Origin: Escherichia phage vB_Eco_mar001J1
Sequence record: NC_048204.1
Reading direction: 5' to 3' (one strand)
DNA: 50,343 nt
Shown here: positions 1 through 50,343 of the stretch, in pieces
Numbering within the stretch: the first letter of the stretch is position 1
How the letters are laid out: each line of letters begins with the position of its first letter
Position numbers and translations under genes: made by a program
Notes under the pieces: generated by a model
Told to the model about the DNA's origin: nothing
What the model saw: only the letters and a program-made list of their open reading frames with translations
Databases searched by the model: none

Positions 1-127
1 AAAATTATGTCCAGCAAGTTTTTAGTAGTTCGCGTATATAATCATGACAACGAATCTTCTTCTGAAATCCCGACAATTTATGACAGGGATTTTGGATGGA
101 GTGAGCAATCGGCTGTTGAAAATGAGC
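1..127. repeat. Terminal direct duplication: 1-127 is identical to 50217-50343 (circular permutation or assembly overlap)
   Basis: Exact match of window start and end read directly from the sequence. Confidence 0.9.
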
Positions 128-231
128 GCAAGATTGCAGAACTGTACGGCGACACTTGCAGCATTGAAGTAAGGCAGTACGACGAATCGAACAAGCCAAC
201 AAACGAAACTTATATGTGGCCAGACGCATAA
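7..231 (+). CDS. Hypothetical protein (74 aa); its 5' end is duplicated at 50223-50343
   Basis: ATG with AAGG spacer upstream; cassette promoter 50143-50186 lies upstream across the circular junction. Confidence 0.6.
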   Translation: MSSKFLVVRVYNHDNESSSEIPTIYDRDFGWSEQSAVENERKIAELYGDTCSIEVRQYDESNKPTNETYMWPDA

Positions 232-234
232 AAA

Positions 235-266
235 TAAAGGAGGCATTAAGCCTCCTTTTTCTTTTC
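235..266. terminator. Bidirectional stem-loop terminator (AGGAGGC/GCCTCCT stem, T-run)
   Basis: 7-bp GC stem 238-256 followed by TTTT; sits between convergent genes. Confidence 0.6.
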
Positions 267-641
267 TCTCCAGTAAAGACAAATCAGCACAATTAACACA
301 ACCACGCATATGATTATTGGATCGTACCATCTGCCGTTATTACCCTGCACAACCTGAATTTTGTCTGCCTTGATGGTATTGGCCTGAATGGTTGATGTTG
401 TGAAATCCTTCTTGCTTGAAGTGTCCACCTTGTCAACCGCAGATTCCTTTATTGTGGTTTCCTGTTTTGTGCTGACGTCCTGCTTTGCTGTAATGCCAAC
501 TGTCTGCTTCACGTTCTCAGCGCCAGCCTGGGCTGTTATTTCCGGCTTACTGCCGATTAATCCGGTCAGTGGCGTAACGCTTGAACATCCAGACAAGATC
601 ACCGCCATTGCGATTGGTGTAAGTAAAAATTTCTTCATCAT
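246..641 (-). CDS. Unimolecular spanin (lipoprotein signal with lipobox LSGC plus C-terminal transmembrane domain)
   Basis: N-terminal [19 protein letters not shown] and C-terminal [15 protein letters not shown]; same architecture as T1 gp11 u-spanin; start overlaps endolysin stop. Confidence 0.7.
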
Positions 642-1129
642 TTCAGATCCATTGTGCAATATTTGTATTCGACCTTGCGCCTGTTAAGTAAGCCTTTAGA
701 CTTCTCGCGCTTTCCTGTTTTGGGGTTATGGTAATACGTCCAACGATAAAGCTGATCGCAAGCCTCGTTTAATTTCCCCTGGTTGATGAGTTTCAGCATT
801 GTTGAATTTCTGAAAGCTCCCACACCTGCATTGTAAGTGAATGAGTACATTGCTGCACGCATACTATCAGGAATGTCAACCTTAACTTGCTTGTCAACTT
901 CCTTTTTAGCAACCTGGATATGCTTAGCCAACAAAGCATCACACTCTTTTTTAGTGTACGTTTTCCCCAGGATAACATCTGGTCCGGTGATTCCTGCGCA
1001 AACCGTCCATACTCCCGCAATATCTTTGTATGGCTTGTATCTTACCCCTTCGATCTCTTCAAGAAGTGGAGAAGTCAAGGCAACCGCAACGCCAAAGGCC
1101 GCAGCCGCTACCCTGTTCTTTATGCTCAT
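638..1129 (-). CDS. SAR endolysin (phage P21 R-type lysozyme)
   Basis: N-terminal signal-anchor [13 protein letters not shown] then [23 protein letters not shown] and CDQLYRWTY, closely matching P21 R. Confidence 0.85.
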
Positions 1130-1344
1130 TACTTGCCCCTGATCTCAATAGCTTTTTGAATATCACCTTTTTCGATCGCCTCGTGGAATTTTTTACTATC
1201 ACGCCAGCGAAGGTAAGCACCCCACGCACCGAATGCAGCCATTAAAACAAAGCTGGCAATAGCAATGGTTAACTGACCTGTAGCGGCGCTTGCGATAGAT
1301 GAACCGCCAGATCCGGCTGTAGCTGCGTTAATAAAATCTTTCAT
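1129..1344 (-). CDS. Holin (pinholin-like, two transmembrane segments)
   Basis: 71 aa, two hydrophobic helices and charged C-terminus; stop overlaps endolysin start; GGAG RBS. Confidence 0.7.
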
Positions 1345-1419
1345 TTTTAATGCTCCATATTAATTAAAGTCAATATATTAACCGCATAATAAACGCACAT
1401 GATAAAAATTTAAACAAAA

Positions 1420-1447
1420 AAAAGAGGCGACAAACGCCGCCCCTTTG
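1420..1447 (-). terminator. Possible terminator between phosphoesterase gene and lysis cassette
   Basis: Short GC stem followed by a 9-nt T-run on the minus strand. Confidence 0.35.
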
Positions 1448-1490
1448 CAAGTTTTTGATTTAATTTGTCATTGATTTAAATAAAAATTCA

Positions 1491-2606
1491 TCAATTCATC
1501 ATTTCTGGATAGTGAACAAATCGCCCAACTTCTCCATGCTCTTTGTCGTAAATGATAACCGCTGCACGGCGTCGAGATCTCCAGCCACCGCGCGCGGCGT
1601 ATGCGTCTTTTGCCGCCAGGGTGCTATGCACCTCAACGATGCCAAGCGACGTTTCCGTCACGGTCTGGTGATGCCAGTGCCCTACGTGCGCATACATAGT
1701 TTTTGAGTTTCCGAAGTCCTCCCGCCAATCTGACGCGCACATCATTAGCAAAGTCTCCGGTTTACGCACTGTGTGCCCGTGATGGTACGCAAGGAAAGTT
1801 TTTCCGTATTGCGTGTGGTGAACAACGCGAGGAGAAACATCAACGTAAACGCGCGGCTCGTTCTCATATGCTGCCGCCATTGCTGCGCGTAGCCAAATCA
1901 TTCCTGATTGGTCGTGATTGCCCTCTACGATCTGGACCTCAACATGTTTATGCTTTAACAGCATTTTATCAATTGCGCGACGCATTGCACGGATTGCAAC
2001 GTAAACCAATTTTGCATATCGGCTATCTTGATCAAGTACGTGACCGCTTGCAGGTGTCACAGCCTCCAGGCCATCGCTATGAAGCATATCGCCACCAATC
2101 AGGATAACAGCCTTTTCGCTGTCCGGCGCGCACATCAAAGCATAGTCGATAAAGTTATTCATAACGCGCTCTGCCGTCGCAGTATCCCAATTTTCGCCGC
2201 ATTCGTGCTTATGGGCCATAGCGCCTAAGTGCATGTCAAAGATCGGATACAATGAAAGCGTTTCATTATAATTACGCTCCTGCAATGGAACTGGATCTAA
2301 TCGCGGCACTTCCTCGCTAAACGCCTCCATAGCTGCGCGCATCAGTGCCTCTAATTGCTCTTTATCCTTGCTGGTTTTGGTCCACTTGAGGATTATATTT
2401 CCTTCTTTGTCAGTCATTACTGACTCACCATGAACACCAAAACCAGGCGCTCCGATGGTCGATAACTGTCCTTGCTTTGCAAGACGCGCCGCGCGACGCT
2501 CGACGCTTCTCACATTCATTCCGTACTCTTGAGCGATCTGTTTATATGTCTTACCTGCCGCCCGTTCGATCTTGAATTGCTCATCTGTAATTTTTACATT
2601 TTTCAT
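1491..2606 (-). CDS. Helix-turn-helix domain fused to calcineurin-like metallophosphoesterase
   Basis: N-terminal KTYKQIAQEYGMNVRSVERRAARLAKQ; phosphoesterase motifs GGDMLHSDG, EGNHD, HHGH; start chosen at Met28 of the track ORF. Confidence 0.65.
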   Translation of the reverse strand: MKNVKITDEQFKIERAAGKTYKQIAQEYGMNVRSVERRAARLAKQGQLSTIGAPGFGVHGESVMTDKEGNIILKWTKTSKDKEQLEALMRAAMEAFSEEVPRLDPVPLQERNYNETLSLYPIFDMHLGAMAHKHECGENWDTATAERVMNNFIDYALMCAPDSEKAVILIGGDMLHSDGLEAVTPASGHVLDQDSRYAKLVYVAIRAMRRAIDKMLLKHKHVEVQIVEGNHDQSGMIWLRAAMAAAYENEPRVYVDVSPRVVHHTQYGKTFLAYHHGHTVRKPETLLMMCASDWREDFGNSKTMYAHVGHWHHQTVTETSLGIVEVHSTLAAKDAYAARGGWRSRRRAAVIIYDKEHGEVGRFVHYPEMMN

Positions 2607-2700
2607 TCTGCTACCTATCTCATCACTATATGGTACATAACTGTAACAGCGATGATAACGGGTAACGGTAGAACAAACAAGCGCCACATGATAACTATCC

Positions 2701-3186
2701 TCATTTTATGTATTCTGATTCCCAAATCATCCTCTGATTTATAGCATCATCCATTGATTTGAATGATTTTGATATTCTATTTGAGTTTACGCATATTGAA
2801 GCTACCCATAGATCATCTCTTTTATTATACATAACGCCAGTTATTCCGCTTGTATTGCTTTTTCTAACTCTACCGCAACCTTTTCTAAGGTTGTCTGAAT
2901 GACGTATTATTCTAAGGTTGTCGATATTGTCATTAGCCTCCTCGCCATCACAAACTGGGTTTTTATGATCTATGACAAATCCTTCTGGAATCTTACCGTT
3001 GTGCATTTCCCAAACTATTGAATGTCTGTAGTGCAGTTTTCCATTAAATCCTATTAAAACATATCCATATTCATTTTTGCACCCTGCAAAGTCTCCAGGT
3101 TTGACTCCTCCATTTCTCCCATTTCTCCTTACTTTCCAGTAAAGTATTCCATTTCTATATTCAAAATAATCACTCCAATTTATCAT
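2701..3186 (-). CDS. HNH homing endonuclease with AP2-like DNA-binding domain
   Basis: IDHKNPVCDGEEANDNIDNLR HNH motif and C-terminal SGITGV...W AP2-like segment. Confidence 0.8.
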   Translation of the reverse strand: MINWSDYFEYRNGILYWKVRRNGRNGGVKPGDFAGCKNEYGYVLIGFNGKLHYRHSIVWEMHNGKIPEGFVIDHKNPVCDGEEANDNIDNLRIIRHSDNLRKGCGRVRKSNTSGITGVMYNKRDDLWVASICVNSNRISKSFKSMDDAINQRMIWESEYIK

Positions 3187-3425
3187 TTAAATCTTTTTCT
3201 TTGCTCTCTGCTGCTGTCGATTACAGATTTGAAATCAATTTTTGTTGGAACTGCTGGAACTCTTACCATTTTTCGCGGCCTTTCCTTGAGGAAAGTCATC
3301 TTGTCGCCGCTAATTATGCTCACATCTGCAATATCAAAGTATTGCGCGATCTTCTTTATATCGTCGGCAATACCGCATTCTTTAGCGTGATTCCATACCG
3401 CATCTCTTCCTTGCTCAACCTTCAT
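3183..3425 (-). CDS. Hypothetical protein (80 aa)
   Basis: GGAGG RBS before ATG at 3425; 4-nt overlap with downstream HNH gene. Confidence 0.5.
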   Translation of the reverse strand: MKVEQGRDAVWNHAKECGIADDIKKIAQYFDIADVSIISGDKMTFLKERPRKMVRVPAVPTKIDFKSVIDSSREQRKRFK

Positions 3426-3594
3426 GCTTATAATATGCCTCCGCTTGTTCAATTGGTGCGTGACCGTATGCAACTTTCAGTAAAAACATTGCGATCTCCC
3501 AATCAAACTGGAATCCTTCCTTTGAACCGCCATCCACTGAACCTTTTGCTACTTCTTGAGCAAGATTAAAAGCGCGTTTATCGAATACCACCAT
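3415..3594 (-). CDS. Hypothetical small protein (59 aa, below the ORF-track cutoff)
   Basis: Manual translation MVVFDKRAFNLAQEV...; GAGGA RBS 9 nt upstream; stop overlaps next gene start. Confidence 0.5.
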   Translation of the reverse strand: MVVFDKRAFNLAQEVAKGSVDGGSKEGFQFDWEIAMFLLKVAYGHAPIEQAEAYYKHEG

Positions 3595-3626
3595 TTTTAT
3601 TTCCTCATGTTTGCTTCGTTGAAATA

Positions 3627-3670
3627 ATTATGCCCGACACTAGGCCGGGCGTTTTAACAAAAAGTGCTAT
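3627..3670 (-). promoter_or_regulatory. Cassette promoter candidate: 20-mer ATAGCACTTTTTGTTAAAAC + 18 bp (GC hairpin) + CATAAT
   Basis: Motif overlaps stop of 3670..3927; 22 bp from TTGTTA to the hexamer; almost identical to inverted copy at 50143-50186. Confidence 0.55.
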
Positions 3671-3927
3671 TAGTGGATCATTCCGTGCTGAAAATTCCAC
3701 GAATCGACAAACTCTTGCATGTCATTTCTGATTTGTTCGTGCCATTTTTCAAGCGGGAGTTTTCTTGTCTCCTCAAAGCTCATATCTAATGCGCTTGAAA
3801 ATTCCCACGGATCGCAATCAATCATCTTTTTCACGTTAGGATTTTTATCAAGTGCATCGCACACCATAGAGCGAAATAACAACCATTCGCCAGTTTCATT
3901 TAAATAAACGCTTCTCTCTTTTTTCAT
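3670..3927 (-). CDS. Hypothetical protein (85 aa)
   Basis: Track ORF with ATG start; compact spacing to Dam gene. Confidence 0.55.
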   Translation of the reverse strand: MKKERSVYLNETGEWLLFRSMVCDALDKNPNVKKMIDCDPWEFSSALDMSFEETRKLPLEKWHEQIRNDMQEFVDSWNFQHGMIH

Positions 3928-3931
3928 CGTG

Positions 3932-4657
3932 TTAGCTCCGTTTGCGTGCGCGACGTTCGGTTACAGAAGGGCAAATATCGCTGATCTTAACGTATCGCGT
4001 TTTCTGCTCCTCGCCTTCTTTAAGTTTGCGCATGACAAAAATCACGCTTCCCTTGTTGTTGCCCTGCACAGGCTCACCAGTCAATCCAGACACAAAGGCA
4101 ATTCTTCCGGTGCGGGAGTATTCTACTCCACCCTCTTCGTAAACCTCACCAGTGATCCAGATGATTTCAGCCGCGTTTTTCTGCGCCTCATAAAACCATG
4201 CTGTAGAGTTGTCGGCTGGCAACAAAACATCAATTTGGTTGTTGTGCTCCATTTGCTCAATTGCTTTCTTGATAAATGGAGTTGGGTTGCTGTACGGCGG
4301 GTTAAGCCATACGTGCTTGTTGCTACCCCACCAACGCTTTAAGCAGTTTGTTTCCTTGCTATAGAACTTCTCGCAAACTGCGTTTTCCTGGCTTGCTGCC
4401 GCGTCTAGATCGTATTCACCAAATTCTGATTCCATCCACTCCACGATCTCTTGAGGCGTGCTCCACATATCTCGCACAACGTCCGGCGTAGTGCTTCCAG
4501 CGTATCGGTTTCCGCTTACCTTATAATATTGATTTGGCTTTACTGCCTGGTAATGGCCTCCAGTTGCAAGGGCATTCCCTATAAACGTTTCTCTCTCCAA
4601 CTGCTCAAAGCTAACGAATGCGTCATGGGTGTCTTTATCTAAAATATCTTTAGCCAT
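3932..4657 (-). CDS. dam: DNA N6-adenine methyltransferase (phage Dam-like)
   Basis: NPPY catalytic motif (WLNPPYSNP); start placed at MAKDIL after GGAGA RBS, alternative ATG at 4684. Confidence 0.8.
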   Translation of the reverse strand: MAKDILDKDTHDAFVSFEQLERETFIGNALATGGHYQAVKPNQYYKVSGNRYAGSTTPDVVRDMWSTPQEIVEWMESEFGEYDLDAAASQENAVCEKFYSKETNCLKRWWGSNKHVWLNPPYSNPTPFIKKAIEQMEHNNQIDVLLPADNSTAWFYEAQKNAAEIIWITGEVYEEGGVEYSRTGRIAFVSGLTGEPVQGNNKGSVIFVMRKLKEGEEQKTRYVKISDICPSVTERRARKRS

Positions 4658-4697
4658 TTTCATTTCTCCGCTATTAAAAGCCATCTCGTGTTATTGA

Positions 4698-4741
4698 ATT
4701 ATGGCGCAATCCATCGCGCCAGTTTTAACAAAAAGTGCTAT
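4698..4741 (-). promoter_or_regulatory. Cassette promoter candidate (20-mer, hairpin GGCGCGATGGATTGCGCC, CATAAT)
   Basis: Same geometry as other copies; overlaps stop of 4738..5157. Confidence 0.55.
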
Positions 4742-5157
4742 TTAAGCATGTATTCAATAGCCAACTTAAACTGATTGAATCCGTAGGCTACCGCAGCGAA
4801 TCCTCCTAAGCTGCGAACGCGACGCAAAAAAGCCTTTTGTTCATCGCTGACTGGTGATGCTTTCCCCTTGCCTGATTTATTCACTCGTTTGATCTCAATC
4901 GCTGCAAAGGGGTATTTTCCGTTTAAACCAATCAGGATGATGAAATCGCTTACTCCCTTAACCAAGCCGGACTGCTGATCAATCATCGCCGTTGCTTTAG
5001 ACTTCTCATTCTCGTTTACCGTATGCCACGCCAGCAAATAAGGATGAGCATAAGTCAACCACTGAAAACTATCTATCTGGTGATTAACTTCCCTTCTCGT
5101 GTCGGTTGGATCCCTTTCGTAAAACTCAAGATAATCGCCTTTATCAGTTATAGCCAT
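4738..5157 (-). CDS. VRR-NUC domain nuclease
   Basis: PD-(D/E)XK-like segment GVSDFIILIG...AAIEIK in a 139-aa protein. Confidence 0.6.
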   Translation of the reverse strand: MAITDKGDYLEFYERDPTDTRREVNHQIDSFQWLTYAHPYLLAWHTVNENEKSKATAMIDQQSGLVKGVSDFIILIGLNGKYPFAAIEIKRVNKSGKGKASPVSDEQKAFLRRVRSLGGFAAVAYGFNQFKLAIEYMLK

Positions 5158-7154
5158 TAAACAAACTCCCGTTTTGCAATGTTATCCTCACCTTTGCCGT
5201 TTTTGCGATGCGTTACGCGTACAGGAGGCATGATGTGATGAGCGTATGACATTATTTTACGCGCATTTCTATAGCTCGCCACCATACCAGCAATCTTGCG
5301 ATCCGGTATGTGCTGCAATGCTATTTTTCTCCATATCGTCCGGCAAATGTTGCTTTCTGACTCAGGGAAAAATCTTTCGTATGCCTTGAATGTGTCGCCG
5401 TTGGCCTCAAGCTCATAGCAAAAAACAATTCCTTTCTGGTTTTTCGTCATATCAACGCGGAAAGATTTAACGTTGCACCAATCGTTTTTGGTGTAGTGCT
5501 TGCCGCTTAACTTCTCGTTAGGATCGACAAGAGAAATATCGCAACAACGGCATACTCTCGCCACTACGTCGTTTTTTGTTCCGCAACCGCGCTTGATTAT
5601 CTTTTTCGTTCTCGGATCTACATGGTCCTCGCAAATTCTGTAAGTCCAAAAATGCTCGCATCTCTTTCCGTTATCGTCTACGTGCATACATCGGCGAGCG
5701 TAAAAGCTGTTTAGCGTTCCACATATCGGGCAAGTCTTAGGCTCTTTCCCGTTTGTAAATCTCTTTTGAAATTGCGCTTGCTCAAGAATTGGATCGAAAT
5801 ACAAATCCCCTAACTCATCCATAGTACCTGCAAAATCCAATACAAGATGATCTTTTTTCTTGAATCCCTGCTCAATGTGCCATTGCTTAAGCAGTCGCAT
5901 ACCGCGCCCCAAAAGCTGGATAAGCAATGTTAGAGATCCTATCTTTCTCAGTATTACCGAAGTATCCCAAAACGGAACGTTAACGCCAGTGGTAAGCGCC
6001 TGTACCTGGAAGATGTATTTTACTTTTCCCTCGTATGCCTCCCTCAGCCACTCTTTACGCTGATTGTCTCCAGTCTTGCCAGTTATGATCCTGTATTCGA
6101 CGCCTGGCGGAAGTGCGGCGGCGGCCTCCTTGCAGTGTCTTTCCCCTGCGCATGTAACTAAAACTCCGTTCCTGTCTTTGCATATCTCATGGACTTTAGC
6201 CATGATTTTCTGTGTCATTGTTGCGTCTTGATGGATCTTTTCTTCCATCTTGCGCAATGTTTTAGCGTCAAAGTCTGAAACGCCATCCTCGCTACTTGCT
6301 TCGAACTCTGAAAGGTCATACCCCAGGTCGCCTACGTCGCCGAAATTTGTTGGCACTACAGAACCGAATTTGATTAAGTAGTTTGTGTCTATGTTAGTCA
6401 CCTGCTCACGCCAGAATCCCTTTTTGTTCTTATCTTCAACCAGTATTGGAACCACGCCGCGAAACTCAGATCCAGTCATACCGAATATTCGCAATTCGTG
6501 CCCGTATGCCTCGCGACACCTGCGCATCATTTCCATGATTATTACGGTGTACTGTGTGCGCCCTGTTCCGAACATTGGATCGCCATTGGAATCAAATTGC
6601 TGTTCTTCTCCAATCAGTACAGGCAAATCCTTCTTAGTGGTCATCTGCTGGTAAGATTCATTATTTTCTATCGCATCAGCGAGATCCTCCCAATCCACCT
6701 GGTGACATTCATCAATACCGATAACGTGCGGAACATAATCACCTAACGACTTAAACAATCCGTTTACTACAGTGCCCTCAGAACCGACTACGATCGGAAA
6801 GTATGCGCTTTTTGTTTTCAGTCCGGCGCAATAGATTGAGTTTGGCACGCCAAGATTGCTGATCTCTTCCGAATCCTGATCAACAATTTCAGCCTGGCGA
6901 GCAAGGACCATCATTTTCAATCCCATTTTGCGGCATTGCGCAGCAACCATCGCAAACATCAAAGTTTTGCCAGCCGACACAGAAGCCTTAACGAAGAAAG
7001 GATGCTCATATTTTTTCATGCGCTTTGCGATCTCGGCATACGCAACGCACTGATAAGGATAAGGCACTATATTGCCAACCGTGAATCGCTCTTGGATGCT
7101 TTTTATTACTGCCTCGCCTAACGCTGATATTTGTTTTTCGATATTTGGGATCAT
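5157..7154 (-). CDS. SF2 ATP-dependent DNA helicase with C-terminal zinc-ribbon region
   Basis: Walker A SVSAGKTLMFAMVAA, DECH box, C-terminal CPICG...CRCC cysteine cluster. Confidence 0.8.
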   Translation of the reverse strand: MIPNIEKQISALGEAVIKSIQERFTVGNIVPYPYQCVAYAEIAKRMKKYEHPFFVKASVSAGKTLMFAMVAAQCRKMGLKMMVLARQAEIVDQDSEEISNLGVPNSIYCAGLKTKSAYFPIVVGSEGTVVNGLFKSLGDYVPHVIGIDECHQVDWEDLADAIENNESYQQMTTKKDLPVLIGEEQQFDSNGDPMFGTGRTQYTVIIMEMMRRCREAYGHELRIFGMTGSEFRGVVPILVEDKNKKGFWREQVTNIDTNYLIKFGSVVPTNFGDVGDLGYDLSEFEASSEDGVSDFDAKTLRKMEEKIHQDATMTQKIMAKVHEICKDRNGVLVTCAGERHCKEAAAALPPGVEYRIITGKTGDNQRKEWLREAYEGKVKYIFQVQALTTGVNVPFWDTSVILRKIGSLTLLIQLLGRGMRLLKQWHIEQGFKKKDHLVLDFAGTMDELGDLYFDPILEQAQFQKRFTNGKEPKTCPICGTLNSFYARRCMHVDDNGKRCEHFWTYRICEDHVDPRTKKIIKRGCGTKNDVVARVCRCCDISLVDPNEKLSGKHYTKNDWCNVKSFRVDMTKNQKGIVFCYELEANGDTFKAYERFFPESESNICRTIWRKIALQHIPDRKIAGMVASYRNARKIMSYAHHIMPPVRVTHRKNGKGEDNIAKREFV

Positions 7155-7186
7155 CTTAAACCTTTAAAAAATGCCATTTAGAGTAT

Positions 7187-7230
7187 ATAATAGACTCATT
7201 ACAATAAACTGTTTTAACAAAAAATGCTAT
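7187..7230 (-). promoter_or_regulatory. Cassette promoter candidate upstream of helicase gene (20-mer + 18 bp + TATTAT)
   Basis: ATAGCATTTTTTGTTAAAAC on coding strand, 22 bp from TTGTTA to TATTAT; divergent region also holds a plus-strand TATAAT at 7186-7191. Confidence 0.5.
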
Positions 7231-7241
7231 GAGGTGACTAG

Positions 7242-7718
7242 ATGAAAGATGCACGAATTGCAGTGTCTACGGGTGAGATCGACAAGCGCACTATTAACGG
7301 TAACAACGGAACGCGACGAGGTAAAGACAAAAAGCCACGAAAACACCGAACCGGATTTCTTATCCTGCGAGATGAGGTAAAAGCAAGCCTGAAATCTCGC
7401 CTTGACATTCTGATCGAGTATTACGGCGGTGTTCCTGCTATGGCTCGACGTCTACGCGTATCTCAGCAAGTCGTTAACCAGTGGCGAAAGCGTGGCATGA
7501 TTTCAGCCGCTGGAGCACAAAAGGTGCATAACGACTACAAATATAATGGGTGCAAAGGATACCGCGCATCATTTTGTCGTCCAGATCTGCGGTTTGATTC
7601 TAACGGCAAGCCTCTTACTACCCGTTGCGACAAATACGAAATGTTGCGCGTAGTCAAAAATTCAGACTACGAACCAGGCGGACGATTCTACAAAGGTGAT
7701 AACAGCACGAATAGCTAA
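7242..7718 (+). CDS. Cro/YdaS-family helix-turn-helix DNA-binding protein
   Basis: YGGVPAMARRLRVSQQVVNQWRKRGMIS segment; GAGGTGA RBS. Confidence 0.55.
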   Translation: MKDARIAVSTGEIDKRTINGNNGTRRGKDKKPRKHRTGFLILRDEVKASLKSRLDILIEYYGGVPAMARRLRVSQQVVNQWRKRGMISAAGAQKVHNDYKYNGCKGYRASFCRPDLRFDSNGKPLTTRCDKYEMLRVVKNSDYEPGGRFYKGDNSTNS

Positions 7719-7725
7719 TGATAAG

Positions 7726-7761
7726 GCCCAGCGAAATGATAATATTTGCTGGGCTTTTTTA
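7726..7761 (+). terminator. Rho-independent terminator
   Basis: GCCCAGC...GCTGGGC stem followed by TTTTTT. Confidence 0.7.
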
Positions 7762-7773
7762 TTGAGGTTTGCC

Positions 7774-8703
7774 ATGAATACTGAAAACTTTATGACCTAT
7801 CAGAAAGAAGATGTTTTGCCATATATGAAGGGGTTATGGCGTGAAGCACTACAAAGCATTTGCGGGCTGCATAGCGATGTTTTCAACAAAAAGCATCAGC
7901 CTTGCCCACACTGCGGCGGTAAGGATCGTTTTAGGTGGACTGATAAGCTAAATGAAGAGGGCGACGGCGGCGCTATCTGCAACGTGTGCGGTAACGACAC
8001 GGGGATCGGTTGGTTAATGAAATTAACTGGCGAACCTTACAGCGAGTCCATCAACATTTTGGGCCGCTTCCTCGGAAAAGTTCCACAGGATTACAGGATC
8101 AGAGCAAACAAACGCGCTTCACGTTCTTCTGGCTACTCGTTCGGGAAACAGGCAAGTCATGAATGCTGCGAAAAAGTGATGGCAAAAACATTAAAATTCG
8201 ATCGCACACCTTTAAGCGTTTTTGAGGGGATATATCCGCCGGAAGGTTGTCATTATGATTGCGGCGTCAATGATGGTCGATACATTCACGCGCTACCTTG
8301 TCACCTGGTGCATGATGACGGGCTTGATGATGAAATGTGTAACGTGCTTTTCATTGATGAGGATGGAAAGGATTGGTTTTTAGCTCGCGACTACACGCGC
8401 GGATCTGTTGTTAAAACAGGTAGCACAGATAAGACGATCTATTTGTGCCTTGATTGGGTTGATTCCCAGCATGTTCATTTATCAACTGGTCAAGAAGTGT
8501 GGGCTTGCTTTACTCCTTCAAATCTTGAAATGGTTGCGCATAGATATAAAGGAGAAAGAAGAATGCGCGTAATCTGCCGGAAAGATGATCGTGATGTGAT
8601 AATCGCGGCAGAGGAAAGAGGTCTTGACATAATGATGCCTGTTAACGATAATTTTAAACAGGGCGTAGAAAGAAAACTCTACAAGCCCGAATCACTGCTA
8701 TAA
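7774..8703 (+). CDS. Primase-like protein with zinc-binding motif
   Basis: CPHCGGKDRFRW...CNVCGN zinc finger; lies next to helicase in the replication region; start at Met27 after terminator. Confidence 0.5.
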   Translation: MNTENFMTYQKEDVLPYMKGLWREALQSICGLHSDVFNKKHQPCPHCGGKDRFRWTDKLNEEGDGGAICNVCGNDTGIGWLMKLTGEPYSESINILGRFLGKVPQDYRIRANKRASRSSGYSFGKQASHECCEKVMAKTLKFDRTPLSVFEGIYPPEGCHYDCGVNDGRYIHALPCHLVHDDGLDDEMCNVLFIDEDGKDWFLARDYTRGSVVKTGSTDKTIYLCLDWVDSQHVHLSTGQEVWACFTPSNLEMVAHRYKGERRMRVICRKDDRDVIIAAEERGLDIMMPVNDNFKQGVERKLYKPESLL

Positions 8704-8719
8704 AACTCCGCTAGTATTG

Positions 8720-8744
8720 CCCCGCTTATGCGGGGTTTTTTTTT
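8720..8744 (+). terminator. Rho-independent terminator
   Basis: CCCCGC ttat GCGGGG followed by a 9-nt T-run. Confidence 0.8.
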
Positions 8745-8777
8745 GCATTTGAAAATGCTATTATCTGCATTGTCATT

Positions 8778-8792
8778 AGCAAAAAGTGCTAT
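8778..8792 (+). repeat. Partial inverted copy of cassette 20-mer (AGCAAAAAGTGCTAT) directly 5' of tail-fibre RBS
   Basis: Reverse complement of the ATAGCACTTTTTG core, abutting AGGAGG. Confidence 0.45.
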
Positions 8793-8809
8793 TTAGGAGG
8801 ATTTTACAA

Positions 8810-11419
8810 ATGGCAATTTACAGACAAGGCCAAGCGTCTATGGACGCGCAAGGTTATGTAACTGGTTACGACACAAAATGGCGTGAGCAATTAACCTTGA
8901 TTCGCCCAGGTGCGACAATATTTTTTATTGACGCCCCTTTTCAGGCGGCGGTAATCAGTGAGGTTATTAGTGATACGCAAATCCGCGCCATCACAACTGG
9001 CGGATCTGAAATTGCGCGAAGCAATTACATCATTTTACTGCATGACTCGATCACTGTTGACGGTCTGGCGCAAGATGTAGCTGAAACGCTGCGCTACTAT
9101 CAAAGCAAGGAAACGCAGATAGAGGAAGCAATTGAATTTTTCAGGAACTTTGATCTGCAAAAGCTGATTGACTTACGTGATGAAACAGTGAGAAATGCGG
9201 CATCAGCAGCACAAAGCGAACAAAACGCGCAAACATGGGCTGGTCAATCTTTTAATCATGCTGAATCAGCAAAAGGCTACATGCAACAAACGCAACAGAT
9301 CAAAGATTCAGCGGTAGCTGAAATTAACTCGGCGCGAGATAAGGGTGTGCTGACTGTAAACCAGACTAAAGATCAAGCTGTTGTTGAAATGAATCAGATT
9401 AAAAGCGACACATCGTCGCTAAAAAATCAGGCGATTGAGGCTAAAACAGGCGCAGAAAGTGCGCGAGATCAGGCTGCTAACCATTCAGCCAACGCATTGC
9501 AGCAAGCAAACCGCGCCGAAATGGAAGCTGATAGAGCGCATCAAGCGGTTGTAGGTTATCAGGGCTGGAAATACGAAAGAACTGTAAACGCTCCAGCGGG
9601 TGCGGAAGATGCAAAATATTACCCTGTGATCTTCCAAGAAAAGAACGTTGGTGATATGACTAAATTAGGCGTTTTCTTCCAGATCTCAACTAGTAATAGG
9701 AATGGTGATTATCCTTATAATTCAGCGTCATTTGCTGGCTATGCTCGTACTTCTGGATGGTCTGACGGCGTTGATAGCGTTTATGGTAATTTCACCATCT
9801 ATCAGAAAGATGAAAGAACTATTGATTCTATTTTGATGCCAGCGAAAGCAACACAAAAGGCGTTTGCAGTTTACATTCGAGGCGGCGCATTTCCTGTTAG
9901 CATTCACTGTGAAAGCAATGTTGATGTTGTTGTCCCAACATCAGATTATGCGCCAGATGGTTTTGTTGAAAACGCAACAGTTTTTAAGTTTGGTGCGACA
10001 GATCCTGCCGCTGAATGTACAGAAGTAAGGGCAATGGTTTTAACTAACACAGGATTCTATGCGATTAATGATTATGTTATCCGCGATATTCTTTTGTTTA
10101 GGGATGGTCTTGGATTGGGTGAGAGACAAACACCAAGATTTTCCGAACTAGATCTTGTTCGTCAATATGCTGGAGCTGCTGAGCTTAGTGGAATCTTGAA
10201 TTTACACGCAAAGGGTGATGATGGTGTTTCTCGGGGTTATTCTCGGGTATACGCTGAAAAGCAAGGCGGATTATGGAAAACAATAATACATACAGCAAAC
10301 AATGAAGGAGACAAGCACGGATACCTGCAATTTGATGAAAACTCAAAGTTATCAGGTCTAAATCATGTTGAAATCAATGGAACTGGTGGGCTTTACTCTA
10401 ACGGGTGGATTACTGCAAAACAGGCAATGCGAGTTGGCTGCGGAACTGCCGAAGGAGGTAATAAAGATATTTACCTGACAAACGCATCAGGAGATGGTGG
10501 AGCTTATGGATGGGTAAACCTTCTACAAGGCAACTGGTACGGTGGATTCTGGCAATTTGGCGCTGTAAGAGGCGGCGCTGCTGATATAGCCCATGTAAAA
10601 GTATTGATTAATAATCAAGGATCTGACGTTAAAGAGTTTAGATTCCACAATGATTACGGTGGATACATGACTGCGCAGCGTGGTTTTAATGGTCAGTGTG
10701 TACAAGGCGCATGGGGTCTTGAATGGGATCACATGGGGGCGCCATACTACGCAAACTCAGTTACAAACAATGACTCTGGTTGGAGTCCTGTTGTTTCTGG
10801 TGGCTCTTTATCAACTGGCGGTTATCATATGCGAGTTGGGCTTGGTGTTGCATCAAACGGAAATGCCGCGTGGCCTGATGTAGCGCTAAAGTTAAATGGT
10901 GATGGTCGTTCTCATCGTGCTTATCATTTTACATATGATGGTGACATTACTACATGGGAGCAAGGTTTCGGCGGAGGTGCTTTTATTTTCGCAAAAAACC
11001 CAACGTCCGATCGTGATTTGAAACACGACATTAAATACACAGACGGAAAGGAAAGCTACGATCGCGTAATGCAATGGTTGCCTGCTATGTTTAAATATAA
11101 CGGATCTGATGTTCAACGTTTTGGCCTGATAGCTCAAGATCTGTTAAAAATCGATCCACAATATGTAAAGCTAGTTCCAGGCTCGCCGGTATTTGAGGAT
11201 GTGATTGGAGTTGATGAAAATGGTGAGGAATACATTGATCGTCAGATTGAAACTGACAGAAATGATGACACATTGGCGCTAGATAGCAATGTTATGCTAA
11301 CAGATATGGCTTGCGCTATGGTCTACATGGGGGGAAAAATTGAGAAAATGGAGAAAGAGATAGATGATCTAAGAAAAGCGGTAGCGAAATTAATCAACAA
11401 TCCAACAGATACAGACTAA
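8810..11419 (+). CDS. Side tail fibre with C-terminal intramolecular chaperone (peptidase S74-like) domain
   Basis: Gln/Ala-rich coiled N-terminal region, long fibre-like body, C-terminal segment typical of autocleaving chaperone domains; AGGAGG RBS. Confidence 0.7.
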   Translation: MAIYRQGQASMDAQGYVTGYDTKWREQLTLIRPGATIFFIDAPFQAAVISEVISDTQIRAITTGGSEIARSNYIILLHDSITVDGLAQDVAETLRYYQSKETQIEEAIEFFRNFDLQKLIDLRDETVRNAASAAQSEQNAQTWAGQSFNHAESAKGYMQQTQQIKDSAVAEINSARDKGVLTVNQTKDQAVVEMNQIKSDTSSLKNQAIEAKTGAESARDQAANHSANALQQANRAEMEADRAHQAVVGYQGWKYERTVNAPAGAEDAKYYPVIFQEKNVGDMTKLGVFFQISTSNRNGDYPYNSASFAGYARTSGWSDGVDSVYGNFTIYQKDERTIDSILMPAKATQKAFAVYIRGGAFPVSIHCESNVDVVVPTSDYAPDGFVENATVFKFGATDPAAECTEVRAMVLTNTGFYAINDYVIRDILLFRDGLGLGERQTPRFSELDLVRQYAGAAELSGILNLHAKGDDGVSRGYSRVYAEKQGGLWKTIIHTANNEGDKHGYLQFDENSKLSGLNHVEINGTGGLYSNGWITAKQAMRVGCGTAEGGNKDIYLTNASGDGGAYGWVNLLQGNWYGGFWQFGAVRGGAADIAHVKVLINNQGSDVKEFRFHNDYGGYMTAQRGFNGQCVQGAWGLEWDHMGAPYYANSVTNNDSGWSPVVSGGSLSTGGYHMRVGLGVASNGNAAWPDVALKLNGDGRSHRAYHFTYDGDITTWEQGFGGGAFIFAKNPTSDRDLKHDIKYTDGKESYDRVMQWLPAMFKYNGSDVQRFGLIAQDLLKIDPQYVKLVPGSPVFEDVIGVDENGEEYIDRQIETDRNDDTLALDSNVMLTDMACAMVYMGGKIEKMEKEIDDLRKAVAKLINNPTDTD

Positions 11420-11450
11420 AAAAAAAGCCCCGCACATGCGGGGCTTTTTA
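11419..11450. terminator. Bidirectional terminator between convergent tail-fibre and SSB genes
   Basis: AGCCCCGC acat GCGGGGCT flanked by A-run and T-run. Confidence 0.8.
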
Positions 11451-11897
11451 TCAGAAAGGTATATCATCATCAAAGTCAATCGGCGGCTGATTGCTTTGCT
11501 GTGGTTGCTGTTGAGGGATTTGTTGCTGTTGTGGCTGCCCCCATCCACCTTGAGTGCGCTGCTGATATTGTTGCTGGCTTTCCCCACGCTGGCTAAATAG
11601 CAAATTTGCAAATCCGACAGGCTGCACGGTGCTGTAAATCTTTCCGTTGTATTCTCGCGTTTCAACTCGCAAGGTATCGCAGGAAACAGAAATAACCTTG
11701 CCTACCTGGAACGCATCAGCATACCAACCATTCAGGCCGTCTGTTTTCGCGTTAAAGAAAAATACATAGTTTGTATACTGCCAATTGCCTTCACGGTCTT
11801 TATATCGTTCGGAAAGCTCAACAACATATAGCGTGCTTCCGTTAGGCATTTGCTTTACTTTTGGCTCTTTTCGAATCTCACCTGTAATAACGTGCAT
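11451..11897 (-). CDS. ssb: Single-stranded DNA-binding protein
   Basis: Gln/Pro-rich linker and acidic tail DFDDDIPF identical in type to E. coli SSB tip; AGGAGA RBS. Confidence 0.85.
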   Translation of the reverse strand: MHVITGEIRKEPKVKQMPNGSTLYVVELSERYKDREGNWQYTNYVFFFNAKTDGLNGWYADAFQVGKVISVSCDTLRVETREYNGKIYSTVQPVGFANLLFSQRGESQQQYQQRTQGGWGQPQQQQIPQQQPQQSNQPPIDFDDDIPF

Positions 11898-11911
11898 TTT
11901 GTTTTCTCCTA

Positions 11912-11939
11912 TGACAAAAGGGGCGCAAGCGCCCCGTTT
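11912..11939 (-). terminator. Stem-loop or attenuator between erf and ssb
   Basis: GGGGCGC aa GCGCCCC followed by TTTT on minus strand. Confidence 0.5.
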
Positions 11940-11940
11940 A

Positions 11941-12609
<669 letters not shown>

Positions 12610-12639
12610 TTATCTGGTTGGCGAATTATATCACCAACC

Positions 12640-12662
12640 ATTATAAAAGTTTAGCTATTTGT
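12640..12662 (-). repeat. Degenerate cassette copy (AAATAGCTAAACTTTTATAATGG) upstream of erf
   Basis: Shares the AAATAGC head and contains TATAAT; spacing differs from the canonical cassette. Confidence 0.35.
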
Positions 12663-12670
12663 TTAGTTTG

Positions 12671-13726
12671 TCATAGATACTGCCTGAATTGAGCGCGCAC
12701 CCAATCAGGAGTATCAAGATCAATTTCTGGTTGCCCGTTTGCATACGAAGGCCATTCATCTAACTGTTGGCAAACGTTGAACTTGTTGATCACGCTCATG
12801 TACTGGATGCGCCCGATCTTCAATTGCTCAATGTTCATGCGGAATGCGAGCGGCAAGTAAGGCTCTTTCTTCTCTTGAGCAAGCAATCTCACAATTACTG
12901 GCCTTTCCTCGTCTGGATACGCCTTTTTGAATAAATCATGCTGCAAAGCCATTTTGAGATAATAGCCGTGATTGTAAGCCAGGCGCTGGAAGTCAACCGG
13001 ATTTGCGCTAACCGTTGTTTTATAGTCAGTGATAATCACAGCTTCTGGATAGATGACTTCTTCATAAATCGGTCTGCCTTTTTCGTCGTAACCGTTAATG
13101 ATTGTGGCCTTTACATCCTTGTTTACGTCAACGTGATCAAGGCGCACTTTAACTTTTACGCCATTGATGATCCCGAATATTGACATTTCACGCTGCGCGG
13201 TTGGGCTATTCATGCAAGCATTATGCTCAGGTATTGCCTCAAGTACGCGCCGCATCGCTACACAGGCATCGTAATCTTTCGCGTCGATTAACTGCACTCC
13301 GTCCGCTGCGGCCTGGCATTCTGCCATCATTTCGATAAGCCACCATACATTGAGATCCTCACCGCACTTGTACAGCATTTCCAGCAATTCAGGGTACTGC
13401 TTACCAGTCGTACCTTTCAGGCCAAAAGATTTCAGCTTTGAGGCCAACGCCGTTTGACTTGTGATCAGATCTTTAAAGTCATCCTGCGACGGTGCGCGGC
13501 GATATGTTTTTTCGAATAACTCCTTGCTTTCAAAATTGGTATGCGACTGCGTACCGAAAACAAGTGCCTTAGTTTCCTGGCGAGGCTTGTACTTCCAGTA
13601 CGCCGGGCAAGTGCTGTAAATCTCCGCCAAGCTGGAACCGCTGACGTATTCAGCCGTCCACGCGTTAGGATCATGATAAAGCTCATTGCTCATTTCTTCG
13701 CTAGTGTAGGCGTTAAAATCACTCAT
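12671..13726 (-). CDS. PD-(D/E)XK recombination exonuclease (RecB/Cas4-like fold)
   Basis: ITDYKTT and QRLAYNHGYYLK motifs; AAGGAG RBS. Confidence 0.65.
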   Translation of the reverse strand: MSDFNAYTSEEMSNELYHDPNAWTAEYVSGSSLAEIYSTCPAYWKYKPRQETKALVFGTQSHTNFESKELFEKTYRRAPSQDDFKDLITSQTALASKLKSFGLKGTTGKQYPELLEMLYKCGEDLNVWWLIEMMAECQAAADGVQLIDAKDYDACVAMRRVLEAIPEHNACMNSPTAQREMSIFGIINGVKVKVRLDHVDVNKDVKATIINGYDEKGRPIYEEVIYPEAVIITDYKTTVSANPVDFQRLAYNHGYYLKMALQHDLFKKAYPDEERPVIVRLLAQEKKEPYLPLAFRMNIEQLKIGRIQYMSVINKFNVCQQLDEWPSYANGQPEIDLDTPDWVRAQFRQYL

Positions 13727-13756
13727 CTTTGATGCTCCTTGTTGCTTTGTGTGTGC

Positions 13757-13784
13757 ATTGTAGCCATTTGGTTGATTTAGTCAA
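13757..13784 (-). promoter_or_regulatory. Sigma70-type promoter for the exo-erf-ssb operon (TTGACT, 16-bp spacer, TACAAT)
   Basis: Near-consensus hexamers read on minus strand about 30 bp upstream of exonuclease ATG. Confidence 0.55.
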
Positions 13785-14070
13785 TAGTTGTTTTGTTTTT
13801 TCTGTTTTCTAAACGTTCTTAGATTGCAAGAAAACAAATTTGAAACGTAAGTCAATGATTAATATGTGTTATTTTTCTTGCTCCCTTGTTCTCTCAGATA
13901 CGCCGGATTATATACATACACATGAATGATGGCACATACAGATGCTCATAAAGAAAATCACCACAAACAACCAAAACCACAAGAAACACAGATAACAAGA
14001 AAAAACAAATATACATACATAAATAAATAAACTATTGATTTTATATGTATATATCTATTTTATTGATTGC
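13757..14070. repeat. Divergent control region A, homologous to 42893-43200
   Basis: Shared blocks in the same order: AGCYATTTGGT..GTCAAT, CGCCGGA..TATATACATA, CAACCA..AACA..TAAATAAATAA..TTTTAT. Confidence 0.6.
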
Positions 14071-14152
14071 TTATTGCCCTTATTTTGGCTAAAATTTGCG
14101 CTAAATTTACGCCGTCTTAAATTCGATAACACCGAAAAACAAAAAATAACAA

Positions 14153-14195
14153 GTAGCACTTTTTGCTAAACGCCGCTTGTCGGATCGTGTATAGT
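14153..14195 (+). promoter_or_regulatory. Cassette promoter variant (TAGCACTTTTTGCTAAAC, TATAGT)
   Basis: One-base shorter A-run; TATAGT 21 bp after TTGCTA; upstream of lipoprotein gene. Confidence 0.45.
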
Positions 14196-14226
14196 TACAG
14201 GCAACGACAACTAAGGAGTATTGAAG

Positions 14227-14496
14227 ATGAAAAAATTAATCGCAGTTATCGCCACCGTAGCCGCTCTGACCGGGTGCGCAGCGTCTCCTACTGGCAACTT
14301 CAATGAGATCGACTGCACGGCAAAATTTAACGTTAAAACATTCCCTGTTAACGGATTCCATGAAGTTAAAATTAATGCAGTACGCGAAAACAGATTCAGC
14401 CAAAAGCAATACAGGTTGAGCGTTGACAATAAAGAAGTTAAATTTATCAACCGTTGGCAAAATGAAAGTAAATTTATTGATTTGAGGTGTAATTAA
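14227..14496 (+). CDS. Small lipoprotein, candidate Cor/Llp-type superinfection-exclusion protein
   Basis: Signal peptide with lipobox ALTGC; AAGGAG RBS; locus is convergent with tail gene J. Confidence 0.5.
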   Translation: MKKLIAVIATVAALTGCAASPTGNFNEIDCTAKFNVKTFPVNGFHEVKINAVRENRFSQKQYRLSVDNKEVKFINRWQNESKFIDLRCN

Positions 14497-14774
14497 TGGC
14501 GCAATATGGTTATGCAATATATGACGATCGAGGAAGGGAAGTTACAGGACTTTTAACGCCTGTTTTCTTCCTTGATAAATTCACTCAGCCATCAGGTAGC
14601 AAGACTTACCAAAACAGGCCGCCAGGTAAATCATTGAAAGCAATATATGTTGGCATGAATTCCTGGCGTGGTGGCGACCCTGGAGCACCAAACTTAGGGG
14701 TAAGTGGCGACACCGTTACATGGAGTGGGCTTTATGGATCTGATTCAAGATATATATATACTTTTTGGGGGTGA
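14496..14774 (+). CDS. Hypothetical protein (92 aa), possible receptor-binding locus component
   Basis: GAGGTG RBS, start overlaps lipoprotein stop. Confidence 0.45.
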   Translation: MAQYGYAIYDDRGREVTGLLTPVFFLDKFTQPSGSKTYQNRPPGKSLKAIYVGMNSWRGGDPGAPNLGVSGDTVTWSGLYGSDSRYIYTFWG

Positions 14775-14776
14775 TA

Positions 14777-15391
14777 ATGTACGGGATGAGTATAAAAAAA
14801 TCAGACGGATCGTTATGGTTAAGTCCAGATTTCACTCCAGTTAATCTAATTGATCGGGCAGTAATATCTGCTAATACCGGAACCGTTTTTACTTCGTCAA
14901 TTCCTGTTGATAGGGTATGTTTTTTCTTTGTTAGATTGACTGCTAAATCATACATATCATTTACGCAATTTAACAATGGTGGAAGGCACGCAATAAGAAT
15001 TGATAGATCTGATAATCAAGGGGAGGTTATTGTTTATGCTTTTAGTAACATGGTGACTCCTCCAGGTAGTCACGGCATAGCGTTTTATAACGCTCATGGT
15101 GAAATGGTTTATCATGGAAAAATGAGGCCGCTTGATGCAAAGCAAGTTGGTGTGAGCGGGATCGCGTTTGATGTTAACCTGGGCTACCCTTGCGCAATAA
15201 TGCCATCACTAACAGCGTTAAACTCTGTACCTAATCCGGCTTTAGGTGGATTTATGATTTTTGAGTCTCAAGCTGCCGCGTATGGTAACGGGATCTACTC
15301 TTTTTCCAGGCAGGTTGCACAAACCCCTGGACCTGTTGGTATTTACACCGCCTCATCTGTTTTGGTTATAAATGCATCACACTATGATTAA
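14777..15391 (+). CDS. Hypothetical protein (204 aa), possible receptor-binding protein
   Basis: Track ORF starts at TTG; first ATG is 14777; position next to J and lipoprotein. Confidence 0.4.
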   Translation: MYGMSIKKSDGSLWLSPDFTPVNLIDRAVISANTGTVFTSSIPVDRVCFFFVRLTAKSYISFTQFNNGGRHAIRIDRSDNQGEVIVYAFSNMVTPPGSHGIAFYNAHGEMVYHGKMRPLDAKQVGVSGIAFDVNLGYPCAIMPSLTALNSVPNPALGGFMIFESQAAAYGNGIYSFSRQVAQTPGPVGIYTASSVLVINASHYD

Positions 15392-15424
15392 AATTAAAGG
15401 GGGCTATGCCCCCCCTTTTTTTTA
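15392..15424. terminator. Bidirectional terminator between convergent genes
   Basis: GGGGGC tat GCCCCC followed by an 8-nt T-run. Confidence 0.8.
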
Positions 15425-18400
15425 CCAGCTTCCCGTAATCCTTCCGACTTCAACCCTCAATACTCCGTTTGCATCTTTTACCTTCAATCCTTCGTTGGTG
15501 AATTTAGTAGCTCCCTCTCCTGGAGTTGATCCGTAGTTTTCAAATATTCCGTTTTTATCAAGCCTCCAACCTTGCTGATTTTGAACAAAATTGTTTGACT
15601 GAATAACATTTCCAATCATGGCATTCGTTATGGACCCGTTTTTCACTAACAAGCTGTTAATGAAAACTTGGTTGTTTTCAACAACGAAAGGCAATGTAAA
15701 CGTACCGCCCGTAGAGCTAGTCATGATCGCGAACCTGTTAGCATCGAACAAGATTTGCGAGATCAGGCCTTGAGAAGATTGCGACAACTGCATGATCATG
15801 CCTGCGCTGTACTTCTGCCCCTTGTAAGTAAGGCCCAATTTCATAGCGTACTTAGCGCCAACCGAATCAACGTTGGCCCACGAATCAAGTTTTTGAGCTA
15901 ATGCAGATTCAACGTCTCCAAATTTGGCTGTTAAAGCCTGGTCAGCCTGAACCCTTGCCTCTGTCTCATTGGCGATCGCCTGTTTCACTTCTGAGATGTC
16001 AGCCTCGACTTCTGTTTTGATAACTCCGTCAAGGTCGTTTATCTCTTTCGTGAACTTAGCGTCAAGCTGCTGAACGGCCTGAGCGCGCGCTTCTGATTCA
16101 TTGGCAATGGTTTGCCTTACCTCGCCAATACTTGCAGCCGTATCTCGTTTTACGCCGTCTATTTCCTTCGTAAATTTAGAATCAAGCTGCTGAACTTGAG
16201 TAGCTCGCGTCTCTGATTCGTTGGCAATCGCTTCCTGAACGGTTTTGATACTTGAAACTATATCTTCATCAATTGACGCCCTTAACTCTTCGATTTGAGT
16301 TACGCGCGCCTCCGTTTCGGTAGCAATAAGCTCCAGTGCATGACCATATTCAGCCTTACGCTTTCCGTTTTGTACTCGCGTCCACTTCACATCAGCATCG
16401 TTTGCCAATGCGTTCTGGATGATTGATTGCGCCTGGTCTTTGATTTTGTTTGCACTGTCTATGGCGTTCTCTTTGATTTCTTGGCCCGCTTCGGTATCAA
16501 AAATCTTGTCCAGAATGTCGCCTAAAACAGATTCAACATCATCTGACGCCATGCCGCGAACAAAGTCAGTCCAGCCGGAAACGTTGCCGATCCTGTCAAC
16601 GCTACGGATTCTATACCATACAACTTGACCAGCTGGTAACGTGCTATGCCAATACTCATATTGAGGATATGGAATCAGCGTAAGCAGGCTTGAGTTTTCA
16701 ACCGTTCCGTCTGGAGATTGGTGAAGCTCAATGTAAGCCGTATCGCCTGATCCTTCCGGCATACCCCATTTGACACGAATGCCAAAAACTTCATTATCAG
16801 AAGCTGTAAGATTAATCGGCGCTCCTGGCTCGCCAACTTTACCTGTCAAGGTGGCGGTTGCAATCTTTGACCACGGGGAGGTGTTACCGCTTGCAGAAAC
16901 AGATCTAACCCTTACTTGATAGTTCCCTGAATAAATTCCTTCTACCTCTATCTCTTTGTTAGCTGTCTGCGGCGTATTCAGCCAGTTGCCATCACCTTTT
17001 CGCCACTGCATTTCATAAAGAGATGCGTAAGGAACCTTATCCCATGAAACAACCATAGTCTCAACGCTAACGCCCTGCACGACGCGAGAATAAGATGAGA
17101 TCTGCACGTTCTCAGGCGCTACCATCATGTCAGGCTGAACAATTGAAGTTGGTCTGTCATCAATGTTTACGCCATAATCAATCTCGTCGTATTTGTTCGG
17201 ATCGTACTCTACAGCCGTGATTGAATAGGTAAACTCGTTTTCGTCATCACCCTTGCTGATAGTTGTCACAACGTATTGCTGCAACGCAAGGTCAGTACGG
17301 TCAATCGCAAAAACAGTGTCAGGCTTAACATCAAAACCAAATCCAATATTTAACTCAATGGTTTTTCCGTCTGCGCTAACCTTTGAGATCGTGCGCTTAA
17401 CTGGCTTGCCGTCCGGCTTGTTGATGATAATAAAATCACCAGGACGAGCATCAACCTTAAACGGAACGAAAACCTGCAATCCTGAAACTTCCATCACTCG
17501 GCCCGATAGGTTTAACGTTAGGTTGCTGCTCTGAAAATTATCAGCGATAGCAATCACATCACCTATTGATGGAATCATCCCCTCTAGTCCGGTAGCAAAG
17601 TTTACAGTAGTGCTTCTAAGGTTTGTTTTCAAAACCCACCTACCGCGACGATTCGCTTCGCTCCTGCGTGTGCACCCGATCGCTGTAATGCTTGTTGGAT
17701 TGTATCCAAATCGTAATGCAGCCTCAGTATCAAAAACCCCCTCTACGTCCTGCTGATACATGTTTTGTTCGTCGTCAAACGTCACGTTACACTGCGTGTA
17801 CATGCTTTTTTCGCTTGCGGTTGTGTACTGAAAATCACCGTTGATGACGTTTTCATTAGTAAACACGTATGATGGATCGCGCGGCTTATCAATCACGATT
17901 GATAAACTCTCACCATTCCAAAAGCTCATTCCGCGAAAGATTGAGCAAATGTCACGGATTAGCTGATAAGCCTCAACCTGATTCTGGATCACCACATCGC
18001 ATAGGTAGCGAGGCTCTGTACCGCCCTTACCGTCTGGAACTTTCTGATCACAGTAAACGCCTGCTTCGTATAAGCTCCACTTGTCGATCTGTATTCCTAA
18101 CTCTCGCTGGTCAAGCCCATAACGCTGATTCGTCACCAGATCATAAAGAACCCATGCAGGATTATTTGACCACGCTTTTTTAAAAGTCCCATCCCATGAC
18201 CCGTGATATTCTCTTGATATTGGATCATAGTTGCTTGGCACATTAATAATCTTCCATTTCTTTTTTATAGAAATGTTAGGGATTTGTGTAGGAAACAATT
18301 CGCTGTCAAATTCTACAAATACAAGGCCAGTCAGAGGATAACGGAATTTTGCATCCACAACCTCAGCGTAACTTTGCAGTTTGATTTTATCAGTCACCTT

Positions 18401-19000
18401 TGAAGATGTGCTATCTGGAGTCAGTCGCTTGACTCTGATTAAAACGCGCTCCTCAAACTTAGGAAGATCAATCCTTCTGCTGCGGTCATATCCTGATCTC
18501 GTCTTGCCGTCAATTACATCTCTCATAACCTCGTTATAAGAACCGCCATCAACAGCCATATCTACGGCATATTGAACCCTTACGCCAACAAGATCGCCGT
18601 TATCCTCCTGCTTCATGCCAACTGGCATCAGAATCTTGATTCTGATTGCAGAAAGATTTTTGTTTGTCACAGATATAACATAAGGATTGTCTGCTGTAAT
18701 ATCTCGCGAAACTGTCACCTCGCTTGATGTGTCAGTAAACCCCTGGATGTAATCTTGCGTCTGCGTACCTGGTCGATATTCAGCCGTAACTCCCTCGTAG
18801 TTAACAGTGCCATCGCTGGCAATAACCGGAACATCATCAAGATAAAGATCGCGCAACGTGAAATTTGGATCGCACTCGCCATCAGATACAGCAAGCAAAA
18901 CTTTAATCTTATTTATCGAGATCAGGTTATCTTCCATCTCTTTTGGCACGTAGGGCTTTTGACCGCCCCCTTTACTGCCACTTATCATATATTTAGCCAT
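15422..19000 (-). CDS. J: Central tail fibre / host specificity protein J
   Basis: N-terminal and body similarity to lambda gpJ (SGSKGGG..., VPSNYDP...SWDGTFK), fibronectin-like region; start set at MAKY. Confidence 0.85.
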   Translation of the reverse strand: MAKYMISGSKGGGQKPYVPKEMEDNLISINKIKVLLAVSDGECDPNFTLRDLYLDDVPVIASDGTVNYEGVTAEYRPGTQTQDYIQGFTDTSSEVTVSRDITADNPYVISVTNKNLSAIRIKILMPVGMKQEDNGDLVGVRVQYAVDMAVDGGSYNEVMRDVIDGKTRSGYDRSRRIDLPKFEERVLIRVKRLTPDSTSSKVTDKIKLQSYAEVVDAKFRYPLTGLVFVEFDSELFPTQIPNISIKKKWKIINVPSNYDPISREYHGSWDGTFKKAWSNNPAWVLYDLVTNQRYGLDQRELGIQIDKWSLYEAGVYCDQKVPDGKGGTEPRYLCDVVIQNQVEAYQLIRDICSIFRGMSFWNGESLSIVIDKPRDPSYVFTNENVINGDFQYTTASEKSMYTQCNVTFDDEQNMYQQDVEGVFDTEAALRFGYNPTSITAIGCTRRSEANRRGRWVLKTNLRSTTVNFATGLEGMIPSIGDVIAIADNFQSSNLTLNLSGRVMEVSGLQVFVPFKVDARPGDFIIINKPDGKPVKRTISKVSADGKTIELNIGFGFDVKPDTVFAIDRTDLALQQYVVTTISKGDDENEFTYSITAVEYDPNKYDEIDYGVNIDDRPTSIVQPDMMVAPENVQISSYSRVVQGVSVETMVVSWDKVPYASLYEMQWRKGDGNWLNTPQTANKEIEVEGIYSGNYQVRVRSVSASGNTSPWSKIATATLTGKVGEPGAPINLTASDNEVFGIRVKWGMPEGSGDTAYIELHQSPDGTVENSSLLTLIPYPQYEYWHSTLPAGQVVWYRIRSVDRIGNVSGWTDFVRGMASDDVESVLGDILDKIFDTEAGQEIKENAIDSANKIKDQAQSIIQNALANDADVKWTRVQNGKRKAEYGHALELIATETEARVTQIEELRASIDEDIVSSIKTVQEAIANESETRATQVQQLDSKFTKEIDGVKRDTAASIGEVRQTIANESEARAQAVQQLDAKFTKEINDLDGVIKTEVEADISEVKQAIANETEARVQADQALTAKFGDVESALAQKLDSWANVDSVGAKYAMKLGLTYKGQKYSAGMIMQLSQSSQGLISQILFDANRFAIMTSSTGGTFTLPFVVENNQVFINSLLVKNGSITNAMIGNVIQSNNFVQNQQGWRLDKNGIFENYGSTPGEGATKFTNEGLKVKDANGVLRVEVGRITGSW

Positions 19001-19036
19001 GACTTTTAACCTTTTGTGCTGTTTCTTGGTTTGCAC

Positions 19037-19065
19037 ATTATAAAGGCACAAAAAAACCAGCGCAA
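19037..19065 (-). promoter_or_regulatory. Sigma70-type promoter candidate for J (TTGCGC, 17-bp spacer, TATAAT)
   Basis: Perfect TATAAT; -35 lies in the 3' arm of the upstream terminator hairpin. Confidence 0.4.
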
Positions 19066-19071
19066 TGCTGG
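19049..19071 (-). terminator. Rho-independent terminator between HNH gene and J
   Basis: CCAGC...GCTGG stem followed by a 7-nt T-run on minus strand. Confidence 0.65.
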
Positions 19072-19077
19072 TTAAAT

Positions 19078-19554
19078 CTACTTTCCGTGGTTTATGTGGA
19101 ATTTGTTTAAAACTTCAATCTCTATCCTCTTTTCTGCCGCATCCTGAAATGAATCAAAGTAAAATTCATGCCTAACACCATCAATCTTTGCTCTTGCAAT
19201 CCATTTTCCGCGACTAAAGTTTACCCCAGTAATTCCCGTCTTGCTGTTCCTGTAAAGCGACTTATTCTTGTTGTTAACACTCATTCTAACAAGTCTTAAG
19301 TTTGAAATATTGTCGTTCATTGTGTTGTGATCTATGTGATCAACTTGCATTCCATGCGGTATTTCTCCATTATGAATTTCCCAAACTATCCTGCTCCTGT
19401 AGTATCTTTCTACATCAATTGATATTCTAACCCTTTCTCCACTCTTCTTGCTTTTGCTTACGCTTCCTGCCTCACTTCCTTTCTTTATCCTTCTTCCTAC
19501 GTCTACAGCCCAAAATAACTTACCGTCATTATAATAAAAAATATCACGCCACAT
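19078..19554 (-). CDS. HNH-AP2 homing endonuclease inserted between tail genes I and J
   Basis: HNH motif MQVDHIDHNTMNDNISNLR; AP2-like TGITGV..W; start at MWRDIFYY with AAGGA RBS. Confidence 0.75.
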   Translation of the reverse strand: MWRDIFYYNDGKLFWAVDVGRRIKKGSEAGSVSKSKKSGERVRISIDVERYYRSRIVWEIHNGEIPHGMQVDHIDHNTMNDNISNLRLVRMSVNNKNKSLYRNSKTGITGVNFSRGKWIARAKIDGVRHEFYFDSFQDAAEKRIEIEVLNKFHINHGK

Positions 19555-19571
19555 GATCACATCCTTAATTA

Positions 19572-19615
19572 ATTGTAAAGCGAAAATCCGTTTTCGCTTT
19601 AACATATTGTGCTAT
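19572..19615 (-). promoter_or_regulatory. Cassette promoter variant (AAATAGCACAATATGTTAAAG, TACAAT)
   Basis: 22 bp between ATGTTA and TACAAT; overlaps stop of tail gene I. Confidence 0.45.
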
Positions 19616-20212
19616 TTATGCTTTGTCCTCTGCGTAGCTGCCAGCCGACCAGATCGCTCCGCCTACTGTCCTATATCCATATGGCAAAGGAACCGGATAA
19701 CCTGCCGCCGTGGTATTTACTGCGCCGCCGAAAGCGTAAGAAGGCTTGTTTTCTGCTGATTGGCTTTGTAGTTTCATTCCGCCATGCTGCGGCGAGATCA
19801 TTTGCATGACACCGCCAAGCGCGATAGCACCACCCATCATAAATGCGGAAGATGCAAAAGCGCCCATAGCCGCCAGGCTTGCACCGCCAGTAATGAACGC
19901 AGTAGCCATAATTACAGCACCAAAAACAACATTGAACAGGCCGCCGGACTTAGAACCAGTTGGAACAGGAACTATTCTAACCTCTCGCGCGCACTTCCAT
20001 GATTTTTCATCATGCTGACCAATGTTTTTACCGTCAACGAATATAGCATACTTCATGCGCGATCCTACTTCGCTTTGCATGTAGTCTTTGAACCCTTCAA
20101 CCTGGGAAGACAACGCGCGTATTGCTTCTGGGTATGAGTCAACCGCCATTTTGTGAAAGACGCCAAATCTACGCCCCAGGGAACCAGATAGCTTAATTAC
20201 TTTCAATGTCAT
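19616..20212 (-). CDS. Tail assembly protein I-like
   Basis: Gly/Ala-rich C-terminal hydrophobic region; lambda order K-I-J. Confidence 0.7.
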   Translation of the reverse strand: MTLKVIKLSGSLGRRFGVFHKMAVDSYPEAIRALSSQVEGFKDYMQSEVGSRMKYAIFVDGKNIGQHDEKSWKCAREVRIVPVPTGSKSGGLFNVVFGAVIMATAFITGGASLAAMGAFASSAFMMGGAIALGGVMQMISPQHGGMKLQSQSAENKPSYAFGGAVNTTAAGYPVPLPYGYRTVGGAIWSAGSYAEDKA

Positions 20213-20924
20213 ATTTCAGATCCTTATGTCGGCAAATTTTTACAGTGTGCTCCTGATACCATCCAGAATACAAGTCAATGCGAGATAGCTTTCCAAACGC
20301 ATGATGTAATAGCTGATTGTTACCCAAATAAATCCCCGCATGATTCCAGACTGGCGATGATAGCTGCATAATCACCATATCACCAGGTTTTGGAGGCTCG
20401 TTAGTTTCAACAAATCCCTCTTTCAAATAATTATCCTGGTAAAGATTTTCACCATATTCTGACTTCCACCACTCGTAAGGCTTTCGGAAGTCATTCAATA
20501 CTACTCCGTGCTGTTTATGCCACGCCATGATAAGACCCCAGCAATCGAACGACCCCAGCGACCACGGGCGACCGATAAGCGGCCTCTCCTGCGGCTCGAC
20601 AATTCTCATATCACCTTCGGGCCATGAAACTATAATCCACGATACACCCATTTCATCGCACATACATGAGTCGTGCGCGCTCGGTATCGTACTAGCACCA
20701 TCCCCGCAATGGGAATGCACCACAGCGATTAATTCGCCTTTGTCGAGCGATTCAGCGTATTCTACGGCGTCCATTTCAAAATGATTTTCTGGATCGTCAT
20801 GCACGTTGGTTATGCGGTGATATTTCTGTACCCGTGACTTTTGAGTTATGACGCCGCAAGCCTCTTTAGGGTATTCCTCTTTAACGTGCTGCATTATTTC
20901 AAGTTTAATTTTTGCACTAATCAT
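20193..20924 (-). CDS. Tail protein K-like (JAB/MPN metalloprotease plus NlpC/P60 domain)
   Basis: EACG...HSHCGDGASTIPSAHD JAMM motif; start at MISAKIKL with GGAGG RBS. Confidence 0.8.
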   Translation of the reverse strand: MISAKIKLEIMQHVKEEYPKEACGVITQKSRVQKYHRITNVHDDPENHFEMDAVEYAESLDKGELIAVVHSHCGDGASTIPSAHDSCMCDEMGVSWIIVSWPEGDMRIVEPQERPLIGRPWSLGSFDCWGLIMAWHKQHGVVLNDFRKPYEWWKSEYGENLYQDNYLKEGFVETNEPPKPGDMVIMQLSSPVWNHAGIYLGNNQLLHHAFGKLSRIDLYSGWYQEHTVKICRHKDLKYDIESN

Positions 20925-21685
20925 TATTGATTCCTCCGTAGCAGTGACGCCACCGCGCAACCGCCGAAATCCAACTCGTTTTGCTGACCGAATCTCAATT
21001 TGCAAGCCGTTACAGTTCCTGCGCAATAGTCTTGCGATGGATCTGTTACTGGCTTATTGTCTTTATCGAACATTGCCGATCCGTTATAAGAGCAACCCTT
21101 TCCGCTCCTGTACCACCCCCTTTGCGCCCAATAGCAAACGCTTTGAGTGATGCGCGGCGGGATCATCAGTCCATCCATATCGTAAGGCGACGTCAGATCA
21201 AATTTCGCCACCTCTCTATTATACTGGCTTGGGCGCTCAATGTAATAAACCAATTTTCTGTAAGCGCCATCTTTGATTGCCCCGCCTTCTCCGATAAATT
21301 CCTTTGCCGTGATCCAGAAAGTCACCTTTGCTTGCATCATGCCATTGTAATTTCTGATCATGGCGCTAACCCTGCTGTCAAGGTTTGACACTATAAGCTG
21401 AGGCTTATCTGCCCTGCCGTTACTTGTGAAGTTAATCCCGCTCACACCGAAAGGCCGCGCTCCGTAAACCTCACCCTGGAAAATAATATCTTTCGGCGGC
21501 AAGATTCCAGTTTGCTGCGCTTGCATTAATTCTTCGGCAGTATAAGAGATGTTTTCATTGTGAAATCGGTAAATATTTGCTCCGAACTTCGTCCCGTCAA
21601 TCTCTACAAGCGTTATAATTTCGCCTGGGTACAAACTTTGTAGGCAGTTCTCAAACTCAACTCTACCTGATTCTTTATTAGCCAT
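20924..21685 (-). CDS. Minor tail protein L-like
   Basis: Synteny and C-terminal cysteine cluster as in lambda gpL; AGGAGG RBS. Confidence 0.75.
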   Translation of the reverse strand: MANKESGRVEFENCLQSLYPGEIITLVEIDGTKFGANIYRFHNENISYTAEELMQAQQTGILPPKDIIFQGEVYGARPFGVSGINFTSNGRADKPQLIVSNLDSRVSAMIRNYNGMMQAKVTFWITAKEFIGEGGAIKDGAYRKLVYYIERPSQYNREVAKFDLTSPYDMDGLMIPPRITQSVCYWAQRGWYRSGKGCSYNGSAMFDKDNKPVTDPSQDYCAGTVTACKLRFGQQNELDFGGCAVASLLRRNQ

Positions 21686-21714
21686 TTTCTACCTCCTTTT
21701 TGCTCATTGTAACA

Positions 21715-21742
21715 TCAATAAAAAAGCCGCACAAAGGCGGCT
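21715..21742 (-). terminator. Intra-operon terminator/attenuator between M and L
   Basis: AGCCGC...GCGGCT stem followed by TTTTTATT. Confidence 0.6.
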
Positions 21743-21747
21743 TTAAA

Positions 21748-22098
21748 TTACTGCATTGATGTAAATTGCTCCGTAAAAGTGGCTTTTACTTCCTGAACGG
21801 TTGGCGACAATGGGGTAAGCCCGACGCTACCGCTTTTAACCCTAAACAATCCAGGGCTTCCATCTGGCATGATCCACAAGAAAGGTTTTAGCCTGTGCTC
21901 ATTCAGGAACTTGACAACATCTCTGTAATCAAGCCCAGCGTAAACAATGCTAAACTCTCGCCGGATTGTGTTAAAACCTCCAGATGCTACCTGTGTGTAT
22001 CCGTTACCGAATGCAATCTCTCGATCGTTATTCGATGACGTCATGGCCCCGCCGCCATTCTGAACCTGCGTACACCACTTAAACTGATCCAGCTTCAT
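21748..22098 (-). CDS. Minor tail protein M-like
   Basis: Size and position after tape measure gene; GAGGT RBS; start overlaps tape measure stop. Confidence 0.65.
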   Translation of the reverse strand: MKLDQFKWCTQVQNGGGAMTSSNNDREIAFGNGYTQVASGGFNTIRREFSIVYAGLDYRDVVKFLNEHRLKPFLWIMPDGSPGLFRVKSGSVGLTPLSPTVQEVKATFTEQFTSMQ

Positions 22099-22100
22099 TA

Positions 22101-24782
22101 TCAACCTCGCTTGCTCATAACAAATTCGTAAACCTCCCCACCCTGCATACAGGAACGTTTAATCATATCAGTAAAGATCATCTTAACGCCAGTTTCGATG
22201 CCCTTCGGATCGTTGCCGTTAGTGATGCTAACATCAATCCCGCCGATGTTAAATTGAGGTGCTCCACCAGTTACAGCGCCACCGCCAGTATAGCCGGAAC
22301 TACCAACAACGCCGCCGTTAGCATAGCCTCGCATCATGCGGTACAAGTTGCCTACCCCGATACGCTGCGTCGCCTCCTTCGTCATGACAAATTCACCTTT
22401 ATGGACAATTCCGGCTGGCTCATACTTCCCGCCGTCGCCAGTGTATCCACCGCCAGCAAATCCGCCAATGTTCTTAAGCAAGCTCCCCATCGTCCAGGTT
22501 TGACCACCCATCAGGCCAGATAACGCATTAAAGACAACCATTTTCGTGATCATCTGAATAATCATTTTGATGATAGCCGTCGAGAAGTCTTTAAAGTTTG
22601 CCTTGCCAGTAGCGATAAAATTCGCTAATTGGTTTGTAAGGCCGTTTAACGCCTCGCTTGCGATCTGCTGAACATTGCCATAGGCATTGTTTGCATCTTC
22701 CGCGAATAGCTCCCATGCGTTTTTTGCTCCTGCCAACCAGTTGCCTTGAACCTCATCCTGTGTCTGATAATACTGCTTAAGTTTCGCCTCCATTTGCTGA
22801 AAAACTTCATCGCTAACGCTTCCTCCTTGCGCCTCGTAGTCGGTGCGCAGCTTGCGTAACTCTAGCTCACGCTCGATCTGCTTTTCAGTGTAGCCAAGTT
22901 GCTTAAGGCCAAGCACATCAATAGCCGCCTGCGTTTCACGGATAAACTTAATGCTATCTTGCTCCAGCTTGTTTTTGCGCTCCTGCAAAACAATCTGATC
23001 CCCTAATTCAGCCTTTTGCCTTGCCATTTCCAAAACGGATTTTTGCTCATTTAGTAGCGCCTGTTCCGCTCCGGTCAATTTACGCTTGCTCTGCGCATCC
23101 TCCAGGATCTCGATCTGCTTTTCGATGCTCCATAAAGATTTACGCTGGCGAGAAATAACATCATTAACAGTGCGATGCTCTTTAAGCGTTTCCAGTTGCG
23201 CTTTTAAAACGTACAACTCTTTATCAAGCTGCTCAGTCGGGCCGCGAACTATTCCGCCTTTAGCCTCTTTCTTTTTCTGCTCCTGCTTCTTGATCTCCTC
23301 AAGCTCTTTGCGTCTGAACTCCACGTTTTCAGCCGCACGCTTTTTCAGTTCTTCATCAGCCGAACGCGCCACGCCCTTCTGATCTTCAATGGCTTTGTTT
23401 AAAGCCTCCTGTGCTGCTCTCACTCTGTTCAAGGCCAGGTTTTCTTTGTCGATGCGCTCCGCTCGTTCAGCCATGTCCTTATTAGCATCTTTTACGACCT
23501 TTCCAATGTCTTCATAAGTGTTAAGTGCAAACTTAAGCATAGGATTAACATAGCCAAGCTCTTTACCTAACAGGCCGCCGGACGGGGAAGCGTAATCACG
23601 CTTCGCTTTCAAAACTTCATACCACGACTCGCCCAACTCAAGGATTTTATTTTTGTGGTTTGCAATGTCGTTATTCAGGCCAACAAAGCTAGATGCGCCT
23701 TTGTACTCGTTGACTTTCTTTTTTGCGTCATCATAAGTCATGCCAACGTCAACCAGTTTTTTAATCGCCTCGCTCGCGCCGTCTTTCGTGGTGATGTAAG
23801 CCTTTGCCAGATCTTCGGCGCTTTCGCCTGTCTTGTCGGAAAGCTCCTGGATTCCGGTAGCAATCTTTTCGGCAAAATCACCAGTCAAGCCAGTTGTTTC
23901 CTGAATGGTTTTTTTAATTGCCTCAAACTCTGTCTGTGTTTTGTAGGCATTATATGCAGCAATTGCCAGCGTGCCGGAAAGCAAGCCAAACGCAACGTTT
24001 ACCGGATTAAGGAAAGATAGCAACGCTTTTAAAGCATTGGATGCGCCACCAAAAGAATCCTTAATCTGTCCGCCCTGCTGGATTGCAACCAGCCAAACAG
24101 GCATACCAGAAGCAAGTGAAGTCACCACGTCTGTGATCTGCATTGGCAATAGCTTCATTGCTTGATTGTATTGGCCTGTAGAAATCCCAAGTTTTTGGAT
24201 CTGCTTTTCCTGCTCTTTCAGTCTTGCGATGTAAGGTGCTGCCTCCTGGCTAACTCCAAGCTGTGCCGCTTTCATTTCCAGCAATTCAGACTTGCTTTTT
24301 CCGGCTGCTTCTTCCTGCTCACGCAAAGCCTGGATGAATTTTTTAGCCTCTTCCGCTGCACGCGCTTTGTTCTTTGATTCCTCAAGCGCCGCGCGGCCTT
24401 CCTCTGTCATCGCTTTTTTGGTTGCGATCAGCTTGTTTTGCTGTGTCTCAAGAATTGCCCCAAGCTCAAAAAAAGTCTCATCAGGAACAATGCCCTTTTT
24501 CCATAGCGCATCAAGCTGTGTCGCTGCCTTTCGCAGCTTATCCATCTTTGATGCGGTGGGATCAATTGACTCCTGGATTTTCTTAAATTCTGCTTTCTGG
24601 CGCGCCAATTCTTCGGCAAACTGTTTAGCTTGCTGTCGCGCCACAACCTCAGAATCAACAAATTCATTAACGCTTTTTTTTGCGTCGTCGTTTGCCTTCT
24701 TGAATTGCTGCAATGATTTAACAGCATTATTGACCTGCGACACGTCAACGCCTAGCGTTAGGCCAGCGTATTTCTCAGCCAT
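22101..24782 (-). CDS. Tail tape measure protein
   Basis: 893 aa, extended coiled-coil (Ala/Glu/Lys/Gln-rich), Gly-rich C-terminal segment; GGAGG RBS. Confidence 0.85.
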   Translation of the reverse strand: MAEKYAGLTLGVDVSQVNNAVKSLQQFKKANDDAKKSVNEFVDSEVVARQQAKQFAEELARQKAEFKKIQESIDPTASKMDKLRKAATQLDALWKKGIVPDETFFELGAILETQQNKLIATKKAMTEEGRAALEESKNKARAAEEAKKFIQALREQEEAAGKSKSELLEMKAAQLGVSQEAAPYIARLKEQEKQIQKLGISTGQYNQAMKLLPMQITDVVTSLASGMPVWLVAIQQGGQIKDSFGGASNALKALLSFLNPVNVAFGLLSGTLAIAAYNAYKTQTEFEAIKKTIQETTGLTGDFAEKIATGIQELSDKTGESAEDLAKAYITTKDGASEAIKKLVDVGMTYDDAKKKVNEYKGASSFVGLNNDIANHKNKILELGESWYEVLKAKRDYASPSGGLLGKELGYVNPMLKFALNTYEDIGKVVKDANKDMAERAERIDKENLALNRVRAAQEALNKAIEDQKGVARSADEELKKRAAENVEFRRKELEEIKKQEQKKKEAKGGIVRGPTEQLDKELYVLKAQLETLKEHRTVNDVISRQRKSLWSIEKQIEILEDAQSKRKLTGAEQALLNEQKSVLEMARQKAELGDQIVLQERKNKLEQDSIKFIRETQAAIDVLGLKQLGYTEKQIERELELRKLRTDYEAQGGSVSDEVFQQMEAKLKQYYQTQDEVQGNWLAGAKNAWELFAEDANNAYGNVQQIASEALNGLTNQLANFIATGKANFKDFSTAIIKMIIQMITKMVVFNALSGLMGGQTWTMGSLLKNIGGFAGGGYTGDGGKYEPAGIVHKGEFVMTKEATQRIGVGNLYRMMRGYANGGVVGSSGYTGGGAVTGGAPQFNIGGIDVSITNGNDPKGIETGVKMIFTDMIKRSCMQGGEVYEFVMSKRG

Positions 24783-24799
24783 TTTAAAACCTCCAGATA

Positions 24800-24822
24800 T
24801 TAAAAAAGCGCCTTTCGGCGCT
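24800..24822 (-). terminator. Stem-loop terminator/attenuator directly upstream of tape measure RBS
   Basis: AGCGCC tttc GGCGCT followed by TTTTTT. Confidence 0.6.
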
Positions 24823-25456
24823 TATGTTTTGTTTGAATGAATCATTTCTAGCGCCTTTTGTTCCATGATGCGCAAATCATTTAGCGCCATCTCCCGATCC
24901 TCAATCTTGTAAATGTCAAAAAGCATAGGCAAAACGTTATAGTCGAACCCATACACGCTGCCGCTAGTCGATCTCCATTGCGTCTGCATAGCGCAAAACA
25001 GATCCCAAGATTGAAACATTGATTCATCAAAAATTACCTCCGGCGGATCCTCCCCTTCGTAGTCTGAACGGGATAGGCCGACGGCCTCTAATTGTGCGTC
25101 AGTTGGCGGCTTGAGGTAAAACAGGTAAACCGCCCGCTTTAGTTTTTTACCCGCTGCCCCGCAAGTGCTTTCATATAATGACCAGTCAGCGATAATGACG
25201 CAGAAGGGTAATAATCCAGCAATTTAGCAACGTTTTCCTCGTTAAATTCATCTTCCAGATCCCAACCGGAAGCAAGGAAGGTGATCATTTCTACGTCGCT
25301 CATCGGCTTTTCTGCCGTGTATCGTTCGTGAATCTCGCTTGCCTTCTTGTGGCGCACGGTAAAAACAATAACTTGCTCATCACCATTTGGAAGCACAAAA
25401 GAAACAGGTAGCTTAAAATCAGGCAGTGGGCCTAACGTTAGTTTCATCTTTGCCAT
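24822..25456 (-). CDS. Tail assembly chaperone GT fusion made by -1 ribosomal frameshift
   Basis: Downstream -1 frame is open from the slippery site to 24822; standard G/GT arrangement before the tape measure gene. Confidence 0.6.
25139..25456 (-). CDS. Tail assembly chaperone G
   Basis: 105 aa, acidic; AAGGAG RBS; ends at the slippery site. Confidence 0.7.
   Translation of the reverse strand: MAKMKLTLGPLPDFKLPVSFVLPNGDEQVIVFTVRHKKASEIHERYTAEKPMSDVEMITFLASGWDLEDEFNEENVAKLLDYYPSASLSLTGHYMKALAGQRVKN
25142..25148 (-). other. Programmed -1 frameshift slippery heptamer A AAA AAC
   Basis: Heptamer sits immediately before the G stop codon. Confidence 0.6.
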
Positions 25457-25470
25457 CTCAAGATCTCCTT

Positions 25471-25490
25471 ATAGCACTTTTTGTTAAAAG
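25471..25490 (+). repeat. Inverted cassette 20-mer immediately 5' of the chaperone G RBS
   Basis: ATAGCACTTTTTGTTAAAAG reads on plus strand while flanking genes are on minus; TAGATT lies 22 bp downstream on plus. Confidence 0.5.
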
Positions 25491-25532
25491 TGGAATTGAT
25501 TTATTTGATAGATTGATTTTACAGGAATGAAA

Positions 25533-25557
25533 AAAGGGGCGCAACGCCCCTTGTTTT
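25533..25557. terminator. Bidirectional stem-loop after the tail tube gene
   Basis: GGGGCGC a ACGCCCC flanked by A-run and T-run. Confidence 0.65.
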
Positions 25558-26218
25558 AATTGATGTCGGAAGATAAGAACGTAAATCGACCTTTCAGAGA
25601 TACGGAAAGGGAAACAGTTTCCATTTCGTTCATAGTGGTTTGCGGAATGTCATTAAAAGACAATACGCCAGCCCAGCAACGCATCTCTTTAGCTTTCGGC
25701 ACGTACATACGCAAAGCGGTTACGTCGCCGGATTCCTCAGCCTCGCGCAAGATCGGATAAATCGGATTATCATATTCATGTGCGAAAGTATAGGTAAGAG
25801 AAACGGCGCTCTTGTAGGTCGGCAACTGCTGCTCCTGGTCATCAGCCAAACACTGATAAGTGTAATACTGTTGCTCGCCGCCGTCCTGCGCAAGATCCTG
25901 TACGCAAGGAATCTCTACCCATGATTTTACTTCTCGGAAGGTTGCTGTATTTTCGCCAACAGGAAACACGTTAGTATCAGTAGTATCAACCCCTTCAAGG
26001 GTAACATTTTCATTATCGGTAACAGCCTTAACGCGCAACACACGGCTAACCAACTTACCCCACGAAGACGTCTCAATCAGAACATAAGCGCCCTTCTTGA
26101 TATTTTTTGTGTCGCTCGCTGTAAATACAGGCTCCTTAGCGTTAGTGATAGCCGTAGCCTGAATCGGATCGCCCATATTAACGCCGATGAAAATTTGAGA
26201 ACCATTAGGCAAGTGCAT
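25556..26218 (-). CDS. Major tail (tube) protein
   Basis: Position immediately upstream of G/GT; 220 aa. Confidence 0.6.
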   Translation of the reverse strand: MHLPNGSQIFIGVNMGDPIQATAITNAKEPVFTASDTKNIKKGAYVLIETSSWGKLVSRVLRVKAVTDNENVTLEGVDTTDTNVFPVGENTATFREVKSWVEIPCVQDLAQDGGEQQYYTYQCLADDQEQQLPTYKSAVSLTYTFAHEYDNPIYPILREAEESGDVTALRMYVPKAKEMRCWAGVLSFNDIPQTTMNEMETVSLSVSLKGRFTFLSSDIN

Positions 26219-26220
26219 GA

Positions 26221-26622
26221 TTATTCCTCCTTTGTATCAAGCCTAACACTGAAACGGATCGGCAATAACCAACCTGTTTCACTTTTTAGTAACGTGTGGA
26301 CGTTTGCCCCCTCGCTAATATAGCCAGTTTCAAGCATTCTACCATCATAGAAAAATCTCGCAATCTCTTTAGCCAGCAAACGCGCTTTATCAGTGCCACC
26401 GCCAGGAGGAATGACAATTCCAACCTGAACCAAACCGATATAAGAAACACATTTTCTATCAAGAGATATGCGATCCGTGTCTGCTTCCATGTAGTTAAAT
26501 TTTAACCACATAGAACCATCTCCAGGCGGCACAAAATCAACGTTTTCATAGGCTATCTTAAATCGTGATTCATATTCAGCCGCCAGCGCCTTTCTTGCCG
26601 CCAACATTAAATCATAGTGCAT
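26221..26622 (-). CDS. Putative tail terminator/completion protein
   Basis: Synteny only. Confidence 0.4.
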   Translation of the reverse strand: MHYDLMLAARKALAAEYESRFKIAYENVDFVPPGDGSMWLKFNYMEADTDRISLDRKCVSYIGLVQVGIVIPPGGGTDKARLLAKEIARFFYDGRMLETGYISEGANVHTLLKSETGWLLPIRFSVRLDTKEE

Positions 26623-27064
26623 TTTTTGCCCTCGAATCCTTTATTGCCTTAGCCATATAAGATCGCAGCTTTACCGCCACGATTCCAAGTACGCCGGACG
26701 GCGCTTGTTTTGAATGCCCGTATTCAAGCGCGTTGGCGTAAATGAGCATGTTTGAAAAATAGATTGACCGCACCGCGCCACCGCCACGCATGATTGCATA
26801 TATTGCTCGCTTACCTTCTGCAATGGTTTTACCACCATCGCGATCGTATTGGTTGAGCGCATATAGCGGCGGCTTGTTTGCTGTTATCTGCCAGTTTGCT
26901 TTATATCGGCCCGTATCAACTGGCGAGCGATTTACAAGATCCTCGTGGACGTTTGTCGCGAACATTTCAACGCAATCAACAAGGCCGCTGCTTACTGAAT
27001 CAATCCACCTGCTTATATCACCGTGAAATTCCCTGATCTTATAATTATCAGCCATGCACAGCAA
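26612..27064 (-). CDS. Putative neck protein (HK97 gp10-like)
   Basis: YANALEYGHS segment and synteny. Confidence 0.4.
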   Translation of the reverse strand: MLCMADNYKIREFHGDISRWIDSVSSGLVDCVEMFATNVHEDLVNRSPVDTGRYKANWQITANKPPLYALNQYDRDGGKTIAEGKRAIYAIMRGGGAVRSIYFSNMLIYANALEYGHSKQAPSGVLGIVAVKLRSYMAKAIKDSRAKNAL

Positions 27065-27428
27065 TCCTCCTTAATATCGGACGATAAGCCGCCGTGATGT
27101 TAGTCTGCCTGACTGGCCTTGCTTCAACGACAACATAACGTTCGCCATCAATTTCAATCTGATAACCATTTTTGATCTCAGTTTCATTAGTGAATATCCC
27201 CAGCTTGTCGGTTACTCGGATTGTTTCACCGTCAACCTCTCTAGTCTTCGGAGATCTAACAAGCCCCTTTATCATCACTGAAATCTCCGGCTTGGTAACT
27301 TCCTCTCCGCCGATAATCTCAACCCCTCCCTGCTGCGTGATGCACTTAAACATACCGTTAGCGTCGCTGAAAAAGTTAATCCCAGCCGTAGCCATTCTTG
27401 CAATCTCATTGTAGTTCATCGGCAGCAT
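27048..27428 (-). CDS. Putative head closure protein
   Basis: Synteny and size. Confidence 0.4.
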
Positions 27429-27835
27429 CTCCGGCGCAATCCAGTCACAAGGCCAAAGCCGCCACCGTGCTTACGGTTTAACACTTCGTACATTTTGCCC
27501 CACGGCGTTTGTCGGATCTGCTTTCCGCTTGTATCGGAAGAAATTCGATCAAACGTCTGACTAAACTCACCAGTCAGAGTGAACGAGGCAACGCGGCGGG
27601 AGTAGTTTTCTACGCTTTCACCTTCCTGTTTCATTGCCCCGTCTAAGGTCATAAGGTGAAGAGTGTAAAGCGCAACCGCTTTCGGGTATGAGTTTTTAAA
27701 CCGCTTTTTGCAAACAAACTCTTTAGCAAGCTCAATCCATGCCACAATTAAATCGGGATCAACTTGTTGCATTGGCGGCGCTAACTTTACGATTTGCTGA
27801 ACGATTTCAGCGTCTGTGTAAAATTCATCTACCAT
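27416..27835 (-). CDS. Putative head-tail connector protein
   Basis: Synteny; preceded by stem-loop 27859-27876. Confidence 0.4.
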
Positions 27836-27881
27836 TTTGTTTTCTCCAGATGCGACAAGGGGCGCATAAGCGCCCCAATTA

Positions 27882-28148
27882 TTAATATTCGCCGCCGTCC
27901 TCTAGCTCTTTGCGGCTCTTACCCTCGGTAGGATCTTTTTTGCGCTTCTTCTCCGCTTTCGCCTTGATTTGCTCGTTAATTTCGGAATTGTCTTTAACTT
28001 CCACATCACCGCGAGCGATCAGGTATTCAACTGCGGAATCATTAATGCGATCGGATTCAATTTCAATTTCATCACCAGGATGATAACGCTTACCGTCCAT
28101 AATAATCATGCAAACGCCAGTTACTTTAAGTTTTAAAGTTTTGCTCAT
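27882..28148 (-). CDS. Hypothetical protein (88 aa) downstream of capsid gene
   Basis: Track ORF with Lys/Glu-rich C-terminus. Confidence 0.45.
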
Positions 28149-28160
28149 TTTGTGTACTCC

Positions 28161-28195
28161 ATAAATAAAAAAAAGGGGAACCCTTAAGGCTCCCC
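28161..28195 (-). terminator. Strong terminator directly after the major capsid gene
   Basis: GGGGAGCC ttaa GGGTTCCCC followed by an 8-nt T-run. Confidence 0.65.
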
Positions 28196-28206
28196 ATGTT
28201 ATCTAA

Positions 28207-29178
28207 TTACTCAGCTTTTTTCAAGCCGGTAATGAGCACCATCGTAAACGGACGATAAATCGTAAGGCCAGTACACTTGGAAGTGCAAGGAACCTTGAAA
28301 TGTAGGTCTTTTGGCTGCGCCGGAAGCATGTTAAACGCTTCTGGAATCTCAATGCTCATGTTCATTGGATCTTTTTCGTAAACCAAGCAACCTTTCGTAC
28401 CTTTGCCGTCAATATCCTCAAGCTCTGCGATAGAGTCGATAGTGATACCGCCGTTTTGCTTCTGGAAGTATTCCAGATAACTTTCAGTGGTATTTTCCAT
28501 TCGAACCGTCAGGACTTTGCGCATGGACGGCGGGATCAGGATGTTAGTCGCGCGGTGCTGGCCTTTGGTCACTTCCTCGATCGTTTCGATTGCAGCCTCC
28601 AGTTCATCGCTTGCTACCTGCGGGAATTTGGTATTGCCGTCATTGCTCATCCAGCCTTTAGAAACAATTTTCGTAAGGTTAGGATGATCGAAAACGGAAA
28701 CGATCTTGTGAGGCTTGGAACCCTTGAACACCAGGAAGTTAATCAACTGATCATGTGCATTTTGCGCAGCGTTAGCCTTGCGAGTTGACAGGCTCTTGCC
28801 AGTTCGCTGACCTGTTTTAATCTCATCAATGGAGATCAGATAAGCGTTACCCAGGCGGAACACTTTGCCAAACTCAGAAGTCATCAACGCGTCCACAGTC
28901 GGCAGATCATCGGTGTAGTCGGCGATAATTTTCGCATAGCCAACCTTATCAAAAGTCTGATATTCGAAAGTCTTGTCAGTATCAGAAAGCTCGTTTGTTA
29001 CAGGGAATACACGAAGCGCGGAACCTGCCGGATACTCTTTCTCGTATGCGTTAGAGCGGATCTTGTGTAGCTCTTGAGCGGTCCAAATACCCATATCAGA
29101 AGCGTCGGACTTAACACCCTGAATCTGCAAATGATTTGCTACAATAGTAGCATCTAATTCATCATATTTTTTAGCCAT
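28207..29178 (-). CDS. Major capsid protein
   Basis: 323 aa in the expected position; strong GGAGG RBS; own promoter and downstream terminator. Confidence 0.7.
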   Translation of the reverse strand: MAKKYDELDATIVANHLQIQGVKSDASDMGIWTAQELHKIRSNAYEKEYPAGSALRVFPVTNELSDTDKTFEYQTFDKVGYAKIIADYTDDLPTVDALMTSEFGKVFRLGNAYLISIDEIKTGQRTGKSLSTRKANAAQNAHDQLINFLVFKGSKPHKIVSVFDHPNLTKIVSKGWMSNDGNTKFPQVASDELEAAIETIEEVTKGQHRATNILIPPSMRKVLTVRMENTTESYLEYFQKQNGGITIDSIAELEDIDGKGTKGCLVYEKDPMNMSIEIPEAFNMLPAQPKDLHFKVPCTSKCTGLTIYRPFTMVLITGLKKAE

Positions 29179-29219
29179 TTTGTTTCCTCCATAAAAGGCC
29201 GTTACATTTAACGGCCTAG

Positions 29220-29247
29220 ATGATAGCACTTTTTGTTAAAGCGTCAA
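29220..29247 (-). promoter_or_regulatory. Sigma70-type promoter for capsid gene (TTGACG, 16-bp spacer, extended -10 TGcTATCAT)
   Basis: The spacer and extended -10 are the inverted cassette 20-mer (plus 29223-29241); 5'-UTR hairpin GGCCGTTAAATGTAACGGCC follows. Confidence 0.55.
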
Positions 29248-29259
29248 AGCGTTTTTATG

Positions 29260-30273
29260 TTATTCAGGATCGGTGATGGTTAGTCTTTGCTGACCTTTAA
29301 CGCCAGAACCATCAGCAGCGGTCCAGATAACATCAACCTCGCCAGCGGCGATAGTAGTTACTAGTCCAGTACCAGGATCTACAGATGCAAAATCACCACT
29401 TGACAAAGACCAAGAACCGGATTTATTTGTAGCACCTTCTGGAGCAACGACAACGCTCGCCTGAACGGCTTCACCAACAAGTGCAGAATTTTTCTCAAGG
29501 CTTACGGTTGCACTAGCGACGCTAACAACAGCTTTTTCGAATTGATAAACAATCGTGGCCTTAGTCTTGCTTCCATCGTTAGCAGTCCAATTTACGTTTA
29601 CACTACCGAATGCATCACTACCAACAGGAGTTAGAATACCTGTATCGGCATCAATAGTCGCAATGTTTACAGCATCAACAGACCAAACACCAGTTTTATC
29701 GGTGGCGTTGCCAGGCTCTACTGTGATACTGCATTTTACAGGAGCATTGTTTGGCTGCGGACTCTCCTTGTCAGTGTTAATTGTTGCAGACTCTACCAGC
29801 ACCACAGGAGGCGGAGGGGGTGGAACGATGAGAGCATTTTGCTTCACCTGAACCTCAATAATGTGACCGTCTTCGTGCTTAACAAAGCCACCAGCAAAGG
29901 TCCAGCCAACATAATCATCTACGCCAGTTACTACTCCTCCAACACCGATTTTTAGTTTTGAGAATGATTTCGGGGCTTCACTAAGAGAAGTAAGCGCCCA
30001 CACCCGACCGTGAGAAACGACGTTACACACCTCTCCGTCGAGAATTTTACCGCTCAGGTGCTCATATTGGGAACGAAAAGCGATGCCGTAAGGAGTTTCA
30101 CCATCAGAAATCGCCGTCACAACCCTCATTCCATCCACTATTCCGACAACCCGAACCGCTGATCCAAACTCAATATCACCTTGAGCAACACAAGCGCCAT
30201 CAATGTTATAGGTTGAAGTATCAGAGAGATTGCCAGGACATGCATAGTGCAGCATTAAATTTTCATAAGCCAT
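29260..30273 (-). CDS. Head decoration protein paralogue with C-terminal Ig-like extension
   Basis: N-terminal region paralogous to 30334..30813 (TYNIDGACV, PYGIAFRS, HGRVWALTS, AGGFVKH), then PPPPPP linker and beta-rich repeats. Confidence 0.55.
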   Translation of the reverse strand: MAYENLMLHYACPGNLSDTSTYNIDGACVAQGDIEFGSAVRVVGIVDGMRVVTAISDGETPYGIAFRSQYEHLSGKILDGEVCNVVSHGRVWALTSLSEAPKSFSKLKIGVGGVVTGVDDYVGWTFAGGFVKHEDGHIIEVQVKQNALIVPPPPPPVVLVESATINTDKESPQPNNAPVKCSITVEPGNATDKTGVWSVDAVNIATIDADTGILTPVGSDAFGSVNVNWTANDGSKTKATIVYQFEKAVVSVASATVSLEKNSALVGEAVQASVVVAPEGATNKSGSWSLSSGDFASVDPGTGLVTTIAAGEVDVIWTAADGSGVKGQQRLTITDPE

Positions 30274-30282
30274 AATAATTTC

Positions 30283-30318
30283 TCCATAAAAAAAAGGACC
30301 ATCCAAAAGGATGGCCCC
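30283..30318 (-). terminator. Terminator/attenuator between the two decoration paralogues
   Basis: GGCCATCC tttt GGATGGTCC followed by a 9-nt T-run. Confidence 0.65.
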
Positions 30319-30333
30319 AATATTAAACTCTAA

Positions 30334-30813
30334 TTACAGTTGCTGCAACTGAACTTCTACAAGCTTAATATCTTTATATTTGACAAAGCCGCCAGCGTAG
30401 GTCCAGTTAGTAGTGATTGCGCCGTCTGATTTTTCATGACCATCAACATCAAGCTTGACAGCAGTGCCGAAGACTGGTGCTGCGCTGGACTTTGAAAGAA
30501 TCCAAACTCTGCCAGATGTCATTACGTTGATTGCGCTTCCTTCTTCATAAACCATCTGTCCTTGAGAGTTAACAGTTTGCCAGTGAGAACGAATTGCCAC
30601 ACCGTAAGGATATTTTCCTGTTTCCATGCGCTTAATAAGTTTATGACCTTCAACCGCTTGCACTGCGACAACCTGCACGGCAGTACCAACAAGAATTTCT
30701 CCACCTTCACTAACGACGCAAGCGCCGTCAATGTTGTATTTAGAAGTGTCAGCAACCATGCCAGGTAGTGCGATCGCCATAGTGTCAAAATAACTTGCTC
30801 CAATTTTAGCCAT
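30334..30813 (-). CDS. Head decoration protein (lambda gpD-like)
   Basis: 159 aa; DTSKYNIDGACVV resembles gpD; AAGGAG RBS. Confidence 0.5.
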   Translation of the reverse strand: MAKIGASYFDTMAIALPGMVADTSKYNIDGACVVSEGGEILVGTAVQVVAVQAVEGHKLIKRMETGKYPYGVAIRSHWQTVNSQGQMVYEEGSAINVMTSGRVWILSKSSAAPVFGTAVKLDVDGHEKSDGAITTNWTYAGGFVKYKDIKLVEVQLQQL

Positions 30814-30825
30814 TTTAATTACTCC

Positions 30826-31941
30826 TTATTTCAGTTTCTCAAAACGAGCGTTAGGATTCAGCTTAGAACCTGCGTCATCCTGTTTTTCATTAGCGAAAGA
30901 GTCACCTTTAATGCTCTTACGCTGCGCCGCCATTTTATCAGAGTTTTTGGCGATGTCGAAAGCTGTTTCGATATAGGCATCAGTTTTATCGGAAACGTCA
31001 TTGCCCATAACTTCTTTGATGTATGCAACCTTGATTGCTTTAGCATCCAGGCCGTCGCACTTGATGCCTAACTCTTTAGCGTCTGCCACTAATTGAGCAT
31101 ATTGCTCGGCATCTTCTTTGGCCTTCTTGACTGCGGCATCAATCTGATCCTGAATGCCATCTACTTTGGATTGCAGCGCATCGCGCTCAGCTTCCAAGCC
31201 GTCCGCCTTTTCTTTCTGTGCTTTGGCATCAGCTTTCAGTGATTCAATGTGATCCGCAACTGCTTTCGGAACATCAAATTCTACAGCGCCATCCAGTTTA
31301 ATTTTTACAGTCATGATTTGATCCTCTTTGTTGTTAATAACTTCGTCACTATACGGAAAATCTTGCTGACTATCAAGGTTTAATTTTGCGATACCAGCAC
31401 GGCCTCTGAAAACTAACGCGATGTGGTTTACCTTGATTTCAGTCTGGATTGCATCAAACTTAACCCAATCAGGAGAATCAGGTTTCCAGTCTTCGCTAAC
31501 ATCCTCATCGAAAACGTACTCACCAGTTTTATTATTGCCCCAGCCTGGTTTATCAATATCAACCGATGTATAACCAACTGAAATTTCCGCCGTGTCTCGC
31601 TTCTTCGCGCTTTCGATTGCTCGTTTTGAGTAAATGCTTAACGGAACCTCTACGCCGATCCCGTTCGGCACGCCAGCGCCAGCACAAGAACCAACCACAA
31701 CCTTTTCGGCGTTTTCTGGCGTTACCGTGACGTGACCAACCGTGACTGGCTTACCTGCGAAGGTGGCGAGCGAGTCGGCCTTGAATACTTCGGACGCCGG
31801 ACGAAATTCTCTGCGCTCACCGAAAGGAGTCTGATAGACTTGTAAACCAATTCGCGCCACGATAGGGCGATCAACTAAAAACCCGTTATCATCAAAGTGC
31901 GCCTTTACTTTGGCGCTATCAAATCTTTGTTTTGCCTTCAT
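30826..31941 (-). CDS. Putative scaffolding protein / prohead protease
   Basis: Position between head morphogenesis and decoration genes; C-terminal coiled-coil (KADAKAQKEKADGLEAERDALQSK). Confidence 0.4.
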   Translation of the reverse strand: MKAKQRFDSAKVKAHFDDNGFLVDRPIVARIGLQVYQTPFGERREFRPASEVFKADSLATFAGKPVTVGHVTVTPENAEKVVVGSCAGAGVPNGIGVEVPLSIYSKRAIESAKKRDTAEISVGYTSVDIDKPGWGNNKTGEYVFDEDVSEDWKPDSPDWVKFDAIQTEIKVNHIALVFRGRAGIAKLNLDSQQDFPYSDEVINNKEDQIMTVKIKLDGAVEFDVPKAVADHIESLKADAKAQKEKADGLEAERDALQSKVDGIQDQIDAAVKKAKEDAEQYAQLVADAKELGIKCDGLDAKAIKVAYIKEVMGNDVSDKTDAYIETAFDIAKNSDKMAAQRKSIKGDSFANEKQDDAGSKLNPNARFEKLK

Positions 31942-31951
31942 TTAACACCTC

Positions 31952-32707
31952 TTAACTGTTCCAATCTGGTATGGCCCAACAACGACAACCGAAAGGCTCA
32001 CCAGGAAAATCATGTTCAGAATCTAGCGCAATGCGCTTACCCTCCCATTGTACATGCTGCAATCGTTCTCTGTCATCAAGCATACCATGCCAAAAATAAT
32101 GAGTTACTTTTGCATCATAAAGACGCTGGCGCATGAGTCTACTATTCCAAGCGCCTATGATATTTTCAGCCCTTGTCTTACCCCAAGAGCTATACACTGC
32201 AAATCTCTTACCAGCCAATTCATTAACCTGACTATCTCTCATTCCGCGAAAGTTTGCCGATCTAATATTGGTTGACCAGTCAGACACGATGTTTCCAAAT
32301 AGCTTTTGAAGAGATGCGATCGTCATGTCATGCCATTGACCGTATAGCGTCCTATACCAACTCTCATTCGCATTGGCCCCAATAGCCATAAGAATGATAA
32401 CAGCGGAATTTGACTTACCTCCCGTTGATTTCGCTACGTTAATAAATTGCTTTGCGTTGAATTTATAAACAGCAAGGCCGATAGCCGGAAGTGATGCGGC
32501 GATGCCAGCTATTAGCTTTAACGCGAAGCTACTAATCTCATCCTCTGCGGCGTTGATTTCTTCGGTGTCCGCGTCAAATTTCATTTCCTTTGTTTTGCTG
32601 CGCATCAGCACAACAAGATCCCTTATCGCCTCCTGAATTGAGCGGCGCAATTGCCGCTCGCTTGCTTCAGGAAAGCGCCATTGTTTAACGACGCCTTTCA
32701 CTATCAT
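31952..32707 (-). CDS. Head morphogenesis protein (minor capsid, SPP1 gp7-like)
   Basis: Position immediately after portal, start overlapping portal stop. Confidence 0.5.
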   Translation of the reverse strand: MIVKGVVKQWRFPEASERQLRRSIQEAIRDLVVLMRSKTKEMKFDADTEEINAAEDEISSFALKLIAGIAASLPAIGLAVYKFNAKQFINVAKSTGGKSNSAVIILMAIGANANESWYRTLYGQWHDMTIASLQKLFGNIVSDWSTNIRSANFRGMRDSQVNELAGKRFAVYSSWGKTRAENIIGAWNSRLMRQRLYDAKVTHYFWHGMLDDRERLQHVQWEGKRIALDSEHDFPGEPFGCRCWAIPDWNS

Positions 32708-33996
32708 TGATTGCTACCCTCGGTTGTTCCTGGCTCCGGCTCTACGTCCTGCTCAGGTAATTTAATGTTATTGCCGTCTTTTAGTTTAACGTTAGGCGCA
32801 ATGGCTCGCAATGTGTCGCGCGCCTCCTCTGTATCCATGAATTGACCGTCAATAGCCTTGCTCAAAGAATCAATATTCTTGTTCAAGATCTCGGCCTGGT
32901 CCTTTTCGCTGGGAACGCTTAACGGCGCAAAGTGAATACTCCATTCTTCCTCTTGAATCAGGAACGGGATCAGAAATTCAAGGATTGGTTTGTATTCTTC
33001 CTTTCGCTTTCTGTCGATCAGCTTGTAGAAGGTTTCAAGCGCCGTGTTTTGGCTCGCGCTAACACCGCCAACGTTCTTGTTTTTGAGGATGATTTCATGG
33101 ATGCCGGAAAGAGATACAATGCGATCCATCTTCTTTTCCAGAAATGAATCGACGCCGGAAATATCAGAATTTAAAACATCATATTCCTCATCTTCCGCAT
33201 CAATGCCGATCGCACGGCCAACTCCACCCTCATCATCAACTTGAGCAAGGCGCAAACGTGCGGCGTTAACACCATCATCATCATCACAAAGATCGGCAAG
33301 TCCTTTAGCTTTCCATACTGCCTGTTGCTTACGTCGCAACAATTGAGTTGCTAAGTTTTCGCAGTAGTTGTAATCACAAATAGCCTCAACCAATCGCTTA
33401 TTCAGGATTGACTCACCCCAACCATCATTTGACTGACGTCGCTGATTTGGTAGCCGCTCACCGTCGATAATACAGACTCGCGAATAGTGAACCTGATATT
33501 CTGGCAAGTCCGCACCAGGTGAAATGGTGTAAATTAATGGCTCACCATATCGCACCTTACGTGGATTAGTTTCGCGCTTTTCTACGCGAACCTGAAAGCG
33601 ATCGTAAACGCGAACATCTTCAAGGATTGCACCAAGCGCTACAGGTGACTTTAATGCCCTGCCATCCTGAACGATTGCCACGATTGCAGCGCCACCAAAA
33701 AGACGCGACCAGCAAAGCGCATCAATGATTTTATCGTTTAGTCGCTTCTCATCCCACAAAGATCTAAAACTCTCCTCATCTTCCACGCCATCAATATTAA
33801 ATCCAGGTGTCACCATTTCTTCTGGAACAACGTCGATAATTCGTTTTGCTAGGCCGTCGCGAATGTAAAAATCAGCGTGCGTGGTGTATTCGAACCCTTG
33901 CATAAAGAAAGGCAACTCCACACGCCCATTGCCCTTGCTGCCCTTGAAAATCTCGTTGTATCCATCGGCCTTAACTAGCCTTGTTTTTTCACTCAT
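32704..33996 (-). CDS. Portal protein
   Basis: 430 aa directly downstream of large terminase; acidic C-terminus; start at MSEKTRL. Confidence 0.7.
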   Translation of the reverse strand: MSEKTRLVKADGYNEIFKGSKGNGRVELPFFMQGFEYTTHADFYIRDGLAKRIIDVVPEEMVTPGFNIDGVEDEESFRSLWDEKRLNDKIIDALCWSRLFGGAAIVAIVQDGRALKSPVALGAILEDVRVYDRFQVRVEKRETNPRKVRYGEPLIYTISPGADLPEYQVHYSRVCIIDGERLPNQRRQSNDGWGESILNKRLVEAICDYNYCENLATQLLRRKQQAVWKAKGLADLCDDDDGVNAARLRLAQVDDEGGVGRAIGIDAEDEEYDVLNSDISGVDSFLEKKMDRIVSLSGIHEIILKNKNVGGVSASQNTALETFYKLIDRKRKEEYKPILEFLIPFLIQEEEWSIHFAPLSVPSEKDQAEILNKNIDSLSKAIDGQFMDTEEARDTLRAIAPNVKLKDGNNIKLPEQDVEPEPGTTEGSNQ

Positions 33997-34007
33997 CGTC
34001 AAATCTC

Positions 34008-34037
34008 CATAATAAAAAGGCTGGAAAAATCCAGCCT
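34008..34037 (-). terminator. Stem-loop between large terminase and portal genes
   Basis: AAGGCTGGA...TCCAGCCTT followed by TTTTATT. Confidence 0.55.
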
Positions 34038-34047
34038 TGATTATATA

Positions 34048-34069
34048 ACTTTTTAGCAATTAGTGCTAT
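34048..34069 (-). repeat. Degenerate cassette copy (TAAATAGCACTAATTGCTAAAAAG) with adjacent TATAAT
   Basis: Overlaps the large terminase stop codon; spacing unlike the canonical cassette. Confidence 0.35.
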
Positions 34070-35637
34070 TTATTGCGTAGACCAGCCAGCTTTTTCATCC
34101 TTGCCACCGGATCATCTGCCAAGTTCATTTCGACGTTAACAGCATCAACTATATTATCGACAATATCATCATGGGGATGAGAATCATCAAAAGTGAATGC
34201 TGCAACCTCTGCCAGTATCTCAGGCAGCATGGGGTGATTTTCTGGCAGCGCCACACGTCCGGCCCTCATTACTGGCGCGGCGTCCATTGCTCGCGTCACC
34301 TTGTCATTGCTTCGCTGAACGGGATTTATATCAATCGGGATCTTCTTTTTGGCCCCCTGAATCAAACCCGTGCCGCTGGCCTTATCCTCAATATGGATAC
34401 GTCGCAAGCTGCCACACTCCTTATTGCGCTTCCAGCACTGGTTAACGAAGGCAATAAAATTTAATTCAAGATCCGGCGCTTCCCACTTTCCGCGAATGCC
34501 ATCAATGAAGTAAACGCGATTCTTATACATACCCCAATAACAAAAAACTGAATAGTCATTAAGCTCTCCGGCCTTCTGCGCGGTATCTCCAGTGATAAAT
34601 GTGTATTCAAAGCGATCCGGTTTAGGAAGTGCGCATTTTTCGCCGCTGCCGTAATACTGGAACCACTCTGTTTTAAACACATTCCCGCCCAGCGCGATTG
34701 GTTGCTGTTGGTATTGGCTGGCGAACGTGTAAGGATCTGCATTGCGCAATGCAAGCAATTCCTCCGCGCTTTCCTTTGCAGGCCAAAATGAATAATGAGC
34801 AACGCCATCTATCATCACTGGCTTACTGGACAAAACATCGCGATCAAACTCTGGCTTTAACCAATCAGGAAGCGTTTCCCGATAATCCTCGGTAACGAGC
34901 GCCGGAATGCTCACGACCTTAAATTTGATGCCGCCCATACCGCCATTCGTCATAAACCAAGTCGAATCATTGACGTGTAGCCGCTGCTGAACCATTACAA
35001 TGGGCGTGGTGTCTTTCATTCGACGAGATCGCACGGTGTTTTTTAGGCGCATGTGTCCGGCTTCGCGCTTCGTCTTTGATAGCTGATCGTCTGGTTTGTC
35101 TGGATCGTCGAGAACCAGCATACCAGTGAAGCCATCATCCATGTAACCACCACGTAATCCCGTTACCTGTCCGCCAATGGATCGTGAATTGAGTTGCAGC
35201 CAGACTTTACCATCACGATTAAGCACAGCTATATCTTTTGCGCTGGCCTTTGCCATCTTGCAAGGCCATAGCTCTTGCCATTCCGGCGAACCGATAATCT
35301 CCCTTACTCGAATGCTGTTTTGCTGCACAAGTCCATCACTAAACGAAAGGTTTAAATTTCGCACCTTCTTGCTTTTCAGCATTGCGTAAACTGGCATGTG
35401 GATCGAGAATATTTCCGTTTTTGACGAACCAGGAGCAACGTTGAAAATCACGTTCTGCTCCTTGCCACTAATCACATCCTCAAGGCATCGGCAGATATAT
35501 GATAAATGCCAGTTACCTAAAAACTTTTGCCCCTGTAGCAAGCTAAACCAAATGCGGATCATCTTTTCGAATGAGTGGGCGCTCATTTCTTTAATGGCGC
35601 GTTTCTGCGCCGCTGTTAAGTCCTCCCAAATAATCAT
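34066..35637 (-). CDS. Terminase large subunit
   Basis: 523 aa with ATPase-like N-terminal region; position between small terminase and portal. Confidence 0.75.
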   Translation of the reverse strand: MIIWEDLTAAQKRAIKEMSAHSFEKMIRIWFSLLQGQKFLGNWHLSYICRCLEDVISGKEQNVIFNVAPGSSKTEIFSIHMPVYAMLKSKKVRNLNLSFSDGLVQQNSIRVREIIGSPEWQELWPCKMAKASAKDIAVLNRDGKVWLQLNSRSIGGQVTGLRGGYMDDGFTGMLVLDDPDKPDDQLSKTKREAGHMRLKNTVRSRRMKDTTPIVMVQQRLHVNDSTWFMTNGGMGGIKFKVVSIPALVTEDYRETLPDWLKPEFDRDVLSSKPVMIDGVAHYSFWPAKESAEELLALRNADPYTFASQYQQQPIALGGNVFKTEWFQYYGSGEKCALPKPDRFEYTFITGDTAQKAGELNDYSVFCYWGMYKNRVYFIDGIRGKWEAPDLELNFIAFVNQCWKRNKECGSLRRIHIEDKASGTGLIQGAKKKIPIDINPVQRSNDKVTRAMDAAPVMRAGRVALPENHPMLPEILAEVAAFTFDDSHPHDDIVDNIVDAVNVEMNLADDPVARMKKLAGLRNK

Positions 35638-36179
35638 TGTAATAACCTCTCTATTTCATCTTTTGAAAAACTACGATCTACACAATGGGTATGCAGCTTA
35701 ACTTTTGCTTTTGCGTATGCTGCGCGGCATTCCTCCTTCGTGTCGAAAAATCCAAGAAAGAAAACCATCCCGTTAACCTTGATTCGCGAATGCCATTTAC
35801 CCACTCTCTTCTCAAAGTATCCGCCAGTTATTTCGCTATATTCCCTGTTTTGCTGATTCTCAGATCCTGAAACATCGCTTAAGTTATCGGCCTTATTGTT
35901 TAGCTTATTGCCATCATTGTGATCTACAAATTCAGGCCAATAGCCATACACCAAAAACCAAACAACACTATGCGCCATAAATCGCCTACCGCCTTTTAAC
36001 TGGCCTCGGAAGTATCCATCTTTTGTTATTTCAACAAAAGCCTCTTTTCCGTTCTTTTTGGCGTGATACATGTTCTTAAATCTAAGGCATGTTGACGATG
36101 ACTCATCGTAATAAACATGCTTTAAAATCAGTTCTTCTTCCTCTTTCGTGACTGGTTTTGCTTTTCCGTTTACATGCAT
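35634..36179 (-). CDS. HNH-AP2 homing endonuclease inserted between the terminase subunit genes
   Basis: VDHNDGNKLNNKADNL HNH motif; C-terminal AP2-like segment; start at MHVNGK. Confidence 0.75.
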   Translation of the reverse strand: MHVNGKAKPVTKEEEELILKHVYYDESSSTCLRFKNMYHAKKNGKEAFVEITKDGYFRGQLKGGRRFMAHSVVWFLVYGYWPEFVDHNDGNKLNNKADNLSDVSGSENQQNREYSEITGGYFEKRVGKWHSRIKVNGMVFFLGFFDTKEECRAAYAKAKVKLHTHCVDRSFSKDEIERLLQ

Positions 36180-36220
36180 AATAAAAACCCCCAACATTAC
36201 GCCAGGGGTAAATTTTAGAG

Positions 36221-36754
36221 TTATTGGTTTAGCATGTCCAGAACATCATGCACAGCCTCTTTCACCTCATCGGCAGTTACTGCGTCAATGCTTGCATTAG
36301 CTGCCGCGCTCGCTTCAACGCTCACTGTTGCTGGCTTCTCTACTCCGATCTCTTTACCGATAAATCCAGCATTAATCATGTTATTTGCCGCAAGCTGGAA
36401 TTTTTGCTCGTAAATTACTTTATCAACAAACTCCATCACATCGCAGAATCCAGGCTCTTTACGCCATTTGCTTACAGCAGCCTCAGTCACGCCGAGATAC
36501 AAGCTGAATCCGTTAACCGTGAAAACGCGAGGCTTGTAAACTCTGCTCTCGTACACGTCACCCTGAAAGGAAGCAGTTTCAGCCGCCTGGATGTGATTCT
36601 CTTCGGCCCAAGTGAAATAGCGGATCGCCATATCAAAAACCTGTTCCGGCGTGTACTTGTGGCGGTTGTTTAGCGTAACAATATCGCCATAGGTTTTATT
36701 ATATAACTCTTTGAAATTTAATGCCTTTACAGCAGGCTCAACGTTTTTAGCCAT
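36221..36754 (-). CDS. Terminase small subunit (putative)
   Basis: Position upstream of large terminase; strong AGGAGG RBS at MAKNVEP. Confidence 0.5.
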   Translation of the reverse strand: MAKNVEPAVKALNFKELYNKTYGDIVTLNNRHKYTPEQVFDMAIRYFTWAEENHIQAAETASFQGDVYESRVYKPRVFTVNGFSLYLGVTEAAVSKWRKEPGFCDVMEFVDKVIYEQKFQLAANNMINAGFIGKEIGVEKPATVSVEASAAANASIDAVTADEVKEAVHDVLDMLNQ

Positions 36755-36800
36755 TGTTAATCCTCCTTTGGTTAGATGCCTGATTATACCAAACAACGGG

Positions 36801-36833
36801 CAATAAAAAACCCGCCGTGCGGCGGGTGATTTT
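36801..36833. terminator. Stem-loop upstream of the packaging genes
   Basis: CCCGCCG tgc GGCGGG flanked by A-run and T-run. Confidence 0.6.
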
Positions 36834-37057
36834 TAAGCTGTATATTTTACTTTCCCATCTTTGGCTCGAATGGAATTTAGGATCTTGCTACCGATCATCA
36901 GGTATTGACCACGTACAAGCCATTTCTTTTGTTTTTCGCTCCAGATTGCAGAAGCGCACCAACCTTTATTAATCACGAACTTATAAGCAAAGCGCATGAC
37001 AACGGAAAAGATAATGATAGCCATGATAAAACCAATGCAGAAAGATAATGCGATCAT
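36833..37057 (-). CDS. Small membrane protein
   Basis: Hydrophobic N-terminal helix; GAGGG RBS. Confidence 0.5.
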   Translation of the reverse strand: MIALSFCIGFIMAIIIFSVVMRFAYKFVINKGWCASAIWSEKQKKWLVRGQYLMIGSKILNSIRAKDGKVKYTA

Positions 37058-37221
37058 TGTAAAGCCCTCACAAGGTTAATCGAAAATTGATGTGTTTCAG
37101 GATTAGCGCCCGATTGCTCTTTTGCTTTTGCTACTGCTTCCAGTTCATCAAGAGCATCAACTACGCATTCATATTCCTGTTTGCATGATTGGCAATTACG
37201 CCCCATTCTCCGGATCGTCAT
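37054..37221 (-). CDS. Small Cys-containing protein (55 aa)
   Basis: Stop overlaps start of next gene (ATGA); start codon uncertain. Confidence 0.35.
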   Translation of the reverse strand: MTIRRMGRNCQSCKQEYECVVDALDELEAVAKAKEQSGANPETHQFSINLVRALQ

Positions 37222-37429
37222 CTTCACTTTGTAATTCATCAGCGACAACCTCACGCTTAATGCTGGTAATATTGTGAATCGGGTAAGCAACATTTCCAAT
37301 AGAAATGTAAGTTTCGTCACCGTCCAGCTGATCCTCTGTCGCTTCTACTGTAAAGCATTTAACAAAGCTCTTGAGAAAAGGATGGATAACGGTATCACGG
37401 AAAGAAACGGTTAATTTGTATTTAATCAT
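37196..37429 (-). CDS. Hypothetical acidic protein (77 aa)
   Basis: Track ORF; acidic C-terminus DDDPENGA. Confidence 0.5.
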   Translation of the reverse strand: MIKYKLTVSFRDTVIHPFLKSFVKCFTVEATEDQLDGDETYISIGNVAYPIHNITSIKREVVADELQSEDDDPENGA

Positions 37430-37591
37430 TTTGGATCTCCATTAAAAAAGGCGATACGTCTTACGGATTATTTTGCATTGCAAAAACCTCCTGCATATCG
37501 CCGTTGTTGTGTGACTATCGCGTCACGCGTTCGGGCTAAGCCGCTCTTATGTAAACGACGCCATGCTAACCAATCAGGAAACAGTTGTCAA

Positions 37592-37822
37592 TCATTCCCT
37601 GTCGAAAGCGTTCCCCCACCGTCCACGCAAGTAACCACATAGCCAAATGAATTGAGTGATCGTCAACATTGGCGCGATTGGCTGGTAGTGTTCTGCAATG
37701 ATGCCCTTCATTACTTCATCAACATACTTCCCGCGCTTTTCCACATCCGCTTTCATCGCCTCGCCGCACTTTTTAGCCTGGCGTTTAGCTGCGTTGAATT
37801 GCGCCTCATTCATGCCGAACAT
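37592..37822 (-). CDS. Hypothetical protein (76 aa)
   Basis: Start at MFGMNEAQF overlapping stop of the preceding small ORF. Confidence 0.4.
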   Translation of the reverse strand: MFGMNEAQFNAAKRQAKKCGEAMKADVEKRGKYVDEVMKGIIAEHYQPIAPMLTITQFIWLCGYLRGRWGNAFDRE

Positions 37823-37950
37823 CAGTACCCTCTCCCCTTCCATTCTTCCGCAAGTTTGAAATAGTTCATAGCTTCTTCCACATCTCCGCGCTCCAGTGCC
37901 TCTTCTTGCTTCTCTTTGCACCACTGCGAAGGTTGTTTGCACTCATCCAT
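37822..37950 (-). CDS. Hypothetical small protein (42 aa)
   Basis: Manual translation MDECKQPSQWCKEK...; AAGGTGA RBS. Confidence 0.35.
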   Translation of the reverse strand: MDECKQPSQWCKEKQEEALERGDVEEAMNYFKLAEEWKGRGY

Positions 37951-38020
37951 TAAATCACCTTACCAGAAAAATAGCTAGTTAGAATGCGATTGAGGCGCTC
38001 TAACGGCTATGAGTTTTTAA

Positions 38021-38335
38021 TTAAAAACCGTCGAGAATCTCTCGAAAGTTGTTTAGCGTCTTAACTTTGGCCTTATCCCACGTTACAGATCCTGCATCTT
38101 CCCACGGGGAACCAGGGGCGTGATTTGTCATATCATCAATCAAGCAAGAGATCTCATCAATAACAACATCTTTTAAATGCTCGCGGTACTCAATATCTTC
38201 CACAGGCTCAAAAGCCTGAATGACGCCTCCTAAAACCTGTTGCTGGGCATTTGCCTTGTCCAAATCATCGTGGATGAAACGATGCTCTTTTTTGTTCTCG
38301 TTAGTTCCGATTTGGTAGTAGTGAATGTAAATCAT
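38021..38335 (-). CDS. Hypothetical acidic protein (104 aa)
   Basis: Start at MIYIHYYQ overlapping upstream stop; strongly acidic. Confidence 0.5.
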   Translation of the reverse strand: MIYIHYYQIGTNENKKEHRFIHDDLDKANAQQQVLGGVIQAFEPVEDIEYREHLKDVVIDEISCLIDDMTNHAPGSPWEDAGSVTWDKAKVKTLNNFREILDGF

Positions 38336-38595
38336 AAACCTGATTCCTCCATAGTCTCGTTTATGCGCTTCCAGTTTTCGACTTGCTGATCTCTGTATCC
38401 GTTCTCTCCGAACCATGCGGCAGTTTCCGATTGCTCAGTCACAACAGGATCAAATGCGTGTTCTAGCTGGCTGAAAACTTCACGCGCCACTGGCTCAGGA
38501 ATTTTAACCGTTGCCTGGATGCCGTCATCATCTCGCCATCCAAAGGCCGCTAACATAATGCGCGCTTGCTGCTCTGACAGGTTAATCGTGATCAT
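38332..38595 (-). CDS. Hypothetical protein (87 aa)
   Basis: GAGGTAG RBS; ATGA overlap with upstream gene. Confidence 0.5.
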   Translation of the reverse strand: MITINLSEQQARIMLAAFGWRDDDGIQATVKIPEPVAREVFSQLEHAFDPVVTEQSETAAWFGENGYRDQQVENWKRINETMEESGL

Positions 38596-38804
38596 TCTTC
38601 CACTACCTCGCATTCGTCATGGTTAACACTAATATTGTCGCCAGCCTTGATAAACTCGCTGTTACGCTGCGCAATAACACAATAAGATCCGTCGCTGAAA
38701 TGTCCGTCAACTTCCAGCACATCACCAACAACCAAACCGCATTGCTCAAGAGTTATTGATCCGTCGCCGTTGATAGTGTCGATTTTGGTGATTTTGATTT
38801 TCAT
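38592..38804 (-). CDS. Hypothetical acidic protein (70 aa)
   Basis: First gene after cassette promoter 38837-38880. Confidence 0.55.
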   Translation of the reverse strand: MKIKITKIDTINGDGSITLEQCGLVVGDVLEVDGHFSDGSYCVIAQRNSEFIKAGDNISVNHDECEVVEE

Positions 38805-38836
38805 TGCGCTTTCCTCTGTTTCGCTTCAATAAGGGC

Positions 38837-38880
38837 ACTTTATCAAATGCCCTTGCGGAAGTTTTAACAAAAAGTGCTAT
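38837..38880 (-). promoter_or_regulatory. Cassette promoter candidate (20-mer, hairpin, TAAAGT)
   Basis: Overlaps stop of 38880..39170; 22-bp spacing. Confidence 0.5.
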
Positions 38881-39170
38881 TAGCTCAGATAGTAAAGCTC
38901 ATCGCGCGCGAAGTCATCAAAATCTCGCTGTGTCAACGGTCGATCCTCTCGCGCAGCCTCCTCTATCATGTTGATCAAAAAGTCGTTCATCGCTCCTAGT
39001 CCACCATCCGGCATATAGAAAGCTGCGAAAGCCCGCGCCCATGAACGAGCATTTTTGAATCCGACGCGCTTCATTGTGACTGGCGAGTGTTTAGAGTCGT
39101 TCCACTTGTTAGACTGCGCGATGTTTTCAAAAGCGTTAACCAGTAGTTTGCGGTAAGTTTTGTTTGCCAT
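38880..39170 (-). CDS. Hypothetical protein (96 aa)
   Basis: AAGGGGA RBS. Confidence 0.55.
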   Translation of the reverse strand: MANKTYRKLLVNAFENIAQSNKWNDSKHSPVTMKRVGFKNARSWARAFAAFYMPDGGLGAMNDFLINMIEEAAREDRPLTQRDFDDFARDELYYLS

Positions 39171-39181
39171 TTCAGATCCCC

Positions 39182-39364
39182 TTATTTTTGTTTAAGTCCC
39201 ATCAGCATCTTGCGAACGCCGTCCTTTTTCCCGTCAGAGTAGCCAGTAATTGAACCAGCGGCAAAAACCATCAAGTTACCCCAAAAGGCCATAATGCCCT
39301 CATAGTTAATGGTTAAATGGCTGCCGAAAAGGATCAGGAAAAGAACAATAATACCAGTTTTCAT
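39182..39364 (-). CDS. Small membrane protein (60 aa)
   Basis: Two hydrophobic helices; start at MKTGIIVL with GAGGTG RBS. Confidence 0.5.
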   Translation of the reverse strand: MKTGIIVLFLILFGSHLTINYEGIMAFWGNLMVFAAGSITGYSDGKKDGVRKMLMGLKQK

Positions 39365-39371
39365 TTTCACC

Positions 39372-39620
39372 TCAGTAACAATCATTAACGTGAATCAGTA
39401 CGGAAAAACGACACTTGCGTAAGCGGTGGCGCTTCTTGACGTACATATAAGCATCACTGTAATACTTAAATTCAGTGGCAATGATGACGAAAAAGTCGTC
39501 TGTAACATAGCGCCAATTGCCGCCTAAGCTGCGTCGCTGCACATGATAAGTAGAACAGTCGCGGCAAAATACGATCCGGTATTCCGGCTTAAACAGTCGT
39601 TTCAATGCGTTAAAAACCAT
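39372..39620 (-). CDS. Hypothetical basic Cys-containing protein (82 aa)
   Basis: GAGGG RBS. Confidence 0.5.
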   Translation of the reverse strand: MVFNALKRLFKPEYRIVFCRDCSTYHVQRRSLGGNWRYVTDDFFVIIATEFKYYSDAYMYVKKRHRLRKCRFSVLIHVNDCY

Positions 39621-39719
39621 AGTAGCGCCCTCATGCTATAAAGAAAAAGTAGCATTGATAATACCGCAATCATTGCGGAATGAAAATCAAAAGGTGGCTT
39701 AGGATTCGTTGCGTTATTG

Positions 39720-40100
39720 TTATTTCCCAGCATTGCGCGCAATCCTCTTGTATCCATAGTAGAAATCATCGCCTACGCCACGGAATTTTAACGCGTTACG
39801 CGCCAGGCGGCGGATTCGACGATTATCCAGTTTGCCGTAATTTACTGGCGCTTTAATCGTCTTGATTGGGCAGCCGCGATGATTAGTGATTCGTTTAAGA
39901 GTGGCAACAATACCCTCAAGCGCACGGATAGCGAATCCGTCGAATCCAAGATCTCTATTGATTAGATAGCCATTGATACCATGGATTCCGAACCTTTTGC
40001 TATCAACCTTAACAATCTGGCCCTTCTTCATTCCGCTCTCTGGAATTGCGTAAGTAACTAAGAATTTAGTGCCGACGCGGATTTTTCTGATGTTAACCAT
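39720..40100 (-). CDS. Hypothetical basic protein (126 aa)
   Basis: First gene after cassette promoter 40131-40174. Confidence 0.55.
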   Translation of the reverse strand: MVNIRKIRVGTKFLVTYAIPESGMKKGQIVKVDSKRFGIHGINGYLINRDLGFDGFAIRALEGIVATLKRITNHRGCPIKTIKAPVNYGKLDNRRIRRLARNALKFRGVGDDFYYGYKRIARNAGK

Positions 40101-40130
40101 TGCGATTTCCTATTGCTTGTTGATGTGAGC

Positions 40131-40174
40131 ATTATAGCGGGGCCGATAACCCCGCGTTTAGCAATTCGTGCTAT
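40131..40174 (-). promoter_or_regulatory. Cassette promoter variant (AAATAGCACGAATTGCTAAAC, hairpin, perfect TATAAT)
   Basis: 22 bp between TTGCTA and TATAAT; overlaps stop of kinase-like gene. Confidence 0.5.
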
Positions 40175-40761
40175 TTAATCTGTGTGTGTTTCCATTTGAC
40201 AGTATTGACGATCTCGTTTACAGCAAGTTCCTGCTTGCCGTCCTGCAAGTGGAAATCATAGTGATGGATTCGATAGTGATAACCGCTCAGGTCAATATAG
40301 TTTCGCGAATCGCCAGCAAACGTGAAGCCGTCGCGATGCAATCGGCAAATATGCACTTCATGCCCTGCCTTAACAAGCGGCTTGATTTCTTCGGGGAATC
40401 CGCCATCACTGATCACAACCGCCAAATCTCGGTACATATCGTGAATCTCTTCAACCATTCGACGCCCGAAATAGTGATCCCCAAAAACTGGCTTCATTAC
40501 ATCCTCGCTAATCCAGATCATGAATTGTCGAGGTGACTTGCCGCCTAAGATAACTTGAGGCTTTTCTTTTTGCTCTCTGTCGTTGTACAGGTCCATAAAT
40601 TCATCGTATCGAGTCGGGCCAAGCATAGAAAAAGCAATGTCGAACATAGGTTGCTTGAATGATGCCTTAACCGCTGGGTAACGATGGCCCGTTAGGTAAG
40701 CTGCAATAGTGTCCTTCCCGCAACCTGGAGGCCCATTAAGGATGATAATGTCTCGTTTCAT
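40171..40761 (-). CDS. P-loop nucleotide kinase-like protein
   Basis: Walker A ILNGPPGCGKDT near N-terminus; 196 aa. Confidence 0.55.
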   Translation of the reverse strand: MKRDIIILNGPPGCGKDTIAAYLTGHRYPAVKASFKQPMFDIAFSMLGPTRYDEFMDLYNDREQKEKPQVILGGKSPRQFMIWISEDVMKPVFGDHYFGRRMVEEIHDMYRDLAVVISDGGFPEEIKPLVKAGHEVHICRLHRDGFTFAGDSRNYIDLSGYHYRIHHYDFHLQDGKQELAVNEIVNTVKWKHTQIK

Positions 40762-40933
40762 GATTACTCTCCCCTTGCTTTCAAGACGGTAATTTCTGTT
40801 GTCTCGCTTAAAACCTTGAAATTTCTATTCTCGCTTTTGATCGTCATATTGACAATCATAACCTTACCGCGCTCTATCATGTCGGCAAGCTCTCGAAGGT
40901 GACATGCAGTTTTGGCAATCTCTTCGCTTTTTT

Positions 40934-41098
40934 GTCAAATGGTGGCAATTGCATTTATTTTTCTCCATAGTGTGAGTTGATATTATGCAGCATTTCGCGT
41001 CTATGGCGCTTCTTGCGTTGCTTGTTCACAAACTCTACATGCTCATCGTATCCGCGACGCTTCTTTTTGGTAACGATTTTTTCAAAGTTACGCATCAT
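40934..41098 (-). CDS. Small basic protein (54 aa)
   Basis: Manual translation MMRNFEKIVTKKKRRGY...; AAGGGGGA RBS. Confidence 0.35.
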
Positions 41099-41154
41099 TT
41101 CCCCCTTTAGGTTTTCTCAACATGGCGCACTGCATGAATGCGCCATAGCAAGAA

Positions 41155-41337
41155 TCACCAATCAAATTTCTGTTTGTCTCTGATGATCTCGTAAATTGCT
41201 AACCACACCCAAACAAACCAGAAAGCGAGAACTATTTTATCGTCCTTGTCTGTCGCGTCAGAATATTTCACCAATGCTCGGAACGCAAACAGGCCTGAAA
41301 TGTAAAGAAAAACAACCAAAAAAAAGCAAGTAACCAA
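41155..41337 (-). CDS. Small membrane protein (60 aa), apparent TTG start
   Basis: Two hydrophobic helices; no in-frame ATG; a 24-codon ATG ORF with better RBS spacing overlaps in another frame. Confidence 0.35.
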   Translation of the reverse strand: MVTCFFLVVFLYISGLFAFRALVKYSDATDKDDKIVLAFWFVWVWLAIYEIIRDKQKFDW

Positions 41338-41338
41338 A

Positions 41339-41602
41339 TCATTTATTTTCTCCTTCTACTACCAGCGTGTAAAGCAGAACAGGCTCTACCATGTCGCGGC
41401 GGCGTGGCTCTCGTGGCGAATCGCGACACATACATTTAACGTTTGCCACAATAACACGCACAAGATCGCTAAGTTTTAAGATTCCTTTACATCTAATAAC
41501 TTTGTATGCAACGTCTTCACCGTCGATGGAATGGATGGCAAAGTAACTTTGCGTGCCATCAATAATGTCTACAGCTTTAAAAAACTCGATCTTGTTAGCC
41601 AT
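41339..41602 (-). CDS. Hypothetical protein (87 aa)
   Basis: First gene after cassette promoter 41634-41677; GAGGA RBS. Confidence 0.55.
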   Translation of the reverse strand: MANKIEFFKAVDIIDGTQSYFAIHSIDGEDVAYKVIRCKGILKLSDLVRVIVANVKCMCRDSPREPRRRDMVEPVLLYTLVVEGENK

Positions 41603-41633
41603 AATTTAATCCTCGTTTGTTGTTGATGGGCTT

Positions 41634-41677
41634 ACTATACCGCAAGCCCGTTGAGACGTTTTAACAAAAAGTGCTAT
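41634..41677 (-). promoter_or_regulatory. Cassette promoter candidate (20-mer, hairpin GGGCTTGCGGTATAGTAAGCCC, TATAGT)
   Basis: 22-bp spacing; overlaps stop of 41678..41863. Confidence 0.5.
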
Positions 41678-41863
41678 TTAGAATTTTACCTCTTCCACAA
41701 GCTCAACCATCTTGTAACCAAGACGATAAGAGTCACCGAACAACAAGATCCCCATAAATTCATCGTGGCTTATTGACTCTTTGCCAACCGTTCTAAGCTC
41801 TCCGTTGTGAATCACAGTATCGCCGATCTTGATTTCTGATTTATGGACTAATTTCGTTTTCAT
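41678..41863 (-). CDS. Hypothetical protein (61 aa)
   Basis: AGGTGA RBS. Confidence 0.5.
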   Translation of the reverse strand: MKTKLVHKSEIKIGDTVIHNGELRTVGKESISHDEFMGILLFGDSYRLGYKMVELVEEVKF

Positions 41864-41878
41864 TTATTCACCTGCTAA

Positions 41879-42064
41879 TTAAAAGAAAGCTACATAGTTT
41901 GCAATGCCTTTGGCGTCGTCGTTTGGCATTGCTTTTACAGCCAAGTCATAACCCGCCTCTACCTTCTGCTTTGCTGTTTCTTCGTTGTAGCCCCAGATAA
42001 CCAGGATTTTAACTACGTTTTCTTTGTTCAGGACTTTAAGGTCTTTGGTGATGCGACGTGCCAT
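41879..42064 (-). CDS. Hypothetical protein (61 aa)
   Basis: First gene after cassette promoter 42097-42140; GAGGAAA RBS. Confidence 0.55.
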   Translation of the reverse strand: MARRITKDLKVLNKENVVKILVIWGYNEETAKQKVEAGYDLAVKAMPNDDAKGIANYVAFF

Positions 42065-42096
42065 TTTTGTTTCCTCAATCTCGTTTCGATGAGGCT

Positions 42097-42140
42097 ATTA
42101 TGCCAGGCTTTGCGCCTGGCGTTTTAACAAAAAGTGCTAT
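42097..42140 (-). promoter_or_regulatory. Cassette promoter candidate (20-mer, hairpin CCAGGCGCAAAGCCTGG, CATAAT, TCGAAACGA leader)
   Basis: Consensus copy; overlaps stop of lipoprotein gene. Confidence 0.55.
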
Positions 42141-42397
42141 TTAATATCTGTTGTGACTTGCTGGTGCATTACGTTCTTTCCGCTGTTGTACGTGCTATCC
42201 GTTGCGCCTTTGCAATTGGTGTAATAGATCGCGCGACCGTTATCATAGAATCTGTATGCTGTGCATCCGTCAACAGTGAACAGGCGACCGACTTTGAAAT
42301 CTGACTCCACGCCTACGACAACCGTTGATTCTGATGCCTTTTCGCATCCGGTCAGGAGTGTCATTGCCGCCAAAACGCCTATTAATGCCTTTTTCAT
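42137..42397 (-). CDS. Small lipoprotein (second Cor/Llp-like candidate)
   Basis: Signal peptide with lipobox LLTGC; strong GAGGAGG RBS. Confidence 0.55.
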   Translation of the reverse strand: MKKALIGVLAAMTLLTGCEKASESTVVVGVESDFKVGRLFTVDGCTAYRFYDNGRAIYYTNCKGATDSTYNSGKNVMHQQVTTDIK

Positions 42398-42861
42398 TAT
42401 TGCTCCTCCTCTTTGATGATTTCGCGGATCATATCCTGGTAGCGGCTTACGCCCTCACAAGCCCCAGCCAGCTTATCCCCTTCCAGGTCCACGATATTCG
42501 GGATTGTTGCCAGTAAGCGATCGGCAAGCTTTTTGATCGCCCTTGCCTTGATGGCTGGCAATTCTTCGGGCGTGATGATTTTCCTTTTCGATTCGCGGAC
42601 CATGCGGAAAACGTAAAATTTATCATCTTCCGTTTCCTCTACCTTGATGCTTACCCGACCTGCGGCCCTTACTTCTGGAACGCGGTTGATAATGGTCCGG
42701 CTGTAGGATGAACTGCGCGTGATCTTGTAACAGTCGTCACCGCTTAACATTCCGGCCAGGTCAATTAGTGACATTTTATACTCTTCAATATCGCCACTGG
42801 CCAGGCGGCGACCAAGCTCGCGAAGCCAATCGCAATAGTCCTTAGTGGTCTTCTGTTCCAT
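42397..42861 (-). CDS. Hypothetical protein (154 aa), first gene of the leftward early operon
   Basis: Start at MEQKTTKDY with GGAGG RBS; consensus promoter upstream. Confidence 0.55.
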   Translation of the reverse strand: MEQKTTKDYCDWLRELGRRLASGDIEEYKMSLIDLAGMLSGDDCYKITRSSSYSRTIINRVPEVRAAGRVSIKVEETEDDKFYVFRMVRESKRKIITPEELPAIKARAIKKLADRLLATIPNIVDLEGDKLAGACEGVSRYQDMIREIIKEEEQ

Positions 42862-42892
42862 TTCCTTTCCTCCAGTTGTTGACTGTTGGCGC

Positions 42893-42920
42893 ATTATAAA
42901 AGCTATTTGGTGCGTGTCAA
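42893..42920 (-). promoter_or_regulatory. Consensus sigma70 promoter (TTGACA, 16-bp spacer, TATAAT) for the leftward early operon
   Basis: Both hexamers match consensus exactly, about 30 bp upstream of the 42861 start. Confidence 0.65.
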
Positions 42921-43200
42921 TGTTTTTGTTGTATTCAAAACGTTACCAATATCGAAAAACTACAAAATCATGCGCAAGTTGTTGATTTCAGGGCTGTTAT
43001 TTTTCTGTTCACGCTGTTAACGCAATCCGCCGGAAAAAGTATATATACATATGCAATCCGCCGCGCGCGCAACTATCCATATATGCCCACACACAACCAC
43101 ACCATAGCCAACAAAAAGCACTGTAACAGTGAGAACAAAAAGAAAACATTATAGATATATATAAATAAATAATCTTTATTTTCAATGTATTATAGAGGAT
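42893..43200. repeat. Divergent control region B, homologous to 13757-14070
   Basis: Same ordered blocks as region A, including the AT-rich TATAGATATATATAAATAAATAAT tract. Confidence 0.6.
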
Positions 43201-43408
43201 TTTCTTTGTTTTTTCCGTTTTCGCTACACCGGAAAACCGCGCGGAAACACGCCGCCTGAAATCGGTAACAGGGGTGAACAAAAGACAACAACCACTGACA
43301 GCCAGGCGGAAAAGTGAGGCAAGAGGGGAAGGTTTCACTATCTCCCCTGCAACCAATGATTAAGCGTGATTACTTTTCTCATCAAATTTGCAAAGGCAAT
43401 CATCATTT

Positions 43409-43448
43409 TGACGTGATTTGATTACGAATGATTACTTCTGATTATTTC
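43409..43448. repeat. Tandem 10-bp direct repeats TGATTAC(N3), iteron-like
   Basis: TGATTACGAA, TGATTACTTC, TGATTATTTC in register, partial copy upstream and another GTGATTAC at 43365. Confidence 0.5.
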
Positions 43449-43475
43449 GATCACAATCCTGGCGCTAACCGTCAA

Positions 43476-43519
43476 ATAGCACTTTTTGTTAAAACTCAGG
43501 CCGTCTGATCGGGTACATT
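43476..43519 (+). promoter_or_regulatory. Cassette promoter candidate for the rightward early operon (20-mer, TACATT, TCGAAACGAA leader)
   Basis: 22 bp between TTGTTA and TACATT. Confidence 0.55.
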
Positions 43520-43553
43520 ACACACATCGAAACGAACCGCTCAGGAGATAGCA

Positions 43554-43826
43554 ATGAACATCAGCAAAACCACTTTCAACTTCTCTAAGCGTCACGGTCT
43601 GGATCTGACTGTTGAAGATTTTGGCGATGTTCTGCAACTCTGCATTTGGGAAGCAGATAACGATTGCGAGTGGCTTTGCTCTTATCGTATCAACTACGAT
43701 TGCTTGACCTGGCACGGCAATATCTATCTGCCGCAAGAAGTGAAGGAAGAATTGCCAGCGACTATCAACAACGAGGTTTTCTTGCGTCAGGTGCTGAAAT
43801 TTATCAGTGAGGAGATCAAGAAGTAA
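43554..43826 (+). CDS. Hypothetical protein (90 aa)
   Basis: GGAG RBS. Confidence 0.55.
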   Translation: MNISKTTFNFSKRHGLDLTVEDFGDVLQLCIWEADNDCEWLCSYRINYDCLTWHGNIYLPQEVKEELPATINNEVFLRQVLKFISEEIKK

Positions 43827-44092
43827 TGGCGGTGATTACCGAAAATGATTTGGATCTGGCGGAGGCATTTTGCAGGGCCGCCAGGGCTAACCTGGATGTG
43901 GCTACTAAATTTCTTCCGGTGCGCCCACTCTTTTCGTGTGCGCCCGTGAATAAACCGACTCGCGTAATGATCGTGATTGAAGGTGATGGCCTGTACGCTG
44001 AAAAGACGTTCCACATCAGCAACATTAAGGGTCGTGCTGATTTTATCAATGATGTTTGCTTATTGCAGGAGAAGAAAAAATGTTGGATGTGA
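43826..44092 (+). CDS. Hypothetical protein (88 aa)
   Basis: TAATG start/stop overlap. Confidence 0.5.
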   Translation: MAVITENDLDLAEAFCRAARANLDVATKFLPVRPLFSCAPVNKPTRVMIVIEGDGLYAEKTFHISNIKGRADFINDVCLLQEKKKCWM

Positions 44093-44289
44093 TCAAGAAA
44101 GCACATGAGATGGGTATGGATGTTTCAATCTGCGACGCTTCCGCGCGTCACCCGTCAGCACCTGAAAATATGGTTGTTGTCATCGTGCATAATCACCGCT
44201 ATGAGTGCCGTGCGATGTTTGAGAAGCAGGATAAAGAGTCTCAACGCCGCTTTATCAACGAAGCCTGTGAACTGTATGGGCGTATCTGA
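44080..44289 (+). CDS. Hypothetical protein (69 aa)
   Basis: Start at MLDVIKK with AGGAGAAG RBS. Confidence 0.5.
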   Translation: MLDVIKKAHEMGMDVSICDASARHPSAPENMVVVIVHNHRYECRAMFEKQDKESQRRFINEACELYGRI

Positions 44290-44503
44290 AATGTTCAAGA
44301 AATTGTTATGGCTGTACCGTTCCAGGCGCAACAAGGGATATTGCAGGGGCACGGAAAGTAATCTTGATCGCGCTTATAAATACTGCCTGTTGTTGCTCGC
44401 CAGTCTGCCGGAAAACAGGAAGGAATATATTGCACTGCGAGAAATAACAATGCGGATATATAGTTACCGCAATAAACTATACGTCTTTAAATCTTTACGA
44501 TAA
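44276..44503 (+). CDS. Hypothetical basic protein (about 70 aa), start uncertain (44276 or 44291)
   Basis: Track ORF 44105..44503 trimmed to the first ATG beyond the upstream gene; weak RBS. Confidence 0.35.
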   Translation: MGVSEMFKKLLWLYRSRRNKGYCRGTESNLDRAYKYCLLLLASLPENRKEYIALREITMRIYSYRNKLYVFKSLR

Positions 44504-44515
44504 GGAGTAATAACC

Positions 44516-44779
44516 ATGAAAATTAATGCACCTATTCCAGTTAAGCGCAAAGCACGTTTGCTCAACAACGGATGTTACGCCCTGCGGCCTGCATTTAAGG
44601 ATCGCACATTTCCGGTTATCGTTAACGTGTCTCACGTAAGCCGTAGCGGAAATCTGGTATTCGTTAAAGGTGAAGATCTGGCGGAGCTTGTATTCTATGG
44701 CGGTGCTAACGGCGAACCGCTCGGATTCTGGCTTGTAGATCCGTTAACTGGAGAGCGTGAAATCGAATTTCTGGACTAA
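44516..44779 (+). CDS. Hypothetical protein (87 aa)
   Basis: AAGGAG RBS. Confidence 0.55.
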   Translation: MKINAPIPVKRKARLLNNGCYALRPAFKDRTFPVIVNVSHVSRSGNLVFVKGEDLAELVFYGGANGEPLGFWLVDPLTGEREIEFLD

Positions 44780-44823
44780 ATAGCACTTTTTGTTAAAAAC
44801 GATGCGCTGCTGATTGTTATAGT
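44780..44823 (+). promoter_or_regulatory. Cassette promoter candidate (20-mer + TGtTATAGT)
   Basis: 22-bp spacing; the TATAGT has an upstream TG (extended -10). Confidence 0.5.
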
Positions 44824-44854
44824 TATCGCATCTACAACAAACGAGTATTTAAAA

Positions 44855-45052
44855 ATGGAAAATCAGGTTGATGTTAAAGTTGTTAAGCGCGACAAGTCTC
44901 ACGAAAAAGGTTTGTTTAAGAAAGGTGCTGAAATCACAATTGACCTTGATGATATGGAGGCGTACCACTCAGGGCTAACTTGGAACGTGCGCAAATGTGA
45001 AAACGGACTGTTCAAGTTAAATGGCTTTGAAACATACATGGAGATCATTTAA
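44855..45052 (+). CDS. Hypothetical protein (65 aa)
   Basis: Track ORF, ATG start. Confidence 0.5.
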   Translation: MENQVDVKVVKRDKSHEKGLFKKGAEITIDLDDMEAYHSGLTWNVRKCENGLFKLNGFETYMEII

Positions 45053-45333
45053 TGGCATACGAAAAGAATGATTTCAATAGCGCAAGAGAAAAAATCAAGG
45101 CGGCGCGAATTAAACAGCGCGCCTTTAGATTCTGGCTTGACTATCGCGATCTAAGAAAAGAGATGGATATGCTTATTAAGACTGGTAGCGCATTCTGCTC
45201 TAATAGAACGGTTTGGCGAAATATGAATGCGCAGTACGGCCAGGGTAAAATTCGTGTATTTGGCGGCGCTGTTGATGCTTATGTATTTAGCGCAACAAGG
45301 GCTGTAAGTTTTAACGTAACTGGGATCGCATAA
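45052..45333 (+). CDS. Hypothetical protein (93 aa)
   Basis: TAATG overlap. Confidence 0.5.
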   Translation: MAYEKNDFNSAREKIKAARIKQRAFRFWLDYRDLRKEMDMLIKTGSAFCSNRTVWRNMNAQYGQGKIRVFGGAVDAYVFSATRAVSFNVTGIA

Positions 45334-45545
45334 TGGCAAAGCAATTAAAACTTAAATGCGTAGAAACCTATAACTCAACATGGACATTTACGCCAGGAAA
45401 AGAATATCCGCTAATGGGTTATCTCAAAGACGACCCTCATGTAATTTCAGATAATGGCTTTTACCTTTATTTAAAGAAATACAAAGATGGATATGTTGGT
45501 ACTGGTTTTCCAGGCCATAAATTCAAGATGAAAAATAAGAAATGA
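45333..45545 (+). CDS. Hypothetical protein (70 aa)
   Basis: TAATG overlap. Confidence 0.5.
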   Translation: MAKQLKLKCVETYNSTWTFTPGKEYPLMGYLKDDPHVISDNGFYLYLKKYKDGYVGTGFPGHKFKMKNKK

Positions 45546-45653
45546 GGCTTTTTATATTCAAAAATGCCTGGATGGTGGCGGTTGCAAATGACCATTACGG
45601 CGGCGACGGAAAAAGAGCGCCACGACACTCTTACTTTAACTGAGGAATATAGA

Positions 45654-45890
45654 ATGACTGCAAAATCAATCAAAGTTGAAAATATTATGGCGGCTGTTAC
45701 GGCACATCACCGCGTTATTGTTCGACTTGATAAATCTAGCGGAATCAACCAGTTAACCATCACAGAATGTAAGGGCGGTTACACTGTCGGTATTCATCCT
45801 GGCGGTAAGTTGCGTAAATTCAGCGAGGCTGGATTAAAAGAAATGCTGAATGAATACTCATTCTATATTCAAAATTGGAAGGCTGCATAA
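45654..45890 (+). CDS. Hypothetical protein (78 aa)
   Basis: Start at MTAKSIKV with GAGGA RBS. Confidence 0.45.
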   Translation: MTAKSIKVENIMAAVTAHHRVIVRLDKSSGINQLTITECKGGYTVGIHPGGKLRKFSEAGLKEMLNEYSFYIQNWKAA

Positions 45891-45936
45891 TAAATTGATG
45901 GGCGCTAATGCGCGCCCTTAAATATAGGAATGAACG

Positions 45937-46047
45937 ATGAATAAAATTACTTATATTACTCTTTCTGTTGTTGTTTTTATGCTTGGAGTCACTATTGCGG
46001 CGTCATGTGTGGCATTAATTTATATTATGTTTAAGGTGATGATCTGA
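45937..46047 (+). CDS. Small membrane peptide (36 aa, below the ORF-track cutoff)
   Basis: Manual translation MNKITYITLSVVVFMLGVTIAASCVALIYIMFKVMI; AGGAATGA RBS. Confidence 0.4.
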   Translation: MNKITYITLSVVVFMLGVTIAASCVALIYIMFKVMI

Positions 46048-46271
46048 TGAGTCAAGACGGTTTTTTTGAGCGCCTTCAAATGGCAGAAGATTCCGGACTA
46101 AATAAAGAGGCGGCGCTTGAAGTTGCATATAAAATTAAGACTCTTGATGAGGCTTTAGGTGATATGGATATGGATCTTGAATCAAGCGCAATATTTGCAG
46201 ATCCCACTATGATTGTTAATGATTGTGGATGCGATTTCGATCCTGGTTGTCCGCGCTGTTTTCCGTTTTGA
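46047..46271 (+). CDS. Acidic protein with C-terminal Cys cluster (CGCDFDPGCPRC)
   Basis: Track ORF; directly upstream of the methyltransferase-like gene. Confidence 0.5.
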   Translation: MSQDGFFERLQMAEDSGLNKEAALEVAYKIKTLDEALGDMDMDLESSAIFADPTMIVNDCGCDFDPGCPRCFPF

Positions 46272-46281
46272 GGTAATGACG

Positions 46282-46992
46282 ATGTATAAAGGTTTAATAT
46301 TCTCACTATTTGATGGATCTGGTAAGGCCGTTAAAGACTGGGCTGATAATGGCTATAAGTGCATTTGCTTTAATGCTGACGGTGGCGATCACGGTGATTA
46401 CCAGTCAGTGCGCATACAGCATGAGAATATCGAATACGTTAACGTCTGGATTGATGATGCTTTTTATGTTAAGGCAATCAATAATGAGTGGGGCAATCCT
46501 GATTTTATTATGGCCTTCCCACCATGCACCGACCTTGCAAATAGCGGATCTCGCCATTGGGCCAAAAAACGCCTTGAGAATCCATCGTTCCAGGATGAGG
46601 CCGCCGACACTTGCAGAATAGCGGCTGATATAGGTGATTATTTCGGTGTTCCTTACATGATCGAAAATCCGGTTGGCAAGTTGTCAACGTTATGGCGTAA
46701 GCCTAATTATACGTTCCATCCGTGCGATTACGCTGGCTATCTGCCGGAAGATGATAAACACCCCGACTTCCCTGATATTATTCCGGCGCGGGATCGCTAC
46801 TTTAAGAAAACGTGTCTCTGGACTGGCAACGGCTTTGTTATTCCTCCACGCGCTTTAATCCTGCCGAAAGAGGAAGACAAAGATAATCCAGGCTGGGCCA
46901 AAACTGGCGGCAAGTCATCGCGCACAAAGATGATCCGCTCCCTCACTCCGCGCGGCTTTGCTCGCGCCGTCTTTGAGTCAAACTCAAAATAG
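46282..46992 (+). CDS. DNA cytosine-C5 methyltransferase-like protein, unusually short with PCT in place of PCQ
   Basis: Motif I LFDGSG, motif IV AFPPCTDLA, motif VI ENPVGK; only 236 aa, no obvious target-recognition domain. Confidence 0.55.
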   Translation: MYKGLIFSLFDGSGKAVKDWADNGYKCICFNADGGDHGDYQSVRIQHENIEYVNVWIDDAFYVKAINNEWGNPDFIMAFPPCTDLANSGSRHWAKKRLENPSFQDEAADTCRIAADIGDYFGVPYMIENPVGKLSTLWRKPNYTFHPCDYAGYLPEDDKHPDFPDIIPARDRYFKKTCLWTGNGFVIPPRALILPKEEDKDNPGWAKTGGKSSRTKMIRSLTPRGFARAVFESNSK

Positions 46993-47032
46993 CACTTTTT
47001 GTTAAAAGCCAGGTGTAAAAACCTGGCATAAT
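46989..47032 (+). promoter_or_regulatory. Cassette promoter candidate (20-mer, hairpin CCAGGTGTAAAAACCTGG, CATAAT, CCGAAACGAAAGGAG leader)
   Basis: 22-bp spacing; overlaps TAG stop of the methyltransferase-like gene. Confidence 0.55.
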
Positions 47033-47063
47033 CACTTCACCGAAACGAAAGGAGAAATAAACG

Positions 47064-47291
47064 ATGACAAAGAAGAGAACAATAAAATGCACAAAAGTTT
47101 ACCACCACATGAACAGCGTAAAGCCAGGTCAGCATTTTAAGGAAGGGAAACGCTATGAGATAATTATGGGAAGGGTTTTAGGCGCTGTAGCTGGTTACGT
47201 TGTTGATGCTCAAGGTGAGCAATGGACTCTTGAAAGACGCGAGGTGGGATTTAAATGTGCAATAGCGGAATTTCAAGGCAAGTACTTCTAA
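47064..47291 (+). CDS. Hypothetical protein (75 aa)
   Basis: AAGGAGA RBS. Confidence 0.55.
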   Translation: MTKKRTIKCTKVYHHMNSVKPGQHFKEGKRYEIIMGRVLGAVAGYVVDAQGEQWTLERREVGFKCAIAEFQGKYF

Positions 47292-47776
47292 ATTTATTTA
47301 TATATGAAAATGGTCGTCTATTATGGAAAAGCCCATCAGGAAGACGGGCAAAAATTGGCGATGAGGCAGGTTATATAACTAAAAACGGATATAGACGTAT
47401 AGGTATTGGTGGCAGAGAGTATCCGGCGCATTGGATTGTTTGGTGGATGCATGGAAAAACAATACCAAAAGGAATGGAGATAGATCACGTGAATCACATA
47501 AGAGATGACAATAGAATCGAAAACCTCCGGCTTGTCACAAGAAAACAAAACTCACAAAACCACACAAGGAGATCGACAAATAAATCTGGTTATACTGGCG
47601 TGATGTGGAATAAGAGGGTGTCTAAATGGTGCGTACAAGTAACTGTTGATGGCAGGTGTATTTCTGGTGGTTATCATGCATCAATTGATAGCGCTGTATC
47701 ATCAAGAGATGCTATTTGGAAAAAGTACGGATTCCACGAAAACCACGGAAGCGAGAAGCCTTATGATCAAGACTGA
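47255..47776 (+). CDS. HNH-AP2 homing endonuclease
   Basis: MEIDHVNHIRDDNRIENLR HNH motif; SGYTGV...W AP2-like segment. Confidence 0.75.
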   Translation: MCNSGISRQVLLNLFIYENGRLLWKSPSGRRAKIGDEAGYITKNGYRRIGIGGREYPAHWIVWWMHGKTIPKGMEIDHVNHIRDDNRIENLRLVTRKQNSQNHTRRSTNKSGYTGVMWNKRVSKWCVQVTVDGRCISGGYHASIDSAVSSRDAIWKKYGFHENHGSEKPYDQD

Positions 47777-47984
47777 ATATCGCTATAAGGTTACTAATTC
47801 AGCAACAAAAACCTTCAAGCCTGGCGATATAGTCAGGCCCATCAAAAAAACTGCGGTAGGTTGGCTGATTGGTTTTTCATATCATAAGGCGCTTTACTTT
47901 ACGTTTAAGGATGGGATTGCAGGAGAATGCTACAGCGACAGCCAGCCTGATCGACTTCTGGTTGCAATAGAGCGGATCAAATAG
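47763..47984 (+). CDS. Hypothetical protein (73 aa)
   Basis: Start at MIKTEYRYK overlapping the HNH gene stop. Confidence 0.45.
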   Translation: MIKTEYRYKVTNSATKTFKPGDIVRPIKKTAVGWLIGFSYHKALYFTFKDGIAGECYSDSQPDRLLVAIERIK

Positions 47985-48024
47985 CACTTTTTGACAAAAC
48001 GGGGTAGTATTGGGCAGTTAAAAT
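47981..48024 (+). promoter_or_regulatory. Cassette promoter variant (ATAGCACTTTTTGACAAAAC, TAAAAT)
   Basis: TTGACA replaces TTGTTA; same 22-bp spacing. Confidence 0.5.
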
Positions 48025-48052
48025 TTACGGCCCACAAAGGAGAAGCTAACGA

Positions 48053-49633
48053 ATGTTTTCATTAGAAACGAACAAATTAACTCCACAGCAAATAATCGCT
48101 ATGGCTGAAAGCCAGAACCTTTCGCCAGTTCGCGTATCAATTCAGGCTAACGGCTATCGCCAGTCGTCAAGCTTTTGGGGCGACGTGAAGGATGTAAATA
48201 GCGGTCACGATCGCTACCCCGTAATTTCTCTTGGTAATGATATTGATGTTGTCGGCAAGTTATCACGCAGTATTGCGCGATCAGTTCAATTCCCTGAATC
48301 ATCGGCTTACATGCACTTTATCGGCTGCATTTCTGCCTCTATGCTTGGACGCTTTACAGTTGACTATCACGGAACCGATCAGCCGACTGCGCTTTACGTC
48401 GTTACAAGCCAGCCGCCGTCAACTGGTAAATCTGCGATCAACAGTATGGCTATTGCTCCGATGATTGCGGAAGTTGAGAAGATCAACGAGCAACGCCGCA
48501 AGGAAAGAAAGAAAATACAGGCAAAGTTGGCAGGTCTTGCAAAGGAGATGAAAAGCGAAAGATCAGGCGCTGATATGGAATCTCTATACCAGGAAAAAGA
48601 GGATCTGGAGGAGAAGCTGGAAAAGATGTGTGATATAACTTTCCCTGTTTCAGATACCACTCCAGAAGGATTGGCGAAAATCAACAACAAGCAAGGTAAC
48701 TTTGCCGTAATATCTGACGAAGCAACAAGTATTAACAGCCTGTTAGGCTTGACCTATGCCAATAGCGAAAGGAAGACTAACAGCGAGCTAGTGCTTAAGG
48801 CGTGGGATAATGGTCACGTATCAATTGCCCGTGCTAATGCTGACAATAACATGAGTTTTCGCGCGCTTGGATGTATGAGCGTTATAGCCCAGGATGAAAC
48901 GATAAGCGGAATCATGGACGCTGGATCGCGCGGTATCGGTGTGAGTGAGCGCTTTTTGTTGGTCCGCGAAGAATCATTCTTAGGCCGTCGCTCATTCATT
49001 GATGAAAATGGTGATTCTACCTATGAGGCGGTGGATTCTGAATTGAAAGCCCAATATTATCAATTGGTGCATAACATCATGAGCGAATCAAATATATCGC
49101 TGAAAATAAGCCGTTCAGCTATGCGAGTGCTCAACATTGCTCGTCAGGATATGGAACCGCATCTTGCAGACGGCGGAAAGTATTCTCATACAATGTTGCG
49201 CGGTGCGCTGGGTAAAATGGATAAACAGGTGATCAGGCTTGCTTCCGTCCTGCATGTTATCCGTAACTGGTTTAATCCTGCCGGATACCCGCAGAAGTCG
49301 AAAGAGATCGGCGTGGAAACAATGCAAGAGGCGTTGATAATGTTTCAGGAATTGAGCAAAACATACATTAGCGCCGCCAATGCTTCTGGTTATGCTGGTG
49401 ATGATGCTGAAATGGGTAAATTGATTGAATTGATCACGAGGCACGGCAAGGCTAACAAAGGGATCCTGAATATTCGCGCCCTGTACGAATCAGCGAGAAA
49501 GGTAAAACCTTTCGTTGGTCAGGCTGGCGTAATGAAGAGGATAGAAGGGCACTTGCTGCCAATGCTGGAAGAAAGAAATTATGTTTGTGTGATTAATGGT
49601 GTTATTTTTGTCAATCCAATACTGCTGGGATGA
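48053..49633 (+). CDS. P-loop NTPase of unknown role (possibly replication-associated)
   Basis: Walker A-like SQPPSTGKSA and Walker B-like AVISDEAT; 526 aa; central coiled-coil. Confidence 0.4.
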   Translation: MFSLETNKLTPQQIIAMAESQNLSPVRVSIQANGYRQSSSFWGDVKDVNSGHDRYPVISLGNDIDVVGKLSRSIARSVQFPESSAYMHFIGCISASMLGRFTVDYHGTDQPTALYVVTSQPPSTGKSAINSMAIAPMIAEVEKINEQRRKERKKIQAKLAGLAKEMKSERSGADMESLYQEKEDLEEKLEKMCDITFPVSDTTPEGLAKINNKQGNFAVISDEATSINSLLGLTYANSERKTNSELVLKAWDNGHVSIARANADNNMSFRALGCMSVIAQDETISGIMDAGSRGIGVSERFLLVREESFLGRRSFIDENGDSTYEAVDSELKAQYYQLVHNIMSESNISLKISRSAMRVLNIARQDMEPHLADGGKYSHTMLRGALGKMDKQVIRLASVLHVIRNWFNPAGYPQKSKEIGVETMQEALIMFQELSKTYISAANASGYAGDDAEMGKLIELITRHGKANKGILNIRALYESARKVKPFVGQAGVMKRIEGHLLPMLEERNYVCVINGVIFVNPILLG

Positions 49634-50025
49634 TTATGTTTTTGCTTGATCTGTATAAATGGTGTGAGTCATACGACTGGTTTAACAGGCAGCACATAGC
49701 CAAATTTATCTATAAGCATAGAGAATGTGAGCGGCTCGCACGGGCCGCCGGACTTACGCCGCGAATGTTCGCCAGCCTTACATCTAAGGAATTTTGCGCA
49801 AGAATGATGACGGCTGGCTATATAGATGGGGTCTGCGGTAAATACTGGTCCAAAGGATCGTCAAAGCGGCCTTTCGGATTCGAGTTGTATAGCTTGGATG
49901 GTATGCGCAACGACTGGATCAGGGATATGGCTAGAATAGGGGAGATGGGCGATGATGAATTGTTCCAGGCAAAAGCTAATAGACAAGTTCTTGAAGCACT
50001 GCGCCGTAAATTCAATATCACATGA
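49630..50025 (+). CDS. Hypothetical protein (131 aa)
   Basis: ATGA overlap with upstream gene. Confidence 0.5.
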   Translation: MIMFLLDLYKWCESYDWFNRQHIAKFIYKHRECERLARAAGLTPRMFASLTSKEFCARMMTAGYIDGVCGKYWSKGSSKRPFGFELYSLDGMRNDWIRDMARIGEMGDDELFQAKANRQVLEALRRKFNIT

Positions 50026-50146
50026 GGATTTTATTCATGCTTTACTTACGCTACTTTATTCAGATATGCGCGCTTTTAGCACCACTGAACATGTTTTATG
50101 CAATGATGATGGTGTATTACTGGTTACGGTAAAGCGTATGGAATAG
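49952..50146 (+). CDS. Hypothetical protein (64 aa) overlapping the preceding gene in another frame
   Basis: TAG stop is embedded in the cassette 20-mer like other cassette-preceding genes. Confidence 0.4.
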   Translation: MMNCSRQKLIDKFLKHCAVNSISHEDFIHALLTLLYSDMRAFSTTEHVLCNDDGVLLVTVKRME

Positions 50147-50186
50147 CATTTTTTGTTAAAACGCCCGGCCTAGTGTCGGGTATATT
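50143..50186 (+). promoter_or_regulatory. Cassette promoter candidate (20-mer, hairpin GCCCGGCCTAGTGTCGGG, TATATT, TCGAAACGAAAC leader)
   Basis: Drives the gene at 7..231 across the circular junction; near-identical to the inverted copy at 3627-3670. Confidence 0.55.
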
Positions 50187-50343
50187 TGTTTCATCGAAAC
50201 GAAACAACCAAAAGGTAAAATTATGTCCAGCAAGTTTTTAGTAGTTCGCGTATATAATCATGACAACGAATCTTCTTCTGAAATCCCGACAATTTATGAC
50301 AGGGATTTTGGATGGAGTGAGCAATCGGCTGTTGAAAATGAGC

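What the first reader, a model, noticed from the sequence alone, without database searches (positions are those of the whole stretch)
36833..46271. Two dense blocks of small unknown early genes, candidate host-takeover or anti-defence functions
About 20 short ORFs (40-130 aa) fill 36833-42861 on the minus strand and about 10 fill 43554-46271 on the plus strand. They are tightly packed, often with ATGA/TAATG start-stop coupling, and are punctuated by cassette promoters. Several are strongly acidic (38021-38335, 38592-38804, 37196-37429), several are small membrane proteins (36833-37057, 39182-39364, 41155-41337, 45937-46047), and one is a P-loop kinase-like protein (40171-40761). Such blocks in lytic phages often hold DNA mimics, anti-restriction proteins and inhibitors of host enzymes. 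None can be assigned by eye.
Basis: inference. Interest (0 to 1): 0.45.

Follow-up and report, generated by a model that had tools for sequence, protein, structure and literature searches.

The report
T1-like phage accessory early gene blocks
The two blocks are the real but already catalogued clusters of tiny, mostly uncharacterised genes that flank the genome ends of T1-like coliphages; a role against host defences is plausible but unshown, and the least expected item inside them is a conserved structured RNA leader.

Summary
The window is the published genome of Escherichia phage vB_Eco_mar001J1 (Drexlerviridae, Warwickvirus). The finding covers gp19-gp38 (20 genes, minus strand) and gp39-gp47 (9 genes, plus strand). 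The two sets diverge from a 692-bp non-coding region that matches the pac and terminal-repeat end of phage T1.

The genes are small (median 77 aa), densely packed, preceded by ribosome-binding sites and under purifying selection (pN/pS 0.20-0.25). A repeated promoter-like cassette already described in phage TLS punctuates them.

Only four genes get any assignment:
- gp31 is a dNMP kinase.
- gp43 belongs to the Gp54 (CapRel trigger) family and is identical to the non-triggering SECphi27 allele.
- gp37 is a lipoprotein.
- gp38 is a predicted winged-helix protein.

Nothing matches a known anti-defence protein, and the model of acidic gp24 resembles no known DNA mimic. Compared with close relatives, whole modules are gained or lost exactly at the cassette repeats, as in the hyperplastic regions of T4-type phages.

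The anti-defence or host-takeover reading is therefore reasonable but untested, and the feature itself is already known. The one unexpected item is a conserved promoter, three-hairpin leader and terminator at 37443-37591, supported by covariation.

The parts
36810..36827 (-). Intrinsic terminator (7-bp stem, 6 G-C pairs, U-tract) ending the leftward block. It reads as a terminator on both strands.
36833..37057 (-). gp19, 74 aa, basic, N-terminal transmembrane segment, DUF7299
37054..37239 (-). gp20, 61 aa, CxxC motif, PHROG 2919. Homologue in T1. No nonsynonymous change against two relatives.
37196..37429 (-). gp21, 77 aa, acidic (pI 4.4), no family hit
37443..37591 (-). Conserved promoter (TTGACA-17-TAGCAT, 37591-37563), then a leader of about 115 nt with three helices. 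P1 is 37543-37532 and P2 is 37526-37511. P3 is the terminator stem 37502-37450, followed by U6 at 37449-37444.
37592..37822 (-). gp22, 76 aa, PHROG 303. Homologue in T1. Its stop codon overlaps the -35 of the leader promoter.
37822..37950 (-). gp23, 42 aa, acidic, PHROG 1312
38021..38335 (-). gp24, 104 aa, acidic (pI 4.7), PHROG 11192. AlphaFold model pLDDT 83: a beta-beta-alpha-beta unit plus helices. No convincing structural neighbour.
38332..38595 (-). gp25, 87 aa, acidic, DUF7180. Homologue in T1.
38592..38804 (-). gp26, 70 aa, acidic (pI 4.3), PHROG 5684
38861..38878 (-). Cassette repeat AGCACTTTTTGTTAAAAC upstream of gp26
38880..39170 (-). gp27, 96 aa, PHROG 8758 (matches the C-terminal half of the profile)
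39182..39364 (-). gp28, 60 aa, small membrane protein
39372..39620 (-). gp29, 82 aa, basic, Cys-containing, no family hit
39602..39730 (-). ORF of about 42 aa with a C-terminal transmembrane segment. Not annotated here; the equivalent is annotated in FritzSarasin as bas04_0080.
39720..40100 (-). gp30, 126 aa, very basic (pI 10.9, net +20), no family hit
40131..40164 (-). Degenerate cassette (TTGCTAAAC, GC hairpin, TATAAT) upstream of gp30
40171..40761 (-). gp31, 196 aa, P-loop GPPGCGKD, dNMP kinase family PHROG 139. Homologue in T1.
40764..40954 (-). Frameshifted copy of the 63-aa FritzSarasin gene bas04_0077 (one base missing next to an A-run)
40955..41095 (-). gp32, 46 aa, very basic. Borderline match to the T7 gene 1.1 family (21.9 bits, cut-off 21).
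41155..41337 (-). gp33, 60 aa, two hydrophobic segments, PHROG 9755
41339..41602 (-). gp34, 87 aa, divergent between close relatives (78-79% identity)
41658..41675 (-). Cassette repeat. It marks the junction where relatives carry an extra module of about 3 kb that includes polynucleotide kinase.
41678..41863 (-). gp35, 61 aa, PHROG 3623
41879..42064 (-). gp36, 61 aa, DUF7421
42121..42138 (-). Cassette repeat upstream of gp36
42137..42397 (-). gp37, 86 aa, lipoprotein (signal peptide plus LTGC lipobox), weak DUF4884 match. Two alleles only 47% identical circulate within the genus.
42397..42861 (-). gp38, 154 aa, DUF7174, first gene of the leftward block. Predicted winged helix plus two long helices.
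42893..42920 (-). Perfect sigma-70 consensus promoter TTGACA-16-TATAAT in front of gp38
42862..43553 (.). 692-bp divergent non-coding region. It has a core of 15-18% GC (43120-43209) and five co-oriented TGATTAH repeats in two runs with 10-bp spacing (43357-43445). It is equivalent to the T1 genome ends (pac).
43478..43495 (+). Cassette repeat upstream of gp39
43554..43826 (+). gp39, 90 aa, acidic, PHROG 6147, first gene of the rightward block
43826..44092 (+). gp40, 88 aa, no family hit
44080..44289 (+). gp41, 69 aa. In FritzSarasin a one-base difference in an A-run fuses it to the next ORF.
44292..44503 (+). Possible unannotated 70-aa ORF filling the 226-nt gap. The substitution pattern does not support coding (0-1 synonymous against 5 nonsynonymous differences).
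44516..44779 (+). gp42, 87 aa. Its T1 homologue lies in the other (left) block.
44782..44799 (+). Cassette repeat. It marks the junction where relatives carry two extra genes.
44855..45052 (+). gp43, 65 aa, Gp54 family (PF25180, E 2e-38; PDB 9axb / 9erv). 100% identical to SECphi27 Gp19.
45052..45333 (+). gp44, 93 aa, basic, no family hit
45333..45545 (+). gp45, 70 aa, basic. Variable: 77% identical in FritzSarasin, no tblastn match in SECphi27.
45588..45890 (+). gp46, PHROG 4344, variable (62% identity). The family match and a GAGGA site suggest the true start is 45654.
45937..46047 (+). Unannotated 36-aa ORF with one transmembrane segment. Relatives annotate a different small ORF at this position.
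46047..46271 (+). gp47, 74 aa, the most acidic protein of the genome (pI 4.05), C-terminal Cys cluster. It overlaps the start of the dcm methylase gene. Homologue in T1.

Best explanation
These are the two accessory, probably early, gene arms of a T1-like phage genome. They diverge from the non-coding region that in T1 holds the pac end.

How they are expressed (inferred). Host sigma-70 RNA polymerase starts leftward at a perfect consensus promoter in front of gp38. It starts rightward at a T1-type cassette promoter in front of gp39. Further cassettes inside the blocks (conserved 18-21 nt box, an 18-nt spacer that is often a hairpin, then a -10 hexamer) re-initiate transcription. Start/stop overlaps couple translation of the small genes.

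What they encode. The products are a mixed bag and do not form one system:
- a winged-helix, probably DNA-binding protein (gp38);
- a dNMP kinase (gp31), which would recycle nucleotides from degraded host DNA;
- a lipoprotein (gp37) and four or five tiny membrane proteins, which would act at the envelope;
- a Gp54-family beta-barrel protein (gp43);
- a set of moderately acidic or very basic small proteins, whose most likely mode of action is to bind and modulate single host or phage proteins.

How they evolve. The same cassettes act as recombination points at which gene modules are gained and lost. This makes the arms the hypervariable part of the genome.

What is shown and what is inferred. 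Gene reality, the four partial assignments, the cassette architecture and the module junctions are shown. Early timing, the use of these promoters and any host-takeover or anti-defence activity are inferred.
For: - Identity and annotation.
- Position relative to the T1 ends and the 2.8-kb terminal repeat.
- Consensus promoter and closing terminator.
- Cassette repeat: 14 copies against 0.15 expected, co-oriented with the genes, fixed spacing to a -10 hexamer. The same element is published for TLS (PMC11447400).
- Coding reality: pN/pS 0.20-0.25, ribosome-binding sites, start/stop coupling.
- Variability: 7 of 29 proteins shared with T1. Relatives are about 3.6 kb longer in this region.
- Module junctions: both indels against FritzSarasin have their junction inside a cassette repeat. 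gp37 is swapped for an allele 47% identical between phages whose neighbouring genes are 98-100% identical.
Against: - I found no expression data for any T1-like phage, so 'early' rests on sequence alone.
- The cassette's conserved box fits the sigma-70 -35 hexamer poorly. The TLS authors leave its function open (stoperator, enhancer or UP element).
- 25 of the 29 proteins have no functional assignment at all.
- No known anti-defence family was hit.
- The leftward arm is not one uniform operon. gp21-gp19 sit behind their own promoter, leader and terminator.
Confidence: 0.7

Rival explanations
1. The blocks are chiefly an anti-defence arsenal. Several of the small acidic proteins would be DNA mimics or inhibitors of restriction and other immune systems.
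For: - The location is accessory, hypervariable and promoter-proximal.
- Seven of the eight most negatively charged proteins of the genome are here.
- gp43 is in a family sensed by CapRelSJ46, and the authors suspect it inhibits another defence system.
- The close relative FritzSarasin is unusually resistant to restriction-modification, with no explanation found.
Against: - There is no hit to any known anti-defence or anti-restriction family, nor to any solved structure apart from Gp54.
- The gp24 model matches no known mimic.
- Net charge per residue is -0.10 to -0.15. From memory, Ocr is about -0.24 and Ugi about -0.14, so these proteins are at best at the low end for a mimic.
- This phage's own Dam and Dcm methylases could account for restriction resistance.
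- All ten proteins looked up in public sources are named only 'hypothetical'.
Confidence: 0.35
2. The blocks mainly serve host takeover and phage DNA metabolism: host DNA breakdown, nucleotide salvage, shut-off of host functions, and control of phage replication or transcription. They would not counter immunity.
For: - gp31 is a dNMP kinase.
- Relatives carry a polynucleotide kinase in the same arm.
- T1 and TLS degrade host DNA, and the responsible early genes remain unidentified (PMC11447400).
- gp38 is a predicted winged-helix protein encoded next to a region with phased repeats and an AT-rich core.
- The seven genes shared with T1 behave like core genes rather than accessory ones.
Against: - No nuclease or shut-off domain was detected in any of the 29 proteins.
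- Most genes are not conserved across the family, which fits poorly with essential takeover steps.
- Gp54 is dispensable in Bas11 under laboratory conditions.
Confidence: 0.3
3. Many of the short ORFs are annotation noise or decaying genes and do not encode functional proteins.
For: - One gene is frameshifted.
- The ORF at 44292-44503 shows no sign of purifying selection.
- The 36-aa ORF has no blastn match in the two close relatives compared.
- Several proteins have no family hit.
Against: - Pooled pN/pS is 0.20-0.25, and several genes carry only synonymous differences.
- Ribosome-binding sites and start/stop coupling are present throughout.
- Most proteins fall in PHROG or Pfam DUF families that cover their full length.
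- Their 90%-identity clusters hold 3 to 197 member sequences, many on contigs of about 50 kb.
Confidence: 0.05

Closest known systems
Left-end and right-end small-gene regions of phages T1 (ST77-ST55, ST1-ST7) and TLS (Drexlerviridae)
   Same: The position is the same: both arms diverge from the pac and terminal-repeat region, and the left arm runs into terS. The size class of the genes is the same. A dNMP kinase is present. The repeated aaATAGCACnnnTTGnTAAAA element is the same.
   Different: Only 7 of the 29 proteins have a detectable T1 homologue. mar001J1 lacks the polynucleotide kinase module that T1, TLS and most Warwickviruses carry. One homologue (gp42) sits in the opposite arm in T1.
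Hyperplastic regions of T4-type phages with PeSL (promoter-early stem-loop) cassettes (PMC2839356, PMC4122927)
   Same: Small genes of unknown function lie between repeated cassettes made of a promoter and a stem-loop. Insertions and deletions between close relatives have their junctions inside the repeats.
   Different: The repeat sequence and the phage family are different. The conserved box here fits the -35 hexamer poorly, and neither its promoter activity nor any terminator function has been shown. I read only the titles and abstracts of the PeSL papers.
Gp54 of phage Bas11 / Gp19 of SECphi27 (PF25180; PDB 9axb, 9erv)
   Same: gp43 matches the family over its full length (E 2e-38) and is 100% identical to SECphi27 Gp19.
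   Different: The SECphi27 allele did not activate CapRelSJ46 when co-produced with it (PMC11578894), so this copy is probably not a trigger of that system. The benefit of the protein to the phage is unknown.
T7 class I and T5 pre-early genes (Ocr, gp0.7 kinase, A1, Dmp and others)
   Same: They work alike in outline: small genes transcribed by host RNA polymerase from the DNA end that hold takeover and anti-defence functions. This comparison rests on my own knowledge plus the discussion of pre-early genes in PMC13250531.
   Different: There is no sequence or fold relation, apart from a borderline T7 gene 1.1 match for gp32. No stepwise DNA entry is known for T1-like phages. No function has been shown here.
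Lambda pR'-tR' (6S RNA) and the StxS small RNA of Stx phages (PMC7547250)
   Same: This applies to the leader at 37443-37591 only. A conserved promoter is followed about 115 nt later by an intrinsic terminator, with no gene between them.
   Different: No Q-like antiterminator was identified. terS has its own extended -10 promoter after the next terminator, so late genes need not depend on read-through. T1 lacks the U-tract.

Membership tests
Gp54 'phage antiviral trigger' family (PF25180) - gp43 | Full-length sequence match above Pfam's gathering score | tested here: met
   130.7 bits against a cut-off of 27, residues 1-65 of 65
Gp54 'phage antiviral trigger' family (PF25180) - gp43 | Homology to the solved Gp54 of Bas11 | tested here: met
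   PDB 9axb / 9erv, E 4e-17 over the whole protein
Gp54 'phage antiviral trigger' family (PF25180) - gp43 | Activates CapRelSJ46 | not testable with these tools
   gp43 is 100% identical to SECphi27 Gp19. The paper reports that Gp19 is not toxic when co-produced with CapRelSJ46, so the expected answer is no.
dNMP kinase (PHROG 139) - gp31 | Match to the family profile | tested here: met
   E 5.7e-51, residues 1-189
dNMP kinase (PHROG 139) - gp31 | N-terminal P-loop GxxGxGK | tested here: met
   The sequence GPPGCGKD is present at residues 10-17. The TLS paper names the same motif for its kinase.
dNMP kinase (PHROG 139) - gp31 | Match to a curated Pfam or NCBIfam kinase model, or to a solved dNMP kinase | tested here: not met
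   Only sub-threshold P-loop hits were found. There was no PDB sequence hit.
DNA-mimic anti-restriction proteins (Ocr / ArdA type) - gp21, gp24, gp26, gp47 | Sequence similarity to a known mimic | tested here: not met
   No PHROG, Pfam or PDB hit of that kind
DNA-mimic anti-restriction proteins (Ocr / ArdA type) - gp21, gp24, gp26, gp47 | Very high negative charge density | tested here: inconclusive
   Net charge per residue is -0.10 to -0.15. From memory Ocr is about -0.24 and Ugi about -0.14, so these proteins fall at the low end.
DNA-mimic anti-restriction proteins (Ocr / ArdA type) - gp21, gp24, gp26, gp47 | Fold resembling a known mimic | tested here: not met
Bacterial-type lipoprotein - gp37 | Signal peptide followed by a lipobox L-x-G-C | tested here: met
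   MKKALIGVLAAMTLLTGC. NCBIfam gives weak N-terminal lipoprotein matches.
Bacterial-type lipoprotein - gp37 | Superinfection-exclusion function (Cor / Llp type) | not tested
   There is no PDB sequence hit. A separate Cor-like lipoprotein sits downstream of the gpJ-like tail gene at 14227-14496.
Winged-helix DNA-binding proteins - gp38 | Winged-helix fold | tested here: inconclusive
Winged-helix DNA-binding proteins - gp38 | Binds DNA | not testable with these tools
   The most conserved stretch is SYSRTIINRVPEV. It sits in the helical part of the model, just before the beta-hairpin wing.
T1/TLS intergenic repeat, PeSL-like regulatory cassette | Repeated conserved box, co-oriented with the genes, at a fixed distance from a -10 hexamer and about 75 nt from the start codon | tested here: met
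   14 copies against 0.15 expected, with an 18-nt spacing. This matches the TLS description.
T1/TLS intergenic repeat, PeSL-like regulatory cassette | Indel junctions between relatives fall inside the repeat | tested here: met
   Both mar001J1 / FritzSarasin indels have their junction inside the repeat.
T1/TLS intergenic repeat, PeSL-like regulatory cassette | Promoter activity | not testable with these tools
   The box fits the -35 consensus poorly. Its function is left open in the TLS paper.
T7 gene 1.1 family (PF08200) - gp32 | Match above the gathering score | tested here: inconclusive
   21.9 bits against a cut-off of 21, E 2.4e-4, over only 26 profile positions of a low-complexity basic peptide
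Structured cis-regulatory leader or small RNA - 37443-37591 | Conserved secondary structure with compensatory changes | tested here: met
   18 pairs, 97.6% of cells paired, 10 pairs with changes on both sides. None of 500 shuffles reached this, and slid controls gave 20-56% paired. The covariance model finds the T1 copy, which was not in the seed alignment, at E 1e-4.
Structured cis-regulatory leader or small RNA - 37443-37591 | Membership of a described RNA family | tested here: not met
   No Rfam match at E up to 1

The most novel reading that the evidence does not exclude
The conserved module at 37443-37591 (minus strand) lies inside the leftward block. It has an invariant -35 hexamer and a conserved promoter spacer. 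Downstream come three hairpins supported by covariation, the last of which is an intrinsic terminator placed just before the gp21 ribosome-binding site. The most novel reading is that this is an undescribed T1-family regulatory RNA. It could be a small RNA of about 115 nt made by early termination, or an attenuation or antitermination switch that gates gp21-gp19 and possibly transcription towards the packaging genes. A separate reading that the evidence also does not exclude is that one or more of the small proteins is a new inhibitor of host immunity. I score the RNA reading here.
Probability: 0.4. Interest if true: 0.55.

Novelty: already known. Interest (0 to 1): 0.3.

Why it matters
As stated, the finding adds little. 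The genome is published, all 29 ORFs are annotated as hypothetical, and the same arms and the same repeat are described for T1 and TLS.

It matters as a shortlist. T1-like phages are abundant, are used in defence-system screens (SECphi27, BASEL Bas01-13), and differ greatly in sensitivity to host immunity for reasons nobody has traced to genes. The modules that vary between near-identical Warwickviruses are the obvious candidates for those differences: gp34, gp37, gp45, gp46, the polynucleotide kinase module and the small membrane ORFs.

The cassette-bounded structure also shows how to swap modules cleanly. The conserved leader RNA, if functional, would be the first regulatory RNA described for this phage family. 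It would also bear on the open question of how T1-type transcription is organised without a phage RNA polymerase or sigma factor.

Tried and rejected
- Family searches. PHROGs, Pfam, NCBIfam and PADLOC scans of all 29 proteins gave only DUF or unknown-function families, plus gp31 and gp43. PADLOC gave nothing. Some of these scans were run on concatenated sequences.
- Solved structures. One PDB sequence search of all proteins joined end to end returned only Gp54.
- Homologue searches. For gp38, gp24 and gp22 they returned only unnamed proteins, mostly on contigs of about 50 kb. The gp22 search was nearly empty.
- Structure models. gp38 gives a generic winged helix, and its only close structural relatives in the viral library are uncharacterised proteins, mostly of T1-like phages. 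gp24 gives no meaningful neighbour. The afdb50 library was not available.
- Public names. All ten proteins looked up are 'hypothetical'.
- Rfam and tRNA scans found nothing.
- Literature. I found no anti-defence protein from a T1-like phage in the EVADES preprint text, no T1-family small RNA or antitermination paper and no transcriptome.
- Mokosh trigger. The 128-aa SECphi27 trigger of Mokosh type I is SECphi27 gp13, the only 128-aa CDS in that genome, which lies beside the dcm gene. In this window only a partial homologue exists, at 47040-47288, outside the region.
- RAZR triggers. These are the putative recombinase and the portal protein, also outside the region.
- Late-gene antitermination. 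I considered that the leader is a lambda-like antitermination site for the late genes. I downgraded the idea after finding a perfect extended -10 promoter, TGGTATAAT, right after the next terminator and 26 nt before the terS start codon.
- Small-RNA target. A search for a target of the conserved leader stretch within the phage genome found nothing above chance.
- gp37 as the exclusion lipoprotein. I considered gp37 as the receptor-blocking lipoprotein, but a Cor-like lipoprotein is already encoded downstream of the gpJ-like tail gene. I did not test whether gp37 alleles co-vary with receptor type.

Full report
**What the window is.** Megablast shows that the 9.4-kb region is 100% identical to Escherichia phage vB_Eco_mar001J1 (LR027388 / NC_048206, 50,343 bp). 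This phage belongs to Drexlerviridae, Tempevirinae, Warwickvirus. About 270 related records match, and Warwickviruses such as FritzSarasin (Bas04), vB_EcoS-95, tonijn and SECphi27 share about 94-96% identity. In this region window coordinate = record coordinate + 21241. The finding corresponds to gp19-gp38 (20 CDS, minus strand) and gp39-gp47 (9 CDS, plus strand). It is bounded by the small terminase gene on the left and the dcm methylase gene on the right. All but gp31 are annotated as hypothetical.

- Lengths are 42-196 aa, median 77, against a median of 163 for the rest of the genome. Coding density is 86% and 82%.
- Eight of 27 junctions within the blocks are 1-4 nt overlaps of the ATGA, TAATG or TGATG type.
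- Almost all starts have a Shine-Dalgarno sequence.
- Against FritzSarasin and SECphi27 the pooled pN/pS is 0.25 and 0.20. Several genes (gp20, gp22, gp35, gp36, gp43) carry only synonymous differences. These are real genes under purifying selection.

- The proteins called 'strongly acidic' are moderately acidic (pI 4.3-4.7, net -8 to -10). The most acidic protein, gp47 (pI 4.05), was not listed. Even so, seven of the eight most negatively charged proteins of the genome sit in these blocks.
- The four proposed membrane proteins all have hydrophobic segments of transmembrane length. A fifth candidate lies at 39602-39730.
- Three 'gaps' are not empty. The stretch 40764-40954 is a frameshifted copy of a 63-aa gene that is intact in FritzSarasin. 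The stretch 44292-44503 is an ORF that FritzSarasin fuses to gp41 through a one-base difference in an A-run, but its substitutions are nearly all nonsynonymous, so coding is doubtful. The stretch 37430-37591 is treated below.

**Genome context.**
- In the T1 record the sequence starts at the pac end and carries a 2.8-kb terminal repeat. ST77 to ST55 run rightward from that end into terS, and ST1 to ST7 run away from the other end. The two blocks here are the same two arms.
- The 692-bp non-coding region between them (42862-43553) is therefore the counterpart of the T1 genome ends.
- It holds a perfect sigma-70 promoter (TTGACA-16-TATAAT, 42920-42893) in front of gp38.
- It has a core of 15-18% GC at 43120-43209.
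- It has five co-oriented TGATTAH repeats in two runs with 10-bp spacing at 43357-43445. T1 shows the same kind of GATTA(A/C) repeats and an AT-rich core near its ends.
- Whether this is pac, an origin, or both cannot be told from sequence.
- A strong terminator (36810-36827) closes the leftward arm. It is followed at once by a perfect extended -10 promoter (TGGTATAAT, 36783-36791), 26 nt before the terS start codon.

**The 'cassette promoters'.**
- AGCACTTTTTGTTAAAAC occurs 14 times in the window against 0.15 expected.
- Every copy points the same way as the local genes. Each is followed after about 18 nt (17 nt in two copies), often a GC-rich hairpin, by a -10-like hexamer. The start codon lies about 75 nt downstream of the box.
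- Five copies are in the region, and a degenerate one precedes gp30.
- This is the 21-nt repeat aaATAGCACnnnTTGnTAAAA already reported for TLS. Its authors leave its role open: stoperator, enhancer site or UP element (PMC11447400).
- New here is the link to indels. mar001J1 lacks a module of about 3 kb (seven genes, including polynucleotide kinase) and a two-gene module that FritzSarasin carries. In both cases the mar001J1 junction lies inside a cassette repeat, with the FritzSarasin left flank on one side and the right flank on the other.
- That is the behaviour described for PeSL cassettes in the hyperplastic regions of T4-type phages (PMC2839356, PMC4122927).

**Variability.**
- Only 7 of the 29 proteins have a tblastn match in T1 (gp20, gp22, gp25, gp31, gp42, gp46, gp47). 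The gp42 homologue lies in the opposite arm in T1.
- Within the genus, gp34, gp45 and gp46 are 62-79% identical while their neighbours are 95-100% identical.
- gp37 exists as two alleles only 47% identical. FritzSarasin and the phage tonnikala are assigned to the same species yet carry different alleles. Homologues also occur in unrelated Serratia, Pantoea and Pseudomonas phages.

**What the proteins are.** PHROGs, Pfam, NCBIfam, PADLOC and a PDB sequence search were run on all of them.
- gp31 is a dNMP kinase (PHROG 139, E 6e-51, P-loop GPPGCGKD).
- gp43 is a full-length member of PF25180, 'phage antiviral trigger protein Gp54' (E 2e-38), and matches the crystal structures 9axb / 9erv.
  - Gp54 of Bas11 binds and activates the CapRelSJ46 toxin-antitoxin defence protein. 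It is non-essential and its own function is unknown. The authors suggest it may inhibit another defence system (PMC11578894).
  - gp43 is 100% identical to SECphi27 Gp19, an allele that did not activate CapRelSJ46.
- gp37 has a signal peptide and an LTGC lipobox, with a weak DUF4884 match.
- gp32 is a borderline match to T7 gene 1.1.
- gp19, gp25, gp36 and gp38 fall in Pfam DUFs. The rest fall in PHROGs of unknown function or in none.
- No hit is to an anti-restriction, anti-CRISPR, anti-CBASS, Gam, Ocr or ArdA family, or to a defence system.
- Ten proteins looked up by exact sequence are named only 'hypothetical' in public sources.

**Structure models.**
- gp38 is the first gene after the consensus promoter. 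Its family has 14 clusters, mostly on contigs of about 50 kb. The most conserved stretch is SYSRTIINRVPEV.
- Its AlphaFold2 model (pLDDT 82.7) shows an H-E-H-H-H-H-E-E unit followed by two long helices.
- I take gp38 to be a family-wide winged-helix, probably DNA-binding, protein. Its target could be the adjacent repeats. This is inference.

**The unexpected element.** The stop codon of gp22 overlaps the -35 of a promoter (TTGACA-17-TAGCAT, 37591-37563). About 115 nt of transcript follow before a hairpin and a U6 tract that end 14 nt before the gp21 start codon.
- The element is present in 129 phage records.
- In 14 sequences from Warwickvirus, Hanrivervirus, Henuseptimavirus, IMG/VR contigs and T1, the -35 hexamer is invariant and the spacer motif CCTGATTGG is conserved. 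The 6-7 nt after the -10 are hypervariable.
- Three helices are kept. Across 18 pairs, 97.6% of cells are paired and 10 pairs carry changes on both sides. None of 500 shuffles reaches this, and slid controls give 20-56% paired.
- A covariance model built without T1 finds one copy per genome and recovers the T1 copy at 26.5 bits, E 1e-4.
- Rfam has no match, and I found no paper on it.
- A promoter followed by a terminator with no gene between them suggests a small RNA made by early termination, or an attenuator for gp21-gp19.
- A role in late-gene antitermination is less likely, because terS has its own promoter-like site. T1 also lacks the U-tract.
- This element splits the 'leftward block' into gp38-gp22 and gp21-gp19.

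**Interpretation.** The best-supported account is that these are the two accessory, probably early, arms of a T1-type genome. Host RNA polymerase would transcribe them from a consensus promoter and T1-type cassettes. They are built from cassette-bounded modules that recombine at the repeats, and they encode a functionally mixed set of small proteins.

It is helped by the Gp54 link and by the unexplained restriction resistance of FritzSarasin (PMC8594841). No test available here confirms it, and one gene is plainly housekeeping. The TLS authors state that the early genes behind host DNA degradation are still unidentified, so a takeover role is just as open.

**Verdict.** The feature is already known as a kind, and in this very genome. 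Interest is modest at 0.3. It comes mainly from the shortlist of variable modules and from the conserved leader RNA, which deserves its own test.

Noticed in passing
window 37443-37591 (minus strand): A conserved promoter is followed by a three-hairpin leader and an intrinsic terminator, between gp22 and gp21. It is present in 129 phage records. 10 of 18 base pairs show compensatory changes. There is one copy per genome, no Rfam family and no paper found.
   Followed up: yes
window 43357-43445 and 43120-43209: Five co-oriented TGATTAH repeats lie in two runs with 10-bp spacing, next to a core of 15-18% GC, in the divergent non-coding region. T1 has similar repeats near its pac end. This could be a terminase recognition site, a replication origin or an operator.
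   Followed up: partly
window 36783-36791 (minus strand): A perfect extended -10 promoter, TGGTATAAT, lies directly after terminator 36810-36827 and 26 nt before the terS start codon. It is one of only two such sites in the genome. The hexamer-based scan missed it.
   Followed up: partly
window 1-127 and 50217-50343: The first and last 127 bases of the window are identical. This looks like an assembly overlap (the length suggests a k-mer of 127), which would make the real genome 50,216 bp. Outside the region of the finding, window coordinate = record coordinate - 28975.
   Followed up: yes
window 42137-42397 (gp37): The lipoprotein gene exists as two alleles only 47% identical among phages whose flanking genes are 98-100% identical. 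It also has homologues in Serratia, Pantoea and Pseudomonas phages. I did not test whether the allele co-varies with receptor type.
   Followed up: partly
window 47040-47288: gp49, just right of dcm and outside the finding, is 45% identical to the C-terminal two thirds of SECphi27 gp13. That is the only 128-aa CDS in SECphi27 and so is presumably the protein reported to trigger the Mokosh type I defence system (bioRxiv 10.1101/2022.08.27.505566).
   Followed up: partly
window 14227-14496: A Cor-like lipoprotein (MKKLIAVIATVAALTGC...) lies downstream of the gpJ-like tail gene and is preceded by a cassette repeat at 14155. It is probably the receptor-blocking exclusion protein of this phage.
   Followed up: no
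window 25473-25490 and 29225-29242 (plus strand): Two copies of the cassette repeat lie on the plus strand inside the minus-strand structural gene region. They could drive antisense transcripts.
   Followed up: no
window 40764-40954 and 44164-44167: One-base differences at A-runs between mar001J1 and FritzSarasin break one gene in mar001J1 and fuse two ORFs in FritzSarasin. Either could be a real mutation or a sequencing error.
   Followed up: partly
public records matched: About 20 records named 'Campylobacter phage' with host C. jejuni (for example A143 and A113) carry this T1-like coliphage region. In some searches the identities were 78-86%. They look mislabelled or contaminated.
   Followed up: no

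What the first reader, a model, noticed from the sequence alone, without database searches (positions are those of the whole stretch)
42137..42397. Second small lipoprotein in the leftward early operon
An 86-aa lipoprotein (lipobox LLTGC) with a strong RBS is the second gene of the leftward early operon. Two unrelated small lipoproteins in one compact phage genome is unusual; one may be a Cor/Llp-type exclusion factor and the other could modify the envelope for a different purpose, such as blocking a second receptor or an entry pathway.
Basis: inference. Interest (0 to 1): 0.4.

Follow-up and report, generated by a model that had tools for sequence, protein, structure and literature searches.

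The report
Early phage lipoprotein of unknown function
This T1-like coliphage really does encode a small, early-expressed envelope lipoprotein, but it belongs to a large, already catalogued and uncharacterised phage family (DUF4884), is unrelated to the known receptor-blocking exclusion lipoproteins, and occurs as two ancient interchangeable alleles in near-identical phages, which suggests a role in some conflict that remains untested.

Summary
The window is the whole genome of Escherichia phage vB_Eco_mar001J1 (Drexlerviridae, Warwickvirus). The ORF at 42137..42397 (-) is real: 86 aa, lipobox LLTGC, strong Shine-Dalgarno sequence. It is the second gene behind a perfect sigma-70 promoter and its start overlaps the stop of the upstream DUF7174 gene by 1 nt.

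It belongs to the extended Pfam DUF4884 family (1,225 clusters at 50% identity). The lipobox is kept in 145 of 150 representatives. Two core cysteines are kept or lost together. A confident AlphaFold model shows a six-stranded all-beta domain with no relative in the PDB.

The phage has three lipoproteins, not two: a u-spanin, Cor (beside the tail-tip gene) and this one. More than 100 deposited phages carry a DUF4884 gene, so it is not unusual.

It is unrelated to Cor, Llp or Rtp45, has no conserved neighbour, and sits in early accessory regions of both virulent and temperate phages. In phages about 98% identical in the flanks, the mature domain is swapped for an allele about 47% identical (dS ~1.7 against ~0.05). 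The allele is independent of Cor, of the upstream gene and of all other loci tested.

The function is unknown. My best guess (~0.4) is a receptor-independent envelope-level exclusion or entry block. Interest is moderate.

The parts
42893..42920 (-). Perfect-consensus sigma-70 promoter (TTGACA-16 nt-TATAAT) that drives the leftward unit
   Evidence: 12/12 hexamer matches. It is 100% conserved in tonnikala, JLBYU26 and L019.
42397..42861 (-). First cistron: DUF7174 protein (154 aa from ATG 42861, MEQKTTK). The longer ORF from 42894 would begin inside the -10 hexamer.
   Evidence: Pfam PF23796, E = 1.7e-50; phrog_4841. Relatives annotate a 465-nt CDS. This gene is itself mosaic between relatives.
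42403..42411 (-). Shine-Dalgarno sequence GAGGAGGAG of the lipoprotein gene, lying inside the end of the upstream cistron
   Evidence: Read directly from the sequence.
42137..42397 (-). Target CDS: 86-aa prolipoprotein of the extended DUF4884 family. Its start overlaps the upstream TAA stop by 1 nt.
   Evidence: dN/dS is 0.10-0.37.
42347..42397 (-). Signal peptide, residues 1-17 (MKKALIGVLAAMTLLTG). Modelled as a helix.
   Evidence: About 90% nt identical between alleles A and B, whereas the mature part is about 60%.
42344..42346 (-). Cys18 codon, the predicted diacylglyceryl acceptor and first residue of the mature protein. The +2 residue is Glu, not Asp.
   Evidence: Invariant in A1 and 99% conserved in A2. 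A lipobox lies upstream of the core in 145 of 150 family representatives.
42140..42343 (-). Mature periplasmic domain, residues 19-86: a variable linker plus beta1, a conserved beta2-beta4 core (F.V..LFTVDGCTAYRF.D..R.IYYTNC.G), and a variable beta5-beta6 hairpin. Cys45 (42263..42265) and Cys62 (42212..42214) form a predicted disulfide.
   Evidence: AlphaFold2 model with pLDDT 89.7 and six strands. Per-region conservation. The Cys pair is kept in 115 and lost together in 20 of 150 representatives.
42122..42143 (-). Copy of a repeated 22-nt promoter-like element (AAATAGCACTTTTTGTTAAAAC) that overlaps the TAG stop. It is followed by the hairpin GCCAGGC-GCAAA-GCCTGGC (42102..42121) and a CATAAT hexamer.

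Best explanation
Shown by sequence and comparison: the gene encodes a genuine phage lipoprotein of the large, uncharacterised DUF4884 family. It is transcribed from the strongest-looking host-type promoter of the early region and is translationally coupled to the preceding gene.

Inferred from established lipoprotein biology (Sec export, Lgt/LspA/Lnt processing, the Lol '+2 rule' in which Asp at +2 retains a protein in the inner membrane): the protein is exported, lipidated on Cys18 and sorted to the inner leaflet of the outer membrane, because its +2 residue is Glu. A ~68-residue mature part (a ~60-residue six-stranded beta fold, residues 24-83) would then hang in the periplasm, stabilised by a Cys45-Cys62 disulfide.

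Inferred function (most likely, not shown): it acts alone, early in infection, as an envelope-level conflict factor. In this reading it is a superinfection-exclusion or entry-blocking lipoprotein that does NOT work by masking the phage's own terminal receptor, which is Cor's job. It would instead interfere with a later or receptor-independent step of a competitor's entry, such as periplasmic passage or channel formation. The variable edge strands (linker/beta1 and the beta5-beta6 hairpin) would set specificity.
For: Real, constrained gene. Lipoprotein hallmarks hold across the family: lipobox in 145/150 representatives, and the core Cys pair kept in 115 and lost together in 20, never the second Cys alone. 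Confident all-beta model. Consensus promoter, SD sequence and 1-nt stop/start overlap. The gene is always co-directional with early or accessory genes in 77 loci and has no conserved partner. In temperate Pseudomonas (pro)phages it lies between the repressor/ERF/YqaJ genes and the integrase, which (from general knowledge of lambdoid phages) is where exclusion and other accessory genes such as sieB lie. In virulent phages it lies among early DNA-metabolism genes. Conflict-gene signature: flanks are 97-99.5% nt identical while the mature domain is ~58-63% identical; dS is ~1.6-2.4 against 0.03-0.11 in the flanks. The allele is independent of Cor, of the upstream DUF7174 allele, and of every other ORF tested. 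Hosts seen are diderm only. Precedents for lipoprotein exclusion factors: Llp (PMC9586334), Rtp45 (bioRxiv 10.1101/2025.07.07.663478), and the receptor-independent Ltp type (PMC3952083).
Against: No experiment exists on any family member, apart from a proteomic detection of BT_3183 (PMC8931616). There is no sequence or fold similarity to any known exclusion protein. The most conserved residues are probably structural (turns and core), so they say nothing about the target. Allelic mosaicism is also typical of anti-defence genes and of other accessory genes; the neighbouring DUF7174 gene is mosaic too. Early timing is inferred, not measured. The genome-wide association test used only 4 allele-A and 2 allele-B genomes.
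Confidence: 0.4

Rival explanations
1. Host-envelope takeover or anti-defence factor. The lipoprotein binds a conserved host periplasmic or outer-membrane component, for example a peptidoglycan-remodelling enzyme, part of an envelope machine, or an envelope-located defence. This would stabilise or re-programme the infected cell envelope rather than exclude other phages.
For: The beta2-beta4 core is highly conserved from coliphages to Pseudomonas and Bacteroidota-type phages. The protein is early and strongly expressed, acts without a phage-encoded partner, and shows the allelic mosaicism typical of counter-defence genes.
Against: No hit in PADLOC or NCBIfam beyond the signal peptide. No fold match to known periplasmic inhibitors; PliC scored E = 3.9 with rmsd 11 A, which is not significant. 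The gene is dispensable for the family, being absent from T1 and, going by 117 matching records against the 522 Drexlerviridae genomes counted in PMC13164509, from most Drexlerviridae. The conserved residues look structural.
Confidence: 0.3
2. Receptor-cognate exclusion factor of the Cor/Llp/Rtp45 type that masks a second outer-membrane receptor.
For: It is a small outer-membrane-directed lipoprotein with an internal disulfide, like Llp and Rtp45 (PMC9586334; bioRxiv 10.1101/2025.07.07.663478). Its edge strands are variable.
Against: It is not encoded at the RBP locus, where the characterised Drexlerviridae exclusion lipoproteins Cor and Rtp45 lie (PMC8594841). Allele type is independent of the Cor/RBP module. 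Homologs occur in this Cor-carrying (presumably FhuA-targeting) phage and in LptD-targeting phages (PMC8594841), and in phages of unrelated host genera that lack the same receptors. There is no similarity to Cor, and Pfam and PHROGs gave no hit to any exclusion family beyond the signal peptide.
Confidence: 0.1
3. Lysis accessory, either spanin-like or a lysis-timing regulator acting in the periplasm.
For: It is a periplasmic lipoprotein. There is a weak PHROG signal to an Rz-like spanin (phrog_1275, E = 0.06), but only over the signal peptide, residues 2-28.
Against: The phage has its own complete holin/endolysin/u-spanin cassette elsewhere (246..638 is the u-spanin). The gene is never adjacent to lysis genes in 77 loci. 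It has no C-terminal TM segment and is not embedded in an i-spanin gene. It sits behind an early-type promoter.
Confidence: 0.05

Closest known systems
Pfam DUF4884 (PF16225) / PHROG 6360, uncharacterised small lipoproteins
   Same: The core motif and architecture are the same: signal peptide, lipobox Cys, short linker, then a beta-rich core. 112 of 123 aligned family members hit PF16225. UniRef and some GenBank records already name the close homologs 'DUF4884 domain-containing protein'.
   Different: The target itself scores 24.7 bits, below Pfam's gathering cut-off of 30, and matches only profile positions 3-33 of 49. The Pfam model covers only the core. No function is attached to the family.
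Cor (T1, phi80, N15, HK022) superinfection-exclusion lipoprotein
   Same: It is a small phage lipoprotein of about 80-90 aa in the same genome and is probably outer-membrane directed.
   Different: The mature domains have no sequence similarity. Cor lies beside gpJ and the RBP-locus genes (14227..14496), whereas the target is in the early arm. Cor is nearly invariant among phages that differ in the target allele. Cor blocks FhuA-dependent phages (cited in PMC13164509).
T5 Llp and Rtp45, structurally characterised receptor-masking exclusion lipoproteins
   Same: They are small periplasmic lipoproteins with an internal disulfide, and Llp is an early gene. They work by binding the periplasmic face of the receptor (FhuA, LptDE) and remodelling its external loops (PMC9586334; bioRxiv 10.1101/2025.07.07.663478).
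   Different: There is no sequence or fold match: a Foldseek search of the PDB gave nothing at E < 1 and a profile search against PDB sequences found only signal-peptide-level hits. Both are encoded next to their cognate RBP gene, and the target is not. Phage Rtp carries both Rtp45 and a separate DUF4884 gene, rtp3.
Ltp-type lipoproteins of Streptococcus thermophilus phages (TP-J34)
   Same: This is a precedent for a phage lipoprotein that excludes superinfecting phages at the DNA-injection step rather than by masking a receptor (PMC3952083). It is the closest analogue in mechanism to the favoured hypothesis.
   Different: Ltp comes from a Gram-positive host, is surface-exposed, is expressed from the prophage and is an unrelated protein. 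The resemblance is functional analogy only and was not tested.
T1 gp11-type u-spanin
   Same: It is the third lipoprotein of the same phage and also has an N-terminal lipobox.
   Different: The u-spanin (246..638, phrog_1804 E = 6e-47, 46% identical to T1 gp11) has a C-terminal TM anchor and sits in the lysis cassette. The target has neither feature.

Membership tests
Bacterial/phage lipoprotein (Lgt/LspA substrate) | N-terminal signal peptide with a basic n-region, a hydrophobic h-region and the lipobox [LVI][ASTVI][GAS]C | tested here: met
   MKK-ALIGVLAAMTL-LTGC, with Cys18. The lipobox is conserved in 145 of 150 family representatives.
Bacterial/phage lipoprotein (Lgt/LspA substrate) | Actual lipidation and signal peptidase II cleavage | not testable with these tools
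   This needs palmitate labelling, globomycin treatment or mass spectrometry.
Bacterial/phage lipoprotein (Lgt/LspA substrate) | Exported mature domain (oxidising compartment) | tested here: met
   The evidence is indirect. The core Cys45/Cys62 pair co-varies: both present in 115, both absent in 20, and the second alone in 0 of 150 representatives. 52 of 150 carry an extra C-terminal CxxxC pair.
Pfam DUF4884 (PF16225) | Score at or above the curated gathering threshold (30 bits) | tested here: not met
   24.7 bits, E = 2e-5, covering residues 32-60 only.
Pfam DUF4884 (PF16225) | Homology to bona fide members through a family profile | tested here: met
   All 37 close homologs carry a precomputed PF16225 assignment. 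112 of 123 members of alignment A2 hit PF16225 at E <= 1e-3. The target scores E = 9.6e-32 against the A2 profile. It is best described as a member of the extended DUF4884 family.
Cor superinfection-exclusion family (phrog_1119 / NF047972) | Profile match over the mature domain | tested here: not met
   phrog_1119 gives E = 0.075 over residues 1-24 only, the signal peptide. There is no NCBIfam Cor hit. BLASTP of the mature domains finds no alignment at E <= 100.
Cor/Llp/Rtp45-type receptor-cognate exclusion lipoproteins | Encoded in the RBP locus next to gpJ or the RBP gene, and co-varying with receptor specificity | tested here: not met
   The gene lies about 23 kb from gpJ in the early arm. 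Its allele is independent of Cor. It is present in this Cor-carrying phage and in LptD-type phages (PMC8594841).
Cor/Llp/Rtp45-type receptor-cognate exclusion lipoproteins | Confers resistance to phages that use the cognate receptor | not testable with these tools
   This needs expression in E. coli followed by plating-efficiency and adsorption assays.
Spanins (o-spanin / u-spanin) | Located in the lysis cassette; an o-spanin is embedded in or adjacent to an i-spanin gene, or a u-spanin has a C-terminal TM domain | tested here: not met
   There is no TM segment after Cys18. The lysis cassette lies elsewhere and has its own u-spanin. No lysis gene is a neighbour in 77 loci.
Known anti-phage defence components (PADLOC-DB) | Profile match | tested here: not met
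   No hit at E <= 1.

The most novel reading that the evidence does not exclude
DUF4884 defines a widespread new class of phage periplasmic lipoproteins, with a previously unsolved small beta fold, that act early and alone as receptor-independent blockers of competitor-phage entry or of another envelope-level conflict. The variable edge strands would encode specificity, and ancient alleles would be kept by frequency-dependent selection and shuffled by recombination among otherwise identical phages.
Probability: 0.3. Interest if true: 0.6.

Novelty: new member of a known kind. Interest (0 to 1): 0.38.

Why it matters
If this protein is an exclusion or entry-blocking factor, T1-like phages would carry two independent envelope-level exclusion layers: Cor at the receptor and DUF4884 elsewhere. 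A family of more than 1,000 sequence clusters in phages of Proteobacteria and Bacteroidota would also gain a function. That bears on phage-cocktail design, where phages can interfere with each other, and on the list of phage proteins that target the Gram-negative envelope. The identical protein is present in the BASEL phage FritzSarasin (Bas04), and natural A/B allele pairs exist in near-isogenic phages, so the question is cheap to test. As it stands, the finding is a solid annotation of an uncharacterised accessory gene, not a surprise.

Tried and rejected
1. Fold-based function transfer. The confident AF2 model has no significant PDB match (best E = 1.1), and in BFVD it matches only its own family. 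The first shallow-alignment model (pLDDT 62) was not used.
2. Sequence profile against PDB chains. Only signal-peptide-level hits.
3. NCBIfam and PADLOC. Only signal-peptide matches, or nothing.
4. Guilt by association in 77 loci. No neighbour family occurs in more than 10 loci. DUF7174 is nearby in Drexlerviridae but is not always adjacent, and its alleles assort independently.
5. Link to the receptor/Cor module. Rejected.
6. Genome-wide co-variation with allele type (4 A against 2 B genomes). The only candidate, the 70-aa ORF at 45333..45545, was refuted by a tblastn search over all phages.
7. Homolog in T1 itself. None; only Cor's signal peptide hits weakly.
8. Plasmid homologs, as a test of an entry-exclusion analogy. 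None.
9. Rfam scan of the window. No hits.
10. The hairpin after the stop codon as an intrinsic terminator. It has no T-run and the scan did not call it.
11. The search for related loci with the very diverse alignment A2 failed because no stretch was conserved enough. It was repeated with A3, whose narrow search pattern biases the loci recovered.
12. Literature. Two papers mention DUF4884 and neither is functional.

Full report
**Identity of the window.** The 50,343-bp window is the complete genome of Escherichia phage vB_Eco_mar001J1 (LR027388 / NC_048206), in a permuted orientation. Its closest relatives are Drexlerviridae, Tempevirinae, genus Warwickvirus.

- ORF 42137..42397 (-) encodes 86 aa beginning MKKALIGVLAAMTLLTGC|EK.
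- The lipobox LLTGC places the acceptor Cys at residue 18.
- The Shine-Dalgarno sequence GAGGAGGAG (42411..42403) has its GGAGG core 7 nt before the ATG, and the ATG overlaps the upstream TAA stop by one base.
- A 12/12 consensus sigma-70 promoter, TTGACA-16-TATAAT, lies at 42920..42893 (-).
- The first cistron is therefore the DUF7174 gene. Its true start is probably ATG 42861, since the longer ORF would begin inside the -10 hexamer, and relatives annotate a 465-nt CDS.
- The lipoprotein gene is the second cistron. 'Early' is an inference from the host-type promoter and from the position in the divergent non-structural arms. It was not measured.

**It is a real, constrained gene.**
- There are 37 close homologs, all carrying Pfam PF16225.
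- An exhaustive profile search finds 1,225 clusters (at 50% identity) at E <= 1e-3.
- A family HMM scores the ORF at E = 9.6e-32.
- Pairwise dN/dS is 0.10-0.37.
- Pfam's own DUF4884 model gives only 24.7 bits (gathering cut-off 30) over residues 32-60. However, 112 of 123 aligned family members hit it, and UniRef already names the Warwickvirus protein DUF4884. I file it as a member of the extended DUF4884 family.

**Lipoprotein and periplasmic character is family-wide.**
- Of 150 diverse representatives, 145 have a lipobox Cys upstream of the conserved core.
- The two core cysteines (Cys45, Cys62 here) are both present in 115, both absent in 20, the first alone in 13 (some of these are regex mis-registrations), and the second alone in none. 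This co-variation is what a disulfide in an oxidising compartment predicts.
- 52 of 150 carry an additional C-terminal CxxxC pair.
- The +2 residue here is Glu. By the established E. coli Lol-avoidance rule (Asp at +2 retains a lipoprotein in the inner membrane), this predicts outer-membrane sorting. That step is inference.

**Structure.**
- With a shallow alignment, AlphaFold2 gave pLDDT 62.
- With a 123-sequence alignment it gave pLDDT 89.7 and pTM 0.71. The model has a signal-peptide helix and six consecutive antiparallel strands: 24-28, 34-42, 45-52, 55-60, 64-72 and 75-83.
- Foldseek finds nothing significant in the PDB (best E = 1.1), and in BFVD it finds only its own family.
- A profile search against PDB sequences finds only signal-peptide matches.
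- Conservation is concentrated in beta2-beta4. The linker/beta1 and the beta5-beta6 hairpin are variable.

**There are three lipoproteins, and two already have roles.**
- A relaxed lipobox scan finds a third lipoprotein at 246..638 (-).
- It is the u-spanin: phrog_1804 E = 6e-47, 46% identical to T1 gp11, with a C-terminal TM segment.
- The lipoprotein at 14227..14496 (+) is Cor (phrog_1119 E = 1e-7). It sits beside the gpJ tail-tip gene (15422..19051) and the two RBP-locus genes phrog_557 and phrog_425.
- Cor and the target share nothing beyond the signal peptide.
- Calling the arrangement 'unusual' is not right, because 117 deposited phage records carry a DUF4884 homolog.
- T1 itself lacks it.

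**Context elsewhere.**
- In 77 loci from viral contigs and bacterial genomes, the gene is almost always co-directional with its neighbours.
- No neighbour family recurs in more than 10 loci.
- In temperate Pseudomonas (pro)phages it lies between the S24 repressor/ERF/YqaJ genes and the integrase. In virulent phages it lies among early DNA-metabolism genes such as the 5'-3' exonuclease and UvdE.
- A Bacteroidota-style member sits in a replication/recombination module.
- In Rtp-like phages, DUF7174 lies upstream but two genes away.
- The hosts seen are diderm only. There are no plasmid homologs.
- The gene therefore behaves as an autonomous early accessory gene.

**Allelic dimorphism is the most informative result.**
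- Against tonnikala-type phages, the promoter and the flanking genes are 97-100% nt identical, while the lipoprotein gene is 64-69% identical.
- The break falls inside the gene: the signal peptide is about 90% identical and the mature domain about 58-63%.
- Between alleles, dS is 1.6-2.4 (saturated), against 0.03-0.11 in the flanks, and dN/dS is about 0.2.
- These are therefore old alleles exchanged by recombination, not the result of rapid in-situ evolution.
- Allele type is independent of Cor, which is 94-100% identical in phages carrying either allele. NorthRox, for example, has Cor at 100% and DUF4884 at 48%.
- It is also independent of the upstream DUF7174 allele; all four combinations occur.
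- In a whole-genome comparison of 4 allele-A and 2 allele-B genomes, no other ORF tracked the allele. The single candidate, the 70-aa ORF at 45333..45545, was refuted across all phages.
- Homologs also occur in the LptD-targeting phages Rtp (rtp3) and JeanPiccard (PMC8594841). Rtp's characterised exclusion lipoprotein, Rtp45, is a different protein encoded at the RBP locus (bioRxiv 10.1101/2025.07.07.663478).

**Interpretation.**
- A receptor-cognate masking role of the Cor/Llp/Rtp45 type is unlikely (about 0.1).
- A lysis role is unlikely (about 0.05).
- What remains is an autonomous envelope-level factor with a conflict-gene signature.
- I favour a receptor-independent superinfection-exclusion or entry block (about 0.4). 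It is analogous in logic to Ltp-type lipoproteins (PMC3952083), or to exclusion systems that act after adsorption (P22 SieA, PMC10883804).
- The main rival is a host-envelope takeover or anti-defence role (about 0.3).
- No experiment on any family member exists in the searchable literature, apart from a proteomic detection of B. thetaiotaomicron BT_3183.

**Verdict.** The gene is a real and well-supported early lipoprotein gene. It is a member of a catalogued but uncharacterised family with an unsolved fold. It is not a Cor/Llp homolog and it is not unusual within its phage family. The ancient A/B allele swap in near-isogenic phages, and the availability of the identical protein in BASEL phage FritzSarasin, make it a cheap and worthwhile experimental target. 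Interest is moderate.

Noticed in passing
window 42122..42143, 41658..41679, 38860..38881, (weaker) 40157..40180 on the minus strand; 43474..43495 and 44777..44798 on the plus strand: A 22-nt element, AAATAGCACTTTTTGTTAAAAC, recurs in the intergenic gaps of both divergent early arms and always points in the direction of the local genes. About 18 nt downstream each copy has a -10-like hexamer (CATAAT, TATAGT or TAAAGT). It looks like a family of phage promoters with a conserved upstream element, and it is 100% conserved in phage tonnikala. It is distinct from the single perfect sigma-70 promoter at 42920..42893.
   Followed up: partly
window 246..638 (-): This is a third lipoprotein, the T1 gp11-type unimolecular spanin: lipobox ILSGC, a C-terminal TM segment, phrog_1804 E = 6e-47, 46% identical to T1 gp11.
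   Followed up: yes
window 14227..15391 (+), next to gpJ at 15422..19051 (-): The Cor cassette consists of cor (14227..14496) followed by a phrog_557 'outer membrane protein' gene and a phrog_425 'membrane associated protein' gene, convergent with the gpJ tail-tip gene. This is the same trio described for T1 and KanT1 (PMC13164509). In T1, however, cor is on the opposite strand to the other two genes, whereas here all three are co-directional.
   Followed up: partly
window 42397..42861 (-) (DUF7174) and 42895..43553 (divergent intergenic region containing ORF 43009..43356): The upstream DUF7174 gene and the adjacent ~650-bp divergent control region are also mosaic. They are ~98% identical in FritzSarasin and tonnikala but only ~29-34% (protein level) in atuna, tiwna and NorthRox, independently of the lipoprotein allele. 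ORF 43009..43356 has no PHROG hit and may not be coding.
   Followed up: partly
window 29260..30813 (-) and 8786..11419 (+): Other mosaic loci between near-identical Warwickvirus genomes. Two head-region ORFs (29260..30306 and 30334..30813) are ~23-53% identical in four relatives but 97-98% in NorthRox. The lateral tail fibre gene (8786..11419) varies from 17% to 98%.
   Followed up: no
phage records MG065636, MG065643, MG065649 etc. ('Campylobacter phage A16a, E6, A143 ...'): Several records labelled as Campylobacter jejuni phages carry Warwickvirus-like DUF4884 and Cor genes at 86-91% identity and have genome sizes of about 50 kb. They look like T1-like coliphages, so the host labels may be wrong or the preparations contaminated.
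   Followed up: no
window 45937..46047 (+): A 36-aa ORF (MNKITYITLSVVVFMLGVTIAASCVALIYIMFKVMI) has a lipobox-like AASC, but the sequence after it is hydrophobic. It is more likely a tiny membrane protein than a lipoprotein. In JLBYU26 it is annotated, implausibly, as a TamB-like module.
   Followed up: no

What the first reader, a model, noticed from the sequence alone, without database searches (positions are those of the whole stretch)
43200..43475. Iteron-like 10-bp tandem repeats and short direct repeats next to the rightward early promoter
Between control region B and cassette promoter 43476-43519 lie three in-register 10-bp repeats, TGATTACGAA, TGATTACTTC and TGATTATTTC (43419-43448), with partial copies upstream (GTGATTT at 43413, GTGATTAC at 43365). 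Region B itself carries duplicated GCAATCCGCC (43024, 43053) and CCGGAAAA motifs. Helical-phase tandem sites beside an AT-rich tract are typical of replication origins or operator arrays; the nearby Cro-like HTH protein (7242-7718) or the P-loop protein (48053-49633) are candidate binders.
Basis: seen in the sequence. Interest (0 to 1): 0.5.

Follow-up and report, generated by a model that had tools for sequence, protein, structure and literature searches.

The report
Phased TGATTA repeats near phage genome end
Three evenly spaced copies of a 7-base word in a T1-like coliphage are real and non-random and look like a protein docking site, more likely for DNA packaging than for replication, though no binding protein could be identified from sequence.

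Summary
The window is Escherichia phage vB_Eco_mar001J1, a T1-like Warwickvirus. The three in-register units at 43419-43448 exist as described. They are the only exact 6-mer x3 at period 8-12 in the 50-kb genome (2 of 5000 shuffles of the intergenic region). In 16 distinct relatives, 0 of 21 core positions vary, against 2 of 9 spacer positions.

The array is the single such cluster in the genome. It lies in a 190-bp module (43284-43474) inherited as one block. That module also holds the spot where several T1-like GenBank records are linearised (about 43338-43400); T1's record starts its terminal repeat in the same intergenic region.

Across 13 lineages, TGATT/AATCA words are 3.4-fold enriched here and helically phased. 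Runs at exact 10-bp spacing recur in four lineages, on either strand and at variable distance from the promoter.

The AT-rich island is 220 bp away. No initiator is adjacent and no DnaA boxes occur, so the origin reading is weak. TerS, gp66 and gp52 all split with the same 59-record clade, so covariation cannot name a binder.

Best guess (0.4): terminase-recognition part of pac.

Side finding: the adjacent 21-mer "cassette" fits the MarA/SoxS/Rob marbox in class II geometry.

The parts
43419..43448 (+). Three in-register 10-bp units TGATTACGAA, TGATTACTTC, TGATTATTTC (7-bp core plus 3-bp spacer)
   Evidence: cores invariant in 16 distinct relatives (0/21 positions variable), spacers 2/9 variable
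43449..43454 (+). Degenerate fourth unit GATCAC, 9 bp after unit 3; carries a GATC; reads GATTAC in L011 and GATCGC in EC167
43413..43419 (+). Partial copy GTGATTT, overlapping unit 1 by one base; positions 43412 and 43414 vary among relatives
43357..43373 (+). Upstream pair TGATTAA-GCG-TGATTAC, 10 bp start to start. The pair is 52 bp (about 5 helical turns) before unit 1. The (A/G)TTAA core (43359-43363, within TGATTAA) is invariant in all 8 sequences of alignment A1
43398..43402 (-). Single inverted TGATT word (AATCA on the + strand) between the two direct groups
43324..43350 (.). C-rich boundary zone. Imperfectly conserved hairpin AGGGGA-N13-TCCCCT. XY3 is linearised at 43338/43339 (GGTTTCAC|TATCTCCCC). 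PHB17 and Pocis76 break at the homologous CAC|TA, and haarsle about 11 nt to the right
   Evidence: hairpin not kept in MikeNSara
43284..43474 (.). Right-hand module, inherited as one block. It is the same in mar001J1 and MikeNSara although their left halves differ, and is replaced as a whole in WaterSpirit although the flanks are kept
43475..43519 (+). Cassette promoter of gp39: 21-mer AATAGCACTTTTTGTTAAAAC (43475-43495), 18-nt spacer containing the conserved CTGATCGGG, then -10 TACATT (43514-43519)
43142..43200 (.). Context only: family-conserved AT-rich island (85-90% AT), flanked by inverted CTGTTA/TAACAG and CGGAAAA/TTTTCCG words. It belongs to the left-hand module, not to the repeat array

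Best explanation
The TGATTA repeats are the mar001J1-clade version of a family-wide array of helically phased TGATT-core words. This array lies between the packaging-initiation end of the T1-type genome and the first rightward promoter. Most likely it is the recognition part of the pac site. An oligomer of the small terminase (gp18, P22 gp3 family, 36221-36754) would bind the phased words on one face of the DNA and bend or wrap it. That would position the large terminase to make the first cut some 20-110 bp to the left, around 43338-43400. Packaging would then run leftwards, towards the terminase and structural genes. Shown: the repeats, their non-randomness, their conservation, their single-copy status, the family-wide phasing, and the module structure. 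Inferred: the position of the cut (from record boundaries and the T1 annotation), the identity of the binder, and the mechanism.
For: (1) There is one cluster per genome, always at this locus. (2) T1's record starts its 2.8-kb terminal repeat inside the homologous intergenic region, about 35 bp from its own array. The SU57 paper states that the T1-type end and pac lie in this UTR. Independent records XY3, PHB17, Pocis76, haarsle and GS156 are linearised within roughly 20-30 bp of each other (XY3, PHB17 and Pocis76 at the homologous CAC|TA), some 10-110 bp left of the TGATTA words. (3) TGATT/AATCA occurs 54 times against 16 expected in the 230 nt upstream of the promoter core in 13 lineages. 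Runs of 3 or more at exactly 10 bp occur in mar001J1, IMGVR_030853, IMGVR_050399 and Tlsvirus GS156, on either strand and 36-153 bp from the promoter core. Phasing excluding mar001J1 is 16 of 26 spacings in phase, p = 5e-4. (4) The boundary zone and the array are exchanged as one block. (5) Core bases are constrained: 0/21 variable against 16/104 in the rest of the module, p = 0.04. (6) TerS belongs to the P22 gp3 family, whose pac contains GATTTAT (sequence quoted). Its N-terminal half is well conserved across the family, which fits a family-wide word.
Against: No terminus has been measured for mar001J1, and record boundaries are indirect and scatter over about 60 bp. PhageTerm often finds no clear end in T1-like phages. 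TerS cannot be singled out: gp66 and gp52 split into the same 59 records, and the putative TerS helix-turn-helix does not track array type. The array lies on the side of the cut that is not packaged first. A scan of phage lambda for a similar cluster, based on a remembered report of T1 packaging initiation between lambda genes P and Q that I could not verify, found nothing. The array also abuts a promoter, so a regulatory role fits the position in this clade equally well.
Confidence: 0.4

Rival explanations
1. Regulatory array for the first rightward promoter. A phage or host DNA-binding protein occupies the phased sites upstream of the gp39 cassette promoter and switches it on or off during infection.
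For: The array ends 26 bp from the 21-mer promoter element. It stays with that element when the downstream gene is replaced (L075). At the same position T1, Hanrivervirus, WaterSpirit, L021 and L022 carry a 2+2 inverted TTATTCC/GGAATAA array with conserved geometry in diverged background. Its last copy overlaps the 21-mer in T1, WaterSpirit, L021 and L022. This promoter has a uniquely conserved spacer, CTGATCGGG.
Against: The mar001J1 units are direct repeats at about -77 to -107, not overlapping core elements. None of the other 12 cassette promoters has them. There is only one cluster per genome. In GS156 and IMGVR_050399 the phased run is inverted and 97-153 bp from the promoter core. The flanking genes gp38, gp39 and gp40 do not co-vary with array type. 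The gp66 helix does not track it either. No host-factor consensus fits.
Confidence: 0.2
2. Replication-origin iterons. A phage initiator binds the phased repeats and opens nearby AT-rich DNA.
For: The repeats are direct and in helical phase, single-copy per genome. They lie in the largest non-coding region, at the switch of transcription and GC skew. The origin of T1-like phages is unknown.
Against: The 85-90% AT island is 220 bp away, separated by a stretch of 38-47% AT, and has its own inverted repeats. It belongs to a different recombination module that goes with gp38 type. Cores are 7 bp, not 17-22 bp. No initiator gene is adjacent. There are no DnaA boxes. The GC-skew switch is explained by divergent transcription.
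Confidence: 0.12
3. No function of its own. A 10-bp unit was duplicated by replication slippage in AT-rich spacer DNA, and it looks conserved only because the clade is young.
For: All 59 carriers are at least 94.5% identical over the segment, so conservation carries little weight. The per-site test is marginal (p = 0.04 to 0.08). Tandem Repeats Finder's score is below its usual threshold. Closest outgroups lack the exact repeat.
Against: Units 1 and 2 differ at all 3 spacer bases but at none of the 7 core bases, which is not what drift after a duplication predicts. Phased TGATT-core runs recur in three other, very divergent lineages, and the word is 3.4-fold enriched family-wide.
Confidence: 0.15

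Closest known systems
Phage lambda cosB (R3-I1-R2-R1 small-terminase sites beside cosN); from established knowledge, not tested here
   Same: Several short terminase-recognition repeats spread over about 120 bp on one side of the cut site, single copy per genome, next to the start of a gene block.
   Different: In lambda the sites lie on the packaged side next to the terminase genes and need IHF. Here the array is about 7 kb from terS and on the side not packaged first, with no IHF consensus in it. The phage is a headful (pac) packager, not a cos packager.
Phage P1 pac (seven TGATCA/G hexamers, 4 + 3, flanking the cut, controlled by Dam methylation); recalled from memory, not tested
   Same: Short hexamer-type words repeated in two groups around the packaging cut. 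The words are one base apart (TGATCA against TGATTA). The fourth mar001J1 unit is GATCAC, with a Dam site, and the phage encodes Dam.
   Different: Only one unit here carries GATC. The arrangement is 2 + 1 inverted + 4, all on one side of the presumed cut. P1 PacA is not known to be related to the P22-gp3-type TerS found here.
Phage P22 pac (22-bp GAAGATTTATCTGAAGTCGTTA; sequence as quoted in PMC11447400)
   Same: The TerS here is a P22 gp3 family member. The P22 site contains GATTTAT, close to TGATTTG and TGATTAT here.
   Different: P22 pac is a single asymmetric site inside the terS gene, not a phased array in an intergenic region 7 kb away.
Lambda ori iterons and plasmid iterons
   Same: Direct repeats in helical phase, single locus.
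   Different: Iterons are 17-22 bp, lie within tens of bp of the AT-rich unwinding element, and sit in or beside the initiator gene. None of these holds here.
The 21-nt direct repeats of TLS and T1 (PMC11447400)
   Same: Same phage family, and the neighbouring element. The array abuts one copy of it.
   Different: The 21-mer is a dispersed, promoter-associated element with 13 or more copies per genome. The TGATTA array is single-copy and absent from all other 21-mer copies.

Membership tests
Replication-origin iterons | Three or more direct repeats in helical phase | tested here: met
   Three exact-period 10-bp units plus partial copies; the cores are only 7 bp
Replication-origin iterons | AT-rich unwinding element directly adjacent (tens of bp) | tested here: not met
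   Local AT content is 65-70%. The 85-90% AT island at 43142-43200 is 220 bp away, behind a 38-47% AT stretch
Replication-origin iterons | Cognate initiator gene adjacent to or containing the repeats, co-varying with them | tested here: not met
   Flanking gp38, gp39 and gp40 do not track array type. No initiator family was found
Replication-origin iterons | Replication starts there | not testable with these tools
   Needs marker-frequency or 2D-gel data
Repressor/activator operator array | Sites overlap or directly abut the core promoter elements | tested here: not met
   Units lie about -77 to -107 from the inferred start site. In other lineages the run is 97-153 bp from the promoter core
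Repressor/activator operator array | Cognate regulator identifiable and co-varying | tested here: inconclusive
   gp66, gp52 and TerS all split with the same 59 records. The gp66 helix does not track the array
Repressor/activator operator array | Same sites at other co-regulated promoters | tested here: not met
   One cluster per genome. The other 12 cassette promoters lack it
pac / cosB-type terminase recognition array | Lies within about 150 bp of the packaging-initiation cut | tested here: inconclusive
   Indirect only: T1 terminal-repeat start, record boundaries of XY3, PHB17, Pocis76, haarsle and GS156, and the statement in PMC7718038. No read-level end data
pac / cosB-type terminase recognition array | Multiple short repeats, single locus per genome | tested here: met
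pac / cosB-type terminase recognition array | Bound by the small terminase; mutations abolish packaging initiation | not testable with these tools
   Needs EMSA or footprinting and a plasmid-transduction or mutant-phage assay
Class II marbox promoter (for the adjacent 21-mer cassette, a side finding) | Match to AYnGCACnnWnnRYYAAAY | tested here: met
   12-13 of 14 specified positions in all 13 copies. 17 sites at 13/14 or better against 1.35 expected. 17-21 per T1-like genome, 0 in lambda. Consensus taken from PMC3709825
Class II marbox promoter (for the adjacent 21-mer cassette, a side finding) | Forward orientation, overlapping and replacing the -35, centred near -41, canonical -10 | tested here: met
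   The 21-mer ends 18 nt before a -10-like hexamer in all 13 copies, and no -35 match is present. Criteria from PMC10268841 and PMC12052159
Class II marbox promoter (for the adjacent 21-mer cassette, a side finding) | Bound and activated by MarA, SoxS or Rob | not testable with these tools
   Needs EMSA, in vitro transcription, or infection of rob/marA/soxS mutants

The most novel reading that the evidence does not exclude
The phased TGATT-core array is the long-undefined pac recognition element of the whole T1 family, read by a P22-gp3-type small terminase. It sits on the non-packaged side of the cut and directly abuts a promoter that looks like a host Rob/MarA/SoxS class II promoter. Terminase assembly late in infection and early rightward transcription would then compete for the same 150 bp or so, coupling the start of packaging to shut-off of the early operon.
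Probability: 0.12. Interest if true: 0.65.

Novelty: new member of a known kind. Interest (0 to 1): 0.4.

Why it matters
T1 is one of the classic T phages, yet its pac site and replication origin have never been defined at sequence level. The TLS re-annotation placed pac only by restriction mapping plus a weak resemblance to P22, and found no origin. A concrete 100-bp candidate made of phased TGATT words, present across the family, makes the question directly testable with a gel shift and a plasmid-transduction assay. T1-like phages are notorious laboratory and fermentation contaminants and also generalised transducers, so knowing the packaging signal has practical use. As a single-genome feature, though, the three repeats are an ordinary kind of cis element.

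Tried and rejected
- **Rfam** on both strands of 42500-44000 gave only chance snoRNA-like hits, so an RNA gene is unlikely.
- **Promoter/terminator scan** found only the leftward consensus promoter.
- **Per-gene covariation of array type over five genomes:**
  - gp38, gp39 and gp40-43 are excluded as binders.
  - TerS and gp66 are equidistant among lineages.
  - gp28 tracks array type but is a small membrane protein.
  - gp61 tracks it but has no good T1 counterpart.
- **Genes specific to one array type:** no DNA-binding gene is shared by vojen, WaterSpirit and T1 and missing from the mar001J1 group.
- **gp66 recognition-helix V/T residue** looked promising in 5 genomes but failed once phages without an array were added.
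- **TerS allele against module across GenBank:** a perfect 59 = 59 match. However, gp66 and gp52 give the same 59, so this is clade membership, not specific linkage.
- **Host-factor consensus scans** (DnaA, IHF, Fur, CpxR-like) found nothing above chance in the array.
- **Lambda scan** for a T1 pac-like cluster between genes P and Q, based on a remembered report I could not verify, was negative.
- **Hairpin at 43324-43348** is not conserved in MikeNSara, so I do not treat it as structural.
- **Literature:** the Rtp genome paper is not held. No accessible paper gives a base-level pac position for any T1-like phage.
- **Metagenome scan** added only 3 true relatives.

Full report
**Identity and setting.** The window is a rotated copy of Escherichia phage vB_Eco_mar001J1 (NC_048206/LR027388; Drexlerviridae, Tempevirinae, Warwickvirus), a T1-like virulent coliphage. 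The finding lies in the largest non-coding stretch of the genome, about 690 bp (42862-43553).
- To the left is the leftward block: gp38, then about 20 small ORFs, TerS, TerL and the structural genes.
- To the right is the rightward block: gp39, small ORFs, methylase and the DUF3987 helicase.
- A perfect sigma-70 promoter (TTGACA-16-TATAAT, minus strand, 42920-42893) drives gp38.
- The gp39 side carries one copy of a dispersed 21-mer "cassette".

- The three units TGATTACGAA, TGATTACTTC and TGATTATTTC are at 43419-43448.
- I also found TGATTAA at 43357 (10 bp before the 43367 copy), an inverted AATCA at 43398, and a degenerate fourth unit GATCAC at 43449.
- TGATTA x3 at period 10 is the only exact 6-mer triple at period 8-12 in the 50-kb window. 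It arises in 2 of 5000 shuffles of the intergenic region and in 1.5% of whole-window shuffles.
- Units 1 and 2 share all 7 core bases and differ at all 3 spacer bases (P = 1/120). Drift after a simple duplication would not give this pattern.

**Conservation in close relatives.** Fifty-nine GenBank records, all Warwickvirus, carry the segment at 94.5% identity or more. In 16 distinct sequences:
- 0 of the 21 core positions vary.
- 2 of the 9 spacer positions vary.
- 16 of the other 104 positions in 43350-43474 vary (one-sided Fisher p = 0.04 against the rest and 0.08 against the spacers).
This is suggestive only, because the clade is young. The flanking partial copies do vary.

**Beyond the clade.**
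- The intergenic region is built of modules. mar001J1 and MikeNSara share 43284-43553 but have unrelated left halves. WaterSpirit keeps the left half and the promoter but has a different 43260-43474.
- In WaterSpirit, Hanrivervirus, T1 and two metagenomic lineages, the promoter-proximal position holds a different array: TTATTCC x2 followed by GGAATAA x2, inverted. Its geometry is kept in diverged background.
- Each genome has exactly one cluster of its motif, always here.
- TGATT/AATCA words are 3.4-fold enriched in the 230 nt upstream of this promoter in 13 lineages (54 against 16 expected).
- Runs of three or more at exactly 10-bp spacing recur in IMGVR_030853 (+ strand), IMGVR_050399 (- strand) and Tlsvirus GS156 (- strand), 36 to 153 bp from the promoter core.
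- Leaving mar001J1 out, 16 of 26 same-strand spacings fall within 1.5 nt of a multiple of 10.4 bp, against 29% expected (p = 5e-4).
The mar001J1 triple is therefore one instance of a family-wide, helically phased word array. Its strand and its distance to the promoter are not fixed.

**Where the genome end is.**
- T1's record opens with its 2.8-kb terminal repeat. Its position 1 falls inside the homologous intergenic region, 162 bp from the gp39 homologue and about 35 bp from T1's array.
- The SU57 paper says the T1-type end and pac lie in this UTR.
- XY3 is linearised at window 43338/43339. PHB17 and Pocis76 break at the homologous CAC|TA, and haarsle and GS156 10-20 nt to the right.
- These boundaries are indirect evidence and scatter over about 60 bp. 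All of them lie just left of the repeats and inside the same exchangeable module.

**Who binds?** This could not be resolved.
- gp38, gp39 and gp40-43 are excluded by discordance with array type.
- TerS (P22 gp3 family), gp66 (Cro/YdaS-like helix-turn-helix) and gp52 (DUF3987 helicase) each split GenBank into the same 59 records against the rest. The perfect TerS/array co-occurrence is therefore only clade membership.
- The gp66 helix and the putative TerS helix do not track array type.
- No DnaA, Fur, IHF or CpxR-like consensus explains the array.

**Weighing the readings.**
- Origin: the AT island (43142-43200, 85-90% AT) is 220 bp away. It has its own inverted CTGTTA/TAACAG and CGGAAAA words and belongs to the left module, which goes with gp38 type. 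The array itself has no adjacent unwinding element or initiator.
- Operator: the position beside the promoter fits in this clade. Against it are the direct-repeat form, the distance from the core promoter, absence from all other cassette promoters, and the variable strand and distance in other lineages.
- pac recognition: this fits the single-copy status, the linkage to the boundary zone, the independence from promoter geometry and the family-wide word.
I put pac recognition at 0.4, promoter control at 0.2, no function at 0.15, origin at 0.12, and the remainder on other roles.

**Side finding.**
- The 21-mer, known from TLS and T1 with unknown function, matches the MarA/SoxS/Rob marbox AYnGCACnnWnnRYYAAAY (consensus confirmed) at 12-13 of 14 specified positions in all 13 copies.
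- It ends exactly 18 nt before a -10-like hexamer and has no -35 match.
- This is the published class II geometry: forward orientation, centred near -41.
- T1-like genomes hold 17-21 such sites each; lambda holds none.
- No paper in the library links marboxes to these phages.

**Limits.** There are no read-level data, no binding data and no expression data. The packaging direction and the cut position are inferred from annotation and record boundaries.

Noticed in passing
window 43475-43495 and 12 further copies (3651, 4722, 7211, 25470, 29222, 38861, 41658, 42121, 44779, 46988, 47980, 50142), plus variants at 14153, 19597, 34051, 40156: The dispersed 21-mer AATAGCACTTTTTGTTAAAAC (the '21-nt direct repeat' of TLS/T1, function unknown in the literature) fits the E. 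coli MarA/SoxS/Rob marbox consensus at 12-13 of 14 specified positions. It sits exactly 18 nt upstream of a -10-like hexamer with no -35, which is class II marbox geometry. There are 17-21 such sites per T1-like genome and 0 in lambda. This suggests these phage promoters use host Rob/MarA/SoxS, or a phage mimic such as gp66.
   Followed up: partly
window 43496-43535; loci L002-L008, L013-L019: The gp39 promoter, unlike the other cassette copies, has a spacer and leader (CTGATCGGGTACATTACACACATCGAAAC) almost invariant across genera. A GATC (Dam site) between the 21-mer and the -10 recurs in most lineages even where the rest of the spacer differs.
   Followed up: no
L005 (WaterSpirit), L006-L008 (Hanrivervirus), T1 48767-48836, L021, L022: At the position of the TGATTA array, other lineages carry TTATTCC-N2-TTATTCC-N8-GGAATAA-N2-GGAATAA, a 2+2 inverted arrangement kept in diverged background. 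In T1, L021 and L022 the last copy is shifted by 10 bp and overlaps the start of the 21-mer (GGAATAGCAC). WaterSpirit keeps the compact 2+2 set and has an additional fifth GGAATAG copy overlapping the 21-mer. This looks like a separate, operator-like element.
   Followed up: partly
window 42994-43290: A family-conserved AT-rich island (43142-43200) is flanked by inverted CTGTTA/TAACAG words (42994+, 43014+, 43124-, 43266-) and CGGAAAA words. Other lineages have GTTATC/GATAAC there instead. The word type goes with the type of the adjacent DUF7174 protein gp38 (mar-WaterSpirit 67%, MikeNSara-vojen 58%, cross about 25%). This is the more origin-like anatomy in the region.
   Followed up: partly
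window 50217-50343 and 1-127: The last 127 bases of the window repeat its first 127 bases, and the GenBank record has the same kind of overlap. The true circle is 50,216 bp. This is probably an assembler k-mer overlap, not a biological terminal repeat.
   Followed up: yes
window about 44291-44503 (+) and 45052-45333 (+): An unannotated small ORF fills the gap between gp41 and gp42; it is annotated in MikeNSara. This ORF and gp44 are present in the mar001J1 group but absent from WaterSpirit, vojen and T1.
   Followed up: no
window 35634-36179 (gp17), 47255-47776 (gp50), 2701-3186 (gp59), 19078-19554 (gp76): Four HNH endonuclease genes of mar001J1, including one between TerS and TerL, have no counterpart in MikeNSara, WaterSpirit or vojen and only weak similarity in T1. 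They are probably mobile homing-type insertions.
   Followed up: no
cassette spacers, e.g. downstream of 3651(-), 4722(-), 42121(-), 46988(+), 50142(+): Several cassettes have a GC-rich inverted repeat (e.g. GCCCGGCCTAGTGTCGGGC) filling the 18-nt gap between the 21-mer and the -10. These might double as terminators for upstream transcription.
   Followed up: no
GenBank MG0656xx 'Campylobacter phage' records (e.g. L006): About 20 UNVERIFIED 'Campylobacter phage' records are T1-like Hanrivervirus/Warwickvirus sequences. The host label is likely wrong, or the sample was contaminated.
   Followed up: no
L075 (OKTK01000001.1): A metagenomic relative keeps the TGATTA array and the 21-mer but has a different -10 region and first gene. 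This places a recombination breakpoint immediately after the 21-mer.
   Followed up: no

What the first reader, a model, noticed from the sequence alone, without database searches (positions are those of the whole stretch)
43519..43553. Conserved leader element (C)A-TCGAAACGA(A/G) just downstream of the cassette hexamer
After the TAnnnT hexamer, several copies continue with about 7 nt ending in CA and then TCGAAACGAA or a close variant before the Shine-Dalgarno: 43527-43536 (TCGAAACGAA), 47041-47050 (CGAAACGAAA), 50193-50204 (TCGAAACGAAAC), reverse strand near 42080-42090 (TCGAAACGAG), 38810-38820 (GCGAAACAGAGG) and 3605-3620 (ACGAAGCAAAC). This probably marks the transcript 5' end region and could be an initial-transcribed-sequence signal, a translational enhancer or an RNA-processing site shared by early mRNAs.
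Basis: seen in the sequence. Interest (0 to 1): 0.45.

Follow-up and report, generated by a model that had tools for sequence, protein, structure and literature searches.

The report
Conserved transcript-start motif of phage promoters
The short sequence CA-TCGAAACGA is real and strongly conserved: it sits exactly where transcription should begin in a repeated promoter cassette of this T1-like phage, and the same start sequence follows early promoters of unrelated phages (RB49-like, KVP40, phi80), so it is most likely an optimised first stretch of early transcripts rather than a gene-specific signal.

Summary
The window is the genome of the T1-like coliphage vB_Eco_mar001J1. It carries 16 copies of the known T1/TLS 21-nt repeat, whose function is unknown.

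**Cassette layout.** In most copies the repeat is followed by:
- a 19-nt spacer, often a GC-rich dyad;
- a -10-like hexamer with G at -14;
- six bases ending in C, then A.

**The motif here.** CATCGAAACGA occurs exactly three times (0.02 expected), plus one 1-mismatch copy. All four lie in the same register, with A seven bases after the hexamer.

**Conservation.**
- In nine diverged orthologues of the focal cassette these 11 bases are invariant, while the spacer, hexamer and later leader vary.
- Of 201 unique T1-like cassettes, 33 carry ATCGAAACGA exactly at +1. None carries it exactly in any other register, and about 39 different genes follow it.
- Its distance to the start codon varies (+22 to +34).
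- The same start follows canonical sigma-70 promoters in RB49-type PeSL cassettes, KVP40 and phi80 pL. It partly matches the mapped T7 A1 and A3 starts.

**Reading.** It is the initial transcribed sequence and 5' end of early transcripts, probably favouring promoter escape and an open, U-poor leader. No 5'-end mapping exists, so the mechanism is inferred. I rate it a new variant of a known kind, of moderate interest.

The parts
43474..43494 (+). 21-nt T1/TLS-type intergenic repeat (aaATAGCACTTTTTGTTAAAA) of the focal cassette, at about -52 to -32
   Evidence: 16 copies of the 19-mer with up to 3 mismatches, against 0.01 expected. It matches the repeat aaATAGCACnnnTTGnTAAAA described in TLS, whose function is unknown.
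43495..43513 (+). 19-nt variable spacer with a weak dyad (CCG..CGG); G at -14 (43512)
   Evidence: The spacer length is fixed in nearly all copies. Stems of 6 bp or more are found between -32 and +1 in 46% of cassettes, against 4.7% of shuffles. G at -14 occurs in 85% of 191 cassettes.
43514..43519 (+). -10-like hexamer TACATT
   Evidence: Profile values across the hexamer are T 70%, T 79%, A 66% and A 57% at the four unconstrained positions. A at -11 and T at -7 were required by the selection filter, which 202 of 277 repeat instances passed. The hexamer varies among orthologues (TACATT, CATAAT, TATAGT) but stays in place.
43520..43525 (+). Discriminator ACACAC, ending in C at -1
   Evidence: C at -1 in 72% of cassettes; the region is C-rich from -4 to -1. 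In many cassettes it forms the 3' arm of a dyad that encloses the -10 hexamer.
43526..43537 (+). Leader motif ATCGAAACGAAC; A at 43526 is the predicted transcription start (+1)
   Evidence: CATCGAAACGA is invariant in 9 orthologues. It occurs exactly 3 times in the window, against 0.02 expected. ATCGAAACGA sits exactly at +1 in 33 of 201 unique cassettes and in no other register.
43543..43556 (+). Shine-Dalgarno AGGAG (43543-43547) and ATG (43554) of gp39 (CDS 43554-43826)
   Evidence: Sequence, annotation of NC_048206 and the orthologue alignment.
42079..42091 (-). Second exact copy: C-ATCGAAACGAGA after CATAAT (42102-42097); upstream of gp36 (DUF7421)
   Evidence: Pfam match of gp36.
50192..50204 (+). 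Third exact copy: C-ATCGAAACGAAA after TATATT (50181-50186); upstream of gp54, whose gene starts at 50223 and is duplicated at 7-231
   Evidence: Orthologues about 74% identical overall keep this block unchanged. The terminal overlap is shown.
47038..47050 (+). One-mismatch copy: C-ACCGAAACGAAA after CATAAT (47027-47032); upstream of gp49
   Evidence: In related phages the gene upstream of this cassette is orthologous and the genes downstream differ, yet the leader is kept.
38819..38831 (-). Diverged leader class ATTGAAGCGAAA after TAAAGT (38842-38837)
   Evidence: The class ATTGAAGCAA..CAACCAATCAGAGG recurs in many T1-like contigs.
3609..3621 (-). Diverged leader AACGAAGCAAAC after CATAAT (3632-3627)
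   Evidence: Its spacer is identical to that of the 50143 copy, but its leader differs.
41616..41628 (-). Variant leader ATCAACAACAAA(CGAGG) after TATAGT (41639-41634)
44829..44841 (+). Variant leader ATCTACAACAAA(CGAG) after TATAGT (44818-44823)

Best explanation
CATCGAAACGA(A/G)A is the start-site dinucleotide (C at -1, A at +1) plus the initial transcribed sequence of a repeated early-promoter cassette. It therefore forms the extreme 5' end of the transcripts those promoters make.

**Proposed sequence of events.**
1. Host sigma-70 RNA polymerase binds an extended -10-type promoter: G at -14, often T at -15, and a TAnnnT-like hexamer.
2. The conserved 21-mer at -52 to -32 assists in place of a normally spaced -35 element. 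How it assists is unknown.
3. Transcription starts at the A seven bases after the hexamer.
4. The polymerase first makes pppAUCGAAACGAAAC. This stretch is purine-rich and almost U-free, and it has no pyrimidine-G step at +5 to +7.

**Inferred function.**
- It favours productive promoter escape from very strong phage promoters.
- It leaves a short (21-33 nt), unstructured, U-poor 5' leader. Good ribosome access is inferred from the low structure; resistance to nucleases is a guess from memory of RNase E and RppH preferences.

**Context.** The element belongs to the cassette, not to the gene that follows. It is shared with PeSL cassettes of RB49-like phages and with other early phage promoters.

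**Shown and inferred.** Shown: the anatomy, the fixed register, the conservation and the cross-family occurrence. Inferred: the start site in this phage and the escape and stability mechanism.
For: **Register and profile.**
- In 191 unique T1-like cassettes: G at -14 85%, C at -1 72%, A at +1 84%.
- The +2 to +12 consensus is TCGAAACGAAA, and T is at most 10% at nearly every position from +4 to +17.
- Exact ATCGAAACGA sits at +1 in 33 of 201 unique cassettes, and 52 of 201 match with up to one mismatch.
- There are zero exact matches in registers -8 to +11. About 39 different downstream N-termini follow the motif.

**Purifying selection.**
- Eleven bases are invariant in 9 orthologues from the genera Warwickvirus, Hanrivervirus and Tlsvirus and from Enterobacter and Klebsiella phages.
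- In the same alignment the spacer, hexamer, discriminator and the leader beyond +11 all vary.

**It belongs to the cassette.** At the gp49 cassette the upstream gene is orthologous and the downstream genes differ, yet the leader is retained.

**Anchored to the promoter, not the ribosome site.** The start codon lies at +22 to +34 and the Shine-Dalgarno sequence at +9 to +22.

**The same start after canonical sigma-70 promoters.**
- Krischvirus PeSLs read TTGACA-17-CATAAT-acaccc-ATCGAAACGAGATACC.
- PeSLs have been shown experimentally to be very strong promoters (PMC2839356).
- The same start is found in KVP40 and in phi80 pL with its annotated -35 and -10 elements.
- Of 96 further IMG/VR sites found without using any -35 information, 60 have TTG at a 16-18 bp spacer, against 0-17 at shifted control positions.
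- A scan of bacterial genomes gave 27 hits where I estimate about one by chance, mostly Enterobacterales prophages.

**Mapped starts in T7.** The annotated starts are A1 CATCGAGAGGG and A3 CATGAAACGAC.

**Leader structure.** The leaders fold no better than shuffled sequences (z from -0.3 to +1.5).

**General principle.** Initial transcribed sequences can change promoter output more than 10-fold. Purine content correlates with productive yield. Pyrimidine-G steps near +5 to +7 slow escape, while GA and GG there favour it (PMC5961368).
Against: - No 5'-end mapping exists for this phage or for any Drexlerviridae phage in the searchable literature, so +1 is inferred.
- The T1-like cassette lacks a -35 element at 16-18 bp. 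Its TTGnTA lies 22 bp from the hexamer, and the simple sigma-70 scan does not detect it, so the promoter call rests on the -10, G at -14 and the CA start.
- In the focal copy, positions -15 and -14 are GG, not TG.
- The motif has CG steps at +3/+4 and +8/+9. These can slow escape in some promoter contexts.
- Other strong promoters lack it: the perfect-consensus promoter at 42920-42893 starts ACAGTCAACAAC, and T5 promoters lack it from memory.
- In some Krischvirus PeSLs the core is shifted by 2 nt (ATACCGAAACGA), so the register is not absolute.
- Cassettes are related by descent and recombination, so the counts are not independent events.
Confidence: 0.6

Rival explanations
1. Translational enhancer or standby site. 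The A-rich, U-poor, unstructured RNA upstream of the Shine-Dalgarno sequence mainly increases 30S ribosome binding to these very short leaders.
For: - The leaders are only 21-33 nt long, so the motif lies inside the region the ribosome contacts.
- Composition from +2 to +20 is A 45% and T 13%, against 27% and 25% in coding sequence.
- The leaders show no structure beyond shuffled controls.
- This role could coexist with a role in initiation.
Against: - The motif's distance to the Shine-Dalgarno sequence and AUG varies by 12-13 nt, while its distance to the -10 hexamer is fixed.
- The same 13 nt open the phi80-type pL transcript, where the annotated features that follow are nutL elements and no ribosome site lies close to the motif.
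- Strict invariance of 11 bases exceeds what a composition-only enhancer needs.
Confidence: 0.13
2. Recombination linker or hitch-hiking. The motif has no direct role in expression. It is kept as a short homology arm, together with the 21-mer, that lets promoter-plus-gene modules be exchanged within and between phages, as proposed for PeSLs. It is homogenised by gene conversion.
For: - Homology between related phages starts or stops at the cassette.
- gp39 is homologous to RB49 gp194, a PeSL-flanked orphan gene that carries the same leader.
- PeSL crossovers were mapped between the -10 and the ATG (PMC2839356).
- The phage encodes an Erf-like annealing protein and exonuclease VIII.
- T1-type cassettes also occur in T4-like Citrobacter phage CfP1.
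Against: - Ten to thirteen bases is very short for homologous exchange.
- Gene conversion should also homogenise the 19-nt spacer, which is instead highly variable between copies that share the leader.
- The fixed register to the -10 hexamer and the CA start are not required of a linker.
- The motif is present at phi80 pL and partly at T7 A1 and A3, which are not gene-shuffling cassettes.
Confidence: 0.15
3. Operator for a trans-acting factor. A phage or host protein binds DNA or RNA at +1 to +12, like a stoperator or roadblock, or like a translational repressor. It switches the whole set of small early genes off or on together.
For: - The conservation is sequence-specific, and the motif contains a tandem pentamer (CGAAA repeated twice or three times).
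- The position is ideal for blocking initiation or escape.
- The phage encodes a weak Cro/YdaS-like helix-turn-helix protein, gp66, next to a cassette.
- The motif is confined to a subset of cassettes, those before small genes of unknown function.
- The TLS authors suggested stoperator-like roles for the neighbouring 21-mer.
Against: - The same motif occurs in phages with unrelated regulators: Krischvirus, KVP40, and phi80, where the CI operators lie upstream of +1. A common factor would therefore have to come from the host.
- I could match no known host factor site. The motif resembles only a half-site of LacI-family operators (from memory).
- No binding data exist.
Confidence: 0.08
4. RNA-processing site. 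Transcripts reading through from upstream are cut just 3' of the GC-rich hairpin, producing the same AUCGAAACGA 5' end.
For: - In 65 of 127 cassettes with a stem of 5 bp or more, the 3' arm ends exactly at -1 or +1.
- A read-through version of the 42122 cassette folds strongly (z = -4.2).
Against: - The other large class of hairpins ends at -12 or -13, and some cassettes, including the focal one, have only a weak dyad. The motif keeps its register to the hexamer in all of them.
- The stems are 5-8 bp, too short for RNase III.
- The motif is U-poor, which does not suit RNase E (from memory).
- The same start follows promoters with no preceding hairpin, such as phi80 pL and T7 A1.
Confidence: 0.04

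Closest known systems
PeSL (promoter-early stem-loop) cassettes of RB49/phi1-type T4-like phages (Arbiol et al. 2010, PMC2839356)
   Same: - The layout matches: an upstream stop codon in an AT-rich stretch, a -10 hexamer (C/TATAAT), and a GC-rich GGGG...CCCC stem-loop.
- The stem-loop lies either between the upstream element and the -10 or around the -10.
- A short leader, a Shine-Dalgarno sequence and an ATG follow, usually before small orphan genes. Homology between genomes breaks at the cassette.
- Sf20 and Whisky PeSLs carry the identical leader ATCGAAACGAGATACC, and one precedes a homologue of this phage's gp39.
   Different: - PeSLs have a canonical TTGACA at 17 bp.
- The T1-like cassette instead has the 21-mer ATAGCACnnnTTGnTAAAA, with its TTG 22 bp from the hexamer, plus G at -14.
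- The PeSL paper does not single out a conserved leader: the word 'leader' does not occur in its main text.
- Promoter and terminator activity were tested for PeSLs, not for T1-like cassettes.
The 21-nt intergenic direct repeat of TLS, T1, Rtp and Rogue1 (PMC11447400)
   Same: It is the same repeat, aaATAGCACnnnTTGnTAAAA. It is oriented with transcription, lies about 76 nt before start codons, and comes in TTT and GAA subclasses.
   Different: That paper lists the repeat's function as an open question and suggests stoperators, enhancer sites or UP elements. The passages retrieved from it do not mention the fixed 19-nt spacer, the -10 hexamer, G at -14, the CA start or the conserved leader.
Initial transcribed sequences of strong phage early promoters (T7 A1 and A3; T5 N25 and its downstream region, Kammerer et al. 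1986; Hsu et al. 2006; Heyduk and Heyduk 2018, PMC5961368)
   Same: - A defined sequence from +1 to about +12 accompanies very strong sigma-70 promoters.
- T7 A1 starts CATCGAGAGGG and T7 A3 starts CATGAAACGAC at their annotated start sites.
- These starts are purine-rich and U-poor, and they lack pyrimidine-G steps at +5 to +7. That is the property linked to good escape.
   Different: - The T7 sequences match only in part. T5 N25 starts ATAAATTTGA (from memory).
- In the searchable literature I found no report of a start motif shared across phage families.
- The effect of this particular sequence on escape is untested.
phi80-type lambdoid pL leader
   Same: The transcript predicted from the annotated pL -35 and -10 elements begins ATCGAAACGAAACATCGAC, in the same register of six bases after the hexamer. 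It is found in many Enterobacter, Citrobacter, Rahnella and Tatumella prophages that have different operator and promoter sequences.
   Different: This is a temperate phage with a CI-controlled promoter. The leader continues into nutL (boxA lies 58 nt downstream) rather than into a ribosome-binding site. Conservation there cannot be separated from conservation of the whole leader.
Mycobacteriophage L5 stoperators (Brown et al. 1997), considered because the TLS authors raised them
   Same: Many short asymmetric sites are oriented with transcription and lie between or within early genes.
   Different: Stoperators are defined by binding of the phage repressor and by blocking elongation. No cognate binding protein is known here. 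The motif is also shared with phages that have unrelated regulators.

Membership tests
Sigma-70 promoter of the extended -10 type | -10 hexamer with A at position 2 and T at position 6 | tested here: met
   TACATT at 43514-43519. 202 of 277 repeat instances have such a hexamer exactly 19 nt after the repeat. The unconstrained hexamer positions are also conserved (T 70%, T 79%, A 66%, A 57%).
Sigma-70 promoter of the extended -10 type | TG at -15/-14 | tested here: inconclusive
   G at -14 in 85% and T at -15 in 47% of 191 cassettes. The focal copy has GG, while the copies at 42122, 46989 and 44780 have TG.
Canonical sigma-70 promoter | -35 hexamer 16-18 bp upstream of the -10 | tested here: not met
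   TTGnTA lies 22 bp upstream. The consensus scan does not find the cassettes. The feature is met in the Krischvirus, KVP40 and phi80 promoters that carry the same leader.
Transcription start / initial transcribed sequence | Primary (triphosphate) 5' end at the A, 6-8 nt after the hexamer | not testable with these tools
   The sequence is consistent (C at -1 72%, A at +1 84%). Partly matching starts are annotated in T7 A1 and A3. No 5'-end maps were found for T1-like phages.
PeSL mobile promoter cassette | Stem-loop at variable positions within the promoter (between the upstream element and the -10, or overlapping the -10) | tested here: met
   Stems of 6 bp or more occur in 46% of cassettes against 4.7% of shuffles. 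The 3' arms end at -12/-13 or at -1/+1. PeSL definition.
PeSL mobile promoter cassette | Consensus sigma-70 -35 and -10 boxes | tested here: not met
   The -10 box is present, but the -35 box is replaced by the 21-mer at a non-canonical distance. This makes it PeSL-like, not a PeSL in the strict sense.
PeSL mobile promoter cassette | Sits before small orphan genes and marks homology breakpoints between related genomes | tested here: met
   Motif-bearing cassettes precede gp36, gp39, gp49 and gp54 (61-90 aa). Homology begins at the 21-mer in diverged orthologues and ends after the leader at the gp49 cassette.
PeSL mobile promoter cassette | Demonstrated promoter and attenuator activity; formation of mini-circles | not testable with these tools
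   Shown only for RB49 and phi1.
Translational enhancer | Fixed position relative to the Shine-Dalgarno sequence and start codon | tested here: not met
   The start codon lies at +22 to +34 and the Shine-Dalgarno sequence at +9 to +22. In phi80 pL the features that follow the motif are nutL elements, not a nearby ribosome site.
Described RNA family (Rfam) | Match at or above the gathering score | tested here: not met
   No Rfam match in the window or in the phi80-type leader loci.
Stoperator or operator | Specific binding by a phage repressor or regulator | not testable with these tools
   Only a weak Cro/YdaS-like helix-turn-helix match in gp66, below the Pfam cut-off. The motif is shared with phages that have unrelated regulators.

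The most novel reading that the evidence does not exclude
AUCGAAACGA(A/G)A at the triphosphate end is a specific, portable 5'-terminal signal, read either by the host transcription machinery itself or by a host factor that senses 5' ends. Unrelated phages of Enterobacterales and Vibrio would have acquired it independently or horizontally. It would give their early transcripts a privileged status, such as near-quantitative promoter escape, exemption from 5'-end-dependent decay or non-canonical capping, or survival of phage-induced host shut-off. On this reading the T1-like 21-mer plus the motif define a distinct promoter class without a -35 element.
Probability: 0.15. Interest if true: 0.75.

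Novelty: new variant of a known kind. Interest (0 to 1): 0.5.

Why it matters
**The T1/TLS repeat becomes testable.** The 2024 TLS re-annotation names the function of the T1-like 21-nt repeats as an open question and found only three sigma-70-like promoters in that genome. Placing the repeat a fixed 19 nt upstream of a -10 hexamer with G at -14, a CA start and a conserved leader turns it into a specific hypothesis. The cassettes would be the missing early promoters, of an extended -10 type without a -35 element.

**A link between phage families.** The analysis connects Drexlerviridae cassettes to the PeSL cassettes of T4-like phages. The two share a leader and even a gene, which points to exchange of promoter-plus-gene modules across families.

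**Practical use.** The same 10-13 nt begin early transcripts in T1-like, RB49-like, RB43-like, KVP40 and phi80-like phages. This suggests a generally good start sequence for sigma-70 polymerase, useful for promoter engineering and for predicting start sites in phage genomes.

If the effect turns out to be nil, the motif is still a reliable marker of cassette boundaries.

Tried and rejected
- **Genome-wide over-representation.** With one mismatch the 9-mer shows none (15 found, 13.9 expected). Only the exact, register-specific count is significant.
- **Canonical sigma-70 and terminator scan.** It does not detect the cassettes, and overall counts are at or below shuffle levels.
- **Rfam.** There are no matches in the window or in phi80-type leaders.
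- **RNA structure of the leader.**
  - The UCG-AAA-CGA mini-stem is too weak, and the leaders fold no better than shuffles.
  - The motif is invariant, so covariation cannot be assessed.
  - Pairing of the 21-mer U-tract with the A-rich ribosome site in read-through RNA appeared in one copy (z = -4.2) but not in the focal one (z = 0).
- **The 21-mer as a sigma-54 site.** TGGCAC-N5-TTGC compared with TAGCAC-N3-TTGC: the spacing is 2 bp short and the GG is lost.
- **The 21-mer as an rrn or lambda boxA.** The GAA subclass breaks the match.
- **The 21-mer as a standard UP element.** The register is off by about 8-9 bp. All three 21-mer comparisons were made by eye against consensus sequences recalled from memory.
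- **The hairpin as an antisense terminator.** This works only for the class that abuts TAAAA.
- **Consensus pause (G at -10, pyrimidine at -1, G at +1) at +13/+14.** It is present in the focal copy but not in the copies at 42122 or 46989.
- **Host factor sites recalled from memory (RbsR, Cra, GalR, PurR).** The motif resembles only a half-site and has no palindromic partner.
- **NAD-capping consensus (from memory).** The pyrimidines at -1 and -2 argue against it; this was not pursued.
- **Pfam on the downstream proteins.** It was uninformative (DUF7421 only), and gp66 has only a sub-threshold Cro/YdaS match.
- **Literature.** I found no 5'-end maps for Drexlerviridae and no paper containing the motif in a promoter context.
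- **Complementarity to 16S rRNA.** I considered it but did not test it.
Full report
**What the window is.** A similarity search shows the window is the complete genome of Escherichia phage vB_Eco_mar001J1 (LR027388 / NC_048206). This is a T1-like siphovirus of the family Drexlerviridae, genus Warwickvirus. The window is rotated relative to the record and carries a 127-bp terminal overlap: bases 1-127 equal 50217-50343.

**The observation.**
- They are not isolated. They are the downstream end of a repeated cassette.
- The 19-mer ATAGCACTTTTTGTTAAAA occurs 16 times with up to 3 mismatches, against 0.01 expected.
- In most copies it is followed by a 19-nt variable spacer, a -10-like hexamer (CATAAT, TATAGT, TACATT, TATATT and others), six bases usually ending in C, and then A.
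- CATCGAAACGA is present exactly three times (42091-42081 minus strand, 43525-43535, 50192-50202), against 0.02 expected.
- A fourth copy has one mismatch (47038-47048). All four share the same register.
- With one mismatch allowed, the 9-mer is not enriched genome-wide. The signal is one of position.
- Other cassettes carry relatives: ATTGAAGCGAAA, AACGAAGCAAAC and ATC(A/T)ACAACAAACGAG.
- The cassettes before the Dam methylase gene and the two helicase genes carry unrelated leaders.

**What is already known about the cassette.**
- The 21-nt repeat aaATAGCACnnnTTGnTAAAA was described in phage TLS, with 18 intergenic copies. It is also said to occur in T1, Rtp and Rogue1.
- Its function is explicitly listed there as an unanswered question. 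Stoperators, enhancer sites and UP elements are offered as guesses.
- The same study found only three sigma-70-like promoters in TLS (PMC11447400).
- The passages retrieved from that paper mention neither the hexamer at a fixed distance nor the leader.

**Anatomy across many phages.** An IMG/VR scan for the repeat gave 120 loci.
- After removing duplicates, a profile was built from 191 T1-like cassettes that have a hexamer with A at position 2 and T at position 6.
- The profile shows G at -14 in 85%, T at -15 in 47%, a C-rich discriminator, C at -1 in 72% and A at +1 in 84%.
- The +2 to +12 consensus is TCGAAACGAAA, at 0.2-0.9 bit per position. T is at most 10% at nearly every position from +4 to +17.
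- In a slightly larger set of 201 cassettes, the exact 10-mer ATCGAAACGA lies at +1 in 33, and 52 match with up to one mismatch.
- There is no exact match in any register from -8 to +11. Only a weak echo appears at +5, which reflects the internal CGAAA repeat.
- About 39 different protein N-termini follow the motif.
- Inverted repeats between -32 and +1 are strongly enriched: stems of 6 bp or more occur in 46%, against 4.7% of shuffles.
- The 3' arms of these stems end either at -12/-13 or exactly at -1/+1.

**Conservation test.**
- Orthologues of the focal cassette were aligned from nine phages. They span Warwickvirus, Hanrivervirus and Tlsvirus, plus an Enterobacter phage and a Klebsiella phage.
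- C106-A116 of the first sequence, which is CATCGAAACGA, is invariant.
- The spacer, the hexamer (TACATT, CATAAT, TATAGT), the discriminator, the leader beyond +11 and much of the coding sequence all vary.
- The only other invariant blocks between the repeat and the gene are a few -10 and -14 positions, the Shine-Dalgarno core and the ATG.
- In the more distant phages, homology to this window begins at the 21-mer.
- At the gp54 cassette, orthologues about 74% identical overall keep the whole block from -10 to +11.
- At the gp49 cassette the upstream methyltransferase gene is orthologous and the downstream genes differ, yet CA(A/C/T)CGAAACGAA is retained.
- The motif therefore belongs to the cassette and not to the gene.

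**Anchoring.**
- Within motif-bearing cassettes, the start codon lies anywhere from +22 to +34 and the Shine-Dalgarno sequence from +9 to +22.
- The distance to the hexamer is constant.
- RNA beginning at the A is no more structured than shuffled sequence (z from -0.3 to +1.5).

**The same start in unrelated phages.**
- *Krischvirus.*
  - gp39, the gene after the focal cassette, has homologues in Krischvirus (RB49 gp194).
  - RB49-type phages are where PeSL cassettes were defined. A PeSL has an AT-rich region with the upstream stop codon, sigma-70 boxes and a GGGG...CCCC stem-loop.
  - The stem-loop lies between the boxes or over the -10. A Shine-Dalgarno sequence and an ATG follow.
  - PeSLs were shown to be very strong promoters and recombination sites (PMC2839356).
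  - In phages Whisky and Sf20 the homologous gene is preceded by TTGACA-17 bp-CATAAT-acac(a/c)c-ATCGAAACGAGATACC.
  - In an 18-kb stretch of Sf20, three of about nine intergenic PeSL promoters have the exact motif at +1. Others read ATA(C/A)CGAAACGAA.
- *Broader IMG/VR scan.*
  - A scan for TAnnnT-N5-CATCGAAACGA used no -35 information.
  - Of its 96 unique new sites, 60 have TTG at a 16-18 bp spacer (46 at 17 bp), against 0-17 at shifted control positions.
- *Identified examples.*
  - Vibrio phage KVP40.
  - The T4-like Citrobacter phage CfP1, which also holds a T1-type 19-mer cassette.
  - A large family of phi80-like lambdoid phages.
- *phi80 pL.* The annotated -35 and -10 elements are followed by tactcc-ATCGAAACGAAACATCGAC. 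nutL boxA lies 58 nt further on, and no ribosome site lies close to the motif.
- *Bacterial genomes.*
  - A scan with a 20-specified-base pattern gave 27 hits where I estimate about one by chance.
  - Most are prophages of Enterobacter, Citrobacter, Rahnella and Tatumella with different operator and promoter sequences but the same start.
- *T7.* The annotated start sites read CATCGAGAGGG (A1) and CATGAAACGAC (A3), which are partial matches.

**Interpretation.**
- The motif is best read as the start-site dinucleotide plus the initial transcribed sequence, and therefore the 5' end, of early-promoter cassettes.
- The T1-like version looks like an extended -10 promoter in which the 21-mer at -52 to -32 replaces a normally spaced -35 element.
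- That would explain why standard promoter searches fail on these genomes.
- Why this particular sequence is used is inferred, not shown.
- Published work shows that initial transcribed sequences can change promoter output more than 10-fold. Purine-rich ones give more productive transcripts.
- Pyrimidine-G steps near +5 to +7 slow escape, while GA and GG there favour it (PMC5961368).
- The motif is purine-rich and U-poor, with GA at +4/+5 and AAA at +5 to +7.
- It does, however, carry CG at +3/+4 and +8/+9.
- A second, compatible benefit is a short, open, U-poor leader.

**Rivals.**
- A pure translational enhancer is disfavoured by the variable distance to the ribosome site and by phi80 pL.
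- A recombination-linker or hitch-hiking role, as in the PeSL model, is supported by the mosaic joints and the cross-family gene sharing.
- That model does not explain why the spacer between two conserved blocks is free to vary. It also does not explain the register or the occurrence at pL and T7 promoters.
- An operator for a trans-acting factor would need a host factor common to Escherichia and Vibrio hosts, and I could identify none.
- A processing site is unlikely because the register holds whatever the position of the hairpin.

**Limits.**
- No 5'-end mapping for any T1-like phage was found. The motif string returns no relevant paper.
- Cassette counts are inflated by shared ancestry.
- The motif is not universal: the perfect-consensus promoter at 42920-42893 starts ACAGTCAACAAC.
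- The role of the 21-mer remains unknown.

**Verdict.**
- It is a new variant of a known kind. It is a PeSL-like early-promoter cassette with an unusual upstream element.
- It shares with other phage families a start motif that I did not find described in the searchable literature.
- Interest is moderate (0.5).

Noticed in passing
window 1-127 and 50217-50343: The two ends of the window are an identical 127-bp direct repeat. This is most likely an assembly overlap, which makes the unit genome 50,216 bp. The cassette at 50143 therefore drives the gene seen complete at 7-231.
   Followed up: yes
window 25471-25556 (+), 29223-29241 (+), 8774-8792 (-): Three cassette copies point against the surrounding structural genes. 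The copy at 25471 keeps a hexamer (TAGATT, 25509-25514) and an A at 25521. It runs straight into a bidirectional GC-rich terminator, so it could make an antisense RNA of about 35-40 nt between the major tail protein gene and the chaperone gene. An orthologue in IMG/VR locus L016 keeps the same layout.
   Followed up: partly
window 42920-42893 (-): A perfect-consensus sigma-70 promoter, TTGACA-16 bp-TATAAT, faces leftward towards gp38 in the large divergent intergenic region. Its start, ACAGTCAACAAC, is A/C-rich but is not the motif.
   Followed up: partly
window 43360-43470: A cluster of GATTAC-like short repeats lies just upstream of the focal cassette. Hanrivervirus orthologues have TTATTCC/GGAATAA repeats at the same place instead. 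These could be iteron-like or regulator-binding sites in the roughly 690-bp divergent early region, which corresponds to the junction of the T1 genome ends.
   Followed up: no
window 43554-43826 (gp39): This small protein of unknown function has nucleotide-level homologues in T4-like Krischvirus phages (RB49 gp194). It also has homologues in several 145-150 kb and 176 kb phage genomes, including phi92 and JK32. It looks like an orphan gene that travels between phage families.
   Followed up: partly
L229 (Citrobacter phage CfP1, T4-like) and L062 (174-kb contig): A T1-type 19-mer cassette, with the 19-nt spacer, a hexamer and ATCGAAAC..., occurs in large T4-like genomes. Variants in CfP1 have the repeat moved further upstream and a canonical TTGC -35 element at 17 bp.
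   Followed up: partly
window 34008-34069 (-): A degenerate repeat copy (ATAGCACTAATTGCTAAAA) lies between the terminase and portal genes. TATAAT follows only 5 nt after the repeat, and a terminator-like hairpin follows that (aaggctggatttttccagccttttt). The arrangement differs from the standard cassette.
   Followed up: no
window 7212-7230 (-) and 7242-7718 (+): The only annotated 'transcriptional regulator' (gp66) has a sub-threshold Cro/YdaS-like helix-turn-helix match. Its gene starts 12 bp from a cassette that points the other way, towards the helicase gene, so the 21-mer lies in gp66's own upstream region.
   Followed up: no
L203, L245 and the prophage loci L246-L272: In phi80-type prophages the promoter and operator regions differ widely, as expected for different immunity types, and many contain direct repeats that flank the -35 element. 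Homology resumes almost exactly at +1.
   Followed up: no
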